Positions 1 through 64,000 of a stretch of 64,000 bases of DNA are shown here, in pieces. The number at the start of each line of letters is the position of its first letter. Position 1 is the first letter of the stretch. The notes beneath the pieces are model-generated. The model searched no databases. It was given only the letters and a program-made list of their open reading frames with translations, and had not been told where the DNA came from. The translations under genes were made by a program, and so were the position numbers. The stretch covers positions 41,106,001 through 41,170,000 of the forward strand of contig OZ024751.1 in assembly GCA_964016885.1 (NCBI GenBank), written 5' to 3'. The DNA comes from Eledone cirrhosa (Eukaryota).

Positions 1-900
1 TTCTCATGCAAATGTAAACTTATTGTCAAAGAAAACACACATACACACACATCAGCAGAAATTATTCTCTTTGGATTCTTATCTTGTAGTCTATAAATAT
101 GATCTCATTTGAGAGAAACCCTTTCATTAAAATATTTGGGAAAGATTTATTTGTGAATTATAAACATGTAGTGGACAAAACAGACTATGTGTGAAATGAA
201 GTATGTCTGTAGTTGTAATCAACAGACTGGAGGAAAAAACTATCATTATGAAATATGTTGGAAATCATTCTCTGAGTTCTAGTCATGTAATCCACAAATA
301 CACCCTGGAGAAAGTTCTATAAATATTTCCATGGTAATTGTTCTGAAGAGCTTTCCTTTTTGTTGCCTTAGCTTCACAAGATTTGCAGCTACTTATTGTC
401 CCTTTACAGTCAAAGTTCCTAAATGTAATCACAAATTCTATTCTAATAATTTCTTCCCTCACACAACTCACCAATGGAATTCTCTTCTAGCTTCTTCCTT
501 TCCTGACCCACTACAATTTGGAAAAATTAAAAAGCAACATCAATCACCGTCTTCTCTCTCCTTGTATAATGTTCTGCCTGTCAAGTCCTTTTCTCTTCTC
601 AGTAAACCCTTACATTTTAGTGGCTTTATTGCCTTTCTTGGAGTGAGTAAATAAAAAAAAAAAAAGTAAATAGATCTATTCATTAAAGTTTCTTTCAGAT
701 ACACATCTCATTAATCATGACTGGAATACAGACATAGAAACCTTATGGAAGTGAAATACATGGACATTTACTCTCATTCAAAAGATAATATAACCAAATA
801 TATACAAGAAGAAATAACAAAATTTGTTCAAAAACATTTTTTATAAATAGAAAAAGAATTTGTCTAAAATCTTATTTGCGACAAAATATTTACATTTTAC
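1..900 (+). other. 3' UTR-like tail of an upstream (off-window) C2H2 ZNF gene, made of decayed finger repeats
   Basis: Broken GAGAAACC/TGTGAAATATGT finger motifs, colinear with the ZNF7 tail at 30600-31100 (e.g. gaaatatgttggaaatcattctctga, cagatacacatctcattaatcatgactggaa). Confidence 0.7.
340..665 (+). mobile_element. 5'-truncated LINE 3' end (CR1/L2/Jockey-like ORF2 C-terminus) with poly(A) tail
   Basis: Translates to PFTVKVPKCNHKFYSNNFFPHTTHQWNSL (FFP..T...WNSL ORF2 tail motif), ends in AATAAA plus an A-run, and interrupts the decayed finger tail. Confidence 0.6.
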
Positions 901-2060
901 TGGGGCACTGCCTTGTTCAACAGATGAAACCAATTTCAACAATATCCACCAACTACTCATTCACTAAGGTATTACAGTCTCTCATGTAAATTAAAATATA
1001 ATTTTATAAAAACCTAATAACTACTATATTTGTTGGTTGTTATTTTCTGAACAGTCAAAATAATGTTTAAGAATTGATTCAATGCTAAAAACACTTTAAC
1101 AAAATATTGTTTAATAAAATTGTCTATACAGAATTTACAGAAACCTAAAGATAGTGATTCCTACATCTTGATATACCTAATGTAGTTAGAATATTCCAGT
1201 AACTTTAATGTCAGTGGTTATATTGCTACCTTGATGAGATAGAAGTCTACAGGTAGGTGGGTGGGTGGTTGGATCTTTTGCTAGTTTTATGATGACACGT
1301 TTAAATAGTGGTTGCCTAGTAACAAGTTTTGTATCTGTTGCTACTATTCAAGTACCTTTACTGGTTATTTTGAATAACTATTACCAGAACTGCAATACCA
1401 CAGGCAAAGATTTGTTTGAAGAAAATATCATCATCGTTGTTTTCATGTCCATTTTCCCTGCTAAGCAAGGGTTGGACGGGTCTGCATAGACCAAGGTAGT
1501 ATTGAAGTAGTGGCTACTGATCTCCCAGACAAGCCAGGGATCTGTCATGTCACTTATGTACAGTCTCACATTATCAATCCCTAGTTATCCCAAGCTATAA
1601 CAGTCATAGATGAAAGAAGTAATGTTCCATAATTGTTTGTTTTGTCATGGATTATTTCAGTTCTGGAACATTAAATGTGATGCAATTTGTCAGAAATGTT
1701 GAGATTAGATTGAAAATCTTTGTAAGAACAATGGTACAGTTGTATTTTATTTACAAAAGTCACTGTAACCTTCAACTAAGGTACAGGTCTTACTGTTCTT
1801 TATAAACATTCTTCGTAAGCTAGTTTACACTGAAATTATTCTTCTACAATTTTATATGTAGAACATCTAACAAGGTAGAGCTGCGACTTCTCCGAATTGA
1901 GCAATCACAGCTCCGATATTATGGGCATGTGGTTACAGTGTTTCAAGAAAGAATTGCTGGACAGACTTTACAGGTAAAAATCAACCAGCAGGAGACCCAG
2001 AACAAGATGGTTAGATAACATCCATGAGCTCAGCTGGACAATGTTTTCCATTACACTTAA

Positions 2061-2262
2061 CCCTTTTGCATTTAAACCAACCGCATCCAGCCAGAACTCA
2101 TCTCTTCCCATTCAAACTGGCTGTAACTCGCCGCTCATACCTACGTTAAGGTATTGTTCTCAAAATAAATAACAACAAAATCTCAGAGTCGATATTATGC
2201 AAGATAAAGTCTTTATTGTGAAAATACAATAGTAAATATAAAATAATGTAAATGCCGAAGGG
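2061..2262. mobile_element. piggyBac-type MITE copy
   Basis: ttaa|CCCTTTTGCATTTA...AATGCCGAAGGG; same family as 12695-12899 and 44915-45098. Confidence 0.65.
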
Positions 2263-2770
2263 CTAAACTACATATTTCTGATCTAAACTCCTCTTTTCAC
2301 CAAACTAATGTTGACAGCTGCATCGTTCTCATTTAACATCCATTTTTCCTTGCTGGCATGGGCTGGACGGGTTTTTTACAGTGTACTGGGTGTATTTATT
2401 CTGTAGATCACCAGCACTAGGGAGGTTGTCATGTCTTTGACACAGCTGAAGAGTCTTCCCGACCCTTTGTTTGGTAGGATTTCTATGGTTGAATGCCCTT
2501 CCTATCACCAACCACTAAGAAGGTTGCCTTGTCTTTGACGCAAGAGTCCATATTATAGACAAAAGAAAAGAAAAAAAAATCAGTATCTTTTCTCCCTTCT
2601 GAAAATTAATGATTTGACAGCAATATTGTAACTTTTATGAATAAGTACATACATGATTAGTAAAGTAAGTGTACTGACAGAATGATTTAATAAAGATAAC
2701 ATAGCAATATGGTTTCCTTCATCTATGAATATATTTATCACTAGCATAAGAGAATGAGTTACCACAGATA

Positions 2771-3805
2771 TCACAGTGATAATGCTTCTCCTGTACGAGT
2801 ACACATATTGGTAGTTAAATTACCACTAATATAGAACGGTTTACCAGACATATCACACTGATATGGCTTCTCTCCCGCATGAATACGTTTGTGAACAATT
2901 AAACCACTTGAAACAGAGAAAGATTTACTACATATATCACAGTGATATGGTTTCTCTCCTGTATGAGTACGTTTGTGATTAGTTAAGATACTTTGTGCAG
3001 AGAATGATTTACCACAGATATTACACTGATATGGTTTCTCCCCTGTATGAATATGTTTGTGAACAGTTAAGCTGCTTGGCCCAGAAAAAGATTTACCACA
3101 CATATCACACTGATATGGTTTCTCTCCTGTATGAATATGTTTGTGAACAGTTAAGCTGCTTGGTCCAGAAAAAGATTTACCACACATATCACACTGATAT
3201 GGTTTCTCTCCTGTATGAATATGTTTGTGAACAGTTAAGCTACTTGGACCAGAGAAAGATTTACCACAGATATCACAGTGATATGGTTTTTCTCCTGTAT
3301 GAATACGTTTGTGATTAGTTAAGATACCTTGTGCAGAGAATGATTTACCACAGATATCACAGTGATATGGTTTCTCTCCTGTATGAATATGTTTATGAAC
3401 AGTTAAGCTACTTGGCCCAGTGAAAGATTTACCACAGACATCACAGTGATATGGTTTCACTCCTGTATGAATATGTTTGTGAATAGTTAAGCCACCTTGT
3501 GCAGAGAATGATTTACCACAGACGTCACAGTGAAATGGTTTTTCTCCTGTATGAATACGTTTGTGATTAGTTAAGCCACCTTGTGCAGAGAATGATTTAC
3601 CACAGATATCACAGTGATGTGGTTTCTCTCCTGTATGAATACGTTTGTGAACAGTTAAGCCACCTTGTGCAGAGAATGATTTACCACAGATATCACAGTG
3701 GTATAATGTTTTTCCAATGTCTTCCATTATCTCAATGGGATAATCAATTTGTTTAGATTGTAGCTCATGTTTAAGTTGGTAATCACATAATTCTTTTTCC
3801 ATCAT
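2771..3805 (-). CDS. C2H2 zinc-finger protein ZNF1, 344 aa, 10 intact fingers plus 1 degenerate
   Basis: Tandem C-x2-C-x12-H-x3-H with TGEKP linkers and no KRAB/BTB/SCAN. Probable splice acceptor (tttcag) at about 4117. Confidence 0.95.
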
Positions 3806-4261
3806 GTTCCTTTTCTCACAAGAATATACAAATATTTTTCTTTTTTTACAGTTTATTCAACAATATTTCTACTGCTATATTTCCATCAACTATAACCTTT
3901 GTTGATCTCTCAAGTTACTGGAATATTTTTTGTAAATTTTTCATAAATAAAATGCAAAACAATCTTTTACACAGATAAATAGTTGACAATAATTCTACCA
4001 TACATTTATATCAACAAGGTTACATCTGTTTTGTGTAACATCTTCGCTCGGTTTTAAATATAAATGCTGACGTATCTGAAGTTAAAAACCCTTTCCTGCC
4101 AATATCATCTGACAATCTGAAATAATAAAGAAACAGTATAAAATACAAAGGGCACTTAAAATGTTGAGATTCAACAGTAGAAATTTTACTAGATTTCAAT
4201 ATTGATAAACTGTATATATCACAACTAATGGATTAAGTTATATGAGATGTAGTTACACATT

Positions 4262-5160
4262 ATACCAGGTCTGGGTACAACCAATGCTCTCTTTCTGGTG
4301 AGACAACTGCAGAAGTAATTAGCTATGAGTAAGGCACTGTACATGGTATTTGTAGAAGGCCTTGACAGAGTCTCACACTCTGTAATCTGGTGGGCACTAA
4401 AGAAGCTAGGTGTAGACAAATGGTTTGTGAGGGTCATGTAAGCCATGTATAAAGGTGCAACCAGCAAGCTGAGAGTTTGCATTGAGTACAGTAATGAATA
4501 TAAAATGCAGGTGGGGGTTTGACATGGTTCAGGCCTCAGTCCATTTCTGTTAATCATTGTCCTTCAGGCAACCACTGAGGAGTTTAAAACTCACTCTACG
4601 AGAACTCCCGTATGCTGACGACCTAGTCATAGCTAAATCCGTGGGAGAGTTAGAAGCAAAATTCCAAGAATGGGAGCAAAACCTTGAGTAGAAAAGCCTA
4701 AAAGTTAACTTAGCAAAGACAAAAGTCTTAAGTAAGAAAGAAAATAGGAGGTTGAAACCATCTGGAAAATGGCTTTGTTAAATATGTGAGGAGAAATCTA
4801 TGAACAAAGAGATGTAATAGGATTGCAAGTAGGTTAACGGAAAGTGTAGACTTTGTATGTGGCATTGCACAGGAGAAGCAAGCACTAAAAGCACGTGGGA
4901 AATAACCTCAATTACCAGGGAGGTTCTTTAGTTGTTGAGTTTTCGTTACCTAGGTGACCTAACCAACAATGGGAGGTGGGGGTTGCTCTGAAAGTGCGAT
5001 AGCCAGAGTAAGAACATGTTGGGAGTTTACGGAGCTGGTACCTCTACTAACAACAAAGGGTTTCTCTCTCAGAATGAAGGGTAGACTGTATGATGCTTTC
5101 AGGCAAACTGCAATGCCACATGGGTCTTGAGCTAGACAGAAATGAAGCAAATATGCTCCT
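4262..5160 (+). mobile_element. Degenerate RTE-clade LINE reverse transcriptase fragment
   Basis: Frameshifted motifs PG.GTTNALFLVRQLQ, LYMVFV..AxDRV, GSGLSPFLLIIVL and YADDLV. Confidence 0.8.
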
Positions 5161-5773
5161 GTGGTCTTTTCACCCCCTTTCACAAATACTTTTTCTACAA
5201 ATCTAGTCGCTTCTGACTGATTTGGAAGTCATATGCGTTGATGACACGCGGGAAAAAAATGCAGAAAAAACTCCTACCATGCAACAGGTTGTGCTGGGTT
5301 ACATGTTAGCAGTAACACTCGGGAACGACCTGTCACATAAACACATATAATTAATAATTAATTATATGTATGTACTTCTATTTAATCTTATATAGTTATA
5401 TGATAATAAATGTTGTATCAACTTACCGTGGTTGTGGTTCAAAAGTCAGCAGTGAATGAAACTGTGTTGAGTGTAATTTTTTTTAGAAAACTGTGGAAAA
5501 GAGGAACTTTGTTGATGTTAGAATGTAGTTTAGAATTTTCAAGTTTTTTTCTCAAGCGACGAAGTTCACATTATGGCTTTAAGCCGGACTTTCAATAAGT
5601 TATGTCTGTGAGAATATATATATATAATCGTTTCTCTCACTATCTAACGTATTAGTGTGACTCTACTTTCCTTTTTGGTTGCTATCCTAATGATGCTGGC
5701 TTAAGAAAAGCCTTGAATGAGTGAGTAAGAAAACGGTCGAAGATATATCGGTCCTTCCGATGATTTCGAATTA

Positions 5774-5805
<32 letters not shown>

Positions 5806-7106
5806 CGTAGTGAAAAACAGAGGTTATATCCGTAGTAAGTAGAGCACTTAGTCCAGTAGACGAATTCGGTATAGAGTTAGTTCCACATAAATTAGCAAAC
5901 CATACTCGAGGACGCGCGTTTCACCTAGCAGACTTTCAACCCGTTATATACAAATATACGATACTATCACAAATAGATATTTAGATAACACGTGCGTAAG
6001 CCGAGCGGGAAGAGCAGAAATATATTTACAGTCCAGGGGAGATAACAATGTCTTTTTTTTAAACGTGTATAAGAGTCTGTATTATGAATATAGAAGTAAT
6101 ATCAGGAATGTTTCTACATCAGGATGGTTTCTACATTTGGCACGAGGCCAGCAATTACCAGTGCATTACTGGTACTTTATTTTATCAAGAATAATAATAA
6201 TAGTTATTATTATCATTGAGTTCAAATCCCGCAGAGGTTAGCTTTGCCTTTCATCCTTATGAGATCGATAAAATAAAGTACCCTGGGACGATTTAATCGA
6301 GTTTCCTCTCCCCTTCAAATTGCTGGCCTTGTGCCTAAAGTAGAAACAATTATTATTATTATTATTATTATCACAAAAGAGGTTTGCTTTGCCATTCATC
6401 CTTACGGGGTCGATACAATAACGGACCAGTAATGCACTGGGATAATTGCTGGCCTTGTGCCAAAAGTAGAAACAATTATTATAATTATGTTCTGATTTCC
6501 GAGGTTACGTGCATTTCGCAGAGGATTGGTTCAAGGTTACCCATTAGAAGTTATGGACCCGACTCCATTATCGATCTGCTCATCAGACTAATATTTTTTT
6601 GTCGAATAACCAGTCTGGTGAGCAGATCGAACAACTGGAACACTCATTGTCGAAACTATCTTTTTAAAAATATTAGGGTGTTATTTTAGGGAGATTGGAC
6701 AGTTGAATAATGAAAAGTGTTTCAGCTGTGACTATTCCTTCCTGTGGTTATATTTTAGGGAGGTTGGGCAGTTACAGCGAAAGCTCATTCATGAACCTAT
6801 TATTTACTGCGATGTATGTATACATATATGTTTCTGAATGTATTAAATTATATTAGGGACTTTTAACTAATGTCACCGGCATTATTCAAGGAAAGCAATC
6901 GATGTGGACAACACCGCGCACTTAGTACCTTTCTATATTCGTTTAATTGAATTATTTCATTTGTAGTGTTTATCCCATTTTTTATGTGATTTTCAATGTT
7001 GCGGGATAGGTGTTCTATCACCTGTATGATTAAATATTTATTTTTATCACAAATAATACACATATAACGGATTATAATCACAGATATTTCACACTGTCTA
7101 AATGCT

Positions 7107-8027
7107 ATGGATGACGTTAATCACTTGGACACTGCTAACTCAGCTGTTTTAAACAATATAGACACAGTTACACAGACATACAGTGGTGAGAAACCTTTAC
7201 TTAATGAAACAATTACTCAACAAACACCATTACACGAACAGAAAAAAATACGCACTAAAGAAAAACTCTTCCACTGTGATATTTGTGGGAAAGATTTTGT
7301 TTCTAATAGTAAATTGACAAGACACAGAAGAATACACACCGGAGAAAAACCCTTTTGCTGTGAAATATGTGGAAAGGCGTTTGTTGATAATGCATATTTA
7401 AACAGACATACAAAAATACACACTCGAGAAAAACTTTATCACTGTGAAATATGTGGAAAATCTTTTGTTTACAATAGTGACTTAAACCAACACAAACGTT
7501 GTCACACTGGAGAAAAACCGTTTCAATGTGAAATATGTCGGAAATCTTTCCTCAAGAAGAGCAATTTTATTATGCACAAAAGAATACACACTGGGGAAAA
7601 ATTGTTCAACTGTGAAATATGTGGGAAATGTTTCACTGAAAATTCTAAGCTCACAATCCACATACGTTGTCACACTGGAGAAAAACCCTATCACTGTGAA
7701 ATATGTGGGAAATCTTTCTCGGTTAATTCTCATCTTGTAGTTCACAGGAAAATACACACAGGAGAAAAACCCTTTCATTGTGAAATATGTGAGAAAGCTT
7801 TTATCACTAACACTGACTTAACAAAACACAAAAGAATACACACTGGTGAGAAACGATATCTTTGTGAAGTATGTGGGAAATCTTTTTCAGATAATTCTAG
7901 TCTTGTAGTTCACAAACGCGGTCACACTGGAGAAAAACCGTATCATTGTAAAATATGTGGTAAATATTTTGTCTCTAACAGTAAATTAACAAGACATAAA
8001 AGAATACATACGAGAGGCAAAGACTAA
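7107..8027 (+). CDS. C2H2 zinc-finger protein ZNF2, 306 aa, 9 fingers
   Basis: ORF with HTGEKP-linked fingers and the shared MDDVNHLDT...TYSGEKP leader. Confidence 0.95.
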   Translation: MDDVNHLDTANSAVLNNIDTVTQTYSGEKPLLNETITQQTPLHEQKKIRTKEKLFHCDICGKDFVSNSKLTRHRRIHTGEKPFCCEICGKAFVDNAYLNRHTKIHTREKLYHCEICGKSFVYNSDLNQHKRCHTGEKPFQCEICRKSFLKKSNFIMHKRIHTGEKLFNCEICGKCFTENSKLTIHIRCHTGEKPYHCEICGKSFSVNSHLVVHRKIHTGEKPFHCEICEKAFITNTDLTKHKRIHTGEKRYLCEVCGKSFSDNSSLVVHKRGHTGEKPYHCKICGKYFVSNSKLTRHKRIHTRGKD

Positions 8028-8389
8028 CTGAAATATGTGGGAAATCATTTATCACTAATATTCTCTCCATGTTTATGGCAGACATAACCATGTAATATTA
8101 GCTAAGATAATGGAAAATGTATCTTCAAGAGTGGTGTGGTAAATAAATATATACTTATACACCAGGTCCGAGCACAAAGGAACCAACTCCCACTGTCACC
8201 GTCTCTCGCTCTTCCCCAAAACAGATACACACCATGTTATGTGAGAGTGAGATATTAAATTAAAATCTTGTAACAATATTTGTTGGTTGTTATTTTCTGA
8301 AGTCAAAATTTCTGAACTAAAAACATTTATATAACAAAATATTGTTTAATAAAATTGTCTCTATACATAACTTAGAAAAACCTAAAGAT

Positions 8390-8723
8390 GGAGGGACATG
8401 GCTTAGTGGTTAGAGCATTGGCCTTGCAATCGAAAGGTTGTGAGTTCAATTCTCAGACCGGGTGATGTGTTGTTTCCTTGAGCAAGACACTTTATTTCAC
8501 ATTGCTCCAGTTTACTCAGCTGTAGAAATGAGATGATAGGACTCGGGTCCATATCATTCCACTGCAAAGTGGTCGTGGAGGTGCCACGGCAAAAGAGCAC
8601 CCAGCACTCACTGTAAATGAGGTTGGTGTTAGGAAGGGTATCCAGCTGTAGAAATCAAGCCAGAATCAGTTCCCGTCCCACCCTTGCAAGCAGGGAAAAA
8701 GCGGACGTAAAATGAAATGATGA
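8390..8723 (+). mobile_element. tRNA-derived SINE, family A (RTE-like 3' tail)
   Basis: A box TGGCTTAGTGG and B box GAGTTCAATTC, central TCCTTGAGCAAGACACTT, tail gcaagcagggaaaaagcggacgtaaaatgaaatgatga; at least 5 near-identical copies in the window. Confidence 0.85.
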
Positions 8724-9164
8724 AATAGTTTATCAGAAATACAGGCATATATACTTGACAGATATGGAAAGTTGTTCAATAAAATGTACAGAAAAAGAAT
8801 ACAGTATTGGAAAGGACTATAAATGAGAGGGAAAGAGTAACAACTATTTGGCAATGGAAGATAGAAAGGAGAGAGGGGAGAGAATGATAAACTTTACACC
8901 TAAGTCAGAATAGTGTTTCAGTTGCACCATGTGGACAAAATTACAAAGGCATTTCCAAAGACAGCCACCCCATCAGACGTGTTGCTGTCATTCAAAATTT
9001 ACGGAGGGGGTAAGCTGTACAGGGTTCGGGGACGCCTGAAGTCTCATGAGATATTGTCTAGGTGAAGCAATCCAGAGTGACCTGAACTTAAAATCTAAGA
9101 TCATATTAATTAGCAGTCACACTAACACAGCATGATTCATAATAGAAATCTATATGAAAATACA

Positions 9165-9457
9165 CATATATATAATATACTTATGTATATATATATATAT
9201 AATATGCTTATGTATATATATAATATGCTCATGTATATATATATATATAATATGCTTATGTATATATATACAATATACAATATGTATATATACACAATAT
9301 GCTTATGTATATATATATATATATACAATATGCTTATGTATATATATATATATATATATATATACAATATGCTTATGTATATATATATATACAATATGCT
9401 TATGTATATATACACAATATGCTTATCTATATATATATACAATATGCTTATATATAT
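9165..9457. repeat. Compound AATATGCTTATG-(TA)n minisatellite
   Basis: Visible repeat; explains the spurious YI-rich ORFs. Confidence 0.9.
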
Positions 9458-9645
9458 AATTGTTTCTACTTTTTGGCACAAGGCCGCAAATACCCAGTGC
9501 ATTACTGGTACTTTATTTTATCGACCCCGTAAGGATGAAAGGCAAAGTTAACCTTGGCGGGATTTGAACTCAGAATGGCAAGGGCCGTAACTCTATGCTT
9601 CAAAGCATGGCATCTGACCCTCTACCGATACTGCCAATCCAGCGC
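9458..9645 (-). mobile_element. tRNA-derived SINE, family B (octopus OK/OR-like)
   Basis: Reverse complement of the 46400-46590 element (GAGTTCAAATCCC...TTTGCCTTTCATCC...GATAAAATAAAGTACCAG). Confidence 0.8.
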
Positions 9646-10040
9646 CTATATGCTTATATATAATGATTACTAATTTTGGCACAATGCCACAATTTGTGTG
9701 TGTGTGTGGGGAGGGCAGTTGATTAAATCAACCCCAGTATTTAACTGGTACTTTATCGACCTCGGAAGGATGAAAGGTAAGGTTGATCTCGATGGGACTT
9801 GAACATGAAATGTAAAGAACCAACCAAATGCCAGAATAGCATTTTATCCGACACCCTACCATTCTGCCAATCCACCACCCTAATATGCTTATGTCTATGT
9901 ATAGTAAATATGCATACATACGTCTCACTATGGGTGTTTTAATCTATGTTCATGTTAGGGCTCTCTCCATCTCCTCACACAGCAACTGATGTAGATGTGC
10001 TATGATCACAGCTTAAATCACCCATAGTGAGAAATATGTA

Positions 10041-10365
10041 CGAGGGTCAGTTGAAATGTTCATAGGCTGACCAAGATACTCTCATGGAATGACCAAATGA
10101 GGTTTATTTTTCAACATAGTCTCTGGAAAGAAACAATGCAGTTATTAATAAGAAGAGTTGCGATTAAGGCATGCAAGATTTCACAGCTCTGGCATCACTT
10201 CTTCATAGGCTGACCAAGATACTCTCTTGGAATGACCAAATGAAGTTTATTTTTCAACATAGTCCCTGGAAAGAAACAATGCAGTTATTAATAAGAAGAG
10301 TTGGAATTAATGTATGCAAGATTTCACAGCTTTACCATCACTCCTTTGTAGTCAGCCAACCCTCG
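10041..10365. mobile_element. Tc1/mariner-type MITE with internal tandem duplication
   Basis: ta|CGAGGG...CCCTCG|ta termini; relatives at 23270-23445, about 50730-50927 and about 62522-62710. Confidence 0.7.
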
Positions 10366-11428
10366 TATATATATTATACATTAACACCTTTATTTGCCTT
10401 CATATATTCTTCTATTAAGACTATATTTGATCACTTGCAAAGCGTAGACATGGTTATCAACTGAGAAAAGGGTAGTTTACTTACTATATTCTATCTCAAC
10501 AGAAGGTATGGCTTATCTCGTTTTGTTTTGTTGCTGTTTTTTTTTATATAATGAAGTATAAGTAAATACAGTGAAAATGTTTAGTCCAAGGTAAACATGC
10601 TCGAGCAGCTCTGATGAAGTGTTTTGAATATCATAATTCTCTGACTAAACTATTAAATCGATCGTTCCTTTCTTTTTAAAGATAATAGTTAAAAAAGGCC
10701 ATTCGTGTACGTATTATTTACTTCAATATATATATATATAAAAGAGAGATAAACACAGATATATACATATATGTGTTCAAATCGTTCAACCGTAATGGCC
10801 CCTCACGATTTGTATATATCTGTGTTTATCTCTCTTTTATATTCAATTATATTACACGGCCCGGAAAAATCTCTTTCCTTGAGCTATTTAATTGTAAAAG
10901 ACTATTTTGAATTTCTCTCTCTCTCTATATATATATATATAAGAAAAATGGGGTGCTGCGTGGTTGCACATGGGTTACATATGAATAAAATTAGTCCTTC
11001 ATCGGTGATCTTCCAACTTTCATTGGTATTTCATCGCTTTAAAAATCATATACCTCTGGTTGGTGCGAGCAATAACTAAATAAAGTTATTGGGACAAGTA
11101 AAATAGGGTCAAACGAGCGAGACATCTAAACAAACAACAATATTTCTGAATGTATAAAATTGTGTGAGGGACTTTTAACTAATATCACCGGCATTCTTCA
11201 GGGGGAGTAATGATTGTAGACGACACCGCGTACTTAGTATCTGTCATTTAATATAATTATGTCATTTGTAGTGATTATCTCATTTATTTGTGATATTTAA
11301 TGTTTCTGGGTAATATAAGTTGACCTACATGTTACAGGATAGGTGTTTCCTCATCTGATTCAATATTTATTTTCATCACAAATAATACACGTATAACAGT
11401 TTATAATCTCAGATATTTCTCATTGACT

Positions 11429-12430
11429 ATGGAGGGCGTTAATCACTTGGACACTTCTAACACAACTGTTTTAAACAATATAGACACAGTTACACAGACA
11501 TACAGTGGTGAGAAACCTTTACCTAGTGAAACATTTACCAAACAAACATCATTACACGAAAATATTCCTGAATATCGCTGTGAGATTTGTAGGAAAACCT
11601 TTTCGTCGGAACACGAAGTTTTCACACACAAAGAAATACACAACAGAGAAAAACCGTTTCGCTGTCAAATATGCGGAAAATCTTTCATTACTAACAGTAA
11701 ATTGACAAGGCATAAAATAATACATACCGGAGAGAAGCCATATCATTGTGAAATATGTGGAAAATGTTTTGTATATAACAGTGATTTAAACAAACACAAA
11801 CGTAATCATACTGGAGAAAAACCCTTTTGTTGTGAAATATGTGGGAAATCATTTATCACTAATAGTGACTTAACAAAGCACAGTAGAATACATTCTGGTG
11901 AAAAACCCTTCCGTTGTGAAATATGTGGAAAATCTTTTATTGATAATGGAGTTTTAAACAGACACAAACGAATACACACTGGAGAAAAACCTTATCATTG
12001 TGAAATATGTGGGAAATGTTTTGTTTATAATAGCGATTTAAACCAACACAAACGTAGCCACTCTGGAGTGAAACCGTTTCAGTGTGAAATATGTGGGAAA
12101 TCATTTCTCACTAATAGTGACTTAACAAAACATAGAAGAATACACACTGGTGAAAAACCCTTTCGTTGCGAAATCTGTGCCAAATGTTTCAGTGAAAATT
12201 CTAAGCTTACAATCCACATACGTTGCCACACTGGAGAGAAACCCTATCACTGTGATATATGTGGGAAATCATTCTCAGTTAATTCTCATCTTGTAGTTCA
12301 CAGGAAAATACACACAGGAGAGAAACCTTTCCATTGTGATATTTGTGGTAAATCATTTATTACTAAAAGTCATTTAAAAACACACACACAAATACATACT
12401 GGGTGGAAACCTTTGAAATGTGAAGCATGA
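11429..12430 (+). CDS. C2H2 zinc-finger protein ZNF3, 333 aa from first ATG, 10 fingers
   Basis: The ATG at 11429 aligns with the paralogue starts; the ORF-track start at 11423 is TTG. Confidence 0.95.
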   Translation: MEGVNHLDTSNTTVLNNIDTVTQTYSGEKPLPSETFTKQTSLHENIPEYRCEICRKTFSSEHEVFTHKEIHNREKPFRCQICGKSFITNSKLTRHKIIHTGEKPYHCEICGKCFVYNSDLNKHKRNHTGEKPFCCEICGKSFITNSDLTKHSRIHSGEKPFRCEICGKSFIDNGVLNRHKRIHTGEKPYHCEICGKCFVYNSDLNQHKRSHSGVKPFQCEICGKSFLTNSDLTKHRRIHTGEKPFRCEICAKCFSENSKLTIHIRCHTGEKPYHCDICGKSFSVNSHLVVHRKIHTGEKPFHCDICGKSFITKSHLKTHTQIHTGWKPLKCEA

Positions 12431-12694
12431 GAAACTTTTCTCTTAAATATCAAAACCTATTTTCAATCAACAACATTGGAGAACATTTACCATGGTGAAG
12501 TATATAAGAAAGCATTGTATTTCAATTGCCATGTAGTCTACAAATATGTTTTTATATGAGAAAAATCTTTTCATTGATATATTTGTAAAATCATTATTTG
12601 CAAATTAAAAACTAGTAGTTGATGAATGAACAACACTGGACCAAAAACTATATCAATGTGAAATCATACAATGTGAACTAAGTCTACACTTTAA

Positions 12695-12899
12695 CCCTTT
12701 AGCATTTAAATTGGCCTTATCCCGCCAGAATTTTATCACCTCTTTCTATGCAAACTGGCCATAACCAGCTGCTCACACTTATGTTAAGGTATTGTTCTCA
12801 AAATAAATATCAAAATCTCATTGATTTGGTATTATGTGAAATATAGCCTTTACCATGAAAATACAATAGTATATATAGTGTAATGTAAATGCTAAAGGG
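12695..12899. mobile_element. piggyBac-type MITE
   Basis: TTAA target duplication on both sides; TIR CCCTTTAGCATTTA / TAAATGCTAAAGGG. Confidence 0.8.
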
Positions 12900-15800
12900 T
12901 TAAATCCACGAGTAAATACAAAACAAAAATTATCTTTGTGAAATATGTTAGAAATCATTCTCTGAGTTCTATCCTTGTGAAGACAGTTCTAATCATTGTT
13001 ACATATACAAGTTTCTTACAGATACACATTTCATTAATCATGACTTAAATCTTATCTCTTAAATTACTGACTAAATATTTACATTTATATGTTAAGTAAA
13101 ATATATATTTAAATCTTGCAACTATAATATTTGTTGGTTGTTATTTTCCGAAAAGTTAAAATTATGTTTCAAAATTAATTCACCACTAAAAACACTGTTC
13201 ATAACAAAATATTGTTTAATAAAATTGCCTCCATACATAATTTACAGAAACCTAAAGATAAACTTCTACATTTTGATGTACCCAAGAATTTTTTTTTTTT
13301 GTGACATGTTAAAAAGTGCCCAGTCTACACTGTAAAGTAGTTGTGTTGGTGACACGACAAAAAGCGCCCTGCCCACACTTTAAAGTGGTCATGTAGGTGC
13401 CATAATAAAAAGCACCCAGTCCGCACTATAAATGAGGGTTAGGGCATTTAGCCGTAGAAACCAAACCAAATCAGTTCTGTATGAGCAACACAGTCATCTG
13501 ACATGGCTTGTCTCACAAGGGAACAACCCTTCTAACCCATGCTAGCATGGAAAATAGACATTAAATGGTGGTGATGATGATTCCAGTAGCTTGGTTTTAG
13601 TGACAGTAGTCATATTTCGTTGATTGATCGATAAGGATCTCAAAGGTGTGTTTCCTTGCTGCCATGTTGTCGTGTCAAGTGTGTCACATGTTTGTTTTAG
13701 CCCCAGGTGAGCTGTAATCAAGTATATATATGATAAAATATATTCCAACCATGACCATCTCTTGTTTGTATGTACTACATTGTTTTTGGCAGAGTCACTA
13801 GGATGTTAGTGAGAATTCTTTATTCACTCCAGGTCAACTTTGCCTTTCATCCTTTTGTGGTCAATAAAAAAAGTACCAGTTAAATACTAGGGTATATTCT
13901 TCTTCTATATCGCTTTCTCATTTCTTCTTTATCACTGTCACTCTCTTTTTCTGGAAGAAATCTGCTATATGCAGGCTTGGAGAGGTGGGCTCAGCCAGGT
14001 TTTGAAATTTTTTAAATGCCCAAGAAACACCATATGTCACCACTTGGTAAGTAACTTAGGTCTGGGATCTTGTCAATTGATTCAATCAATTACTTAGTTA
14101 TTGATTTATGCATCATCATCCGCTTTCATTCACTTTTCTATTCTTGCATGAGTTTGATGGGTTTTTCCAACTCAGTTTCTGTCCACCTACTGCATTCCTT
14201 TCTTAAGAAACAAATAAATCAATTTTTGTTCCAACTGTTACACAGCTTAGTAGTCGGGTCATTAGGCTCATGATTGTAATACCAGGTATATCAAAGAGAA
14301 TCATCCAATTTAACATGGTGTTAAGAAGGCTATCCAGCTGTAAAAATCCCTGCCAAAATACAGTTCCATTTGAGCAAGGTACGGCGCGACCAACTAGCCA
14401 GACTTGTCACATAATGTGGATGACCTGTCTAACCCATACAAGCATGGAAAAATAGATGTTAAATGGTGCTGATGATATATGTATGTATGTAAATCAGATG
14501 ATTCTATTTGATACACCCTGTATTATGGTTTTATTCCCCAACCAAGTGGTGTATTGTGTTCTTGAGCAAAACACTTCTTTTTACAGCCTTGCTCCAATCA
14601 ACTCAGTTGAAAATGTGTACCAGCAGTAACTGGGGGAGGGGCTGTATTCTCCTGTGAAGGGCTGGCATCCTTATTATGGGTAGCCTTGTACTCTCAGTCA
14701 TTTAACACCAACGAAACCTTGATTATGAAGGTGCATGGCCTAATGTTTTTGATGTTTGATATACGATCGTAATGTTGTCAGTTCGATTACTAGACTAGCT
14801 ATTGCACTGTGTTCTTGAGCAAAACATGTTATTTCCCATTGCTCCAGTACACTCAGCTCAGAATGAGTACCAACGGTAGCTGGGAAGTTAATCCTTCGGG
14901 AGACCAGCATCCTATCCAGGGAGAGTCTTGTACTCTCAGTTACATAATACCAAGTAAACCAGGGACAAGCACAGGCCTGATGTGCTTTCGGCTTAGAACA
15001 GACTTGAACTAGCCCATGATATAAGCTCTGGTTAACAAACTAAATTGTTAATTATTGAATTATTCATCATATTAATAGAGAATAAAAGTTAGTGTTCATT
15101 TGATCATATTCTATTGATGAGCAAGTATATTGATTATGGTAAGTATATTGATTTGTACCGAGGTGGATATATGTTGATGCCCTAAGGACAGACACAGGTC
15201 TCTGGGAGACGCAGGACATGACAGCGATGATGAGGGACAGAGGCTGCTGGAGATAACTCGTCCATCGATCTCGGGAATTTTACCCATCCTAGATAGGTTG
15301 ATTTGTGATTTAGACACAAGGCTAGCAAATTAAATCAACTCGACTGATACTTTATATTGTCAACCACGGAAGGATGAAAGGCAAAGTTGACCTTGAAGGG
15401 ATTTGAACACAGAATGTAAAGAGTCAGAATAAATAACCGAAATGTCATTTTATCCGATCCTTTACTAATTCTACCAATCCATCACTCTTATGTTGTAGTA
15501 GTAGGATTTTACGATTGGGTGGGATGCGAAGATAAAAATTCTTACTAGTATTGTCATATAATATGTTGCATAAAATATAATTCGTTTTATGATTCACATA
15601 ATAGCTAAAACATTTATACGGTTCAAAAAGAATAAGTACGAAAGTGTGACTAATAAATATGTTCGGTAGCTCCGTATAATGATATGACATGGCTGAATAA
15701 TTACAGAATTTTTTCTCCGATGTCGATATTTTTCTCGCTTTGATAACACCAGTGACGAGTTTATATACATCAATAGTTGTTTCTGGAAATACTAACTACA

Positions 15801-16825
15801 ATGACCGTTCTAAATCTGTTTTATTAACACGTATGTAATGATATCAGCCAGTCTGTATTTTTAATTTATCTAACGTAAACACTTTATTGACATTGTTTTT
15901 ATTTATAACTTGTGTTATTAATTTTTAGAGCTAATTCTCTTTAAGACTTTCGTTATTAGTTTGGGTAATTGCTGGCCTTGTGCCTAAAGTAGAAACAGTT
16001 ATTAGTTGAGGATTTGGAACGAATTCTTAAATTGTCTTTAAAGGGCAAACTGTCAAAAATATTGCCCGCTCTTCTGATATTTTTGTGGTGAAACCTGAGC
16101 TAGTGGAGACTTCCAGCGATCTTGGCCCTTCTACCAGGTGTTACGACTGGTGGATAGTATTGAAGGATCAATGGAAACATTGTTTCCTTGGTTCAATTTG
16201 AAGAGTTCTGCTTCAGTCGGTAATCGAATAAGGTCTTCGTGTTGTTTATGCATTTCTTTACATATATACACACACAATTGAAATAGATGGGCTGCAGTTT
16301 GGATTTATTGCAGGCAGAGGTACTATTAATGCCATCTTCCTAGTGACACAATTAGAAAAATATTTAGCTAGGAATAAGTCCCTGTGCTTAGCATTTATTC
16401 ACCATTTTAGCCCCTATTAAAGTTAAGAATGTTTTCCTTTTAAATAATACAACTGATGCATCTTCGATATAAATGTATAGTTCTTATATATGATACAACA
16501 TATTTTATGAACATATTTGCTTATAAACTATATATATATATATATATATATATCATCATCATCATCATCATCACCGTTTTACGTCCGTTCTTCCACGCTA
16601 GCATGGGTTAGACGGGTTGTCCTGTTGTGGGCAGTGTCTGGTCGGCTGACCATGCCTTGCTCATACAGGAACTGATCTGGCTTGATTTCTACAGCTGGAT
16701 GCCCTTCCTAACACCAACCTCATTTACAGTGAGTGCTGGGTGCTTTTTCGTGGCGCCTACACGTCCACTTTACAGTGTGGGCTGGGTGCTTTTTTGCCGT
16801 GGCACCTCCACGACCACCTTGCGGT

Positions 16826-16859
<34 letters not shown>

Positions 16860-17573
16860 TATTGTTTATATGCTTCAGCATGTACCCATGGGAGGTCGGG
16901 TACCCTGTATTACTGCGTGACGCCAGAAGTCACGGTCGTGTGTCATTGACTTTGAGAGGTGTAGTTGGGTAAGGTCGGCTTTTATCACCTCATCCCAAGT
17001 CATCTTGGGTCTCCCCACTCCGCGGTTTCCATCAACTTCTAGTGCTCTGCACCTTTTTATGCAGCTGTCATCCTTCATACGCATCACATATATATATATA
17101 TAGTTTATAAGCAAATATGTTCATATATATCTATATATATAAACAATGAATCACAATTACTATATATATATATATATGTATATATACACACACATACAAA
17201 CATTTTCTTTCTTCCACAGCAGCCTTACACCATATCTTTTCATGTTTTTCAGATGTGCTGCCTGAGTGTTCCATTACAATCTGTAGTCAAAGAATGTTGA
17301 TTCCTCCACAACATCTGCTGCCTGTCATGTTTGGACAATCTATATTTTTTAGACTACATAGGATCCATTAAATATATCCACATTTATTAATGTGGAAATA
17401 CAGACCTTTGTCAACAACAACATCAGGTGTGTCTCATGAAGGAGACCCAGTCAGCAACAAATATTTGGGGGATAAGTAGAAAATATATCTACATTGTATA
17501 TTTCCCACGAGATCTCAGACAAGAAATTGAACTATAATAGATTATAATCACAGACAGTCATTTGCTAACTACT

Positions 17574-19316
17574 ATGGCAGATGTTAATCACTTGGACACT
17601 TCTAACACAACTATTTTAAACAATATAGATACATTTACACAGATATATAGTGGTGAGAAACCTTTACATAGTGAAACATGTACTGAACATGAAAATATTT
17701 CTGAATTTCATTGTGAGATTTGTAAGAAAACTTTCTCTTCAGAAGATGAAGTCTTCACGCATAAAGAAATACACAAAAGGGACAAACCTTTCAACTGTGA
17801 TATATGTGGGAAGGATTTTGTCTCTAAAAGCAAATTTGCAAAACACAAAATAGTTCACACCCGAGAAAAATTGTTTCACTGTGAAATATGTCAGAAATCA
17901 TTCAGCATGAAATCTAATCTTGTCCTTCACATACGTGGTCACACTGGAGAAAAACCATACCGTTGTGATATATGTGGGAAATCTTTTGTCTCTAATAGTA
18001 AATTAATACGACACAAAAAAATACACACTGGAGATAAACCCTGTCATTGTGAAATATGTGGGAAATCTTTCATAAATAATCCCAGCCTTGTCATCCACAA
18101 TCGTATTCATACTGGAGAAAAACCTTATAACTGTGAAATGTGTGGGAAATCGTTTGTCTCAAAGAGTATTTTAACAAGACACAAATTAATACATACTAGA
18201 GAGAAATTGTTCCACTGTGAAACATGTGGGAAATCTTTCATTGATAATTCAAAACTTCTGATCCACAAACGTAGTCACAGTGGAGAGAGACCATATAATT
18301 GTGAAGTATGTGAGAAATCATTTGTTTCTAGCAGTATTTTAATAAGACACAAAATAATTCACACTGGAGAAAGACCCTATTATTGTGAAATATGTGGGAA
18401 GTCATTTAGAAAAAACAGTAATTTAACAACACATAAACGAATACATACTGGAGAGAAACCTTTTCACTGTGAAATATGTGGGAAAGCATTCTCTGTTAAT
18501 TCAAGTCTTGTAGTTCACATAAGAACACACACTGGAGAGAAGCCCTATAATTGTGAAATATGTGAGAAATCATTTATTACTAACAGTGATTTAACAAAAC
18601 ATAAAAGATTACACTCTGGGGAACTATTACATTGTGAAATATGTGGGAAATCTTTTAACAGTAGCAGTCACTTGAAAATACACAAATATATACATACTGG
18701 AGAAAAATCATTTCATTGTGAAATATGTGGGAAATCATTTTCTGTTAATTCAAGTCTTGTTATCCACATACGTAGTCACACTGGGGAAAAGCCCTATAGT
18801 TGTGAAATATGTGGGAAAGCTTTTGTTATAAACAGTGATTTAACAAAACACAAAAGAATTCACACTGGAGAGAAACCGTTTCACTGTGAAATTTGTGGAA
18901 AATCTTTTGTCGAAAATTCGAAACTTGTTATCCACAAACGTAGCCATACTGGAGAAAAGCCATTTCACTGTGAAATATGTGGGAAATCTTTCTCTGTTAA
19001 TTCTCATCTTGTAGTTCATAAAAGAATACACACCGGAGAAAAACTGTTCCACTGTGAAATATGTAGGAAATCTTGTATTACTAACAGTCACTTAAAAATA
19101 CACAAACAAATACACACAGGAGAGAAACCGTTTCAATGTGAAATATGTGGGAAATCCTTCTCTATTAATTCCCATCTTGTAGTTCACAAAAGAATACACA
19201 CTGGAGAAAAACCCTTTAATTGTGATATATGTGGGAGATCATTTATTACTAACACTCTCTTGAAAAAACACAAACAAATGCACATTCGGGGAAAGATATT
19301 TAATTGTGAAACTTGA
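17574..19316 (+). CDS. C2H2 zinc-finger protein ZNF4, 580 aa from first ATG, 19 fingers
   Basis: Long uninterrupted finger array; ATG at 17574 (MADVNHLDT). Confidence 0.95.
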   Translation: MADVNHLDTSNTTILNNIDTFTQIYSGEKPLHSETCTEHENISEFHCEICKKTFSSEDEVFTHKEIHKRDKPFNCDICGKDFVSKSKFAKHKIVHTREKLFHCEICQKSFSMKSNLVLHIRGHTGEKPYRCDICGKSFVSNSKLIRHKKIHTGDKPCHCEICGKSFINNPSLVIHNRIHTGEKPYNCEMCGKSFVSKSILTRHKLIHTREKLFHCETCGKSFIDNSKLLIHKRSHSGERPYNCEVCEKSFVSSSILIRHKIIHTGERPYYCEICGKSFRKNSNLTTHKRIHTGEKPFHCEICGKAFSVNSSLVVHIRTHTGEKPYNCEICEKSFITNSDLTKHKRLHSGELLHCEICGKSFNSSSHLKIHKYIHTGEKSFHCEICGKSFSVNSSLVIHIRSHTGEKPYSCEICGKAFVINSDLTKHKRIHTGEKPFHCEICGKSFVENSKLVIHKRSHTGEKPFHCEICGKSFSVNSHLVVHKRIHTGEKLFHCEICRKSCITNSHLKIHKQIHTGEKPFQCEICGKSFSINSHLVVHKRIHTGEKPFNCDICGRSFITNTLLKKHKQMHIRGKIFNCET

Positions 19317-20039
19317 GATGTCTTCTCTTGGTGAACATGAAATATGTAGAGAACCAGTTAGTGGGTCACCGAGGAAAGGAAAGCAACTTTTGATAGCAAC
19401 CCATTTGAAACAACTTTGGATTCATGATATAGAACTCCTCATTTTAAAAGTGTTCATACTTAAATATTAAAATCTTCCATTATATTTTTTTAGAAATGTT
19501 TAAGTAATGCCCTAAATATCAACTTACTAATAAACATCATCATCATCATCATCGTTTAACGTCTATCTTCCACGCTAGCATGGGAGTTGTCCAACTGGAT
19601 GCCCTTCCTAACACCAACCACATTTACAGTGTGGAACAAATTAGTAATTTTATTAAACTCCTCCAAAAAGATTAGGATTCTAAATAAACTTATATTATTG
19701 TCATTTAATATTATTGCAAGGCATTGCTCATAGTACACTGTTGAAAAAACAAGTATGAGAGAGTCTCTAATAAAAAAAATAAAAAAATTTATGTAACTAG
19801 ATAAAACTGTTTCACCATTGTTGAATTCTTTCTTACTTTTTTCTTTCACTCTTTCTTTATATTCAAACTTTCAACTCATCTGTAATCATTAAGAATGTTT
19901 CCCATTTAAATAACAGAACCGATGTACTAAAAAGTTTCAGAAATACTTTATGTATTTATTGGCTTCTTTGTTATGTATTTCTTTTACATACATATACAGT
20001 TAAAACACCCAAACATTAACCGAATGAGCATTTAATATA

Positions 20040-20430
20040 TATATGGTAGTGAGACATGGGCAGCAACTGTGGAGAATATGCGACGGGTGAGGAGAATTGA
20101 AGCAAGTATGCTCCGATGGATGTGCAATGTCAATGTGCGTGAAAGATCAAATATAGACGAGTTGAATGTGAAACTTTGTATAAGAGGGATAAGCTGTAGT
20201 GTGCGGGAGAGAAGACTGTGTTGGTATTGACATGTGATGCACATGGAGGATGACTGCTGGGTAAAGAAATCCCAGTGGAAGGAAGACCATGAAAATCATG
20301 GGCGGGAGTAGTGAGAGCTGACCTCAGATCGCTGAAGCTCACAGAGGAGATGGCGACTGGAGAGATGCTGTGTTGAAAAGGACTCGTCTCACTCTTGCAA
20401 GCAAGAAAAAGCGAACGTAAAATGATGATA
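20040..20430 (+). mobile_element. RTE LINE 3' fragment
   Basis: YGSETW..., MLRWMCNV and RRL.WY.HVM-type motifs, ending in gcaagcaagaaaaagcgaacgtaaaatgatgat. Similar pieces at 16910-17085(-), 39110-39320 and 42400-42770. Confidence 0.7.
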
Positions 20431-21184
20431 TATATATATATAAGTAAACGGGGTATCATTTAAGGCAATCCAAGAAGAGGTTATGAGTACTCTGTACAGT
20501 AGATGGTTCTAAAGTTCGGCGTTGTTTGACTCGATACGATGTTTACTTAGTTTGGGTGGCTGATTCCAGACACTTCCTAGGCCGATTAAATACTGACTTG
20601 GCCTGTAGTGACCCGCCTAACCCATGTAAGCATGGACAACGGACCTAAAAATATGATCATGACACGCATTCATAATCATATATATATATATAGACAAATA
20701 TATAGTACTAGTAATTAGAGATCGATTATATATGAACAAATACAGCATGATCGATCAGACCTATAATCAAAGGTGTCTTAGACGGACCCATTCCGTTTTT
20801 CTCCCTTGTATATCAAGGACTACATTATTGAATATCTCAAGACACTAGGGTATCACTGAGGAGGATTTTTTTTACAATTTTATTTACCACGGGTTAAATA
20901 TAACCCAAGTTTTTTCTGAATGTATTAAATTACGTTAGGGACTTTTAACCAATATCACCGAGTTATTCAGGGGAGGCAACCACTTCTTATGTTTACAATT
21001 TCATCTAGTTATATCATTCGTAGTGATTGTCTCAGGTTAAGGTGAGCGTTGACATTTATGAATATTATAGGGTGACCTACATGTTGCAGAGTAAGTGTTT
21101 GATCAATTGTATTATTGAATATTTATTTTTATCACAAATAATACACGTATAACAGATTATAATCATAGATATTTCTCACTGACT

Positions 21185-22816
21185 ATGGATGATGTTAATC
21201 AGTTGGACACTTCTTTAAATAATATAGATACAGTTACACAGACATACAATGGCGAGAAACCTTTACCTAGTGAAACAATTACTAAACAAATACCTTTACA
21301 CGAAAATATTCCTGAATATCGCTGTGAGATTTGTAGGAAAATATTTTCGTCAGAACACGAAGTTTTCACACACAAAGAAATACACAACAGAGAAAATCCG
21401 TTTCGCTGTCAAATATGTGGGAAAGATTTTGTCTCTAATGGTAACTTAACAACACACAAATGTATACACGAGGGAGAAAAATTGTTTTGTTGTGAAATAT
21501 GTGGGAAATCTTTTTCGGTTAAGTCTACACTTGTTATACATATACGTAGTCACACCGGAGAAAAAACATTTCATTGTGAAATATGTAGGAAATCTTTTGT
21601 TAATAATAGTAATTTAAGAAGTCACAAAAGAATTCACACTGGAGAGAAATTGTTTCACTGTGGAATTTGTGGAAAGTTATTTGTTCAGAATTCTCATCTT
21701 ACTATTCATATACGTAGTCACACTGGAGAGAAACCCTACCATTGTGAAATATGTGGCAAAGCGTTTGACTCTAATATTAATCTAGCAACACACAAACGAA
21801 TACATACAGGAGAAAAAAACTACCATTGCGAAATATGTGGGAAATTGTTCTTTAGTAAGTCATATCTTGTAGTTCATAGACGTAGTCACACTGGAGAAAA
21901 ACCGCATCATTGTCAAATATGTGGCAAATCTTTTATTCATAATTCAAAACTTGTTATCCACAAACGTAGTCACACTGGGGAAAAACCATTTCACTGTGAT
22001 ATATGTGGGAAATCTTTCAGTAAGAATTCAAATCTTGCTACACACAAACGTCGCCACACTGGAGAAAAACACTATTATTGTGAAATATGTGGATTAACTT
22101 TTATCAACAATTGTGATTTAAACAGACACAAAAAAATTCACACTGGAGAAAAACCTTATTATTGTGAAATATGTGGAAAATCTTTCCTCTATAACAATTA
22201 TTTATCAATACACAAAAGAATACACACTGGAGAGAAACCATTTCACTGTGAAATATGTGGAAAATCTTTTGTCACTAGGAGTGACTTAACAAAACACAAA
22301 AGAGTTCACACTGGAGAGAAACCCTTCCACTGTGAAATATGTGGAAAATATTTCATTCAGAATCCCCATCTTGTAGTTCACAAAAAAACACACACAGGAG
22401 AAAACCCATTCTTCTGTGAAATATGTGAGAAATCGTTTTCTGTTAAATCTCATTTGGTAATTCACATGCGTAGTCACACTGGAGAAAAACCATATCACTG
22501 TGAAATATGCAGGAAATCTTTTATCTCTAACAGTAATTTAACAAAACACAAAAGAATACACACAGGAGAAAGACCATTCCACTGTGGAATATGTGGGAAA
22601 TCTTTTGGCAATAAAAGTGAATTAAATAGACACAAACGAATACACACTGGTGAAAAACCTTATGATTGCGAAATATGTGGGAAAGATTTTATCACAAATG
22701 ATCTCTTAACAAGACACAAAAAAATACACACTAGAGAAAAACTCTGTCATTGTGAAAAATGTGGGAAATCATTTAGAAGTGATAGAGACTTAAAAAGACA
22801 CAAACAAACACACTGA
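21185..22816 (+). CDS. C2H2 zinc-finger protein ZNF5, 543 aa, 18 fingers
   Basis: ORF with tandem fingers and the shared leader. Confidence 0.95.
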   Translation: MDDVNQLDTSLNNIDTVTQTYNGEKPLPSETITKQIPLHENIPEYRCEICRKIFSSEHEVFTHKEIHNRENPFRCQICGKDFVSNGNLTTHKCIHEGEKLFCCEICGKSFSVKSTLVIHIRSHTGEKTFHCEICRKSFVNNSNLRSHKRIHTGEKLFHCGICGKLFVQNSHLTIHIRSHTGEKPYHCEICGKAFDSNINLATHKRIHTGEKNYHCEICGKLFFSKSYLVVHRRSHTGEKPHHCQICGKSFIHNSKLVIHKRSHTGEKPFHCDICGKSFSKNSNLATHKRRHTGEKHYYCEICGLTFINNCDLNRHKKIHTGEKPYYCEICGKSFLYNNYLSIHKRIHTGEKPFHCEICGKSFVTRSDLTKHKRVHTGEKPFHCEICGKYFIQNPHLVVHKKTHTGENPFFCEICEKSFSVKSHLVIHMRSHTGEKPYHCEICRKSFISNSNLTKHKRIHTGERPFHCGICGKSFGNKSELNRHKRIHTGEKPYDCEICGKDFITNDLLTRHKKIHTREKLCHCEKCGKSFRSDRDLKRHKQTH

Positions 22817-24950
22817 AGAACAACATCATTGTGAAACATGTGGGAACTTATTTCTCATACAAAATTCATGTTAAATATAACCAAATATATCTTCTTCTTT
22901 GCTTACTTATTCCTGAGAGGGTCATGGGGGCAGAGACCTCAAACACTCCTTCCAGCAGGTCCTATCAGAAGCAACCGCCTTCAGCTGGATCCCCAAGCAT
23001 GACCAGCAAAGCTCATCTTGCTCTGGGTCTCCTGCTGCTTGGTTTTGCTCATAAAATCTGTTCAGCTATTCATTCCTGAGACATTCTAACCACATGCCCA
23101 TAGTATTGGAGCTTATCGCTCAATTCAGAGAAGTATTGGCTCTACCTGGAGTAACTCCCCGATCTCTGAGTTACACACTTTGAGTAATGTTACTCCAAAT
23201 ATATACAGGAAAAAAATAACAAAACTTGTTGAAAACATTCTTTATATATAGAAGTGAGAAGAAGAAATACGGGGGTTGGCTGAAAAGATACTCTCATGGA
23301 ATGACCAAACAAAGTTTATTTTTCAACATAGTCCCTAGAAAGAAACGATGCGGTTATTAAGAAGAGTTGAAATTAATGCATGCAAGATTTCACTGCATTA
23401 GCATCACTCCTTCAGTCAGCCTATGAACTTTTCAACTGATCCTTGTAACAGTAATTCATGTAAAATTATATCACTAAAGTTTGTGACAAAATATTCACAT
23501 CTCTATGTAAATTAAAATATATGAAAATTTTATATTTGTTGGTTGTTATTTTCTGAACAGTCACAATTATGTTTCAAAATTAATTCAGTTCTAAAAACAC
23601 TGATTTTAACAAGATATTGTTTAATAAAATTGTCTCCATACATAATTTACAGAAATCTAAAGATAGTGACTCCTACATTTTCACCTCCCAGACAGGCTGA
23701 GGTCTTTGTATCCTGCTTACATAGTCATTATTGAGTGCAGCGGAGAAGTTGTGTCTTTGACACAAACTGAAGGGTCCTTCTAACCCTTTTTTTGACAAGC
23801 TTTCCATGGTTGGATGCTTTTCCTAAAACCAGCCACTTTACAGTGTGTACTGGGTGCTTTTATTGTGGCGATCACCATCACCTAGAAAGGTTGTCATGAC
23901 CTTGTACAGTAGAACTGAACCCAGAACCAACACCTTAACCACTCAGCCATGCCTGGACCTAAAATTGTTTACATTTCTTAGAAAAAACACAAATGACTGC
24001 CTTTTGCTGAAGTAAACAAAGTCAAAGAAAAATATTCAAATGTCAATTTATTGTATTATTGAAATAAACAACTAAGAATATGAATGTAAAAATTTTATTT
24101 TATCACATATACTTTCAACCAAACTTAAGATTATAGGAATAACACCATTTAGTGTCCTTTTTTTCCAAGGTTGGATGGGTCGTTACAAACCAAGTTAGAA
24201 GGGCCAGCAGCCAAACTTTGCTTATATATTCTGGTTTCAGCATGGTTTTTACAGTTGGATGTCCGTCTTATTAGCAACCACTTTACTGGGTGTACTGTGT
24301 GTATTTTATCATGGCACCTGCATTAAAGATATTGTCATGTCTTTGATACAACTGAAGAATCAATCCTTCCTACAGCAAGGTTTCTACAGAAGAAGAATAT
24401 TATTGTATGTTTATATTTCAAAATATATTTTCTCCTTTTTACAAAGCTGTTTCAGTTAGACTAAATTAGTACTGAGCTCAGAGAAGCCAGTTGTTGCATC
24501 CCACTTCTGTGCATTTTATTCTGTTACCAACACTAGAAAGGTTGTCGAGCCCTTGACATACTTGAAGAGTCCTCTAGTTCCTTTCTGGCATGTCCTTCCT
24601 ATCACCAATCATCATTCTGAGTGTATTGGGTGCATTTTTCTTGGACCCAGCATTAAAGAAGTTGTGTCATGACTGATGGGTCCTTTCATGTAGCAAGCCA
24701 TCTCACCAATGTAGAATGGTTGTGGTTATATAACATACAGTATTTGGAGATTGTTATCACACTGTTATATCTTCTTTCCTGTATTGATGTATTTATGGTT
24801 AGGTGAGATTATTTTGTTCATAGACTGATACAGTTACTCATCTGTATGAGTACATACATTATCATCATCACTGTTTAACGCCCATTTGTCCATCCTAGCA
24901 TGGGTAGGTAAATAACCGTTTTGAGAGAACGATCTACTAGAAATATTCCC

Positions 24951-26054
24951 TCATGTATGAAGATATTTGTGTCTAGTTAAGTTACCTGCATGAGAAAATG
25001 ATTTACCACAAATATCACAGTGATATGGTTTCTCTCCTGTGTGAATATGTTTGTGTCTAGCTAGGTCACCAGATCGTGAGAATGATTTACCACAAATATC
25101 ACATTGATAAGGTTTCTCTCCTGTATGAATACGTTTGTGTATAGTTAAGGTATTTCCATCAGAAAAAGATTTATTGCAGATATCACAGTGATATGGTTTC
25201 TCTCCTGTGTGAATACGTTTATGTCTAGTTAAGGTATTTATTTGAGAGAATGATAAACCACATATATCACAGTGATATGGTTTTTCTCCGGTATGAATGC
25301 GTATGTGAGTAGTTAAGTGACTTACTACAGAGAATGATTTACCACATATATCACAATGATAAGGTTTCTCTCCTGTATGAATGCGTTTATGAGTAATTAA
25401 GGTACTTCCCTCAGAGAATGATTTACCACAGATCTCACAGTGATATGGTTTGTCTCCTGTATGAATACGTTTATGTATAGTTAAGTCGCCATTTAGAGAG
25501 AATGATTTACCACAGATATCACAGAGATATGGTTTCTCTCCTGTATGAATGCGTTTGTGTATAGTTAAGTTATTTCCATCAAAGAATGATTTATCACAGA
25601 TATCACAGTGATATGGTTTCTCTCCTGTGTGAATACGTTTGTGTATAGTTAAGGTATTTATTTGAGAAAATGATATACCACAGACATCACAGTGGTATGG
25701 CTTCTCTCCGGTATGAACGCGTATGTGAGTAGTTAAATGACTTACAATAGAGAATGATTTACCACAGATATCACATTGGTATGGTTTTTCTCCTGTATGA
25801 ATACGTTTGTGTTTAGTTAAATTACTTCCTTCAGAGAATGATTTACCACAGATATCACAGTGATATGGTGTCTCGCCTGTATGAATATGTCTGTGGCTTT
25901 TTAAATGACATTTCTGAGAGAATGATTTACCACAGATATCACAGTGATACGGTTTTTCTCCTGTATGAATACGTTTGTGAGTAGTTAAGTTACTTCTATG
26001 TGAGAATGACTTTTTACAAATATCACAGTGGTATGTCTTTCCTTTCTTTTCCAT
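24951..26054 (-). CDS. C2H2 zinc-finger protein ZNF6, 13 fingers (first in-frame ATG 26054)
   Basis: Tandem [11 protein letters not shown] fingers. The ORF-track start at 26141 is GTG; probable acceptor near 26288. Confidence 0.9.
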
Positions 26055-26463
26055 ATCGTTAGCAAAATTAATCTTTTTATTGTGTTTCCCATTTAACCTG
26101 CTTCTTACATAATTAATTTTCCATAATTTGTCTTCTCTCACTACAGTATACAGATGTGTTCTTCTTTCTGTTCATATAACTTATTGCTATAATTCCATCA
26201 ACAGTGAATTTTGCTGATGTTTAATATTGGAAAGATGCTGCAAATTTATCTTATGTAAAAACTCCTGTGCTGGCAATACCATTTCATACGCTGAAATACC
26301 AGAAAAAAACTATAAGGCATAAGAATACTTATAAAATAGAGATTAAGTATTTGATATTGGGTATTCTTTCAGTATTAGTTCGTTGAGTTTCAGATTTAGA
26401 TTACATCTGGAAATTTATATTAGTGTTTATCAACGACATTGTATCTGTAACGTTATTTATGTG

Positions 26464-26537
<74 letters not shown>

Positions 26538-28584
26538 TATATTATTTAATAAAAGTATGTACATAATCATAACACAAAAATATACAATCAAAGCCAAAAC
26601 AAACATCAATTCAACACGAAGTTCCTCAATCGGTCACACAACAATCTTATTTTCTGCTTTAATGAAATTTATAATCGTAGTTCACTACATGTATGTATAT
26701 TTTTAAACATTTCACTTCAGTTAACTTACTCATGTGTTGTTTTTAATTCATATATTTATTTATATTACATTCATTTCTTTCGTAATAAGTTTACGTCACA
26801 TCTTTAATATAGAAAAGTCTTAAGTTTGTCTCGAGTCCGGAGGCTCAACAGGTCAGTGCGTATCCTAATTTTTAAAGAATGTAGCGATTGAAACTACAAT
26901 ACTTTCCCCATCACGGGGTATCGAGCCTGGTGGTTCATCAAACCAGTGCTTATCCCGGATTTCGAAGTATCTGAGAGTACAAGACTCCTCCCTGGATAGG
27001 ACGCCAGTCCATCGCAGGGTTAGACCCTGAGCTGGCACTCATTTTCAGATAGGTATACTGGAACGTGAAATTAAGTGTTTTGCTCAAGAACACAACACAC
27101 ACATTATGATCGTAACTACAAACTCATATACAACTAGGCCACAAATAGCCTTTCATTGATTACATTTTTCTTGATAAAATATTATTATATCATATAAAAG
27201 GTTAAAATGAGAATTTTATAATTATGCTGTTAAAATTCTTTATTAATTAACTCAAAATAAATTGTATAAAATGTTGTCATAATTGGAACTAATGTCCAGA
27301 ATCCGAAACTAAGGTATTGAATCTGAAACTAACAAATTAAATAACAAACAATTTACGTACCAAATATTGATAAAGTGTTGAAATATATCTTTACCTGATT
27401 AACTAAATGCATTCAATGCGTCCCTTCATTTTTAAGATCCACATGATTATTAGAAATATATAGAGATATTATAATATACTAAGTAAATAAATATTACAAT
27501 AGATAAATAAATAATATATATTATAATACAGTCGATAGATATGACTACTTTTCTATGATTTTATGTTTCAACTTAAATAGGTTATTTTCCAGGTGGATAT
27601 TACTCTGGTCAATATTTCGTTTGGTATTCACTATTCCTTATCTATGAAAGGCAAGACTTAATATCCGGTTGAACATGCGCATTATGAAATCATTTCAGAA
27701 CAAATTTAGTTTTAACATAGTAATTCATTTATTTCAAATTTGCCAAATACATTTACAATACACGATTAAAAGAAAGAGAAAAACGGTGGATGGTTTATCT
27801 GCGTTGGTAAATATTTAAAGTAAGCTCAACTGTAGAACTTCATTTTTTAAAATAATTCTATCACTGTTTATTGTATTTAAAATTGAAATATTAGAATATC
27901 TGACATTCTCAAGGTTATAGGGTGATTTCTGGCTTTGGTGGTGCCTTTGGCTCTCTGACGTAAAATAACGAGGAATTTAACAATTTAAACTTAGTCACAG
28001 AGGAAAAAAACAGAACATTTATTTCTTACGGAATTTAATAACTAATTAAATTATATTAGGGAACTTTCAAAATATGACACCGGATCCATTCATGGGAGGT
28101 AAACATGGTCAACAACACCGCTCATCGAATATCTTCATAATTTCATCTACTCTGATGGCATTAGTACTGATTATCCTATGTTAAGGTATGGATAAAATAT
28201 GGCGAACTACATTTTTCAGGGTAGGTGTTCCATCAACAGTATCAATGAATATTTTATTTCATCGCAAACTCCGATTCTTCTTTACTTTTCAGCTGTCTTT
28301 CAAATTTAAGAGTTCGTATTCTTGTATTGCCACCACAAAGCACATTTTCTACGTCTGTATATCATTTGTGGGGAAAAAAAATTCTTAGGTCCATACGCTC
28401 ACATATTTATAGATGGATCCCGAGTTAAAAAGGTACTCAATACATTAGTAGGGTGTAAACATCACAAATTTAATTTAGAAATGGATTCTACAGGACTAGA
28501 ACTGTTTCACAGACTACTTTATATTGTGAATTGGCTGTGCCAGGACAGGTTGTAGGTTATAATCACGAACACTCACTCATATGA

Positions 28585-28908
28585 TCATCATCATTTTACG
28601 TCCGCTTTTCCCTGCTTGCAAGGGTGGGGCGGGAACTGATTCTGGCTTGATTTCTACAGCTGGATGCCCTTCCTAACACCAACCTAATTTACAGTGAGTG
28701 CTGTGTGCTTTTTTGTCATGGCACCTCCACGATCACTTTGCAGTGGAATGATAGGGATCCAGTCCCTATCATCTCATTTCTACAGCTGAGTAAACTGGAG
28801 CAATGTGAAATAAAGTGTCTTGCTCAAGGAAACAACACATCACTCGGTCTGAGAATTGAACTCACAACCTTTCGATTGCAAGACCAATGCTCTAACCACT
28901 AAGCCATG
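28585..28908 (-). mobile_element. SINE family A
   Basis: Reverse complement of 8390-8723. Confidence 0.85.
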
Positions 28909-29258
28909 TGTGGTACACTAATATTTTTCTGACATTCAGCTTACACCATCATATCTTTTCATGTTTTTCAGATGTGCTGCCTGAGTGTTCCATTACAATC
29001 TGTAGTCAAAGAATGTTGATTCCACCGCAACATCTGCCACCTGTCATGTTTGGACTGACTATATTTTTTAGACTACATAGGATCCATTAAATATATCCAC
29101 ATTTATTAATGTGGAAATACAGACCTTTGTCAACAACATGTGTGCCACATGAAGGAGACCCAGTCAGCAACAAATATTTTGCATATTTCCCAAAATATCT
29201 CAGACAAGAAATTGAACAATAATAGATTATAATCACAGATAGTCCTTCGATAACTACT

Positions 29259-30587
29259 ATGGCAGATGTTAATTCCATGGATACTTCCAACAGAGTTGTT
29301 TTTAAAAAAATAGACACAGTTACACAAACATACAGTGGTGAGAAACCTTTACACAGTAAATCATTTGCTAAACAAAGATCAGTACACAGGAATATTCATT
29401 GTAAAATATGTGGGAAATCTTTTGTCAATAGCAGTAATTTAACAAAACACAAAAGAATCCACACAGGCGAGAAACCATTTCAGTGTGAAATATGTGGCAA
29501 ATCTTTTACACAGAACTCTCATCTTGTTATCCACATACGTAGTCACACTGGAGAAAAACCTTTCCACTGTGAAACATGTGGGAAATCGTTTGTTGATAAT
29601 AGTTACTTAACAAGTCACAAAAGAATTCACACTGGAGAAAAATTGTTTAAATGTGAAATATGCGGAAAGTTATTTATAAACAATTCAAAACTTGTTATCC
29701 ACAAACGTATCCACACTGGAGAAAAACCTTTTCATTGTGAAATATGTGGGAAATCATTTGTTGATAATAGTTATTTAACAAGTCATAAAAGAATACATAC
29801 TGGAGAGAAATTGTTTCATTGTGACACATGTGGAAAATCGTTTATTAATAAATCAAAACTTGCTTTCCATATAAACTGTCACATTGGAGAAAAACAGTTT
29901 TATTGTGAAATATGTGGGAAATCTTTTATAAATAATTCGAAACTTACTAGCCACAAAAGTAGTCACACTGGAGAGAAACCATATCATTGTGAAATGTGTG
30001 GGAAATCTTTTATCTATAACAGTAATTTAACAAAACACAAACAAATGCATACTGGAGAAAGACTTTTTCACTGTGAAATATGTGGCAAATCTTGCATTAA
30101 TACATCAAAACTTGTTATACACATACGGAGTCACACTGGAGAAAAACCCTGTCACTGTAATATATGTGGGAAATATTTTGTCTCTAACAGTAACTTAACA
30201 AGACACAAAATAATACACACTGGAGATAAACCATATCACTGTGAAATTTGTGAAAAGAAATTTGTAAATAATAGCGATTTAACTAAACATAAAAAAATAC
30301 ACACAGGAGAAAAATTGTTTCACTGTGAAATATGTGGGAAATCTTTCATTAATAATTCTGATCTTGTAGTTCATATACGTAGTCACACTGGTGAGAAACC
30401 CTACCACTGTGGAATATGTGAGAAATCATTCTCGGTTAAATCTCATCTTGTAGTTCACAAAAGAATACATACTGGAGAAAAACCATTCCACTGTAAAACA
30501 TGTGGGAAATCTTGTACCACTAACAGTAATTTAAAAACACACAAACGGATACACACTGGAGGGAAAACTTTGAAATGTGAAGCATGA
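29259..30587 (+). CDS. C2H2 zinc-finger protein ZNF7, 442 aa, 14 fingers
   Basis: ORF with tandem fingers and the shared leader. Confidence 0.95.
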   Translation: MADVNSMDTSNRVVFKKIDTVTQTYSGEKPLHSKSFAKQRSVHRNIHCKICGKSFVNSSNLTKHKRIHTGEKPFQCEICGKSFTQNSHLVIHIRSHTGEKPFHCETCGKSFVDNSYLTSHKRIHTGEKLFKCEICGKLFINNSKLVIHKRIHTGEKPFHCEICGKSFVDNSYLTSHKRIHTGEKLFHCDTCGKSFINKSKLAFHINCHIGEKQFYCEICGKSFINNSKLTSHKSSHTGEKPYHCEMCGKSFIYNSNLTKHKQMHTGERLFHCEICGKSCINTSKLVIHIRSHTGEKPCHCNICGKYFVSNSNLTRHKIIHTGDKPYHCEICEKKFVNNSDLTKHKKIHTGEKLFHCEICGKSFINNSDLVVHIRSHTGEKPYHCGICEKSFSVKSHLVVHKRIHTGEKPFHCKTCGKSCTTNSNLKTHKRIHTGGKTLKCEA

Positions 30588-31280
30588 AAAACCTTTTTTT
30601 CTATTGCAAATCCAAACTTATTGTTAATCAACAAGTACACATTGTAGATCATTATCATGAGGAAATATGTTGGAAATTCTCATCTTATAACCTTTTCACT
30701 AAAATATTTAGGAAATCCTTATTTGTAAATTATATGATTATTCAAGACCTGATAGTAGAAAAATGCATACATTTTGAACGAGAGACTATATGAATGTGAA
30801 ATAATTGTGAAGTATGTCTACAGTTATAAATCACAAATACAGGCAGGAGAAAAATTGTGAAATATGTTGGAAATCATTCTCTGAATCTAGTCTAGTTATC
30901 CACAAATACACCCTGGAGAAAGATCTATTTGTTATTTGTCTCTTACAGATACACATCTCATTAATCATGACTGGAAAAACACATGGGTAAAAACCTTATG
31001 GATGTGAAATATGTGGAAACTTATTCTCATTCAGGACATCTTAGATATAACTAACTATATATAGGAGGAAAATATTATGATTTGTTGAAAACATTAACTA
31101 CAAGTAAAAAGAAAAATATTACTTATTTTATAATAATTTTATAGATATTAAATTAAAATCTTGTAACAATATTTGTTGATTGTTATTTTCTGAAGTCAAA
31201 ATTTCTGAACTAAAAAGTTATTTAACAAAATATTGTTTAATAAAATTGTCTCTATACATAACTTAGAAAAACCTAAAGAT

Positions 31281-31566
31281 GGAGGCACATGGCTTAGTGG
31301 TTAGAGCATTGGCCTTGCAATCGAAAGGTTGTGAGTTCAATTCTCAGACCGGGTGATGTGTTGTTTCCTTGAGCAAGACACTTTATTTCACAATTCTCCA
31401 GTTTACTCAGCTGTAGAAATGAGATGATAGGACTAGGGTCCATATCATTCCACTGCAAAAAAGCACTGTAAATGAGGTTGGTGTTAGGAAGGGCATCCAG
31501 CCAGAATCAGCTCCCGTCCCCCCCTTGCAAGCAAGGAAAAAGCGGATGTAAAATGAAATGATGATA
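31281..31566 (+). mobile_element. SINE family A (internally deleted)
   Basis: Same head and tail as 8390-8723, inserted at the homologous site (cctaaagat|). Confidence 0.85.
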
Positions 31567-33221
31567 GTGATTCCTATAGCTTGGTTTTAGTGTCAGCAGT
31601 CATATTGCTACCTTGATTGGATAGAAATCTAGACAGGTGGGTTTTGGATCTTTGGCTGGTTTTATGGTGACATCCATGTTTGGATAGTGGTTGCCTCGCA
31701 GCTCATACAAACATGGAAAATTAGTGAAGATAAGGTGGAGTCTATCAGTAACCATCTTAGTCAACACTTTCTATGAAATGAAACTGTAAATAGCACCTGG
31801 CTTTGCATCATCGTTTTTCCATGCTTGCGTGGGTGTCCTTACCACATCTCCAGCTTCTTAGACACACATTTCATTTACCATAAATGAAAAAACACAAAAA
31901 GTAAAACCTGATAGATGAGAAATTTATGGAAGTTTCACTCAAAAAACGTTTGATATAATCAAATACATCACCATTTAATTTCTGCTTTTCCTGTTAGCAA
32001 AGGTTGGACCATAGAGGAAAATATTGCTACATCTTCCATTGTATTGGCTGTTGTAGGTGTATATAACTATATATCTGTTATAGGTAGATATATTATTAAT
32101 TGTTGCAGGTGTGTATATATAATTACATTATATTTGTTATAGTGTGTATATATAATACATAACTGATCCAATCTTTAAGCATGAGCTCAAGACTCACAGG
32201 CTATTCTAAGCAATTCACAATTAGGTTTGAAGATTTCATTGTGGAATCTGTTGGTACTTTATATATATTTTCTTGAGATGGATGCCTTTCCTAATCTCCT
32301 CCACTTTGATGGTCACCAGTTGGATTTACATTACATAATCTATACCAATGGCTAATAATATAGAAACAATTGACTATATAGCAGTCTCCATCCTAATCCT
32401 TCTCTTCTATGGGTCTTTTTCAGCATAGCATCTCTCCATTCTGTAAACTTTGAATATTGTATTTGGCGCATTTTATCATTTGACCGGTACTTCAGTGTAT
32501 ACCAGATACATATACTGGGTGCATTTTATTGTGGCACCAATAGAATCAGCTCCACCTCTCCATTTTGAATCTCCAGAAACCTTAATCCACACATCCCCTA
32601 TTCCATGTTAACTAACATGTACCAAGTTCAATTTACCATGCACTGTAAAATAGGAAATGCTTGCCACTGCAGTTAACAGCAGTAGTTGACGTACTAAGGC
32701 TTTCCAGTGGGAACATTTCCATATCCAGATTAAAGACAAATATTTGCATAAAGCTATGAAACCTGAGTAACCATGAGGTCACTTGATTCATTAAGGAGGC
32801 AAAGTGTTGGACAACACACTTTGTGATATTTATGACTTTCTATGTTCTGAGTTCAACTTTTACCCAGGTCAGCCAGGCTGCTCATCCTTATAAGATTGAC
32901 AAAATAAAACACCAGTAAAGCAATAGAGTCAATTTAATCTTTTCTTTCTTTCAAATTGCTGGCCTTGGGCCAAATATAGTCAATTAACTTCACCATTATT
33001 AATTAATGATTGCATGGTATAGTTTTAACTGTAATATTCCTGACATTCTATTGATTGAGCTCCCCAGAGGCACAACATCACCTTTGAGGACAGAGGGGCT
33101 GGCATGAGTAGTACCAGTTGGCTATATGCAGTCCCATCAAGCAAGATGAACCAAATACTAATGAAAAAAAACAACTTCGACAATTCATCAGATAGAAACC
33201 ATTTTATTTAAACTGAATACT

Positions 33222-36200
33222 TTATCGCTTTCCTCCAATTCTCGGTGCCTTTACAGGAACTGATTTGGCAGCTTTTGATTTCGGGTTCAGTGCTTTTGCA
33301 CCCGCCTGTAAACAAATATAAAAAAAAACTTTCAATAACACAAAATAATTTCATATTGACATTTTTACATAGCCACTTCATCACAATCTCACACCTGTTT
33401 CCCCTGCCAGCAAGGGATGAACAGATCCTCAAGTGGGGCTACTGACCTCTCAAATGGACCAAAGGCTTGCACCTTGCTTACACACAATGCAAAGCCCTAC
33501 TAAGTACATTTTGTAAATTGATACATTCATAAGTTAAACTTACTGGCTACTCATCTCAGGAGCAACAAATTCAAATATTTTATGGCCAGATAGGGAAGTT
33601 GACCACCCTATCTTACTACAATAACAGAAATATAACATATTCTATTACTGATTTTACAATTGGGATTTTAATAGTGGTGTATTTTATATTTGATCTTTGT
33701 AGTTGATATTTTAAGGGGGACACTAATTCTTTTAGAAACAATTACCCAATTAAGCAGTTGTAATCTTGGTAAATATCACAGAAAACAATTCAAGCTGAAA
33801 TGACCATTTCCTTGCTCTTTCTTTGAAAGGTTTTATAAAAAACAGGCAGAAGATACTGACATATCTAGTTAGATTGTTGTATGAGGCACGTGTACCCAAT
33901 AAACTAGATGTACCAATAAATCAACACATTTTCACACACATGCAAAACTATTTAAAATAAAACAAGGTAATAAAAACAAATAACCTTTGCAGGTGCCTTG
34001 GCCGTCTTTTTCAAAGCATCCTTAGCTCTCTGTTTTTCTTTAGCAGCTCTGTAAAAAAAAAATTGTAAAACACTTTAAAATAAGATACAACACAATGCTG
34101 ACCTATCAAACTGTTGTACAAGTTAACCCACAACACTAGATCAAAATCTCTATTTCTCTCAATATTCAGACTAAAATGAGAGCTACCCCCACATACTAAG
34201 GAAAATAGATTGCGCTGGCTTAGCCAGGACTGCATACATGGTGATCCAACTAGTTGACTCATTTCATTTTACATCCGCTTTTCCCCTGCATGCAAGGGTG
34301 GGACGGGAACTGATTTTGGCTTGATTTCTACGGCTGGATGCTCTTCCTAACACCAACCTCATTTACAGTGAGTGCTGGGTGCTTTTTTGCCGTGGCACCT
34401 CCACGACCACTTTGCAGTGGAATGATAGGGACCCCAGTCCCTATCATCTCATTTCTACAGCTGAGTAAACTGGAGCAATGTGAAATAAAGTGTCTTGCTC
34501 AAGGAAACAACACATCACCCGGTCTGAGAATTGAACTCACAACCTTTCGATTGCAAGGCCAATGCTCTAACCACTAAGCCATGTGCCTCCATTGACTATC
34601 TTTTGAAATCTAAAATGATGACTATATACTGTTTGTTGCCCAGTTTAATAGTCACCTGGAGATTCAGAGCATTTATACTTAATGAACAGAAAGTGACTTG
34701 GGACTACACAGGTAAAATAATTAGCTGACAAAGGCCAAACCAGAAGGTTAATACAGCAAAACCTCACCTAACACTTCCTTTCTTAGTGTGTGGACCAAAG
34801 TCAACTCAATCTCATAAATGAATGTATTGGCCATTGCATAATACATTTGATGAAATTCAAGCTACATTCCCAGAAACTAGAATATGGGTGGCACATGAAC
34901 AAATTGCAATGTTTAAAATCAATAGTTCAACAGCTTGGTAGACACACATGGCTACCTCTTTGGTCATGTAGTAGTCCAGTACCATTGTAAACTGTGGTCA
35001 AAGGGAAAGGAGACCAAAGCCTAGTAACTAAACGAGACAGGCACGAAGCTGATGCACACTAAATCATAATACTTACTGAAAGTTAGTGTGACTAATGAGA
35101 TTCATCTCCAACTGTCACAGCAGAAATACAATAAAAATACTTTACTTTCTGCAGAAATTATAACATGGACTACAGAAAAAATTGATAAATATACAGAGAA
35201 CATTTAGTAGAGGTCAACATATTGGATTCTCAACCACGTATTATTGATATTACTATAGATCAATTACTGAATCATGTTTGGAACTGGACGAAGAGAATTC
35301 ACTACTAAAGATATGCCATCAGTCTCAAGAACCGGTATGTATATCCTCCATATATATGGCAAAATCAGGATACAAATTAGAGCTCATCATTTGGCATATA
35401 GTAATATAAATATTGACCTCATCAAACATCACATTTCCACAATATACCAAATTCCTCAACATCTAAAATAGGAAGAGGCTATGTAGCCGGTAAGAGTGTC
35501 AGACACCATGAATTGTGGCCCGAAATCTTTTCCACCATCAATTGTTAAAAAAACAAGTTAAAATCATCATACACTTCAGTTACAACATCTACACGTAAAT
35601 ACATAAACAGATAGACAGAAAGGGGCTGGAGAAACGCTATAGCTATGTGTATTGCACCCCTCTAGAGTTTACCGGCTATATAGCCTATTCGTTTAAAATA
35701 CAGACAGAAATACGGCTACAAAAGAACAAAACAACACTTACCTTATAGCCTGTTCCCTCTGAGCTTTTCTTACTTCTGGTTTCTGGTTACGTTTGGCCAA
35801 AATATCACTTAAAGTGGTACCGGCAATGGCCCTCTGGAACTTGGCTGTTCTACGTGTCCTCTTCTTAGCCACCTCTTCAGTTTGGCCCTTCTTGTGTTTA
35901 CGACGATACAAGACAGTCCAGTTAATCTTTCGAGGATTACGTTTCATTTTAAACGACCGTTCACATTTCGAGTTGAGGAACTGCAGAACCTATCAATAAT
36001 CAATAAATAAAAGCGTTAATTCCAGTAATTGGAAGGCAAAGTGATTGATACAACTTCAGAAATTGTCTAACCTACTACAGTGAGTCCGCATAAGAGTATA
36101 GCATAATCAATTCCCGTTTATATATTTTCTATATAATTTAGTCCGAATAAGAGTATAATGAATACGGTAAAGTAAATTGGGCTTATAATGTTACATAACC

Positions 36201-37318
36201 ATTTTAAAACAATTCAAAATAATAATAGAAGAGGTGGAAGAAGATTATATTGAAACCGAATTAACTAGAAAGGTTAGTATGTATTATTTTTATATTTCTA
36301 ATATGAATGTGCATAGGTAGCAAATATAACTTTAATCATGGAAAAGAAGGAATAAATACTTTGTTGACTGTACGGTCCTATATGATGCAATCGTTTGAAA
36401 ATTTTGAAATATTGTTTAATTTATCTATAATTTGCAATAATTCTTGTTGAATTTCTTGGTGTAACTTTCATCTTTTTTTAACTTATAAATGCATTTAAAA
36501 CGATAATAAAGCGATTTTTAATCATCGAAAGACTCAAAATAATAACACTATGGAATATTTTTTACTTAGTCCGGTTAAGAGTATTTTCCATTCCCGAGTG
36601 TATACTCTTAAGCGGACTCGACTGTAAATATAAAGATCGAAAGTAAACAACAATATAGTAACCCGTGTTATGTCGAACAAATATAGATCTGTAAATATTC
36701 GTCATTAATTTATCAGACTATTGGTTTGTAAACCATTGTTATTTGTGACCCTTTAACAGAATCGTGTTCGATTTAGGTTAATGAATAGAGAGAGAAAGCA
36801 CATGGTATCTTGTCAGATTTCCTATCTTTTTCATATGAAAAATATACTTGTGACTTTGTATATATCTGCTATTGAAGTTATCAATATGTAATTACCAACA
36901 GAACCTAAGATAGTATTTAAAATAGAAAATATTGAAAGAAAAACTAAGAAATGTACAAATATCAGTTAAAAGATCACATTAACTTCCGTTATTACTAACA
37001 CTACGCAGTTTATATTGAAAAATTAACGTTAAGAATACGATCAAGGAAATTGTAATTATATCTGTGACATTAATAATTAAATAATTAAATAAATATATAA
37101 ACATTTACCTTGCCATCGGCTTTAACCATACGTTTTCCATGGCCAGGATAAATTTTATAACCGCTGAAGCTGCACACTTCGATCCTAAAAAGATCCCGAA
37201 AATCAATAAATCAGTTATGTATATATAAATCATCAATATAAGCAAAATATAACTTCGATTTTAGAATTTAAATACACGATTTTTCACGGATAAGAATAAA
37301 ACTGTGTACTTACTTCAT
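33222..37318 (-). CDS. RPL24: 60S ribosomal protein L24 (eL24), 158 aa, 5 coding exons: 37314-37318, 37109-37184, 35742-35989, 33985-34048, 33222-33305
   Basis: Spliced with GT-AG introns it gives [62 protein letters not shown]...APRIGGKR* (477 nt). AATAAA at 33203-33208. Confidence 0.98.
34259..34590 (-). mobile_element. SINE family A in RPL24 intron 3
   Basis: Reverse complement of 8390-8723. Confidence 0.85.
35311..35399 (-). ncRNA. Candidate intronic box C/D snoRNA
   Basis: Sense to RPL24: ATATGCCA-a-ATGATGA (C, 35384-35390)...CTGA (D')...TGGAGGA (C'-like)...CTGA (D, 35319-35322)-TGGCATAT, with a perfect 8-bp terminal stem. Confidence 0.8.
35495..35575 (-). ncRNA. Candidate intronic box C/D snoRNA
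   Basis: AGTG-t-ATGATGA (35564-35570)...TTCATGGTGT-CTGA (35499-35502)-CACT; canonical 4-bp terminal stem and k-turn geometry. Confidence 0.7.
36078..36624. mobile_element. Tc1/mariner-superfamily MITE in RPL24 intron 2
   Basis: ta|CAGT(C)GAGTCCGCWTAAGAGTATA terminal inverted repeats with TA duplication; subterminal copies near 36140 and 36568. Confidence 0.8.
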
Positions 37319-37558
37319 GATGATAAGTTTCTGAAAGAAAGGATATGGAAATGACAAATAATACTTCCGCTATCACGCAGCAAATATTACGAATAAAAAT
37401 AAACTATAAAATCCTTTATTCACTAATATTAATTTTGATTTCACTAATATTACTTTTAATTTGTAAAATTAATTTTAAATGCTATTATTTTATATAAATA
37501 TATTAAATGTGATCAAATAAAAAATAAAAAACTAGTTACCTCGGAGTTCTTGTTCAAG
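37319..37558. promoter_or_regulatory. Compact bidirectional promoter between RPL24 and the CEP97-like gene
   Basis: 240 bp between divergent ATGs. On the minus strand there is a pyrimidine TOP-like tract CCTTTCTTTC (about 37333-37342) and an ETS-like GCGGAAGT (about 37363-37370). Confidence 0.65.
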
Positions 37559-40500
37559 ATGGAAAACAAGAGTAAGTAAACAAAATTCTGTTGCTAATGC
37601 CGCAATAGCTACAACTTTAACTGTGTCTTTATTTTTTGTTATGTCTGTCTTACTGTGTCTTTTAAAATACCATTTCAGATGTTAAACATTATTTATTTCC
37701 TAGATGTACAGATAGCAAGAGTTATATTAAGGAAAACGTTAAGAAATAGATATTTAAAACAAATAAAAACATGGTATTAGTAACCACAATAGACTTGAAA
37801 ATCACCAAATTAAAATATATTGTCGCATTTAATAGGTTAATTTCGTGTGTTCCTCTCATATATATATATATAGATCCAGAAATAGTCGTTGAAACGGCTT
37901 GAGCTCTGCCGTCGGGGTCTTCAACATTTTCCTATATATATATGAAGCGATTCAAACTGAAACTTCGAAGTCACTGACAACTTTCTGCTTAGAAAATTTA
38001 TTTCTACGTTCTATTCACTAGTATTGAGTACTATTTCAGTTAATGTTTGAATATTTCAAATACCACCGTATTTTAAACACACTCCAATAAGTTCGTAACC
38101 TCGATTTTTTCTTCTAATATATATACACACACACACACATATATATATATATACACACACACACATATATATATATATACTTGGGAGGGTCATATTGTTG
38201 TAATAATAATAATATTGCCAGAAATAATAACAGAACACACTCACTGTTTGGTTGGTTTTCGCTTCTGTATCTTTTATACCTCCATAGTTATAAATATATA
38301 TATATTTATATTTAATTAGGAAGTGAACTACACAAAATATATCTACTTCATAACGAAAGGTTTCTGAATCCCAAACAATATTAATATATGTCTGGATCGG
38401 TCATCAGACATGGAGTAGTTATATTTTGTGTTGTTCACTTTCTAATTAAATAGCTCTGTTCTATACATAGAGCACTCTTTTTTCCTTTGCTTTTTCTTCG
38501 GAATTACCTAACACACACGCACGCACACACACACACACACATATATATATGTAAAAGGTAAACAGAAATAACAACACAATCGGTACAGTATATGGAAGGG
38601 ATATATTAGGTTAAGAGGGTCTTAACGTTTTGGACGCTAGTCCTTCGTCAGAAGAAAGAATGAGAAATAAGATAGATTGAGGGGACGGGCAGGTTGGAAT
38701 TTGAAAAAATAACAGGTCCATTGATGTTGACATCTCAAGTTAGTATAGTTAATACGAAGCATTGTGAGATATGTAATAATTGACTGATAAGTTTCAGAAA
38801 GCCGGTACACCATCATCATCATCATCGTATTTAAGAAATAAGATGTAACTTGTGAACTATGATGTTAGGTTTGTAGAAACAAGTACCATCCAGTTATCTT
38901 TTGAATTTAAATTTTTGTTTTATTTCATTATCATTTTTTTTGTCTTTGTAGAAAGCTAACTGTTTAGATGAGAAATCATAGATTGGACCACCTCCTAACT
39001 CTATTGATGTTGTGTTTAATCTCTCCCATTTTTCCAAGTTGAAGGTAGGTTATTTGATTTATTTCAGTAATATCTTACCTTCTTCACTTCCCTATCAAAC
39101 TTTCATATACTTGATGGTTATAAGAGGAATCACATGTGGTGTGCAAGAGAGAAGACTGTGCTGGTTTCGACATGTGATGTGTATGGATGAAGAATGCTGG
39201 GAGAAGAAGGTGTGAGGTGTTGCCAGAGTCTGACCAAGAAAAACGCGGGCAGAAGTGATTAGAGCTGATCTCAAAATACTGAAACTTACAAAAGAAATGA
39301 TAAAGACACCTGTCCAAGCATGACAAAACACATCCAGTCTACCTTGTAACGTGGTAGTGCTGGTGCTATGACAAAAAAGCATCCAGTCCACCCTGTAAGG
39401 TGGTAGTGTTGGTGCCATGACAAAAAGTTCCCACTCTACTCTGTAAGGTGGTGGTAGTGGTGCCATAACGAAACACACCAAGTCCACCCTGTAAGTCACA
39501 ACAAAAATTTTCGGTATTAATTATGAAAATAGTTATATTTTAACGTTTTTCTGTGCACTACATGAAAGTAGTTTTATTTCTTCTCTTGAACCTTTTCACA
39601 TTTATTTGTAGATAACATCAACAAGAATATGTCTAATAATGTATCGAATTGTCTAAACGACCTTAACGAGGATGTGCCTTCGTTTAAGCCTGCAACAGTT
39701 TGCACTACTCTCTCTTCGTCAGTCACCACCATTAATATTACAGACAACTCCATAACTAATGATGAAGAAGAAATTGCTTCCTGTAGTAAACTGTATTCTT
39801 CCTTCTTACAAAGACCAGTGACAGAATCCAAGTATGAAGCCTATGATAATCGCCCCATTCGATCTCTTGGTAAAAACTTTTACAAGACCTTTGCAGACTC
39901 TTCTTTCAGTTGTTCAACACCATTGTTATCAAGAAGTGAACCTGCTGTCTACTGGAGGAAGAAAGCTAAACAGTTTATGACTCAGGCTGCAAATCAGAAT
40001 GAGAATTTGAAGGAAAAGGCAAGAATAATAAAACTGATCTCATTACTGTATCTTCATTTAGGGCGGTAGATTAGCAGAAATGGTAGAGCGTCGGATAACA
40101 TACTTTGTGACATATAGATTCAGCCCTTTACGTTCTGAATTCAAACCAAATCCCACCCAGGTTAGCTTTGCCTTTCATCCTCATGGGGGGGGTTTAGGGG
40201 TTTATAAACTAAAGTACCAGTAATGCACTGGGGTCAATTTAATTGACTTCCCTTTCTCTTCCAATTACTTGCCTTGTGCCAGATGTAGACACAATTACTG
40301 TGTCTTCATTACAGGGTCAGATGATGTATGATAATCAGGACCCTATTCTACTTTTCTTATCTATGTTTCATAGCAACTACATTTTTATCCCGGGTCTTTA
40401 CTTTCTGAGTTCAAATCCCGACATGGTTAAAGGTATCTTTCATCCTTCTGAGGTCGATAAAATAAAGTACCAGTCAAGTACTGGGGTTGATATAATCATC

Positions 40501-40861
40501 TTTCCCTCTCCCCCAAAATTCCTGCCCTTGTGTCTATGTTAGAAATCAATAGTAATATAATAATTTAGGTATATAAATAAATATCATCATCATCATCATC
40601 ATCATCATCTTCGTTTAACGTCCATTTTCCACGCTAGCATGGGCTAGACGGGAGTTGCCCCACTTGAGGCAAGGTTGGTCGGGTGATCGTGTCTCGCTCA
40701 TATAGGACTATCTGGCAGGTTTTCTACGGCTAGATGCCCTTCCTAACACCAACCACATTTACAAATATATATATACTATAAAGTATGTCCATAGAATCAT
40801 TTGATAATATATATACACCATTTCCTCTCCCAATTAGCATACTCAACCACACAAAAAACCA

Positions 40862-40923
<62 letters not shown>

Positions 40924-43900
40924 GTGAGTTTTATTGTAGCACAATAAAGTAATGCAAATATCGGATAAGTAGCACTCAACAGTTTATAGGACTGGAGTAT
41001 AAATAATATAAAATCAAAAGATGGTTAAAAGAGTTCCATGTATTTTATTATGCGCATTTCAAAAACAAATATCATCATGGGATGATATTTGCGTTCTTAT
41101 CAGATAAAATAGGGAGACATGATATGAAGCTTAAAAAACACTTAAAAACACTGATTTTATATATATATATATATATACGCACACACAATAAGGATAATTG
41201 TGAAGGTCTGATGAAGATATTAAGAATTTTTTTTATACATAGAGCTGTGATACGTATTTCAATGGCACTCATGATTACGCGATGCTTCGATCACACAACC
41301 AGTAATGCCACATCATCAGACAACATTTATCTAATTGACTGTGAGCAGTTCATCTGCCCTTTTTTAACAGCTCTTGTTTTTTTCTGCTACTGGGGTTCCA
41401 CTTACCTCCCTCATCAGACCAGGGTCTGGTGAGGGAGCTAGTTTAGTTGCTGACCACTCAACCATGAAGCAGGTTGTATTGGGTTAAGGTAGCTAAAGGT
41501 TTATCTTGGAAGCTACATCAATGTTCATCACACCTTTAACTTAAACTCCCAGCTGTTTCTCCTTTCATATGTCATGACTAAAGAATTTTGTCCATTGCTC
41601 TACCGATTCTACCAATCCACCACACTTAATATATATTTAAATAACAACTCGAAGATATATAGGTGCAAAGGTTGTAACATTCCAATTGCCATTTGTTAAG
41701 ATTTGTTTCCTCTGGACCTTCTTTGGGGTCTCAGGACATGCAATCTTTGTTTGTCCATCCCATGCCTTCTAGGACATGTTGCAGCCCTATCAACAGTTTT
41801 CATAGCATTAGATGCAGACTGCAATATATTCTACAAACAGGACTTAAGGTGCAAGCATGGCTGTTTGGTTAAAAAGTTCATTTCACACCCATATAGTTTC
41901 AGGTTTGATCTCACAGTGTGACACCCTATTTTACATTGTGACTGGTATATAGTATCAGCAATTGGAAAAACCAATGGAAACATTGTTTCCTTGGTCCGAT
42001 CTGGCGAGTTCCACCCCACATGGTAAGTGGATGAGGTCTGGGATCTTATTGATTTCAATCATCATTATAACACATTTACTAATGATTTCAACATTATGAA
42101 TATATGTAATTATGTGTGTGTATAAAAATTGATAATTTTAATAAATCCCTCAAAATTCTTCAACTAATTAAAACTGAGTGTATTAACATTAGATATTCAA
42201 TGATGAAAGGGTTAAATATGATGTATCTTTTCAGGTAAAATCTAATAGAGTGACCATGGATAAGGCATCAGATATATCCACTAATACTCCAGGAAGATAT
42301 ACTTCAACATCTCAAATATGTATTTCGCATTTGTCAAACTGTGAGTAGTACTTAGTAGTTTATATTTTTTTAAATTAATATATATATGTATATATAATAT
42401 ACCTGTTTGCAATGTGTGATGCTGCATGGTAGTGAGACATGGACAGTGAATGTAGAGGATATGTGAAATCAGAAGAGAAATGAATTGAGCATGTTCTAAT
42501 ATATGTGCAAGGTTAAGAAGAGATGACTGCACTGGTATAGACATGTGATGTGTATGAATGATGATTGTTGTGTGAAGAAGTGCCAATAAATCCCAGTGGA
42601 AGGAAGCTGCAGTAGGTGAGCTGGGAAGACCTGGGTAAAAGCGGTGATAGCTGATCTCAAATCGCTGAAGTTGAAAGAGGAGATGACAAAGGACCACGAT
42701 AAATGGAGAGATGGTGTGCTGGAAAAGATATGTTCAACACATCAAGCATGGAAAAGCTGATGTAAAACAATAATTATATATTTCATCTATCTGTCACCCA
42801 CCTTGTGGATTGTTTCTCTGTTGGCCGCTCGTCTCTGTCCCCTGAGGCATTTTTGTCCATTGCTGTTTTTGACAGCATTTAGCTGTTTTTAACGGCTGTT
42901 CTAGCAGTGAGTTTTCTCAATTTTATATGAATTAGTATAATGATGATGATGATGAGAGAAAAGTGACGTAGAAAATATGAAACATAGTCTGACAGATAGT
43001 ATTAGCCATAGAAAGACTTCTACAAACACTGTTTCCTTGGTCCAATCTGACAGTCGGCTTATTTTTTCTTTTTGTATTTTGTCAGTGGATAATGCAGCTA
43101 CATGTATCCAGGCAGCATGGCGAGGTTATTATTGCCGGAACTTTCTATATCACGTCAAAAATGCTCAACTTGAGCTAAGGAATCAGAGGGCAGAGAAACA
43201 CATCAACAAGCTGAGTCGAGATTTACAACGGTAAGAATATAATTCCATTGTACCAACTTGAGGTAGCTTTTAAATTAAAGTGTTGTGTTTTTTATTATTT
43301 AGAAATAAATATTGGAAGATTTGAATAGAACCATGATATAAGTGAGAGGAATAGAACTAGGGATGAGTGTTGTGAAGAGAAATGTAATGAGATGGTTTGG
43401 TCATGTGTTGAGGAAGTATGAAAGTGACTAAGTGAGAAGAATAAATCCAGTTAGGAAAGTTGTGAAGAGAAATGTAATGAGATGGTTTGGTCATGTGTTG
43501 AGGTGGCATGAAAGTGTCTGTTACCTCACATGTCTCTCATAACCTGCAAATTGAAAACACCTGACATGGATAGTGTGGCTAATAAGCAGGAGGTTGCATT
43601 TTTACTAACCCTTTCATGACCGTATTTCTAATTAAATACACTCTATTTCAATTAATTAATGAAGAACTTTGAAGGATTTACTAAAATTATTAGTTATTTC
43701 ATTACTTAGATGGCAACATAATGTAAGGTTCTTAAATAAAATTGTTGGAAACCTTTAGAATGGGAGACTTTATTTCATAGACCCAGGACCGGTTTTTTTT
43801 CAGATTGGTAACTAATGGGTTAATGTTTGTTTTAACATTTCAGGCAGCAGATGCAGTGTAATGAGAAATCCAATCTACTGAAGCAACTTATACAAATTGT

Positions 43901-46900
43901 ACAAGTTTTATGTGATGAAGTAAGTTTTCTTATTTATCAGTTGACAGTTCAAAGGAAATAGATGAAAAGAAAACAAACCATTGTTGTTACAGTATTCTTC
44001 TTCTGAACTGTAGAAAGTAGAAATATGTATACAATCTGTGTACAAGTGGTAGTGCTGGTGCCACGATAAAATGCACCCAGTACACTATATAGTGGTAGTG
44101 CTGGTGCCACGATAAAATGCACCCAGTACACTCTATATAGTGGTAGTGCTGGTGCCACGATAAAATGCACCCAGTACACTATATAGTGGTAGTGCTGGTG
44201 CGATGATAAAATGCACCCAGTACACTCTATATAGTGGTAGTGCTGGTGCCACGATAAAATGCACCCAGTACACTCTATATAGTGGTAGTGCTGGTGCCAC
44301 GATAAAATGCACCCAGTACACTCTATATAGTGGTAGTGCTGGTGCCACGATAAAATGCACCCAGTACACTCTATATAGTGGTAGTGCTGGTGCCACGATA
44401 AAATGCACCCAGTGCACTCTATATAGTGGCAATGCTGGTACCACAATAAAATGCACCCAGTACACTCTGTAAAGTGGTTGACATTAAGAAGAGCAAAACA
44501 TATGTAAACAAAATTTACTCATCCTATTATATTTTAACTTTTATTGAAGCTAAGACAAGCCAGTGTTTTATACAAGGATAAAGTGTTGTGTCAACTGTTG
44601 GTTACAAACGTGTTCACTTAAATATTGTAAAGTCAAGTAGCTTAACTTCTTTATAAGTTTTTGTAATTTATTCCATGTTTGTTTCCAGTTCCATCAGAAG
44701 AACACATCATTAAATAGTTTTGGTGTTAACTATGATAAAGCTGCTACTACGAAATTCCAGTCAGAAATTGATAGCTTAAAGGAGTCTGTCAACACTCTTC
44801 AAAAACAAGTAAGGAAGATCCTAAAACGGATTCAAAAATATTTCTTTTATGGTTACAATTATATTTTTAACTTTGTCACAAAGAACTGTAAATCTTTGTA
44901 AATCATGTTATTAACCCATTAGCATTTAAACTGGCCATAAGTGGCCAGAACTCTCTCACCTCTTTCTATCGAAACCGGTCACAACTGGTTGCTTATACCA
45001 ACGTTAAGGTATTGTTCTCAAAATAAATAATGTCATCATCAAAATTTCGTAAATTCAATATATATTTACCACAAAACACAATAGTATTTACTAAAGGGTT
45101 AACCAATAATTAATAAAATTATTAACAATTTTAAATAGGGATTTTCCTTCCATCCACCTTGTATATATACAGGTGTCTCAAAAAAATGTATTCACACTTT
45201 AATTACCTGTACAGGAAATATTTATTAGAGTGCTGTTGAAGCCTGTATATATTTTTAGGGACACTCTGTATATGCCATATATTGAATATAAGCAGAGCTC
45301 TCTATTTTATGCCTGAGAAATGGGCAAAAGTACAAACCCCATTTATAAACCGAGGCAGCTAATAAACAAATTATGTTTAGATGGCGTATATAACCGACCC
45401 ACCCCACCCCACACACACACATTTAACCATAAATTTTTTGGGATCACATATTCCTTGGCTTATATTCGAGTGTATACAGTATATCATCATCATCATCATC
45501 ATCATCGTTTAACATCCATCTTCCACGCTAGCATGGGTTAGATGGGAATTGTCCCATTTGAGGTAAGATTAATCGGGTGACCGTGTCTCGCTCATATAGG
45601 ACTATCTGGCAGGTTTTCTATGGTTGGTTACCCTTCCTAACACCAACCACATTTGCATATATATATATGTATATGTGTGTGTGTGTCTGTGTGAGTATAA
45701 TACATAGCGATGTTACAGCATGAGAGATGATGCAGATTGTTTTTTTTTCTTTTTAATTTTAGGTAAACCAGCTTCATGACACACTTCACACATTCATGGC
45801 AGGCAGTTTCAAGTATTTTGAAAAACAGCATAAAGGTAATTTTATTGTAAAGTGGTTGGTGTTAGGAAGGACATCTAACCATAGAAACCATGCTGAAATG
45901 TTATCTATTCAACCCGTTACCAGCAACCAACATGTAGCCCCCATCAATCTGTTAATGATGATATGATAAATATATACCAATGTATATTTACCCAAACTCT
46001 TTGTGTGTATATGTTTGGACTTAGGAATAGTTGAATTTAACTGCTAAAGCAGATGTCGACTCCATTCCATAAGCTGTAGTGAAGGCAACGGATCTAGGGG
46101 CATACACACTCTGAATAAAAACTGATGTAGGGTGGAGAGGACTCTCAAGTGCAGTGAGACAACTTCTCCTCTAGTGCTGGTGGCATGAACAATGCACCCA
46201 GCCAACGCTGTAAAGTGGCTGGTGATAGGAAGAGCATCCAACCAGAAAAAAAAAATGTCCTGCCAAAAACTATGAAAAACATTCAAAGCATAACAAATAG
46301 AAATTGTAAGTGTTGCATGCATATATTGTATGATGTATTATTTTATGTGTGTGTTAGGGGGCATATACAAACATCATTTACTCATATTATTAACAACTAG
46401 CGGTGGATTGGCAGTATCGGTAGAGGCTCGGACGCCATGCTTTGACGCATAGAGTTACGGCCCTTGCCATTCTGAGTTCAAATCCCACCGAGAATAACTT
46501 TGCCTTTCATCCTTACAGGGTCGATAAAATAAAGTACCAGTAATGTACTGGGGTAATTGCTGGCCTTGTGCCAAAAGTAGAAACAATTAATAACAACTAG
46601 CTGAAGGTGACGTTGTCTTCTCCATCTTTCTCTCTCACACACACATACTCTCTCTCCCTCTCTCTCTAAACAAATGACGTTCTTTTTCTCTCTCTCTATC
46701 TATGTACTTCTCTTTCGCTTGGTGCTCACCATCTCTCTATATATAGATGAGGGCAACGTCATAACTTTCTATCTATCTACCTTTTTCTGTCGACTAAAAA
46801 ACACACAGCATTCCCTTTTCTCTCTCTATCTATGTACATATGTCTCACTTGCACACTCCGCCTCACCCCTGCCCTCTCTAACCCATTCAAGCATTGTGAA

Positions 46901-49427
46901 ATAGACATAAAACTGATGATGATGATGATAATAAATGTCGTAATCTTTCATTTATCAGATTCTCCAGAGATATTCTTGGAAAACAGTTCTCTTGTTTATT
47001 CTGGAAATGGGTTTCATGATGGTGTCTGGTGTAAGTACCCACCTATCCCTAACTCTTTCATTATCATATTTCAAATGAAAAACACTGTTTATGATTTTCA
47101 AATTATTTTGAAAATAATCGAGAATTTGGTGGGAGTTAGTAATTTGTCTTTATTACCAAGTTGGTTTTGGAATATAATTTAACAAAAGGTTCTTTTTTTA
47201 TGGCAGTTTTTAATCAAAATATGAACACTGTAAAACATAGTTTTGTATCACAAAATCCTGGGGTGTTTCACATGGTTTAGACGGGTTGTCATTAAATAGA
47301 CATTAAATGATGATGATGATATATAAATATACATACATACACACATACATATATACACACACACATGCATATATCATCATCGTCATCATTTGATATCTAC
47401 ATTTCCTGGTAGGAAGGGTTGGTTGTGTCATCAGCAGAAGGGGTTGGTACTCAAAGCAGAGAGCCAGGGTCCTGCATCATACCAGGTTCTCAGTCAGCAG
47501 AAGGGGTTGGTACTCAAAGCAGAGAGGCAGGATCCTGCATCATACCAGGTTCTCAGTCAGCAGAAGGGGTTGGTACTCAAAGCAGAGAGCCAGGGTCCTG
47601 CATCATACCAGGTTCTCAGTCAGCAGAAGGGGTTGGTACTCAAAGCAGAGAGCCAGGGTCCTGCATCATACCAGGTTCTCAGTCAGCAGAAGGGGTTGGT
47701 ACTCAAAGCAGAGAGGCAGGATCCTGCATCATACCAGGTTCTCAGTCAGCAGAAGGGGTTGGTACTCAAAGCAGAGAGCCAGGGTCCTGCATCATACCAG
47801 GTTCTCAGTCAGCAGAAGGGGTTGGTACTCAAAGCAGAGAGGCAGGATCCTGCATCATACTAGGTTCTCAGTCAGCAGAAGGGGTTGGTACTCAAAGCAA
47901 AGAGCAAAGATCCTGCATCATACCAGGTTCTCAGACAGATGCTTCTCTAGATTTGAATTGGAAAATTTAATTTGGTAAATTTTAAATAAATCACCCACTA
48001 AATTCTGTTTTTCTACTTGTAGCATACAAAATTCTCGATTGTGAAAGTAATAAAGAAAATGATTTAGTGAACTCAGATACTGAAGAACCATCCCAAGAAG
48101 TTGCCGACCCAAAAAACTTTTCTGTTGCATCAATATCTAAAAATTCTGTTGTTCTCTCATGGAATGTAGTAACTAGTGATGTTGAGGATTTAATGAGCAA
48201 TAAACTTTTAGGTAAGTTTACTGGGTTATTCTCTCACTTTTCAAAAAAAGAAAGTCTTTGAAAAGTAATAGCTCCAACAGAGGTAGGAGCTCCCTGAACT
48301 TTTTCTACTCTATTCTTATTCTAATTATAACACTTTCAGAGCAGCCTTTTCCTCTGCTAATTAGCCTGTCTAAGTAACAGAAGCTATCAACTACTCCTAC
48401 AGAACCTTCAATAGATTCAAAGACTTTTGTTCACCAAAAAAATAGTGCAAATCTGGAATTAGGTTTCTAGATTGTGTGTGAATGATACAACAAAACTAAT
48501 ATGGTATGTATGGCAAATAAATCCAAAGACTAGGAAAGATACTACATATTTTCAGTTCTTTTCTATTAAATCATTACAAGATGTTCAGAGTTAATGTTGC
48601 CCCAGCATTGGCTCAGCCGGATGGCTGGAACAGGTAAAAGAGTTAAACTAAAAGTAACCATTGGTTCTATAAACCTCTATAATTAGACAAAAAGATTAGT
48701 TAATTATGAGAATCGGATTGATTAAGAAACATTCCCTTTAGACACTCTAAATCTTCTTTTTCAGGTTACAAAATATATGTTAATGGTCAACCTATAGCTC
48801 TTGTGCATAGATCACATACTAGAATTACAGTATCAAACTTAAATCCACCATTATCCTACAAGTAGGTGAATCTTTAACAGAATTATTTTGTTTGTGTTTA
48901 ATTTAATAATTTCTTCTATTATTCTAACTATTTCTTTGGGCGGAGGTGGTGAAAGCTGACCTCAGATCGCTGAAGCTCACAGAGGAGATGATGAAGGGCC
49001 GTGACAAATGGAGAGATGCTGTGTTGAAAAGGACCCATCCCATCCTTGCAAGCAAGGAAAAGTGGACGTAAAGTGATGATGATGATATATATATATATAT
49101 ATATTAGGTATATATTATATATATATTTTATGTATATTTATCATATATATATATTTTATGTATATATAATATATATATTTTGTGTATATATTATATATAT
49201 ATTTTATGTATATTTATCATATATATATATTTTATGTATATATAATATATATATTTTGTGTATATATTATATATATATTTGATGTATATATTATATATAT
49301 GTTAGGTATTTCCAATGAAAAAGCAAAGATAACCTCTCTGTCTGATGAACGAGTTAATATTGTCTAGGGTCCTGAAACCTTTGGTAATGGGGTAATTATA
49401 CATTGTGTTGTTCATTTTATAATTAAA

Positions 49428-49473
<46 letters not shown>

Positions 49474-50018
49474 AGGCACATGGCTTAGTGGTTAGAGCAT
49501 TGGCCTTGCAATCGAAAGGTTGTGAGTGTTGTGTTGTTTCCTTGAGCAAGACACTTTATTTCACATTGCTCCAGTTTACTCAGCTGTAGAAATGAGATGA
49601 TAGGACTGGGGTCCCTATCATCCCACTGCAAAGTGGTTGTGGAGGTGCCACGGCAAAAAAGCACCCAGCACTCACTGTAAATGAGGTTGGTGTTAGGAAG
49701 GGCATCCAGCTGTAGAAATCAAGCCAGAATCAGTTCCCGTCCCACCCTTGCAAGCAGGGAAAAAGCAGACGTAAAATGAAATGATGAATATATATATGAC
49801 CAATGAGAATTAAGATTATTTCTGCTGACAACATTAAATTATTCCTAACAAGCTCATATGTCCCAAGGCTCTGATACAATCAACACCATAAACACAGAGC
49901 TGGCATATCTAAAAACTGACTAACTGCCTGATGAGGTCATAGCACTCAATAGCTATCATCGAAATATATATAGCAGTAAATAAAGGATTATGAGTTCATA
50001 CAATTGACTTATGTTTCG

Positions 50019-50054
<36 letters not shown>

Positions 50055-51900
50055 CAAGGTTTAACAAATAGAGAAAAAGTTTTGAAATAAATTTTTAAAA
50101 GTTTACTGTACTTACTACATTTACCCTTACCGCGCGGTTTCAAGTCTCAAAATAAATGGATAATCCATGCGGAACACCATTGAGAAGGAGACTTTCGTCA
50201 GAGGGTTCTTCTCACTTGGAGAATATAAAATTCCAGAGTTCAAATCACGAACTGGCGCCATACAGAATTGTTCCCGGATGAGAGTGTATGATAAGGAAAC
50301 AATCTTGTCTAGTGCCGTGTGTAAAGATAGAAGGCAAGGGCGGAAAGGTCAATGTCCTGCCACTAGAAATAGCAGCAGTTAAAACGACCAAAATGTTATC
50401 TCGACCTTAGGGGAGATTAATAATAATAATAAAGTATCTTTTCCTACGTGCAAAAAATGCATATAGGGACACATGTATTATCCAACCGTATGACAATGTG
50501 GTTCTATGGCAGGTTAATAAATTAACGAGCCAGAACATATATAATCAAGGTTTAGCAAATAGAGAAAAAGTTTTAAAATAAATTTTAAAAAGTTTACTGT
50601 ACTTACTATATTTACCTTTACCAAAAGTCTCAAAATAAATGGATAATCCATGCGGAACACCATTGAGAAGGAGACATTCGTCAGAGGGTTCTTCTCACTC
50701 GGAGAATATATATATTGTATATGTATATACATGGGTCAGCTGAAAAATTCATAGGCTAACCAAGATACTCTCATGGAATGACCAAATGAAGTTTATTTTT
50801 CAACATAGTCCCTGGAAAGAAACAATGCAGTTATTAATAAGAAGTGTTGAATTTCATGCATCCAAGATTTCACAGCTCTAGCATCACGCCATCATAGTCA
50901 GCCTATGAACTTTTCAATCGACCCTCGTATATATTTCACATTCTTTATGTTTTTACTGTATTTAATAAATTATTTTTTGCTTTTATTTTCTTAATTTAAT
51001 GGTTTCTTCTATTATTTTATTGGTTTCTTTATGTATAATTTATTACACTTATAGTATGTCTGTAATATATTTAATAAATTATTTTACTATATTCCATCCA
51101 GGTTTAATATAACGACAGTATCGAAATTTCAAGAATCCCGAATGTCGCCAACAATTAATGTAGTTTACTGTAGTAGTTTAGATAATTTGAATGTTACTGA
51201 CAAAATAATGTCAACACACAATGGCTTAGAGAGGAGTAACTGTGTATTTAATCAACACGAGAAACCTGATTCAATGAAAATAAAAAAAGCAGTAAATTCT
51301 TCATCAAATCAACCAAGTCAATTTGTGACTTCAAATTTAAGTTCTTCCTCAATGGCATTCCAATCTTCCAGTCCATCTAGACACAAAAACAGTTATAAAC
51401 CATCACATATTATATCTGACAGAAATTCCTCACCAGGGACCTCGAATGGATCAAGTAACGAAGCTATAATATCGAAAGATATGAACAAAGGGGAGCAGTC
51501 CGTTACTAAAACTTTAAATAGTTTTACAGGCCCTAATATTTTAGGACTGCCTGTAGTTGATGGACAACTCCAAACCGACGACAATTGTTCTGTTAATTCA
51601 TTCACTTCTGTCGAGACTTCAGGCTCGGATCGGAAAAAGATGACTGTTGCAGAAACTGTTGAACAGTATTTCCTTCAGTGTAAAAGAACTAACGTATCCG
51701 TAGATTCTAATGACGAAACAGCTCTTTCACAAGCAAATGAAAAGAAACCCTCAATTTTAAGTGATAATGATTCTACTAACCCAACCAAGCAGAATCTGAA
51801 CCCCCCTCTGAAACAAGAAAGAGCTTTGTCTTCTGGAGCTGAAGGAGTAATCAATTCCTTGAAATCAGATGAAGAGGGAGATGACACAGTTTTAGAATAA
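37559..51900 (+). CDS. CEP97: CEP97-like centrosomal protein (IQ motif, coiled coil, FN3, Ser-rich tail), about 698 aa; exons 37559-37571, 39612-40018, 42235-42340, 43086-43230, 43844-43919, 44689-44808, 45763-45835, 46959-47030, 48023-48211, 48765-48861, 51102-51900
   Basis: All intron phases are compatible (2097 nt, one GC-AG intron). AATCIQAAWRGYYCRN...ELRNQRAEKHI..L..DLQR resembles the CEP97 IQ/coiled-coil block as I recall it. FN3 pattern PKNFSV..ISKNSVVLSW...GYKIYVNG...VSNLNP..SYKFNI. The 5' end is the least certain part. Confidence 0.75.
38952..39044 (+). pseudogene. Possible decayed LRR exon of the CEP97-like gene
   Basis: Pyrimidine tract plus tgtag acceptor and AAG|gtaggt donor; reads KANCLDEKS*IGPPPNSIDVVFNLSHFSKLK, with stops in all three frames. 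Confidence 0.4.
41244..41324 (-). ncRNA. Minimal type I hammerhead ribozyme
   Basis: GTTGT-CTGATGA-tGTGGCA...TGCCATt-GAAA-TACGTA-TC^ACAGC. Confidence 0.75.
44045..44478. repeat. 48-bp minisatellite, about 9 copies
   Basis: Unit agtggtagtgctggtgccacgataaaatgcacccagtacactctatat. Confidence 0.95.
44915..45098. mobile_element. piggyBac-type MITE copy
   Basis: TTAA|CCCATTAGCATTTA...CTAAAGGG|TTAA. Confidence 0.75.
46400..46590 (+). mobile_element. SINE family B, full length
   Basis: TGGCAGTATCGG A-box, GAGTTCAAATCCC B-box, ...GGCCTTGTGCCAAAAGTAGAAACAATTA tail. Other copies at 58418-58608, 61170-61325, 40065-40280, 56840-57012(-), 55015-55115(-) and 6217-6480. Confidence 0.85.
47431..47934. repeat. 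63-bp minisatellite, 8 copies
   Basis: Unit tcagcagaaggggttggtactcaaagcagagagccagggtcctgcatcataccaggttctcag. Confidence 0.95.
49472..49787 (+). mobile_element. SINE family A inserted in (TA)n
   Basis: Matches 8390-8723 with a deletion through the B box. Confidence 0.85.
49923..49977 (+). ncRNA. Minimal type I hammerhead ribozyme
   Basis: ACTGC-CTGATGA-GGTcATAGC-loop-GCTATcATC-GAAA-TATATA-TA^GCAGT, followed by AATAAA. Confidence 0.8.
50051..50710 (-). mobile_element. Non-coding retroelement with ~175-bp hammerhead-bearing direct repeats (retrozyme or Penelope pLTR-like)
   Basis: Direct repeats at about 50051-50227 and 50542-50710, flanked by TA-rich tracts, with no convincing ORF. Confidence 0.7.
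50123..50206 (-). ncRNA. Minimal type I hammerhead ribozyme
   Basis: ACCCT-CTGACGA-AAGTCTC...GAGACTT-GAAA-CCGCGCGG-TA^AGGGT. Confidence 0.85.
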
Positions 51901-52539
51901 TTACAATTATTTTTCAGCTTATGTGAGTAATTTAAATAAATGGTGAGTAATTTTGAGTAAGCTGGTTATTAATTAAATCATTTCAAAATGAACCCTAATG
52001 AGTTTGTCTCGTTTTCCATCAATCTGTTTGATCAAAGGTTTGATAGATCCTTTTTAGATTGAATCTTGAGTTCAGAAAACTAACAAAACAAAAACATTTT
52101 GAATAAACTTGGGGTACATACACACATATATATATACATATATATGTATATATGTATATATATATAGTAATAATAATAAATGTGTGACTAAAATCCAAAG
52201 AGGGCTCGATAAGGATAAATATATATCAAATATATAAGAACCCTAGAGCAAATATTTATTAAAATCCCGTTAAGGGTGAAAGCAGCGATTCTTTGCTTAA
52301 ACTTTAATCTGTTATTTTAATATATATATATATTATGTTGTACATTTGTGTATTCTAATATTTGATCAACAGCAATATATATATATATATATAAGGTAAG
52401 TTATTCCGGGTTGAATCGGAGGTAACCACAGTAAGTAAGGTACTCAATACATAGCAGAGTATAAAAGTTTTAATATAGAAGAGATTCTACAGGACTAGAA
52501 CTGTTTCATTCGTGAGAAATCTCTTCTATATTAAAACTA

Positions 52540-52592
<53 letters not shown>

Positions 52593-52954
52593 AAGTGTGC
52601 AAGTCGTTAGAGCGTCAGATAGAATGCTTTGCGGTATTCATTGCGACTCTATGCTCAAAGTTCAATTCCTGTCAAGGTCAACTTTGCCTTCATCCTTTCA
52701 AGGTCAATATAAAAAAAAGTACCAGTTTAGTACTGGGTAGAGTTTTTTCTCAATATCTCTTTCTCACTTTCTCTCTCTATCACACTCTCTCCTTCACTGA
52801 AAGAAATCAGCTGGAGAGATGGGCTCCACCAATTTTTAAAATGCCCAAGAAACGTTGCGTGTTACTCTGGTGTCCCCTACAACTCCACCAAAGAGCTGAG
52901 GGTTCACATATCATCATGTATGATGTAACCTGCGATTTTGTTATGAACAGGAAG

Positions 52955-53579
52955 TTGGAATAAAGAGCCAACATGAAATTTTGTGTTCAACTTGTGAAGT
53001 CTGCTATAGAGACATTGATCATTCTTCGGCAAGCTTACAGTTAATTATTTGTACGAGTTAATTGATTAATTAATTCGAGTGGCATGAACGTTTCAAAAGC
53101 GGAAGAAGGTCCCTGAAAGATGATGAGTGATCTGGAAGACCTGCCACAAGCGTCACTCCTCGGAAATGTGGAGAAAATTAAACAGCTTGTGCATGAGGAT
53201 CGTCGAAGGACAATCAACGATATTGCTGATGTTGTTGGTCTGTGTAGGCAATGCTAACATTTGTCCCCCGCCTGTTGACCACTGAGTAGAAAGAATATCG
53301 CGTCGAAGTCTGTCAGCATTCGCACCCGCCCTATTCACTAGATTTGGCACCTGCGGTCTTCCGTCTCTCCTCTAAGCTGAAAATGCAGCTCAAAGGTTGC
53401 CGTTTTAACACCGTTGCCGAGACGAGATCCAGAGCGAATTGCAGAGGTCCTCGACTCGTTTACGGAAAACGATTTCCAGGCCGGATTCAAAAAATGGCAG
53501 GAACGCTGGGACTAGTGTATGCTTGCGCAAGGTGACTATTTCGAAGAAGATGGTGATAAAAGTTAGATAAATATATTAG

Positions 53580-53610
<31 letters not shown>

Positions 53611-53650
53611 AACGTAACTAGACCGGGAACTTTTTTTTATACCACCTCGG
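52955..53650 (+). mobile_element. Degenerate mariner transposase relic
   Basis: Broken motifs RANMKFCV, EWHERFKSGRRSLKDDE*SGRP and PPYSLDLAPAVFRL..KLKMQLKGCRF (YSPDLAP-like). Confidence 0.85.
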
Positions 53651-56600
53651 ACCCATGCGACAGGCTTCATGAACATCATCTTTTCCGTTCCCTTGTCGTT
53701 TTGATTTGGATTGCCTCGAGAACGTAACCTCATTATGTAAGAATCTGTCTGATGAGATCACGACACTGGTTAGGCGGATCGCTTGGCCACTGTCGTCATT
53801 GAAATAGCCTTATCAATAAAGGACTTTAACATCTGAAACTACTTAGCATTTTCTTATTCTATATATACATATGTGTGTGTGTGTGTTTAACACTAAAGGT
53901 GATCTAAATGACCATTTTTTGTTTCTTATCACAGATTAGCATCTTCACCAATAACTCGTAATTCTGTAATTAGGAACAAATAATGCTTTCATTTAGTTCA
54001 CATTTCTCCCAGAATTTGAAAGATCCTTCAGTTAGATTGCAAATATATCTATACTGGTCTGTCGTAGTGTAACACATGTATATTTTTGCTACACTTAATA
54101 ATAAAGTATTTCCCTCACCCCCTTTTAAAACGAAAATTAACTCATTTATATCCGTGTAAATCATTTTAGCGTCTCTTGAAACAGATAAGCTCTACGTAAT
54201 ATCTGACAATAGATATATCTGTTTTTTTCCAGCGTTCTTATGGCTATTATGAACTGATTAAATTACTATTTATTCCGAGTTTATACTATAACTGCACCTG
54301 TTGCACCACACACAGTTGCAATCAATACATGTACTGATCCAATGGAACCGTCTCTCTTGTACTGTGTTGTTCTTTGTTAAATATGACATTTTTCATTAGT
54401 TTAGCAAATATGGTTAGGTTTTTGTAATTATCTCTCTCTCTCTCTCCACACACACACATATATATACAGAAAGATATATATATGTTGTTACACATAAAGC
54501 TTTTAGGCACGCATGTATATGCTGTTGCACCCATTAAGTCTATATGTGTCTGCATATATATATATATATACACACACACATATATATATATATACAGAGA
54601 GAGAGAGAGAGCCCTTTTAATACCATCCCGCCCCAAACCATCTCTGCTTCTTTGGAACGAAGTCACTCATTTTAAATGGTTTTGATTTAAATTAACATCT
54701 CCCAACATAAAATTATAAAGAACCGTTTATTTTAGGAGTACCATCTTAATAATTGAAATAATTTTAGTAAATCTCTCCGGACTCTTCATTAATTAATCCA
54801 AATACGAAGTATTTTATTAAAAATACGAAATGAAAGGGTTAATGTTCAAATTTCGCCCAGATAACATTCATTTTATGAGGAGGGGTGGGTAAGTACTTGT
54901 CATAAATTACAGTTATATTCTCCATGTTTTCCAAGATGGCTTCATTCCGATGACTAAAACCTGTAAAATAAAATACAGAAAAAGAATGCAAAACTAACTC
55001 TAGCATAATATTCATAATTGTTTCTACTTTTGGCACAAGGCCAGCAATTACTCAGTGCATTACTGGTACTTTATTTTATCGACCCCGTAAGGATGAAAGG
55101 CAAAGTTAACCTCGCATAATATTCATAATGACCACCAACCTCCATCAAGGGTTATATTTAGAATAACCACTCCACTTGCTTCTAAATCCTTTAATAACAA
55201 TTAAACTCTCATCAATTTGGAATCTAATTGATTAAGTTAGAGCTCCATTGAAGAAGAAATACAATGTTTTTGCAAATTAGAAATTAACGCTTTAACAAAT
55301 AAGAGCGGATGTTTAGTTCTCATTATTCTAAACAAATAAAAATCCCCACTAGAGTGAATAACATTTGGCTTAAATAATTTATTCTTTAATTTTGATGAAG
55401 CGAAAAAAAAAAATTTTGCGGGATGCTTTATCGATTGAAAACACTGGATATTTGATTTCTGTCTCAAATCTATGTTTACACTCAATTGAGTCAGAAACGT
55501 TGGATTAGTGTGAATATATTTCATGCACAGAACATCAAAATCTAAGTAGATAGCGTTTTGTGTCGAGAATAAACATTAGCTTATGACTAATAGTATTTTA
55601 AAGACTTTGGTAATTATTGAAAATAGTGTTACTCTTTTGTTAAAACTCACAAATGAAGAAAAGTGTATACTTCAGAGTAATATCTAATTTACAGGAAGTA
55701 GAAAGTTGATTATCTTACCTTCAGTACTTTACTGGTACTTTATTTTATCGACCCCGAAAAAATGAAAGGTAAAGTTGACCTCAACATGATTTGACTCAGG
55801 TTGTAACGAGCCAAAAAATACCGCTACCAGACCTGTCAACTCTTCTCGTCAGACAGGGAGATCTCCCACCCACTTTGGGGTGGCTGAGAGGTGTCTTCTC
55901 TTGTGAAAATGGGGGTACTTTTTTCATGGTTCTCCCCATTTGGGTTTTTAAAGGTTGGCAGGTCTGCGCTACGTATTTATCCGATGCTCTCACGATTTTG
56001 GAAAGCCCCTCCCCTTCCTCGTCTTCTAAGCTACTTCAGAATGATATAATAATTTCAGGTTTCTACCATACATAATCGTCTCTTTATTGGTTTCTGTGTG
56101 ATCAGACGAATACCAGTAATATTCTCGGATTTCCTAACTAAACCAAATACGACTCTTACGCAAATTCAGTTTTACGTCAATGCTAAAAATCTTCACTTGT
56201 AATATTCCACCCAACTCCTGACCTTCAGAACAATAACATTTGTGAAACCACGTATAAAAGAAAACAATAAAAAAAGTAATTTAAGCTAGCCTAGTCTCTC
56301 CAATTGTACACTTTAGAAATACGAAGTGTTGTTACATTAAGAGGCAGATGTATTAAAACAGCTTTTTATACCCCAATATCTATTTTTTCCTCAGCTTTTG
56401 TATTTATTTGTAAGTGGTAAGATGTTTAAATATATCTTGGTTGTTTTAATGCTCGTATTGATATTTCAGCTTGGTTGAATTTTAAATTCAAAATTTGGTA
56501 AAACTCATTTAGTTAAATAATTCCAATTCTGGAATTGACATGATTACACTAACATAAAAAAGTTATTTTTACTATTATAAATTTCATTTATTTTCAAAAG

Positions 56601-57517
56601 AGAGAACAGATGTTGAAAGAATGAATTATATTTTATAACCATTAGCTACAGCTTAAACGTTGAAACCATTAACTTATTCTAACGTTTATTTTTTATAGAT
56701 CTATCGATTTTTAGATCTATATTTCTGCTTCATTAAAATCAAAATTATATTTATTGAGGTGTAATAAATGATTGAAGGAAAAAATATCTATATTTAAAAA
56801 TTAAATTTTGTACGAGTGGTTGAATTATTGAATATAGGAGAAGGGAAAAGTCGATTAAATCGACCCCAGTGCATTGCTGGTACTTTATTTTATCGACCTT
56901 GTAAGGATGAAAGCAAAAGCTAATCTCGGCTGGATTTGAACTCACAACATAAAAGGACGTAACTCTATGTTGCAAAGCATGTTGTCCAACGCTCTACTGA
57001 TTCTGCCAATCCAGTGGAGAGATTTTACGACCAAAACCAACGGGTAGGAAACCCCGTGGTACACTACAAGCAAGATGGTTGGATAACATCCATAAGATCG
57101 GTTGGTCTTTTTTGGGGCTGCAGCTGTATTGTTTGGGTGAAGAAGAAAGAAAGATTCGGAAAGTGTGTAGATCACTGTCGTATGTATGTATATATATATA
57201 TATATATATATAGGAATGAGTAGGACCCCGACGGCTGAGCTCAAGCCGTTTCGACGGCTAATTCTGGACTAAAATGTGGACTATTACCCACTCTACTACC
57301 CTAAGTATTGAGTACTTTGGTGCGTTATGGTCCACCAGGTTCCTTACCACGTTTCCTTTGTTATATATATATATATATAATTATGAGAAACGAAGCAGGC
57401 TGTGTGGCTACTGTAAACAAAGTTTAAGATGGTAATATGTACGAAACAAGAGAAGAAACCCTTCATCAGCTGTTAACTGCAGATCATAAATGTTTCGGCG
57501 CTTAAAACAGGACATCG

Positions 57518-57621
<104 letters not shown>

Positions 57622-57773
57622 CGAAGGAAGTGTGGTAAGTAACCAGATGGACCATAACGCACCAGAGGAATATACAAAATCCAAGTAGAAGATGCTAAAT
57701 GTTTGGTCGCCCTCATGTCTCTGATTTTCAGCCCCATGGATTTTGTATATTATATTCCTTTGTTATATTTCGA

Positions 57774-57831
57774 ATACCTGATGATGTCACCGGATTCATA
57801 CTGAACCCGGTCATTGAAATGATCATAGTAT
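57774..57831 (+). ncRNA. Minimal type I hammerhead ribozyme
   Basis: ATAC-CTGATGA-tGTcACCGGaTTCA-tac-TGAAcCCGGTcATt-GAAA-TGATCA-TA^GTAT, followed by AATAAA. Confidence 0.75.
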
Positions 57832-58986
57832 AATAAACCTTTTAAGGTATTACACCAGTCCAGCCTCTTGTTATTTTATAATAATTAACTCCGTACTCGC
57901 ACCACCAACTACACAAACGAAGACGGGTGAGTTGCATTACGTTGAGTACTCTCCATAATATTACATCGAGATTGACCATACGGAATGACCAGTTCTATCC
58001 AGTGGTGAACCAACAAACCTAAATATATATATATATATATGTACGTTTAGTGAACATATGTGTATTTACATGTAGTTGTGTGTGTGCGCGCGTTATATAC
58101 GTATTTATGTGCGTATATTTATATACGTTTATATAATTATATGTATACGCGCACGCACACACACACGTATGTATATTTTTTTATATATGTTTTATGTGTA
58201 TTTGGTGTATACGTTCGTATGTGTGCGGGTACAGGCGTTGCGTGGGCTTTTGTATGTGTGCGCGTGGTTTTGTGTACGTGCCTGTATTTGCATACCCATG
58301 GCGGGTGTTTTCGCGTATGCATGTGTATGTACGTATATGGATGTGTGCATGTATATATTTAATTATTGTTGATTTCAATAACCTCTGTAATTTATTTACA
58401 TTATTCTTAACTCTGAAGGCGGTGGATTGGCAGTAACAGTAGAGGGTCAGACACCATGTTTTGACGCATAGAGTTACGGCCCTTGCCATTCTGAGTTCAA
58501 ATCCCGCCGAGGTTAACTTTGCCTTTCATCCTTACGGGGTCGATAAAATAAAGTACCAGTAATGCACTGAATAATTGCTGGTCTTGTGCCAAAAGTAGAA
58601 ACAATTATTCTTAACTCTGAAGCCAAGAATCATTCGGTTTCCTAAATAGAATTTTAGTCTACAACTTCAGTTATACGACTTCAGTTATACCATTAACGTG
58701 GTTTTGTCTTTGCCTGTAATTGTTTTCACCGTTCCAAATAATGACGTATTATGCTCGTTTTTTCCCGTTCTTTGCCAGGGAACGTTTCCACGAATCAAAG
58801 TATCGTCGTCCTGTCTTCCTTCGGTGGCAACGTTTTTCGAAATATTTACTTCTGCGTTTGCAGATTGATTTTTTAGTTTCAGAAGATCCCGTTAAGGGTG
58901 AAAGCAGCGATTCTTTGCTTAAACTTTAATCTGTTATTTTAATATATATATATATATATATATGTAAGTATGCATGTACAAGTATG

Positions 58987-59762
58987 CTAGTACATCGTTC
59001 CTGTGTCAGTGTTGAACAAAAAGGTGACGTGGTTGCCTTAACACCGTATGGCATAAATTCAGGCTGTTCAGTTTGTTTACAAACGAACAAAGCGACGTTA
59101 GCGCCGCTAAACTGATACGTGCATATATGTATGTGTACCTGTATGCATGTGTATGTATATATGTATGTGTATATATATATGTGCATGCTACTGTACGTCT
59201 GTATGCGTATATGTATGTACGTATACATGCATACTTACATTTAAGTAAGTGCCATACTAAGAGTGAGAAATGAAATTTCGTTTTCATTTTGTTTCAATTT
59301 ATCGTTTTCGGTATGCCTGACCGATTTAACTCACTCAATATGCAAATTAGGCTGCTCAGCCGTTAATTTTCATAAGGAAAGTATATACTTTCGAACGTTC
59401 AACTATCTGGCAGATGGGTAAACGGTGCTGATGATAGCTAACAAGCTTGAAACTAGTACATCGTTCCTGTGTCAGTGTTGAACAAAAAGGTGACGTGGTT
59501 GCCTTAACACCGTATGGCATAAATTCAGGCTGTTCAGTTTGTTTACAAACGAACAAAGCGACGTTAGCGCCGCTAAACTGATACGTGCATATATGTATGT
59601 GTACCTGTATGCATATGTATGTATATATGTATATATATATATATATGTGCATGCTACTGTACGTCTGTATACATATATGTATGTACGTATACATGCATAC
59701 TTACATTTAAGTAAGTGCCATACTAAGAGTGAGAAATGAAATTTCGTTTTCATTTTGTTTCA

Positions 59763-59768
<6 letters not shown>
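58987..59768 (+). mobile_element. Retrozyme-like partial tandem repeat (466-bp period, about 1.7 copies)
   Basis: 58987-59302 is nearly identical to 59453-59768, and a hammerhead spans the junction. Confidence 0.75.
59421..59465 (+). ncRNA. Minimal type I hammerhead ribozyme
   Basis: AACGGTG-CTGATGA-tAGCT-aaca-AGCTt-GAAA-CTAG-TA^CATCGTT; 7-bp stem I with one G-U pair. Confidence 0.85.
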
Positions 59769-59820
<52 letters not shown>

Positions 59821-60125
59821 GATATATCTTTATATATATATATATACCGCGTGGCTAAGATCTTATAAAATTAATTTAAAGAAAAGGTATGACTCGCTGA
59901 AAGGAATGCTTGACAACTCTTCCCCCACGGCCCTCTCTGGAATAAGTGCGCGTGAAGAAGTGGGTGTGTGTGTATATATATATGAGGGCGCGTGTATGTA
60001 TGTGTGTGTGTGTGTTCTTTATATGTTTGGCTAAGTTCCAACAAGTCAAGCAGAAAACCCCTTCTTCAATTCAAATTGCCATCTTCAAGAATTTAATTAC
60101 TGTTTCAAAGTTCAGACAAAGTATA

Positions 60126-60168
<43 letters not shown>

Positions 60169-60204
60169 GGTGGTGGTGGTGGTGGTGGTAGTAGCAGCAG
60201 CAGC

Positions 60205-60237
<33 letters not shown>

Positions 60238-60259
60238 GGTGGTGGTGGTGGTGGTAGTG

Positions 60260-60294
<35 letters not shown>

Positions 60295-60370
60295 AGTAGT
60301 AGTAGTGGTGGTAGTAGTAGTAGTAATGGTAGTAGTAGTGGTAGTAGTAGTGGTGGTGGTGGTGGTGGTG

Positions 60371-60412
<42 letters not shown>

Positions 60413-60430
60413 ATAGTAGTAGTGGTGGTG

Positions 60431-60490
<60 letters not shown>
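60126..60490. repeat. (GTA/GTG)n compound trinucleotide microsatellite
   Basis: Directly visible. Confidence 0.95.
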
Positions 60491-60574
60491 AAACTCACCA
60501 TGTCGTTTTATCTGCAACGAAATAATTATACCCACCAACAGGTATTGACAGCTGCCGTAGGTGTTTCGTAGCAC

Positions 60575-60810
60575 CCATCACACACACCACCACCATCGCC
60601 TACACCATCGCAACCAACACTACCAACACTAACCCCCCCCCCCCCCCCACCACCACCACTACCACAATCACGACCCCCCCCCACGACCATCACCACCAAC
60701 ACCACCACAACACCACCACTACCACCACCACCACCGCCACCACAGCCACTACCACCACCACCACCACCGCCACCACTACTACCACCACCACCACCACCAC
60801 CACCACCACC
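60575..60810. repeat. (ACC/ACT)n-rich low-complexity tract
   Basis: Directly visible. Confidence 0.9.
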
Positions 60811-61889
60811 AATTAAATGAGCAAGAAATAAAAAGAATGGAGGAGGTAAACATAGATAGAGAGAGGGGGGAAAAGAGAACGAATGATAGAAAAAGCTAGG
60901 TGAGGCACATGAGTGGAAGTAAGAGGTGTTAATAGTATGGGATATAGGGGGGAGGGGAGGGCTGAAAGTGAAATTACAATGATTGACAAGATATACCGAA
61001 GCCAAGTGGCAACAGTAGAAAAGATGTGGCAATTGTCTTTTGTCCGTGGAATTATTGATGTCTCTTATCCCGAGATCGATAAAATAAATAGCTAAGTATT
61101 AATCGATATAAGTCAGATGCCCCCTCCCATTAAAAAAATTCTGACCTTGTGTCTATGTAAAATATCATTATTGCTTTGACGCATAGAGTTACGGCCCTTG
61201 CCATTCTGAGTTCAAGCCCCGCCAAGGTTAACTTTGCCTTTCATCCTTACGGGATCGATAAAATAAAGTACCAGTAATGTACTGGGTCATTGCTGGCCTT
61301 GTGCCAAAAGTAGAAACAATTATTGATCGAAATGTCATTAAGTAAAAAAAAAACGAAATTTTAATTCAATAGAAAATAGAAGAAATGTGATCCGAAAGGT
61401 AAAAGGAAAGACGCAAATTATTTGATTTGCTAATGTGAGTAGTCAGCGTCTAATTTGAATTACAGGAGAGCTCAGAATATAAATAATTATAAGAGATCGA
61501 GAGATAAGGGAAACAGAAAGAATAGGAAGCATGAAGAGTCAGAGAGATTGGAAAATAAAGAATAAAAGAAAACACACACACACATACAGACACACACACA
61601 CATACACACACACACACATACAAATAAACAAACACTGACATACATACGTATTTACCTAGTTGATGTCTAAATTCCAGTGAAAGAGTCTTGTTTCTGGTAC
61701 TATCTTTATTGGAGAAAATTTACAAAATATTAAAACTAGAGGAAAACACATACGAGGTACACACAGACGCGCGCACACACACACACGCACACGCATACAT
61801 ACATACACTCACACATATATATATATGTATCTGTGTGTGTATGTATGCATATGTGTATGAATATTTGTGCATATGTATGTATTCATTTA

Positions 61890-62199
<310 letters not shown>

Positions 62200-63039
62200 C
62201 ACAACTGTGATAATTGCCTGTTGAACATTCTGCAACTTGAGAATTACGTATTCAACAGTTAGAACAAGTGGAGCTAGATCGATACTTATCAATTGATCTG
62301 ATACGATTTCCCTTCTCATTACTTACATATTCCGGTTCTCTTACAAGTCAATAAGTCAATGGACACGATATAATTGATAATAAACCAATATTCCAATTGT
62401 CAAGGGAGGGAGCCTACAACGATGGCGTGGAGTCTCTTTAGACTTAATAAACTAGATAAGAACGAACCATGTTGCACTGTCATTAATGTAGAAGATAGCT
62501 TCAAGCTGTTCACGTATCATATACGAGAGTTGGCTGGTTTATAGGCTGACTATGAAGGATTGATGCTAGAGCTGTGAAATCTTGCATGCATTAATTTCAA
62601 CTCTTCTTATTAATAAATGCATTGTTTCTTTCCAGGGACTATGTTGAAAAATAAACCACATTTGGTCAATCCATGAGAGTATCTTGGTCAGCCTATGAAC
62701 TTTTCAAGCGGCCATATTGAATCCTTTTTTTAAAGGGGAATTTCATGTAAGAAGAAGACACAGTAAGAGAGAAAACTGGGGTCTAGCGACTGTCCCTCTC
62801 CACCCCCTCTCATTCTTTCGTTCCTTGATCCTCCCTTCTTTTTCTTCTTTTCTCTACCACCAGCACCAGCACCACCACCACCACCACCATTAGCATCTGA
62901 CCACTGTCACTACCATCATTACGATCATTACCACAACCACTGCTACCACTACAACCATCACCTGACCACCACCACCACTACCACGACCACCACTACCATC
63001 ACCACCACCATCTGACCACCACCACCAGGGTAGGGGAAC

Positions 63040-64000
63040 ATTTAGTCGTATGTGTGAAAACCGCCTGTATTTTTCTGACAACGTTTACATCAAATGGGCA
63101 GCTGATCTCCACAACAGAACACGTTTTCAATGTGCGGTCCCAAACAACAATATCAGGCCGGTTTGCTTTAATTTGGTGGCAGTTTTTATTTTCAGGTTCC
63201 ACCAATATTCCTTAGTGCCATCTGTCTCAATATATTCTTCCTCGTTTGTTGTTAATTTTGTTTTCCGAAGTGCGTTCCAGATAGTTCTAGCTATCCCATC
63301 GTGTCTCATGGGGAGGTAGTAGCGAGATGACATTCTTTCGCAGCTGGCAACAATGTGGCTTACATCCTCGATCTTTGTTTTACATAGCCTACATTTACTG
63401 TCAGCTGATGGCCTTCCTCTTTTGTGCAGCAGATATTTGGTAGGGAGTTCTTGTCCCTGTATTGCATAGAGATATCCCTCAAGGTGTGATGTCATAAACT
63501 TGTCGGAACTCCATGCCAGGCTTTTTGAGTGGTTTATCCCCCTCTATGGTCTTTGTTTTACATCTCAAGTATCCATGCACAACTTTTTCTGTAAATTGGT
63601 CAATTTTTTCATCTTGTTTGAACATTGAATAGGATCTTCCGATTTCTCTGGGTGAGAGATTTATATCAGACTTTATTCCATATCTCTCCTCCAGATCAGT
63701 GGCTATCCTAATGATATTTTTTTTTCATGCTCATAAACCTGGGCAAGATGGTTGCCAACCTTTTTCCTCTGTTGAAGATGTGGCTTCTGTGTTACTATCC
63801 GGGTCTCATATGATGTTAATATGGATTTTAGACCCCGGCCACCTTCCTTGCGTGAGAAGTATAGCCTATCCACATCACCATTGATGTTAAAGTTCCCAGT
63901 AACACTGAGAAGTTTGCGAGTTCTAACATCCATCTTACTTAGTTCTTGCAATGACCAGTTCAGCAGGCCAAATGTTGGCGTTAGAATTGGCACAGTATAA
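63040..64000 (-). mobile_element. Frameshifted R4/Dong-like non-LTR retrotransposon 3' part (RT C-terminus, CCHC knuckle, REL endonuclease); continues beyond the window
   Basis: DVDRLYFSRKEGGRGL; CRLCKTKIEDVSHIVASC...RHD; NRPDIVVWDRTLKTCSVVEISCPFD (PD..D..E REL motif). Confidence 0.85.

Follow-up and report, generated by a model that had tools for sequence, protein, structure and literature searches.

A locus in Eledone cirrhosa that is probably a decayed member of a multi-copy 491-bp repeat family, non-coding and bearing a Penelope-type hammerhead

What kind of element places two hammerhead ribozyme motifs, one of them broken, in direct repeats on either side of a short spacer, and could its RNA cut itself? 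We addressed this question for an insertion in a 64,000-nucleotide stretch of the Eledone cirrhosa assembly GCA_964016885.1 (contig OZ024751.1), hereafter the window, to which all positions refer. In this AT-rich eukaryotic DNA, C2H2 zinc-finger ORFs form a cluster, and there are microsatellites, tRNA-like repeats, tRNA-like SINEs and remnants of LINEs. Protein searches with ORFs flanking the insertion returned no hit that would point to a host gene. The reading that we favour, at a probability of roughly 0.6, is that the insertion is a decayed copy, 1.36 units long, of a non-coding 491-bp unit. The family of this unit has many copies, carries a Penelope-type hammerhead and is likely moved in trans by an autonomous Penelope-like element (PLE), which would supply the reverse transcriptase (RT) and endonuclease.

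The two repeats (50046-50227 and 50537-50710; Table 1) are 90.7% identical over 182 columns (blastn, E 4.8e-70), in agreement with an initial annotation that had described direct repeats of about 175 bp lying some 490 bp apart. They differ by seven substitutions and one complex 8-nt gap, and the repeat-to-repeat offset is 491 bp on one side of this gap and 483 bp on the other. The element had also been called unrelated, and blastn at word size 7 against the window indeed returned only its own twin and short AT-rich matches. The 491-bp unit has a GC content of 37%. No target-site duplication was distinguishable at the 50046-50710 insertion, which is flanked by TA runs; with regard to an AT-rich or microsatellite target and a 30-40-bp tail, this one locus shows TA flanks and a predicted tail-sized hairpin. 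A hammerhead of another family lies 70 bp from the element on the opposite strand (49923-49977), is not related to it in sequence and is probably a separate PLE-end remnant; opposite-strand pairs of PLE hammerheads 100-700 bp apart have been described (PMC4209133). Several further hammerhead-like motifs occur in the window, mostly decayed and with only the core in common with the element (blastn).

Table 1 Features of the insertion and its surroundings, in window positions
Feature	Position	Strand	Basis or remark
Whole insertion	50046..50710	-	1.36-unit partial tandem of a 491-bp non-coding unit, repeat-spacer-repeat
3' repeat, pLTR-like	50046..50227	-	182 bp, intact hammerhead
Spacer	50228..50536	-	309 bp, non-coding, predicted hairpin chain, part of the family unit
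5' repeat	50537..50710	-	174 bp, broken hammerhead, core CUGACGA from 50684
(TA)n run	50022..50052	.	3' end of the insertion
Shorter TA run	about 50704-50714		other end of the insertion
Intact type I hammerhead	50123..50206	-	sequence match and fold prediction
Helix I	50206-50202/50127-50123	-	5 Watson-Crick pairs
Core CUGACGA	50201-50195	-	
Helix II	50194-50188/50148-50142	-	7 Watson-Crick pairs; 39-nt loop with predicted inner hairpin
GAAA	50141-50138	-	
10-nt palindrome ACCGCGCGGU, helix III	50129-50138	-	ends in GUA triplet
UA preceding the predicted cut	50129-50128	-	predicted cut between 50128 and 50127
Candidate 7-bp pseudoknot	50181..50214	-	fold prediction; competes with weak 5' hairpin 50223-50209
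Predicted hairpin of about 36 nt	50500..50536	-	fold prediction; follows the unit's 3' end in tandem register
Neighbouring hammerhead, other family	49923..49977	+	5-bp helix I, 8-of-9-pair helix II, palindrome AUAUAUAU, then AATAAA

All parts of a complete hammerhead that had been assigned to the 3' copy, from the 5-bp helix I and CUGACGA through the 7-bp helix II and GAAA to UA, are present. This copy follows the type I consensus of PMC3088659 (C3 U4 G5 A6 N7 G8 A9, G12 A13 A14 A15 and U16 H17, with three helices and ends in helix I). With 7 bp, 5 bp and a 10-nt palindrome it also has the minimal PLE-type geometry, namely a helix II of 7-8 bp and a helix I of 4-5 bp (PMC4209133) together with a palindromic helix III. 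The segment before UA is palindromic as first described, but it extends over 10 nt (50138-50129) rather than 8, so that helix III can also close as a 3-bp hairpin. In two respects the copy differs from PLE hammerheads (PMC4209133): an A-U pair replaces the conserved G10.1-C11.1 pair, and no unpaired base separates A9 from helix II. G10.1 is itself a common family variant (T50194C, 32% of the depth in run X1, see below). A strict descriptor (core, helix II of at least 3, perfect palindrome of at least 8, helix I of at least 5), written after the motif was seen, matched the window twice, at the intact copy and at 49928 on the + strand, and never in 300 block shuffles. Rfam gave no hammerhead family among its 69 window-wide or 5 local matches. 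The hammerhead of the 491-bp repeat is predicted to cut its own RNA.

Fold prediction points to a dimer as the favoured form. Two intact copies, cofolded without constraints, gave exactly the dimer hammerhead at -64.9 kcal/mol compared with 2 x -23.5 (-47.0) kcal/mol, as expected from the earlier proposal that two ribozymes pair through the palindrome; the 10-bp palindrome duplex between two copies was predicted at -19.9 kcal/mol. The monomer hammerhead (-26.6 kcal/mol) lies within 0.1 kcal/mol of the best local fold (-26.7 kcal/mol), with a helix III pair probability of about 0.5, so the palindrome favours a dimer but may not require one. The broken and intact copies together yielded no dimer hammerhead in the predicted cofold, and in the predicted fold of the full 665-nt RNA helix II persists while the pair probability of helices I and III is 0.0. 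As a circle, the - strand monomer is predicted to fold better than shuffled sequence (z = -3.35 over 40 shuffles, 52% of bases paired), as is the spacer, and a circle of the + strand folds nearly as well (z = -2.64). We considered the spacer segment 50341-50333, which pairs across the cut site in the predicted circle, as an off-switch and rejected it, as the majority variant A50337G breaks the pairing.

The 5' copy departs from the type I consensus. The copy near 50613-50690 had been said to lack the GAAA/palindrome segment, and we found a net loss of 8 nt across GAAA and helix III, with the two remaining loop letters different, as well as one mismatch each in helix II (50193-equivalent) and helix I (50126-equivalent). 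Since this 8-nt deletion is absent among the 11 indels listed at 4% or more in the run alignments to the monomer, the damage to the 5' ribozyme appears rare or private. Four of the sites at which the repeats differ outside the ribozyme (50064, 50084, 50118 and 50217) carry the family majority base in the 5' repeat, which argues that both repeats have drifted, by roughly 2%. Because the 5' ribozyme is destroyed, the locus allows at most one cut and not release of the 490-nt monomer. The lesions of the 5' repeat all fall inside the ribozyme and the private changes of the 3' repeat all outside it; we discarded this pattern as meaningful, as the events are too few, the observation is post hoc and neutral decay suffices.

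To place the locus in its family, four of nine public runs, none of the nine annotated as RNA, were chosen (X1, X4, X5 from organism B, and the RAD library X7) and aligned to one monomer (50046-50536) at a likeness of at least 80%. In X1, 1,378 of 17.1 million contigs aligned, with 134, 428, 489 and 327 contigs in the identity bands of 99% and above, 95-99%, 90-95% and below 90%. All 29 bins were covered, and the minimum summed depth over the spacer was 4,889 versus 5-12 for single long pieces, a sum that is no copy number, though it shows many copies. X1 may be the source of the assembly and so carries no independent weight at this locus, yet it does inform on the other copies. The family, widespread and of many copies, comprises the full 491-bp unit together with its spacer. 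Variation in it was read from the 40 best-supported of 199 substitutions, 24 of 270 loose ends (at most 30 letters each) and a small share of the aligned pieces; among the pieces displayed from the four runs, none spans the whole 491-bp unit. X7 read ends with mixed flanks at 50090/50093, 50229/50232 and 50523 were considered as element termini and rejected, five of the six end peaks lying exactly on AATT words. A fourth AATT word (50266), lost in the family through T50268C, has no X7 end peak. Because the peaks fall on AATT words and none at the lost one, we read them as a restriction-library signature; X1 has no such ends among the rows displayed. Metagenome and viral contigs gave no match to the stem-II pattern, and 13 matches to a 19-nt pattern in public contigs were dismissed as chance rather than relatives, none extending beyond 24 nt or into a hammerhead.

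The favoured reading implies a route by which such a copy could arise. A tandem or partial-tandem master copy would be transcribed on the - strand, and the 10-nt palindrome would let adjacent hammerheads pair. Cleavage after GUA would then release a unit-length RNA of about 491 nt, which may be closed into a circle by a host ligase. A TA-rich site would be nicked by the PLE protein, reverse transcription would start about 76-82 nt 3' of the cut site beside the tail-like hairpin, and copying of more than one unit from a circle or multimer, then joining at AT-rich microhomology, would leave repeat-spacer-repeat. After insertion, both repeats would have drifted by about 2% and the 5' ribozyme would have been destroyed. 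Tandem transcription, dimer cleavage, circularisation and more-than-unit reverse transcription have been proposed for PLEs (PMC4209133), and partial tandems, AT-rich targets and an internal RT start are PLE traits (PMC11167929). From the predicted hammerhead cut to the 3' end of the insertion there are 82 nt (76-82 allowing for TA overlap). In the purified Poseidon system, AT-rich DNA is cut by the endonuclease, and RT begins internally on the RNA, at a stem-loop located 85-92 nt beyond the hammerhead cut (PMC11167929). PLE tails measure 30-40 bp (PMC11167929, PMC8557442), and the hairpin at 50500..50536 would be tail-like by position and size.

Does the ribozyme take part in this route at all? 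Alternatively, it could be a passenger, with the PLE protein copying uncut linear read-through RNA by internal initiation and with no monomer or circle made, an account that we hold unlikely. Insertion of RNA in vitro by purified Penelope/Poseidon protein was independent of the hammerhead's ability to cut, PAc hammerhead mutants inserted normally in vitro, and PAc RNA-seq reads neither began nor ended at the cut site (all PMC11167929). PLE hammerheads cut poorly even as dimers (PMC4209133), and Naiad/Chlamys elements form partial tandems without ribozymes (PMC8557442). It also speaks against the favoured reading that, of 9 Xenopus retrozyme dimers, 8 showed no cleavage in vitro (bioRxiv 10.64898/2026.07.22.740005), that the intact copy departs in two respects from PLE hammerheads, that helices I and III have a pair probability of 0.0 in the predicted full-length fold, and that the + strand circle folds nearly as well. 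Against a passenger stands the state of the motif in the family. The core is intact in the 3' copy and in diverged subfamilies seen as loose ends, one of which has CUGAAGA and so varies only the free N7 base. The common helix variants G50203A, G50188A and T50194C retain pairing by wobble, as judged from pooled variants whose partner bases are not displayed, and in a unit that encodes nothing there is no other evident cause for the motif to be retained. The catalytic core is free of changes among the 40 best-supported of 199 substitutions, which is weak alone, about 1.2 being expected. One X5 contig carries C50146G, a change that disrupts helix II.

Very unlikely is an origin by a single internal deletion, or as the truncated end, of an autonomous PLE, in which case the repeats would be pLTRs and the spacer what is left of an ORF or UTR rather than part of a self-propagating unit. 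The pLTR-x-pLTR layout fits it, most genomic PLE hammerheads are remnants of truncated elements (PMC4209133), and the window holds several other hammerhead remnants. This origin fits poorly, however, with a spacer that occurs in many copies and that, both in diverged ones and in a second organism, has the repeat attached at either side. Diverged X1 contigs bridge the repeat into the spacer, and none of the aligned X1 sequence continues into unlike sequence (share 0). The head-to-tail joint 50536->50046 was recovered in all four runs (5 contigs in X1, 2 in X4, 1 in X5 and 21 reads with 10 starts in X7), the X5 contig being one of only 6 that align from organism B, all under 95% alike. Nor did we find a trace of RT or GIY-YIG. 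Six open frames of 42-73 aa over the repeat and spacer gave no Pfam family at E<=1, in line with the earlier statement that the intervening segment of about 310 bp, here 309 bp, holds no credible protein. The 73-aa frame on the ribozyme strand, compared by phmmer with 1.84 billion proteins, had two weak matches (E 1.4e-4 and 5.4e-4) that we rejected as a coding remnant, both being short and to repetitive sequences only, and Pfam being blank. From six frames against Pfam and one frame searched deeply, the unit is thus without RT/GIY-YIG coding capacity, and one- and two-base, frame-breaking indels are common in the spacer across copies. Most improbable is that no PLE takes part and that the element is a SINE or satellite with a ribozyme, spread by a LINE or through duplication at the DNA level: hammerhead SINE-like repeats do exist (Schistosoma Sm-alpha; PMC6765202) and the window has LINE remnants and tRNA-like SINEs, but the element has neither a tRNA-like Rfam match nor a poly-A end, its hammerhead geometry is PLE-type and not the canonical 6-bp/4-bp type, and the recurrence of the joint, both in further copies and in another organism, is beyond what a local duplication can explain.

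Within the preferred reading of a family mobilised by a PLE, the intact hammerhead has a further candidate feature. UGAGAAG (50214-50208) lies 1 nt 5' of helix I and could pair with CUUCUCA (50187-50181), the first unpaired bases above helix II. As a duplex these putative pseudoknot arms form 7 pairs at a predicted -9.7 kcal/mol, compared with -3.2 for the competing 5' hairpin. A match of at least 7 arose by chance in 1.6-2.9% of 20,000 random or shuffled loops, and one of eight other hammerhead-like motifs in the window also had such a match, in that case within a hairpin. C50211T (64% of X1 depth) changes the arm to UGAAAAG; CUUUUCA is the sequence of a subfamily represented by 161 loose ends in X7, and the two sites are partners of one pair. 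Another subfamily retains CUUCUCA though its helix II strand differs. These partner-position variants, read from pooled sequences, are suggestive only. Pseudoknots between stem I and stem II occur in all three hammerhead types, in about 40% of representatives (Perreault et al. 2011, PMC3088659), and the candidate here would likewise join these two regions by Watson-Crick pairing. It would differ from those cases in lying in an animal PLE-type repeat, in an internal loop above a 7-bp helix II; PLE hammerheads are described as usually without tertiary contacts (PMC6155905). A bolder possibility, and a decidedly unlikely one, is that the family is a true circular-RNA parasite of Penelope elements and its hammerhead a switchable, pseudoknot-braced version of the PLE ribozyme. 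If so, the 7-bp arm/loop pairing together with the 3-bp helix III would permit fast monomer cutting, and the competing 5' hairpin would be the off state.

How does the element compare with known systems? It is of an already published kind, to which it would add a new family. With metazoan PLE hammerheads (Cervera & de la Pena 2014, PMC4209133; dimer cleavage reviewed in PMC6765202) it shares type I, a helix I of 5 bp, a helix II of 7 bp, the palindromic helix III, a predicted dimer fold, location in direct repeats and an opposite-strand hammerhead nearby. In contrast to them, it has no ORF between the repeats, and the copy here has a 3-bp helix III closable in the monomer, a structured 39-nt loop II and the candidate pseudoknot.

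Animal non-LTR retrozymes of 150-450 bp carry type I hammerheads, coral and mussel express them as circles (Cervera & de la Pena 2020, PMC7229834), and they have been argued to be non-autonomous PLE derivatives with units of 51-972 bp in a preprint in which 1/9 dimers tested was cleaved (Li, Clavereau & Pollet 2026, bioRxiv 10.64898/2026.07.22.740005). As in these, the unit here is non-coding and low in GC, has one type I hammerhead, head-to-tail joints, many dispersed copies and a predicted RNA structure, and its proposed mobility depends on PLEs. At 491 bp it is longer than the retrozyme circles of about 170-400 nt and inside the preprint's consensus range; the hammerhead has PLE geometry rather than canonical geometry, with a single complete hammerhead at the locus. 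The initial annotation had proposed a pLTR-spacer-pLTR non-autonomous Penelope derivative or retrozyme. What stood of this is a non-coding, multi-copy, head-to-tail unit with a PLE-type hammerhead. The preprint defines an active retrozyme as a tandem of at least two units with a complete hammerhead in each, and the locus, with 1.36 units and one complete hammerhead, falls outside this definition. Because of this we assign the locus to the PLE type on anatomy rather than as a proven member.

Non-autonomous PLEs with pLTRs and microsatellite targets (PMC8557442) and PLE tails and partial tandems (PMC3846280) provide a third comparison. With MRC1 of Chlamydomonas (PMC8557442) and PLE partial tandems with a tail (PMC3846280, PMC11167929) the element shares a pLTR-like partial tandem, insertion into microsatellite or AT-rich DNA with no visible target-site duplication, a 3' end about 80 nt past the hammerhead cut and a tail-sized hairpin beyond. 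Unlike MRC1, whose parents are mostly without hammerheads (PMC8557442), it carries one, and it has no inverted pLTR.

In the main texts of the literature searched, we found no description of octopus or cephalopod hammerheads or retrozymes, nor was such a cephalopod family described in the text covered of PMC10886601 and PMC13282606. The main text of an Octopus vulgaris repeat annotation reports Penelope families, and the word 'ribozyme' has 0 occurrences there. The family offers a test case for an open question, that of in vivo cutting by PLE-type hammerheads and of circles as genuine intermediates in transposition. Being non-coding and present in many copies, it permits tests of covariation and selection that are confounded by coding overlap in autonomous PLEs. 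If the pseudoknot-braced version were true, it would be a living intermediate between the slow, dimer-dependent PLE hammerheads and the efficient ribozymes of retrozymes.

The repeat-spacer-repeat element has a second hammerhead as its neighbour, lying on the opposite strand with 70 bp separating the two. This hammerhead combines a 5-bp helix I, CUGAUGA and a helix II in which eight of nine pairs form, and carries the palindrome AUAUAUAU, then AATAAA. Its remnant and the element share one TA run as an end.

Within the element, two loop letters survive the deletion in the broken hammerhead copy (50613-50630, minus strand), UU as against GC in the intact copy; the helix III loop of the 5' repeat may therefore once have differed from that of the intact copy, or a 10-nt deletion may have been followed by T-run slippage. 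At 50224-50249 on the plus strand, TATAAAA is followed about 21 nt downstream by TCAC. Passages of PMC3846280 record antisense TATA/Inr-like motifs in the LTR-like direct repeats of Penelope-like elements, and the occurrence here could be chance.

Features of the window around the element
Feature	Position	Strand	Remark
Second hammerhead	49923-49977	+	family other than element's; remnant about 49800-50021
Hammerhead-like motif pair	41319 and 41103	-	216 bp spacing
Decayed hammerhead-like motifs	57778 (+), 53749 (+), 49342 (+), 38407 (-), 6586 (-)		CUGAUGA ... GAAA
Dispersed repeat, ~190-bp	50741-50932; further copies 62519-62706, 10035-10357, 23285-23447		different from element; first copy adjoins its right side
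tRNA-like SINE family, ~330-bp	49470-49788, 8388-8724, 34259-34592, 28579-28910, 31279-31564		near-full copies
Non-LTR retrotransposon remnant	63127-63543	-	zf-RVT domain, Pfam PF13966, E 1.1e-06
C2H2 zinc-finger ORF cluster	2771-30587	both	long; at least 7
Open frame	51055-51900	+	281 aa
Open frame	39590-40069	+	159 aa

In the motif pair, a long hairpin tops each helix II and the palindromes, AUACGUAU and AUGCGCAU, measure 8 nt; its second motif reads CUGAUAA. The pair shows no sequence similarity to the element and is probably the other ribozyme element of the initial annotation. Some of the decayed motifs have palindromes and AATAAA, and with the decayed motifs counted in, the window holds about one hammerhead-like motif per 7 kb. 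At 5913-5922 (minus strand), GAA, the palindrome ACGCGCGU and C follow one another without CUGANGA upstream, possibly half of a decayed hammerhead. The five SINE copies are 76-92% alike, several scoring close to the Rfam tRNA threshold.

Neither open frame significantly matches a Pfam family, and the two are possibly exons of one plus-strand gene. If so, the element would be antisense, within or next to that gene, and the 49923 hammerhead would lie in sense orientation.
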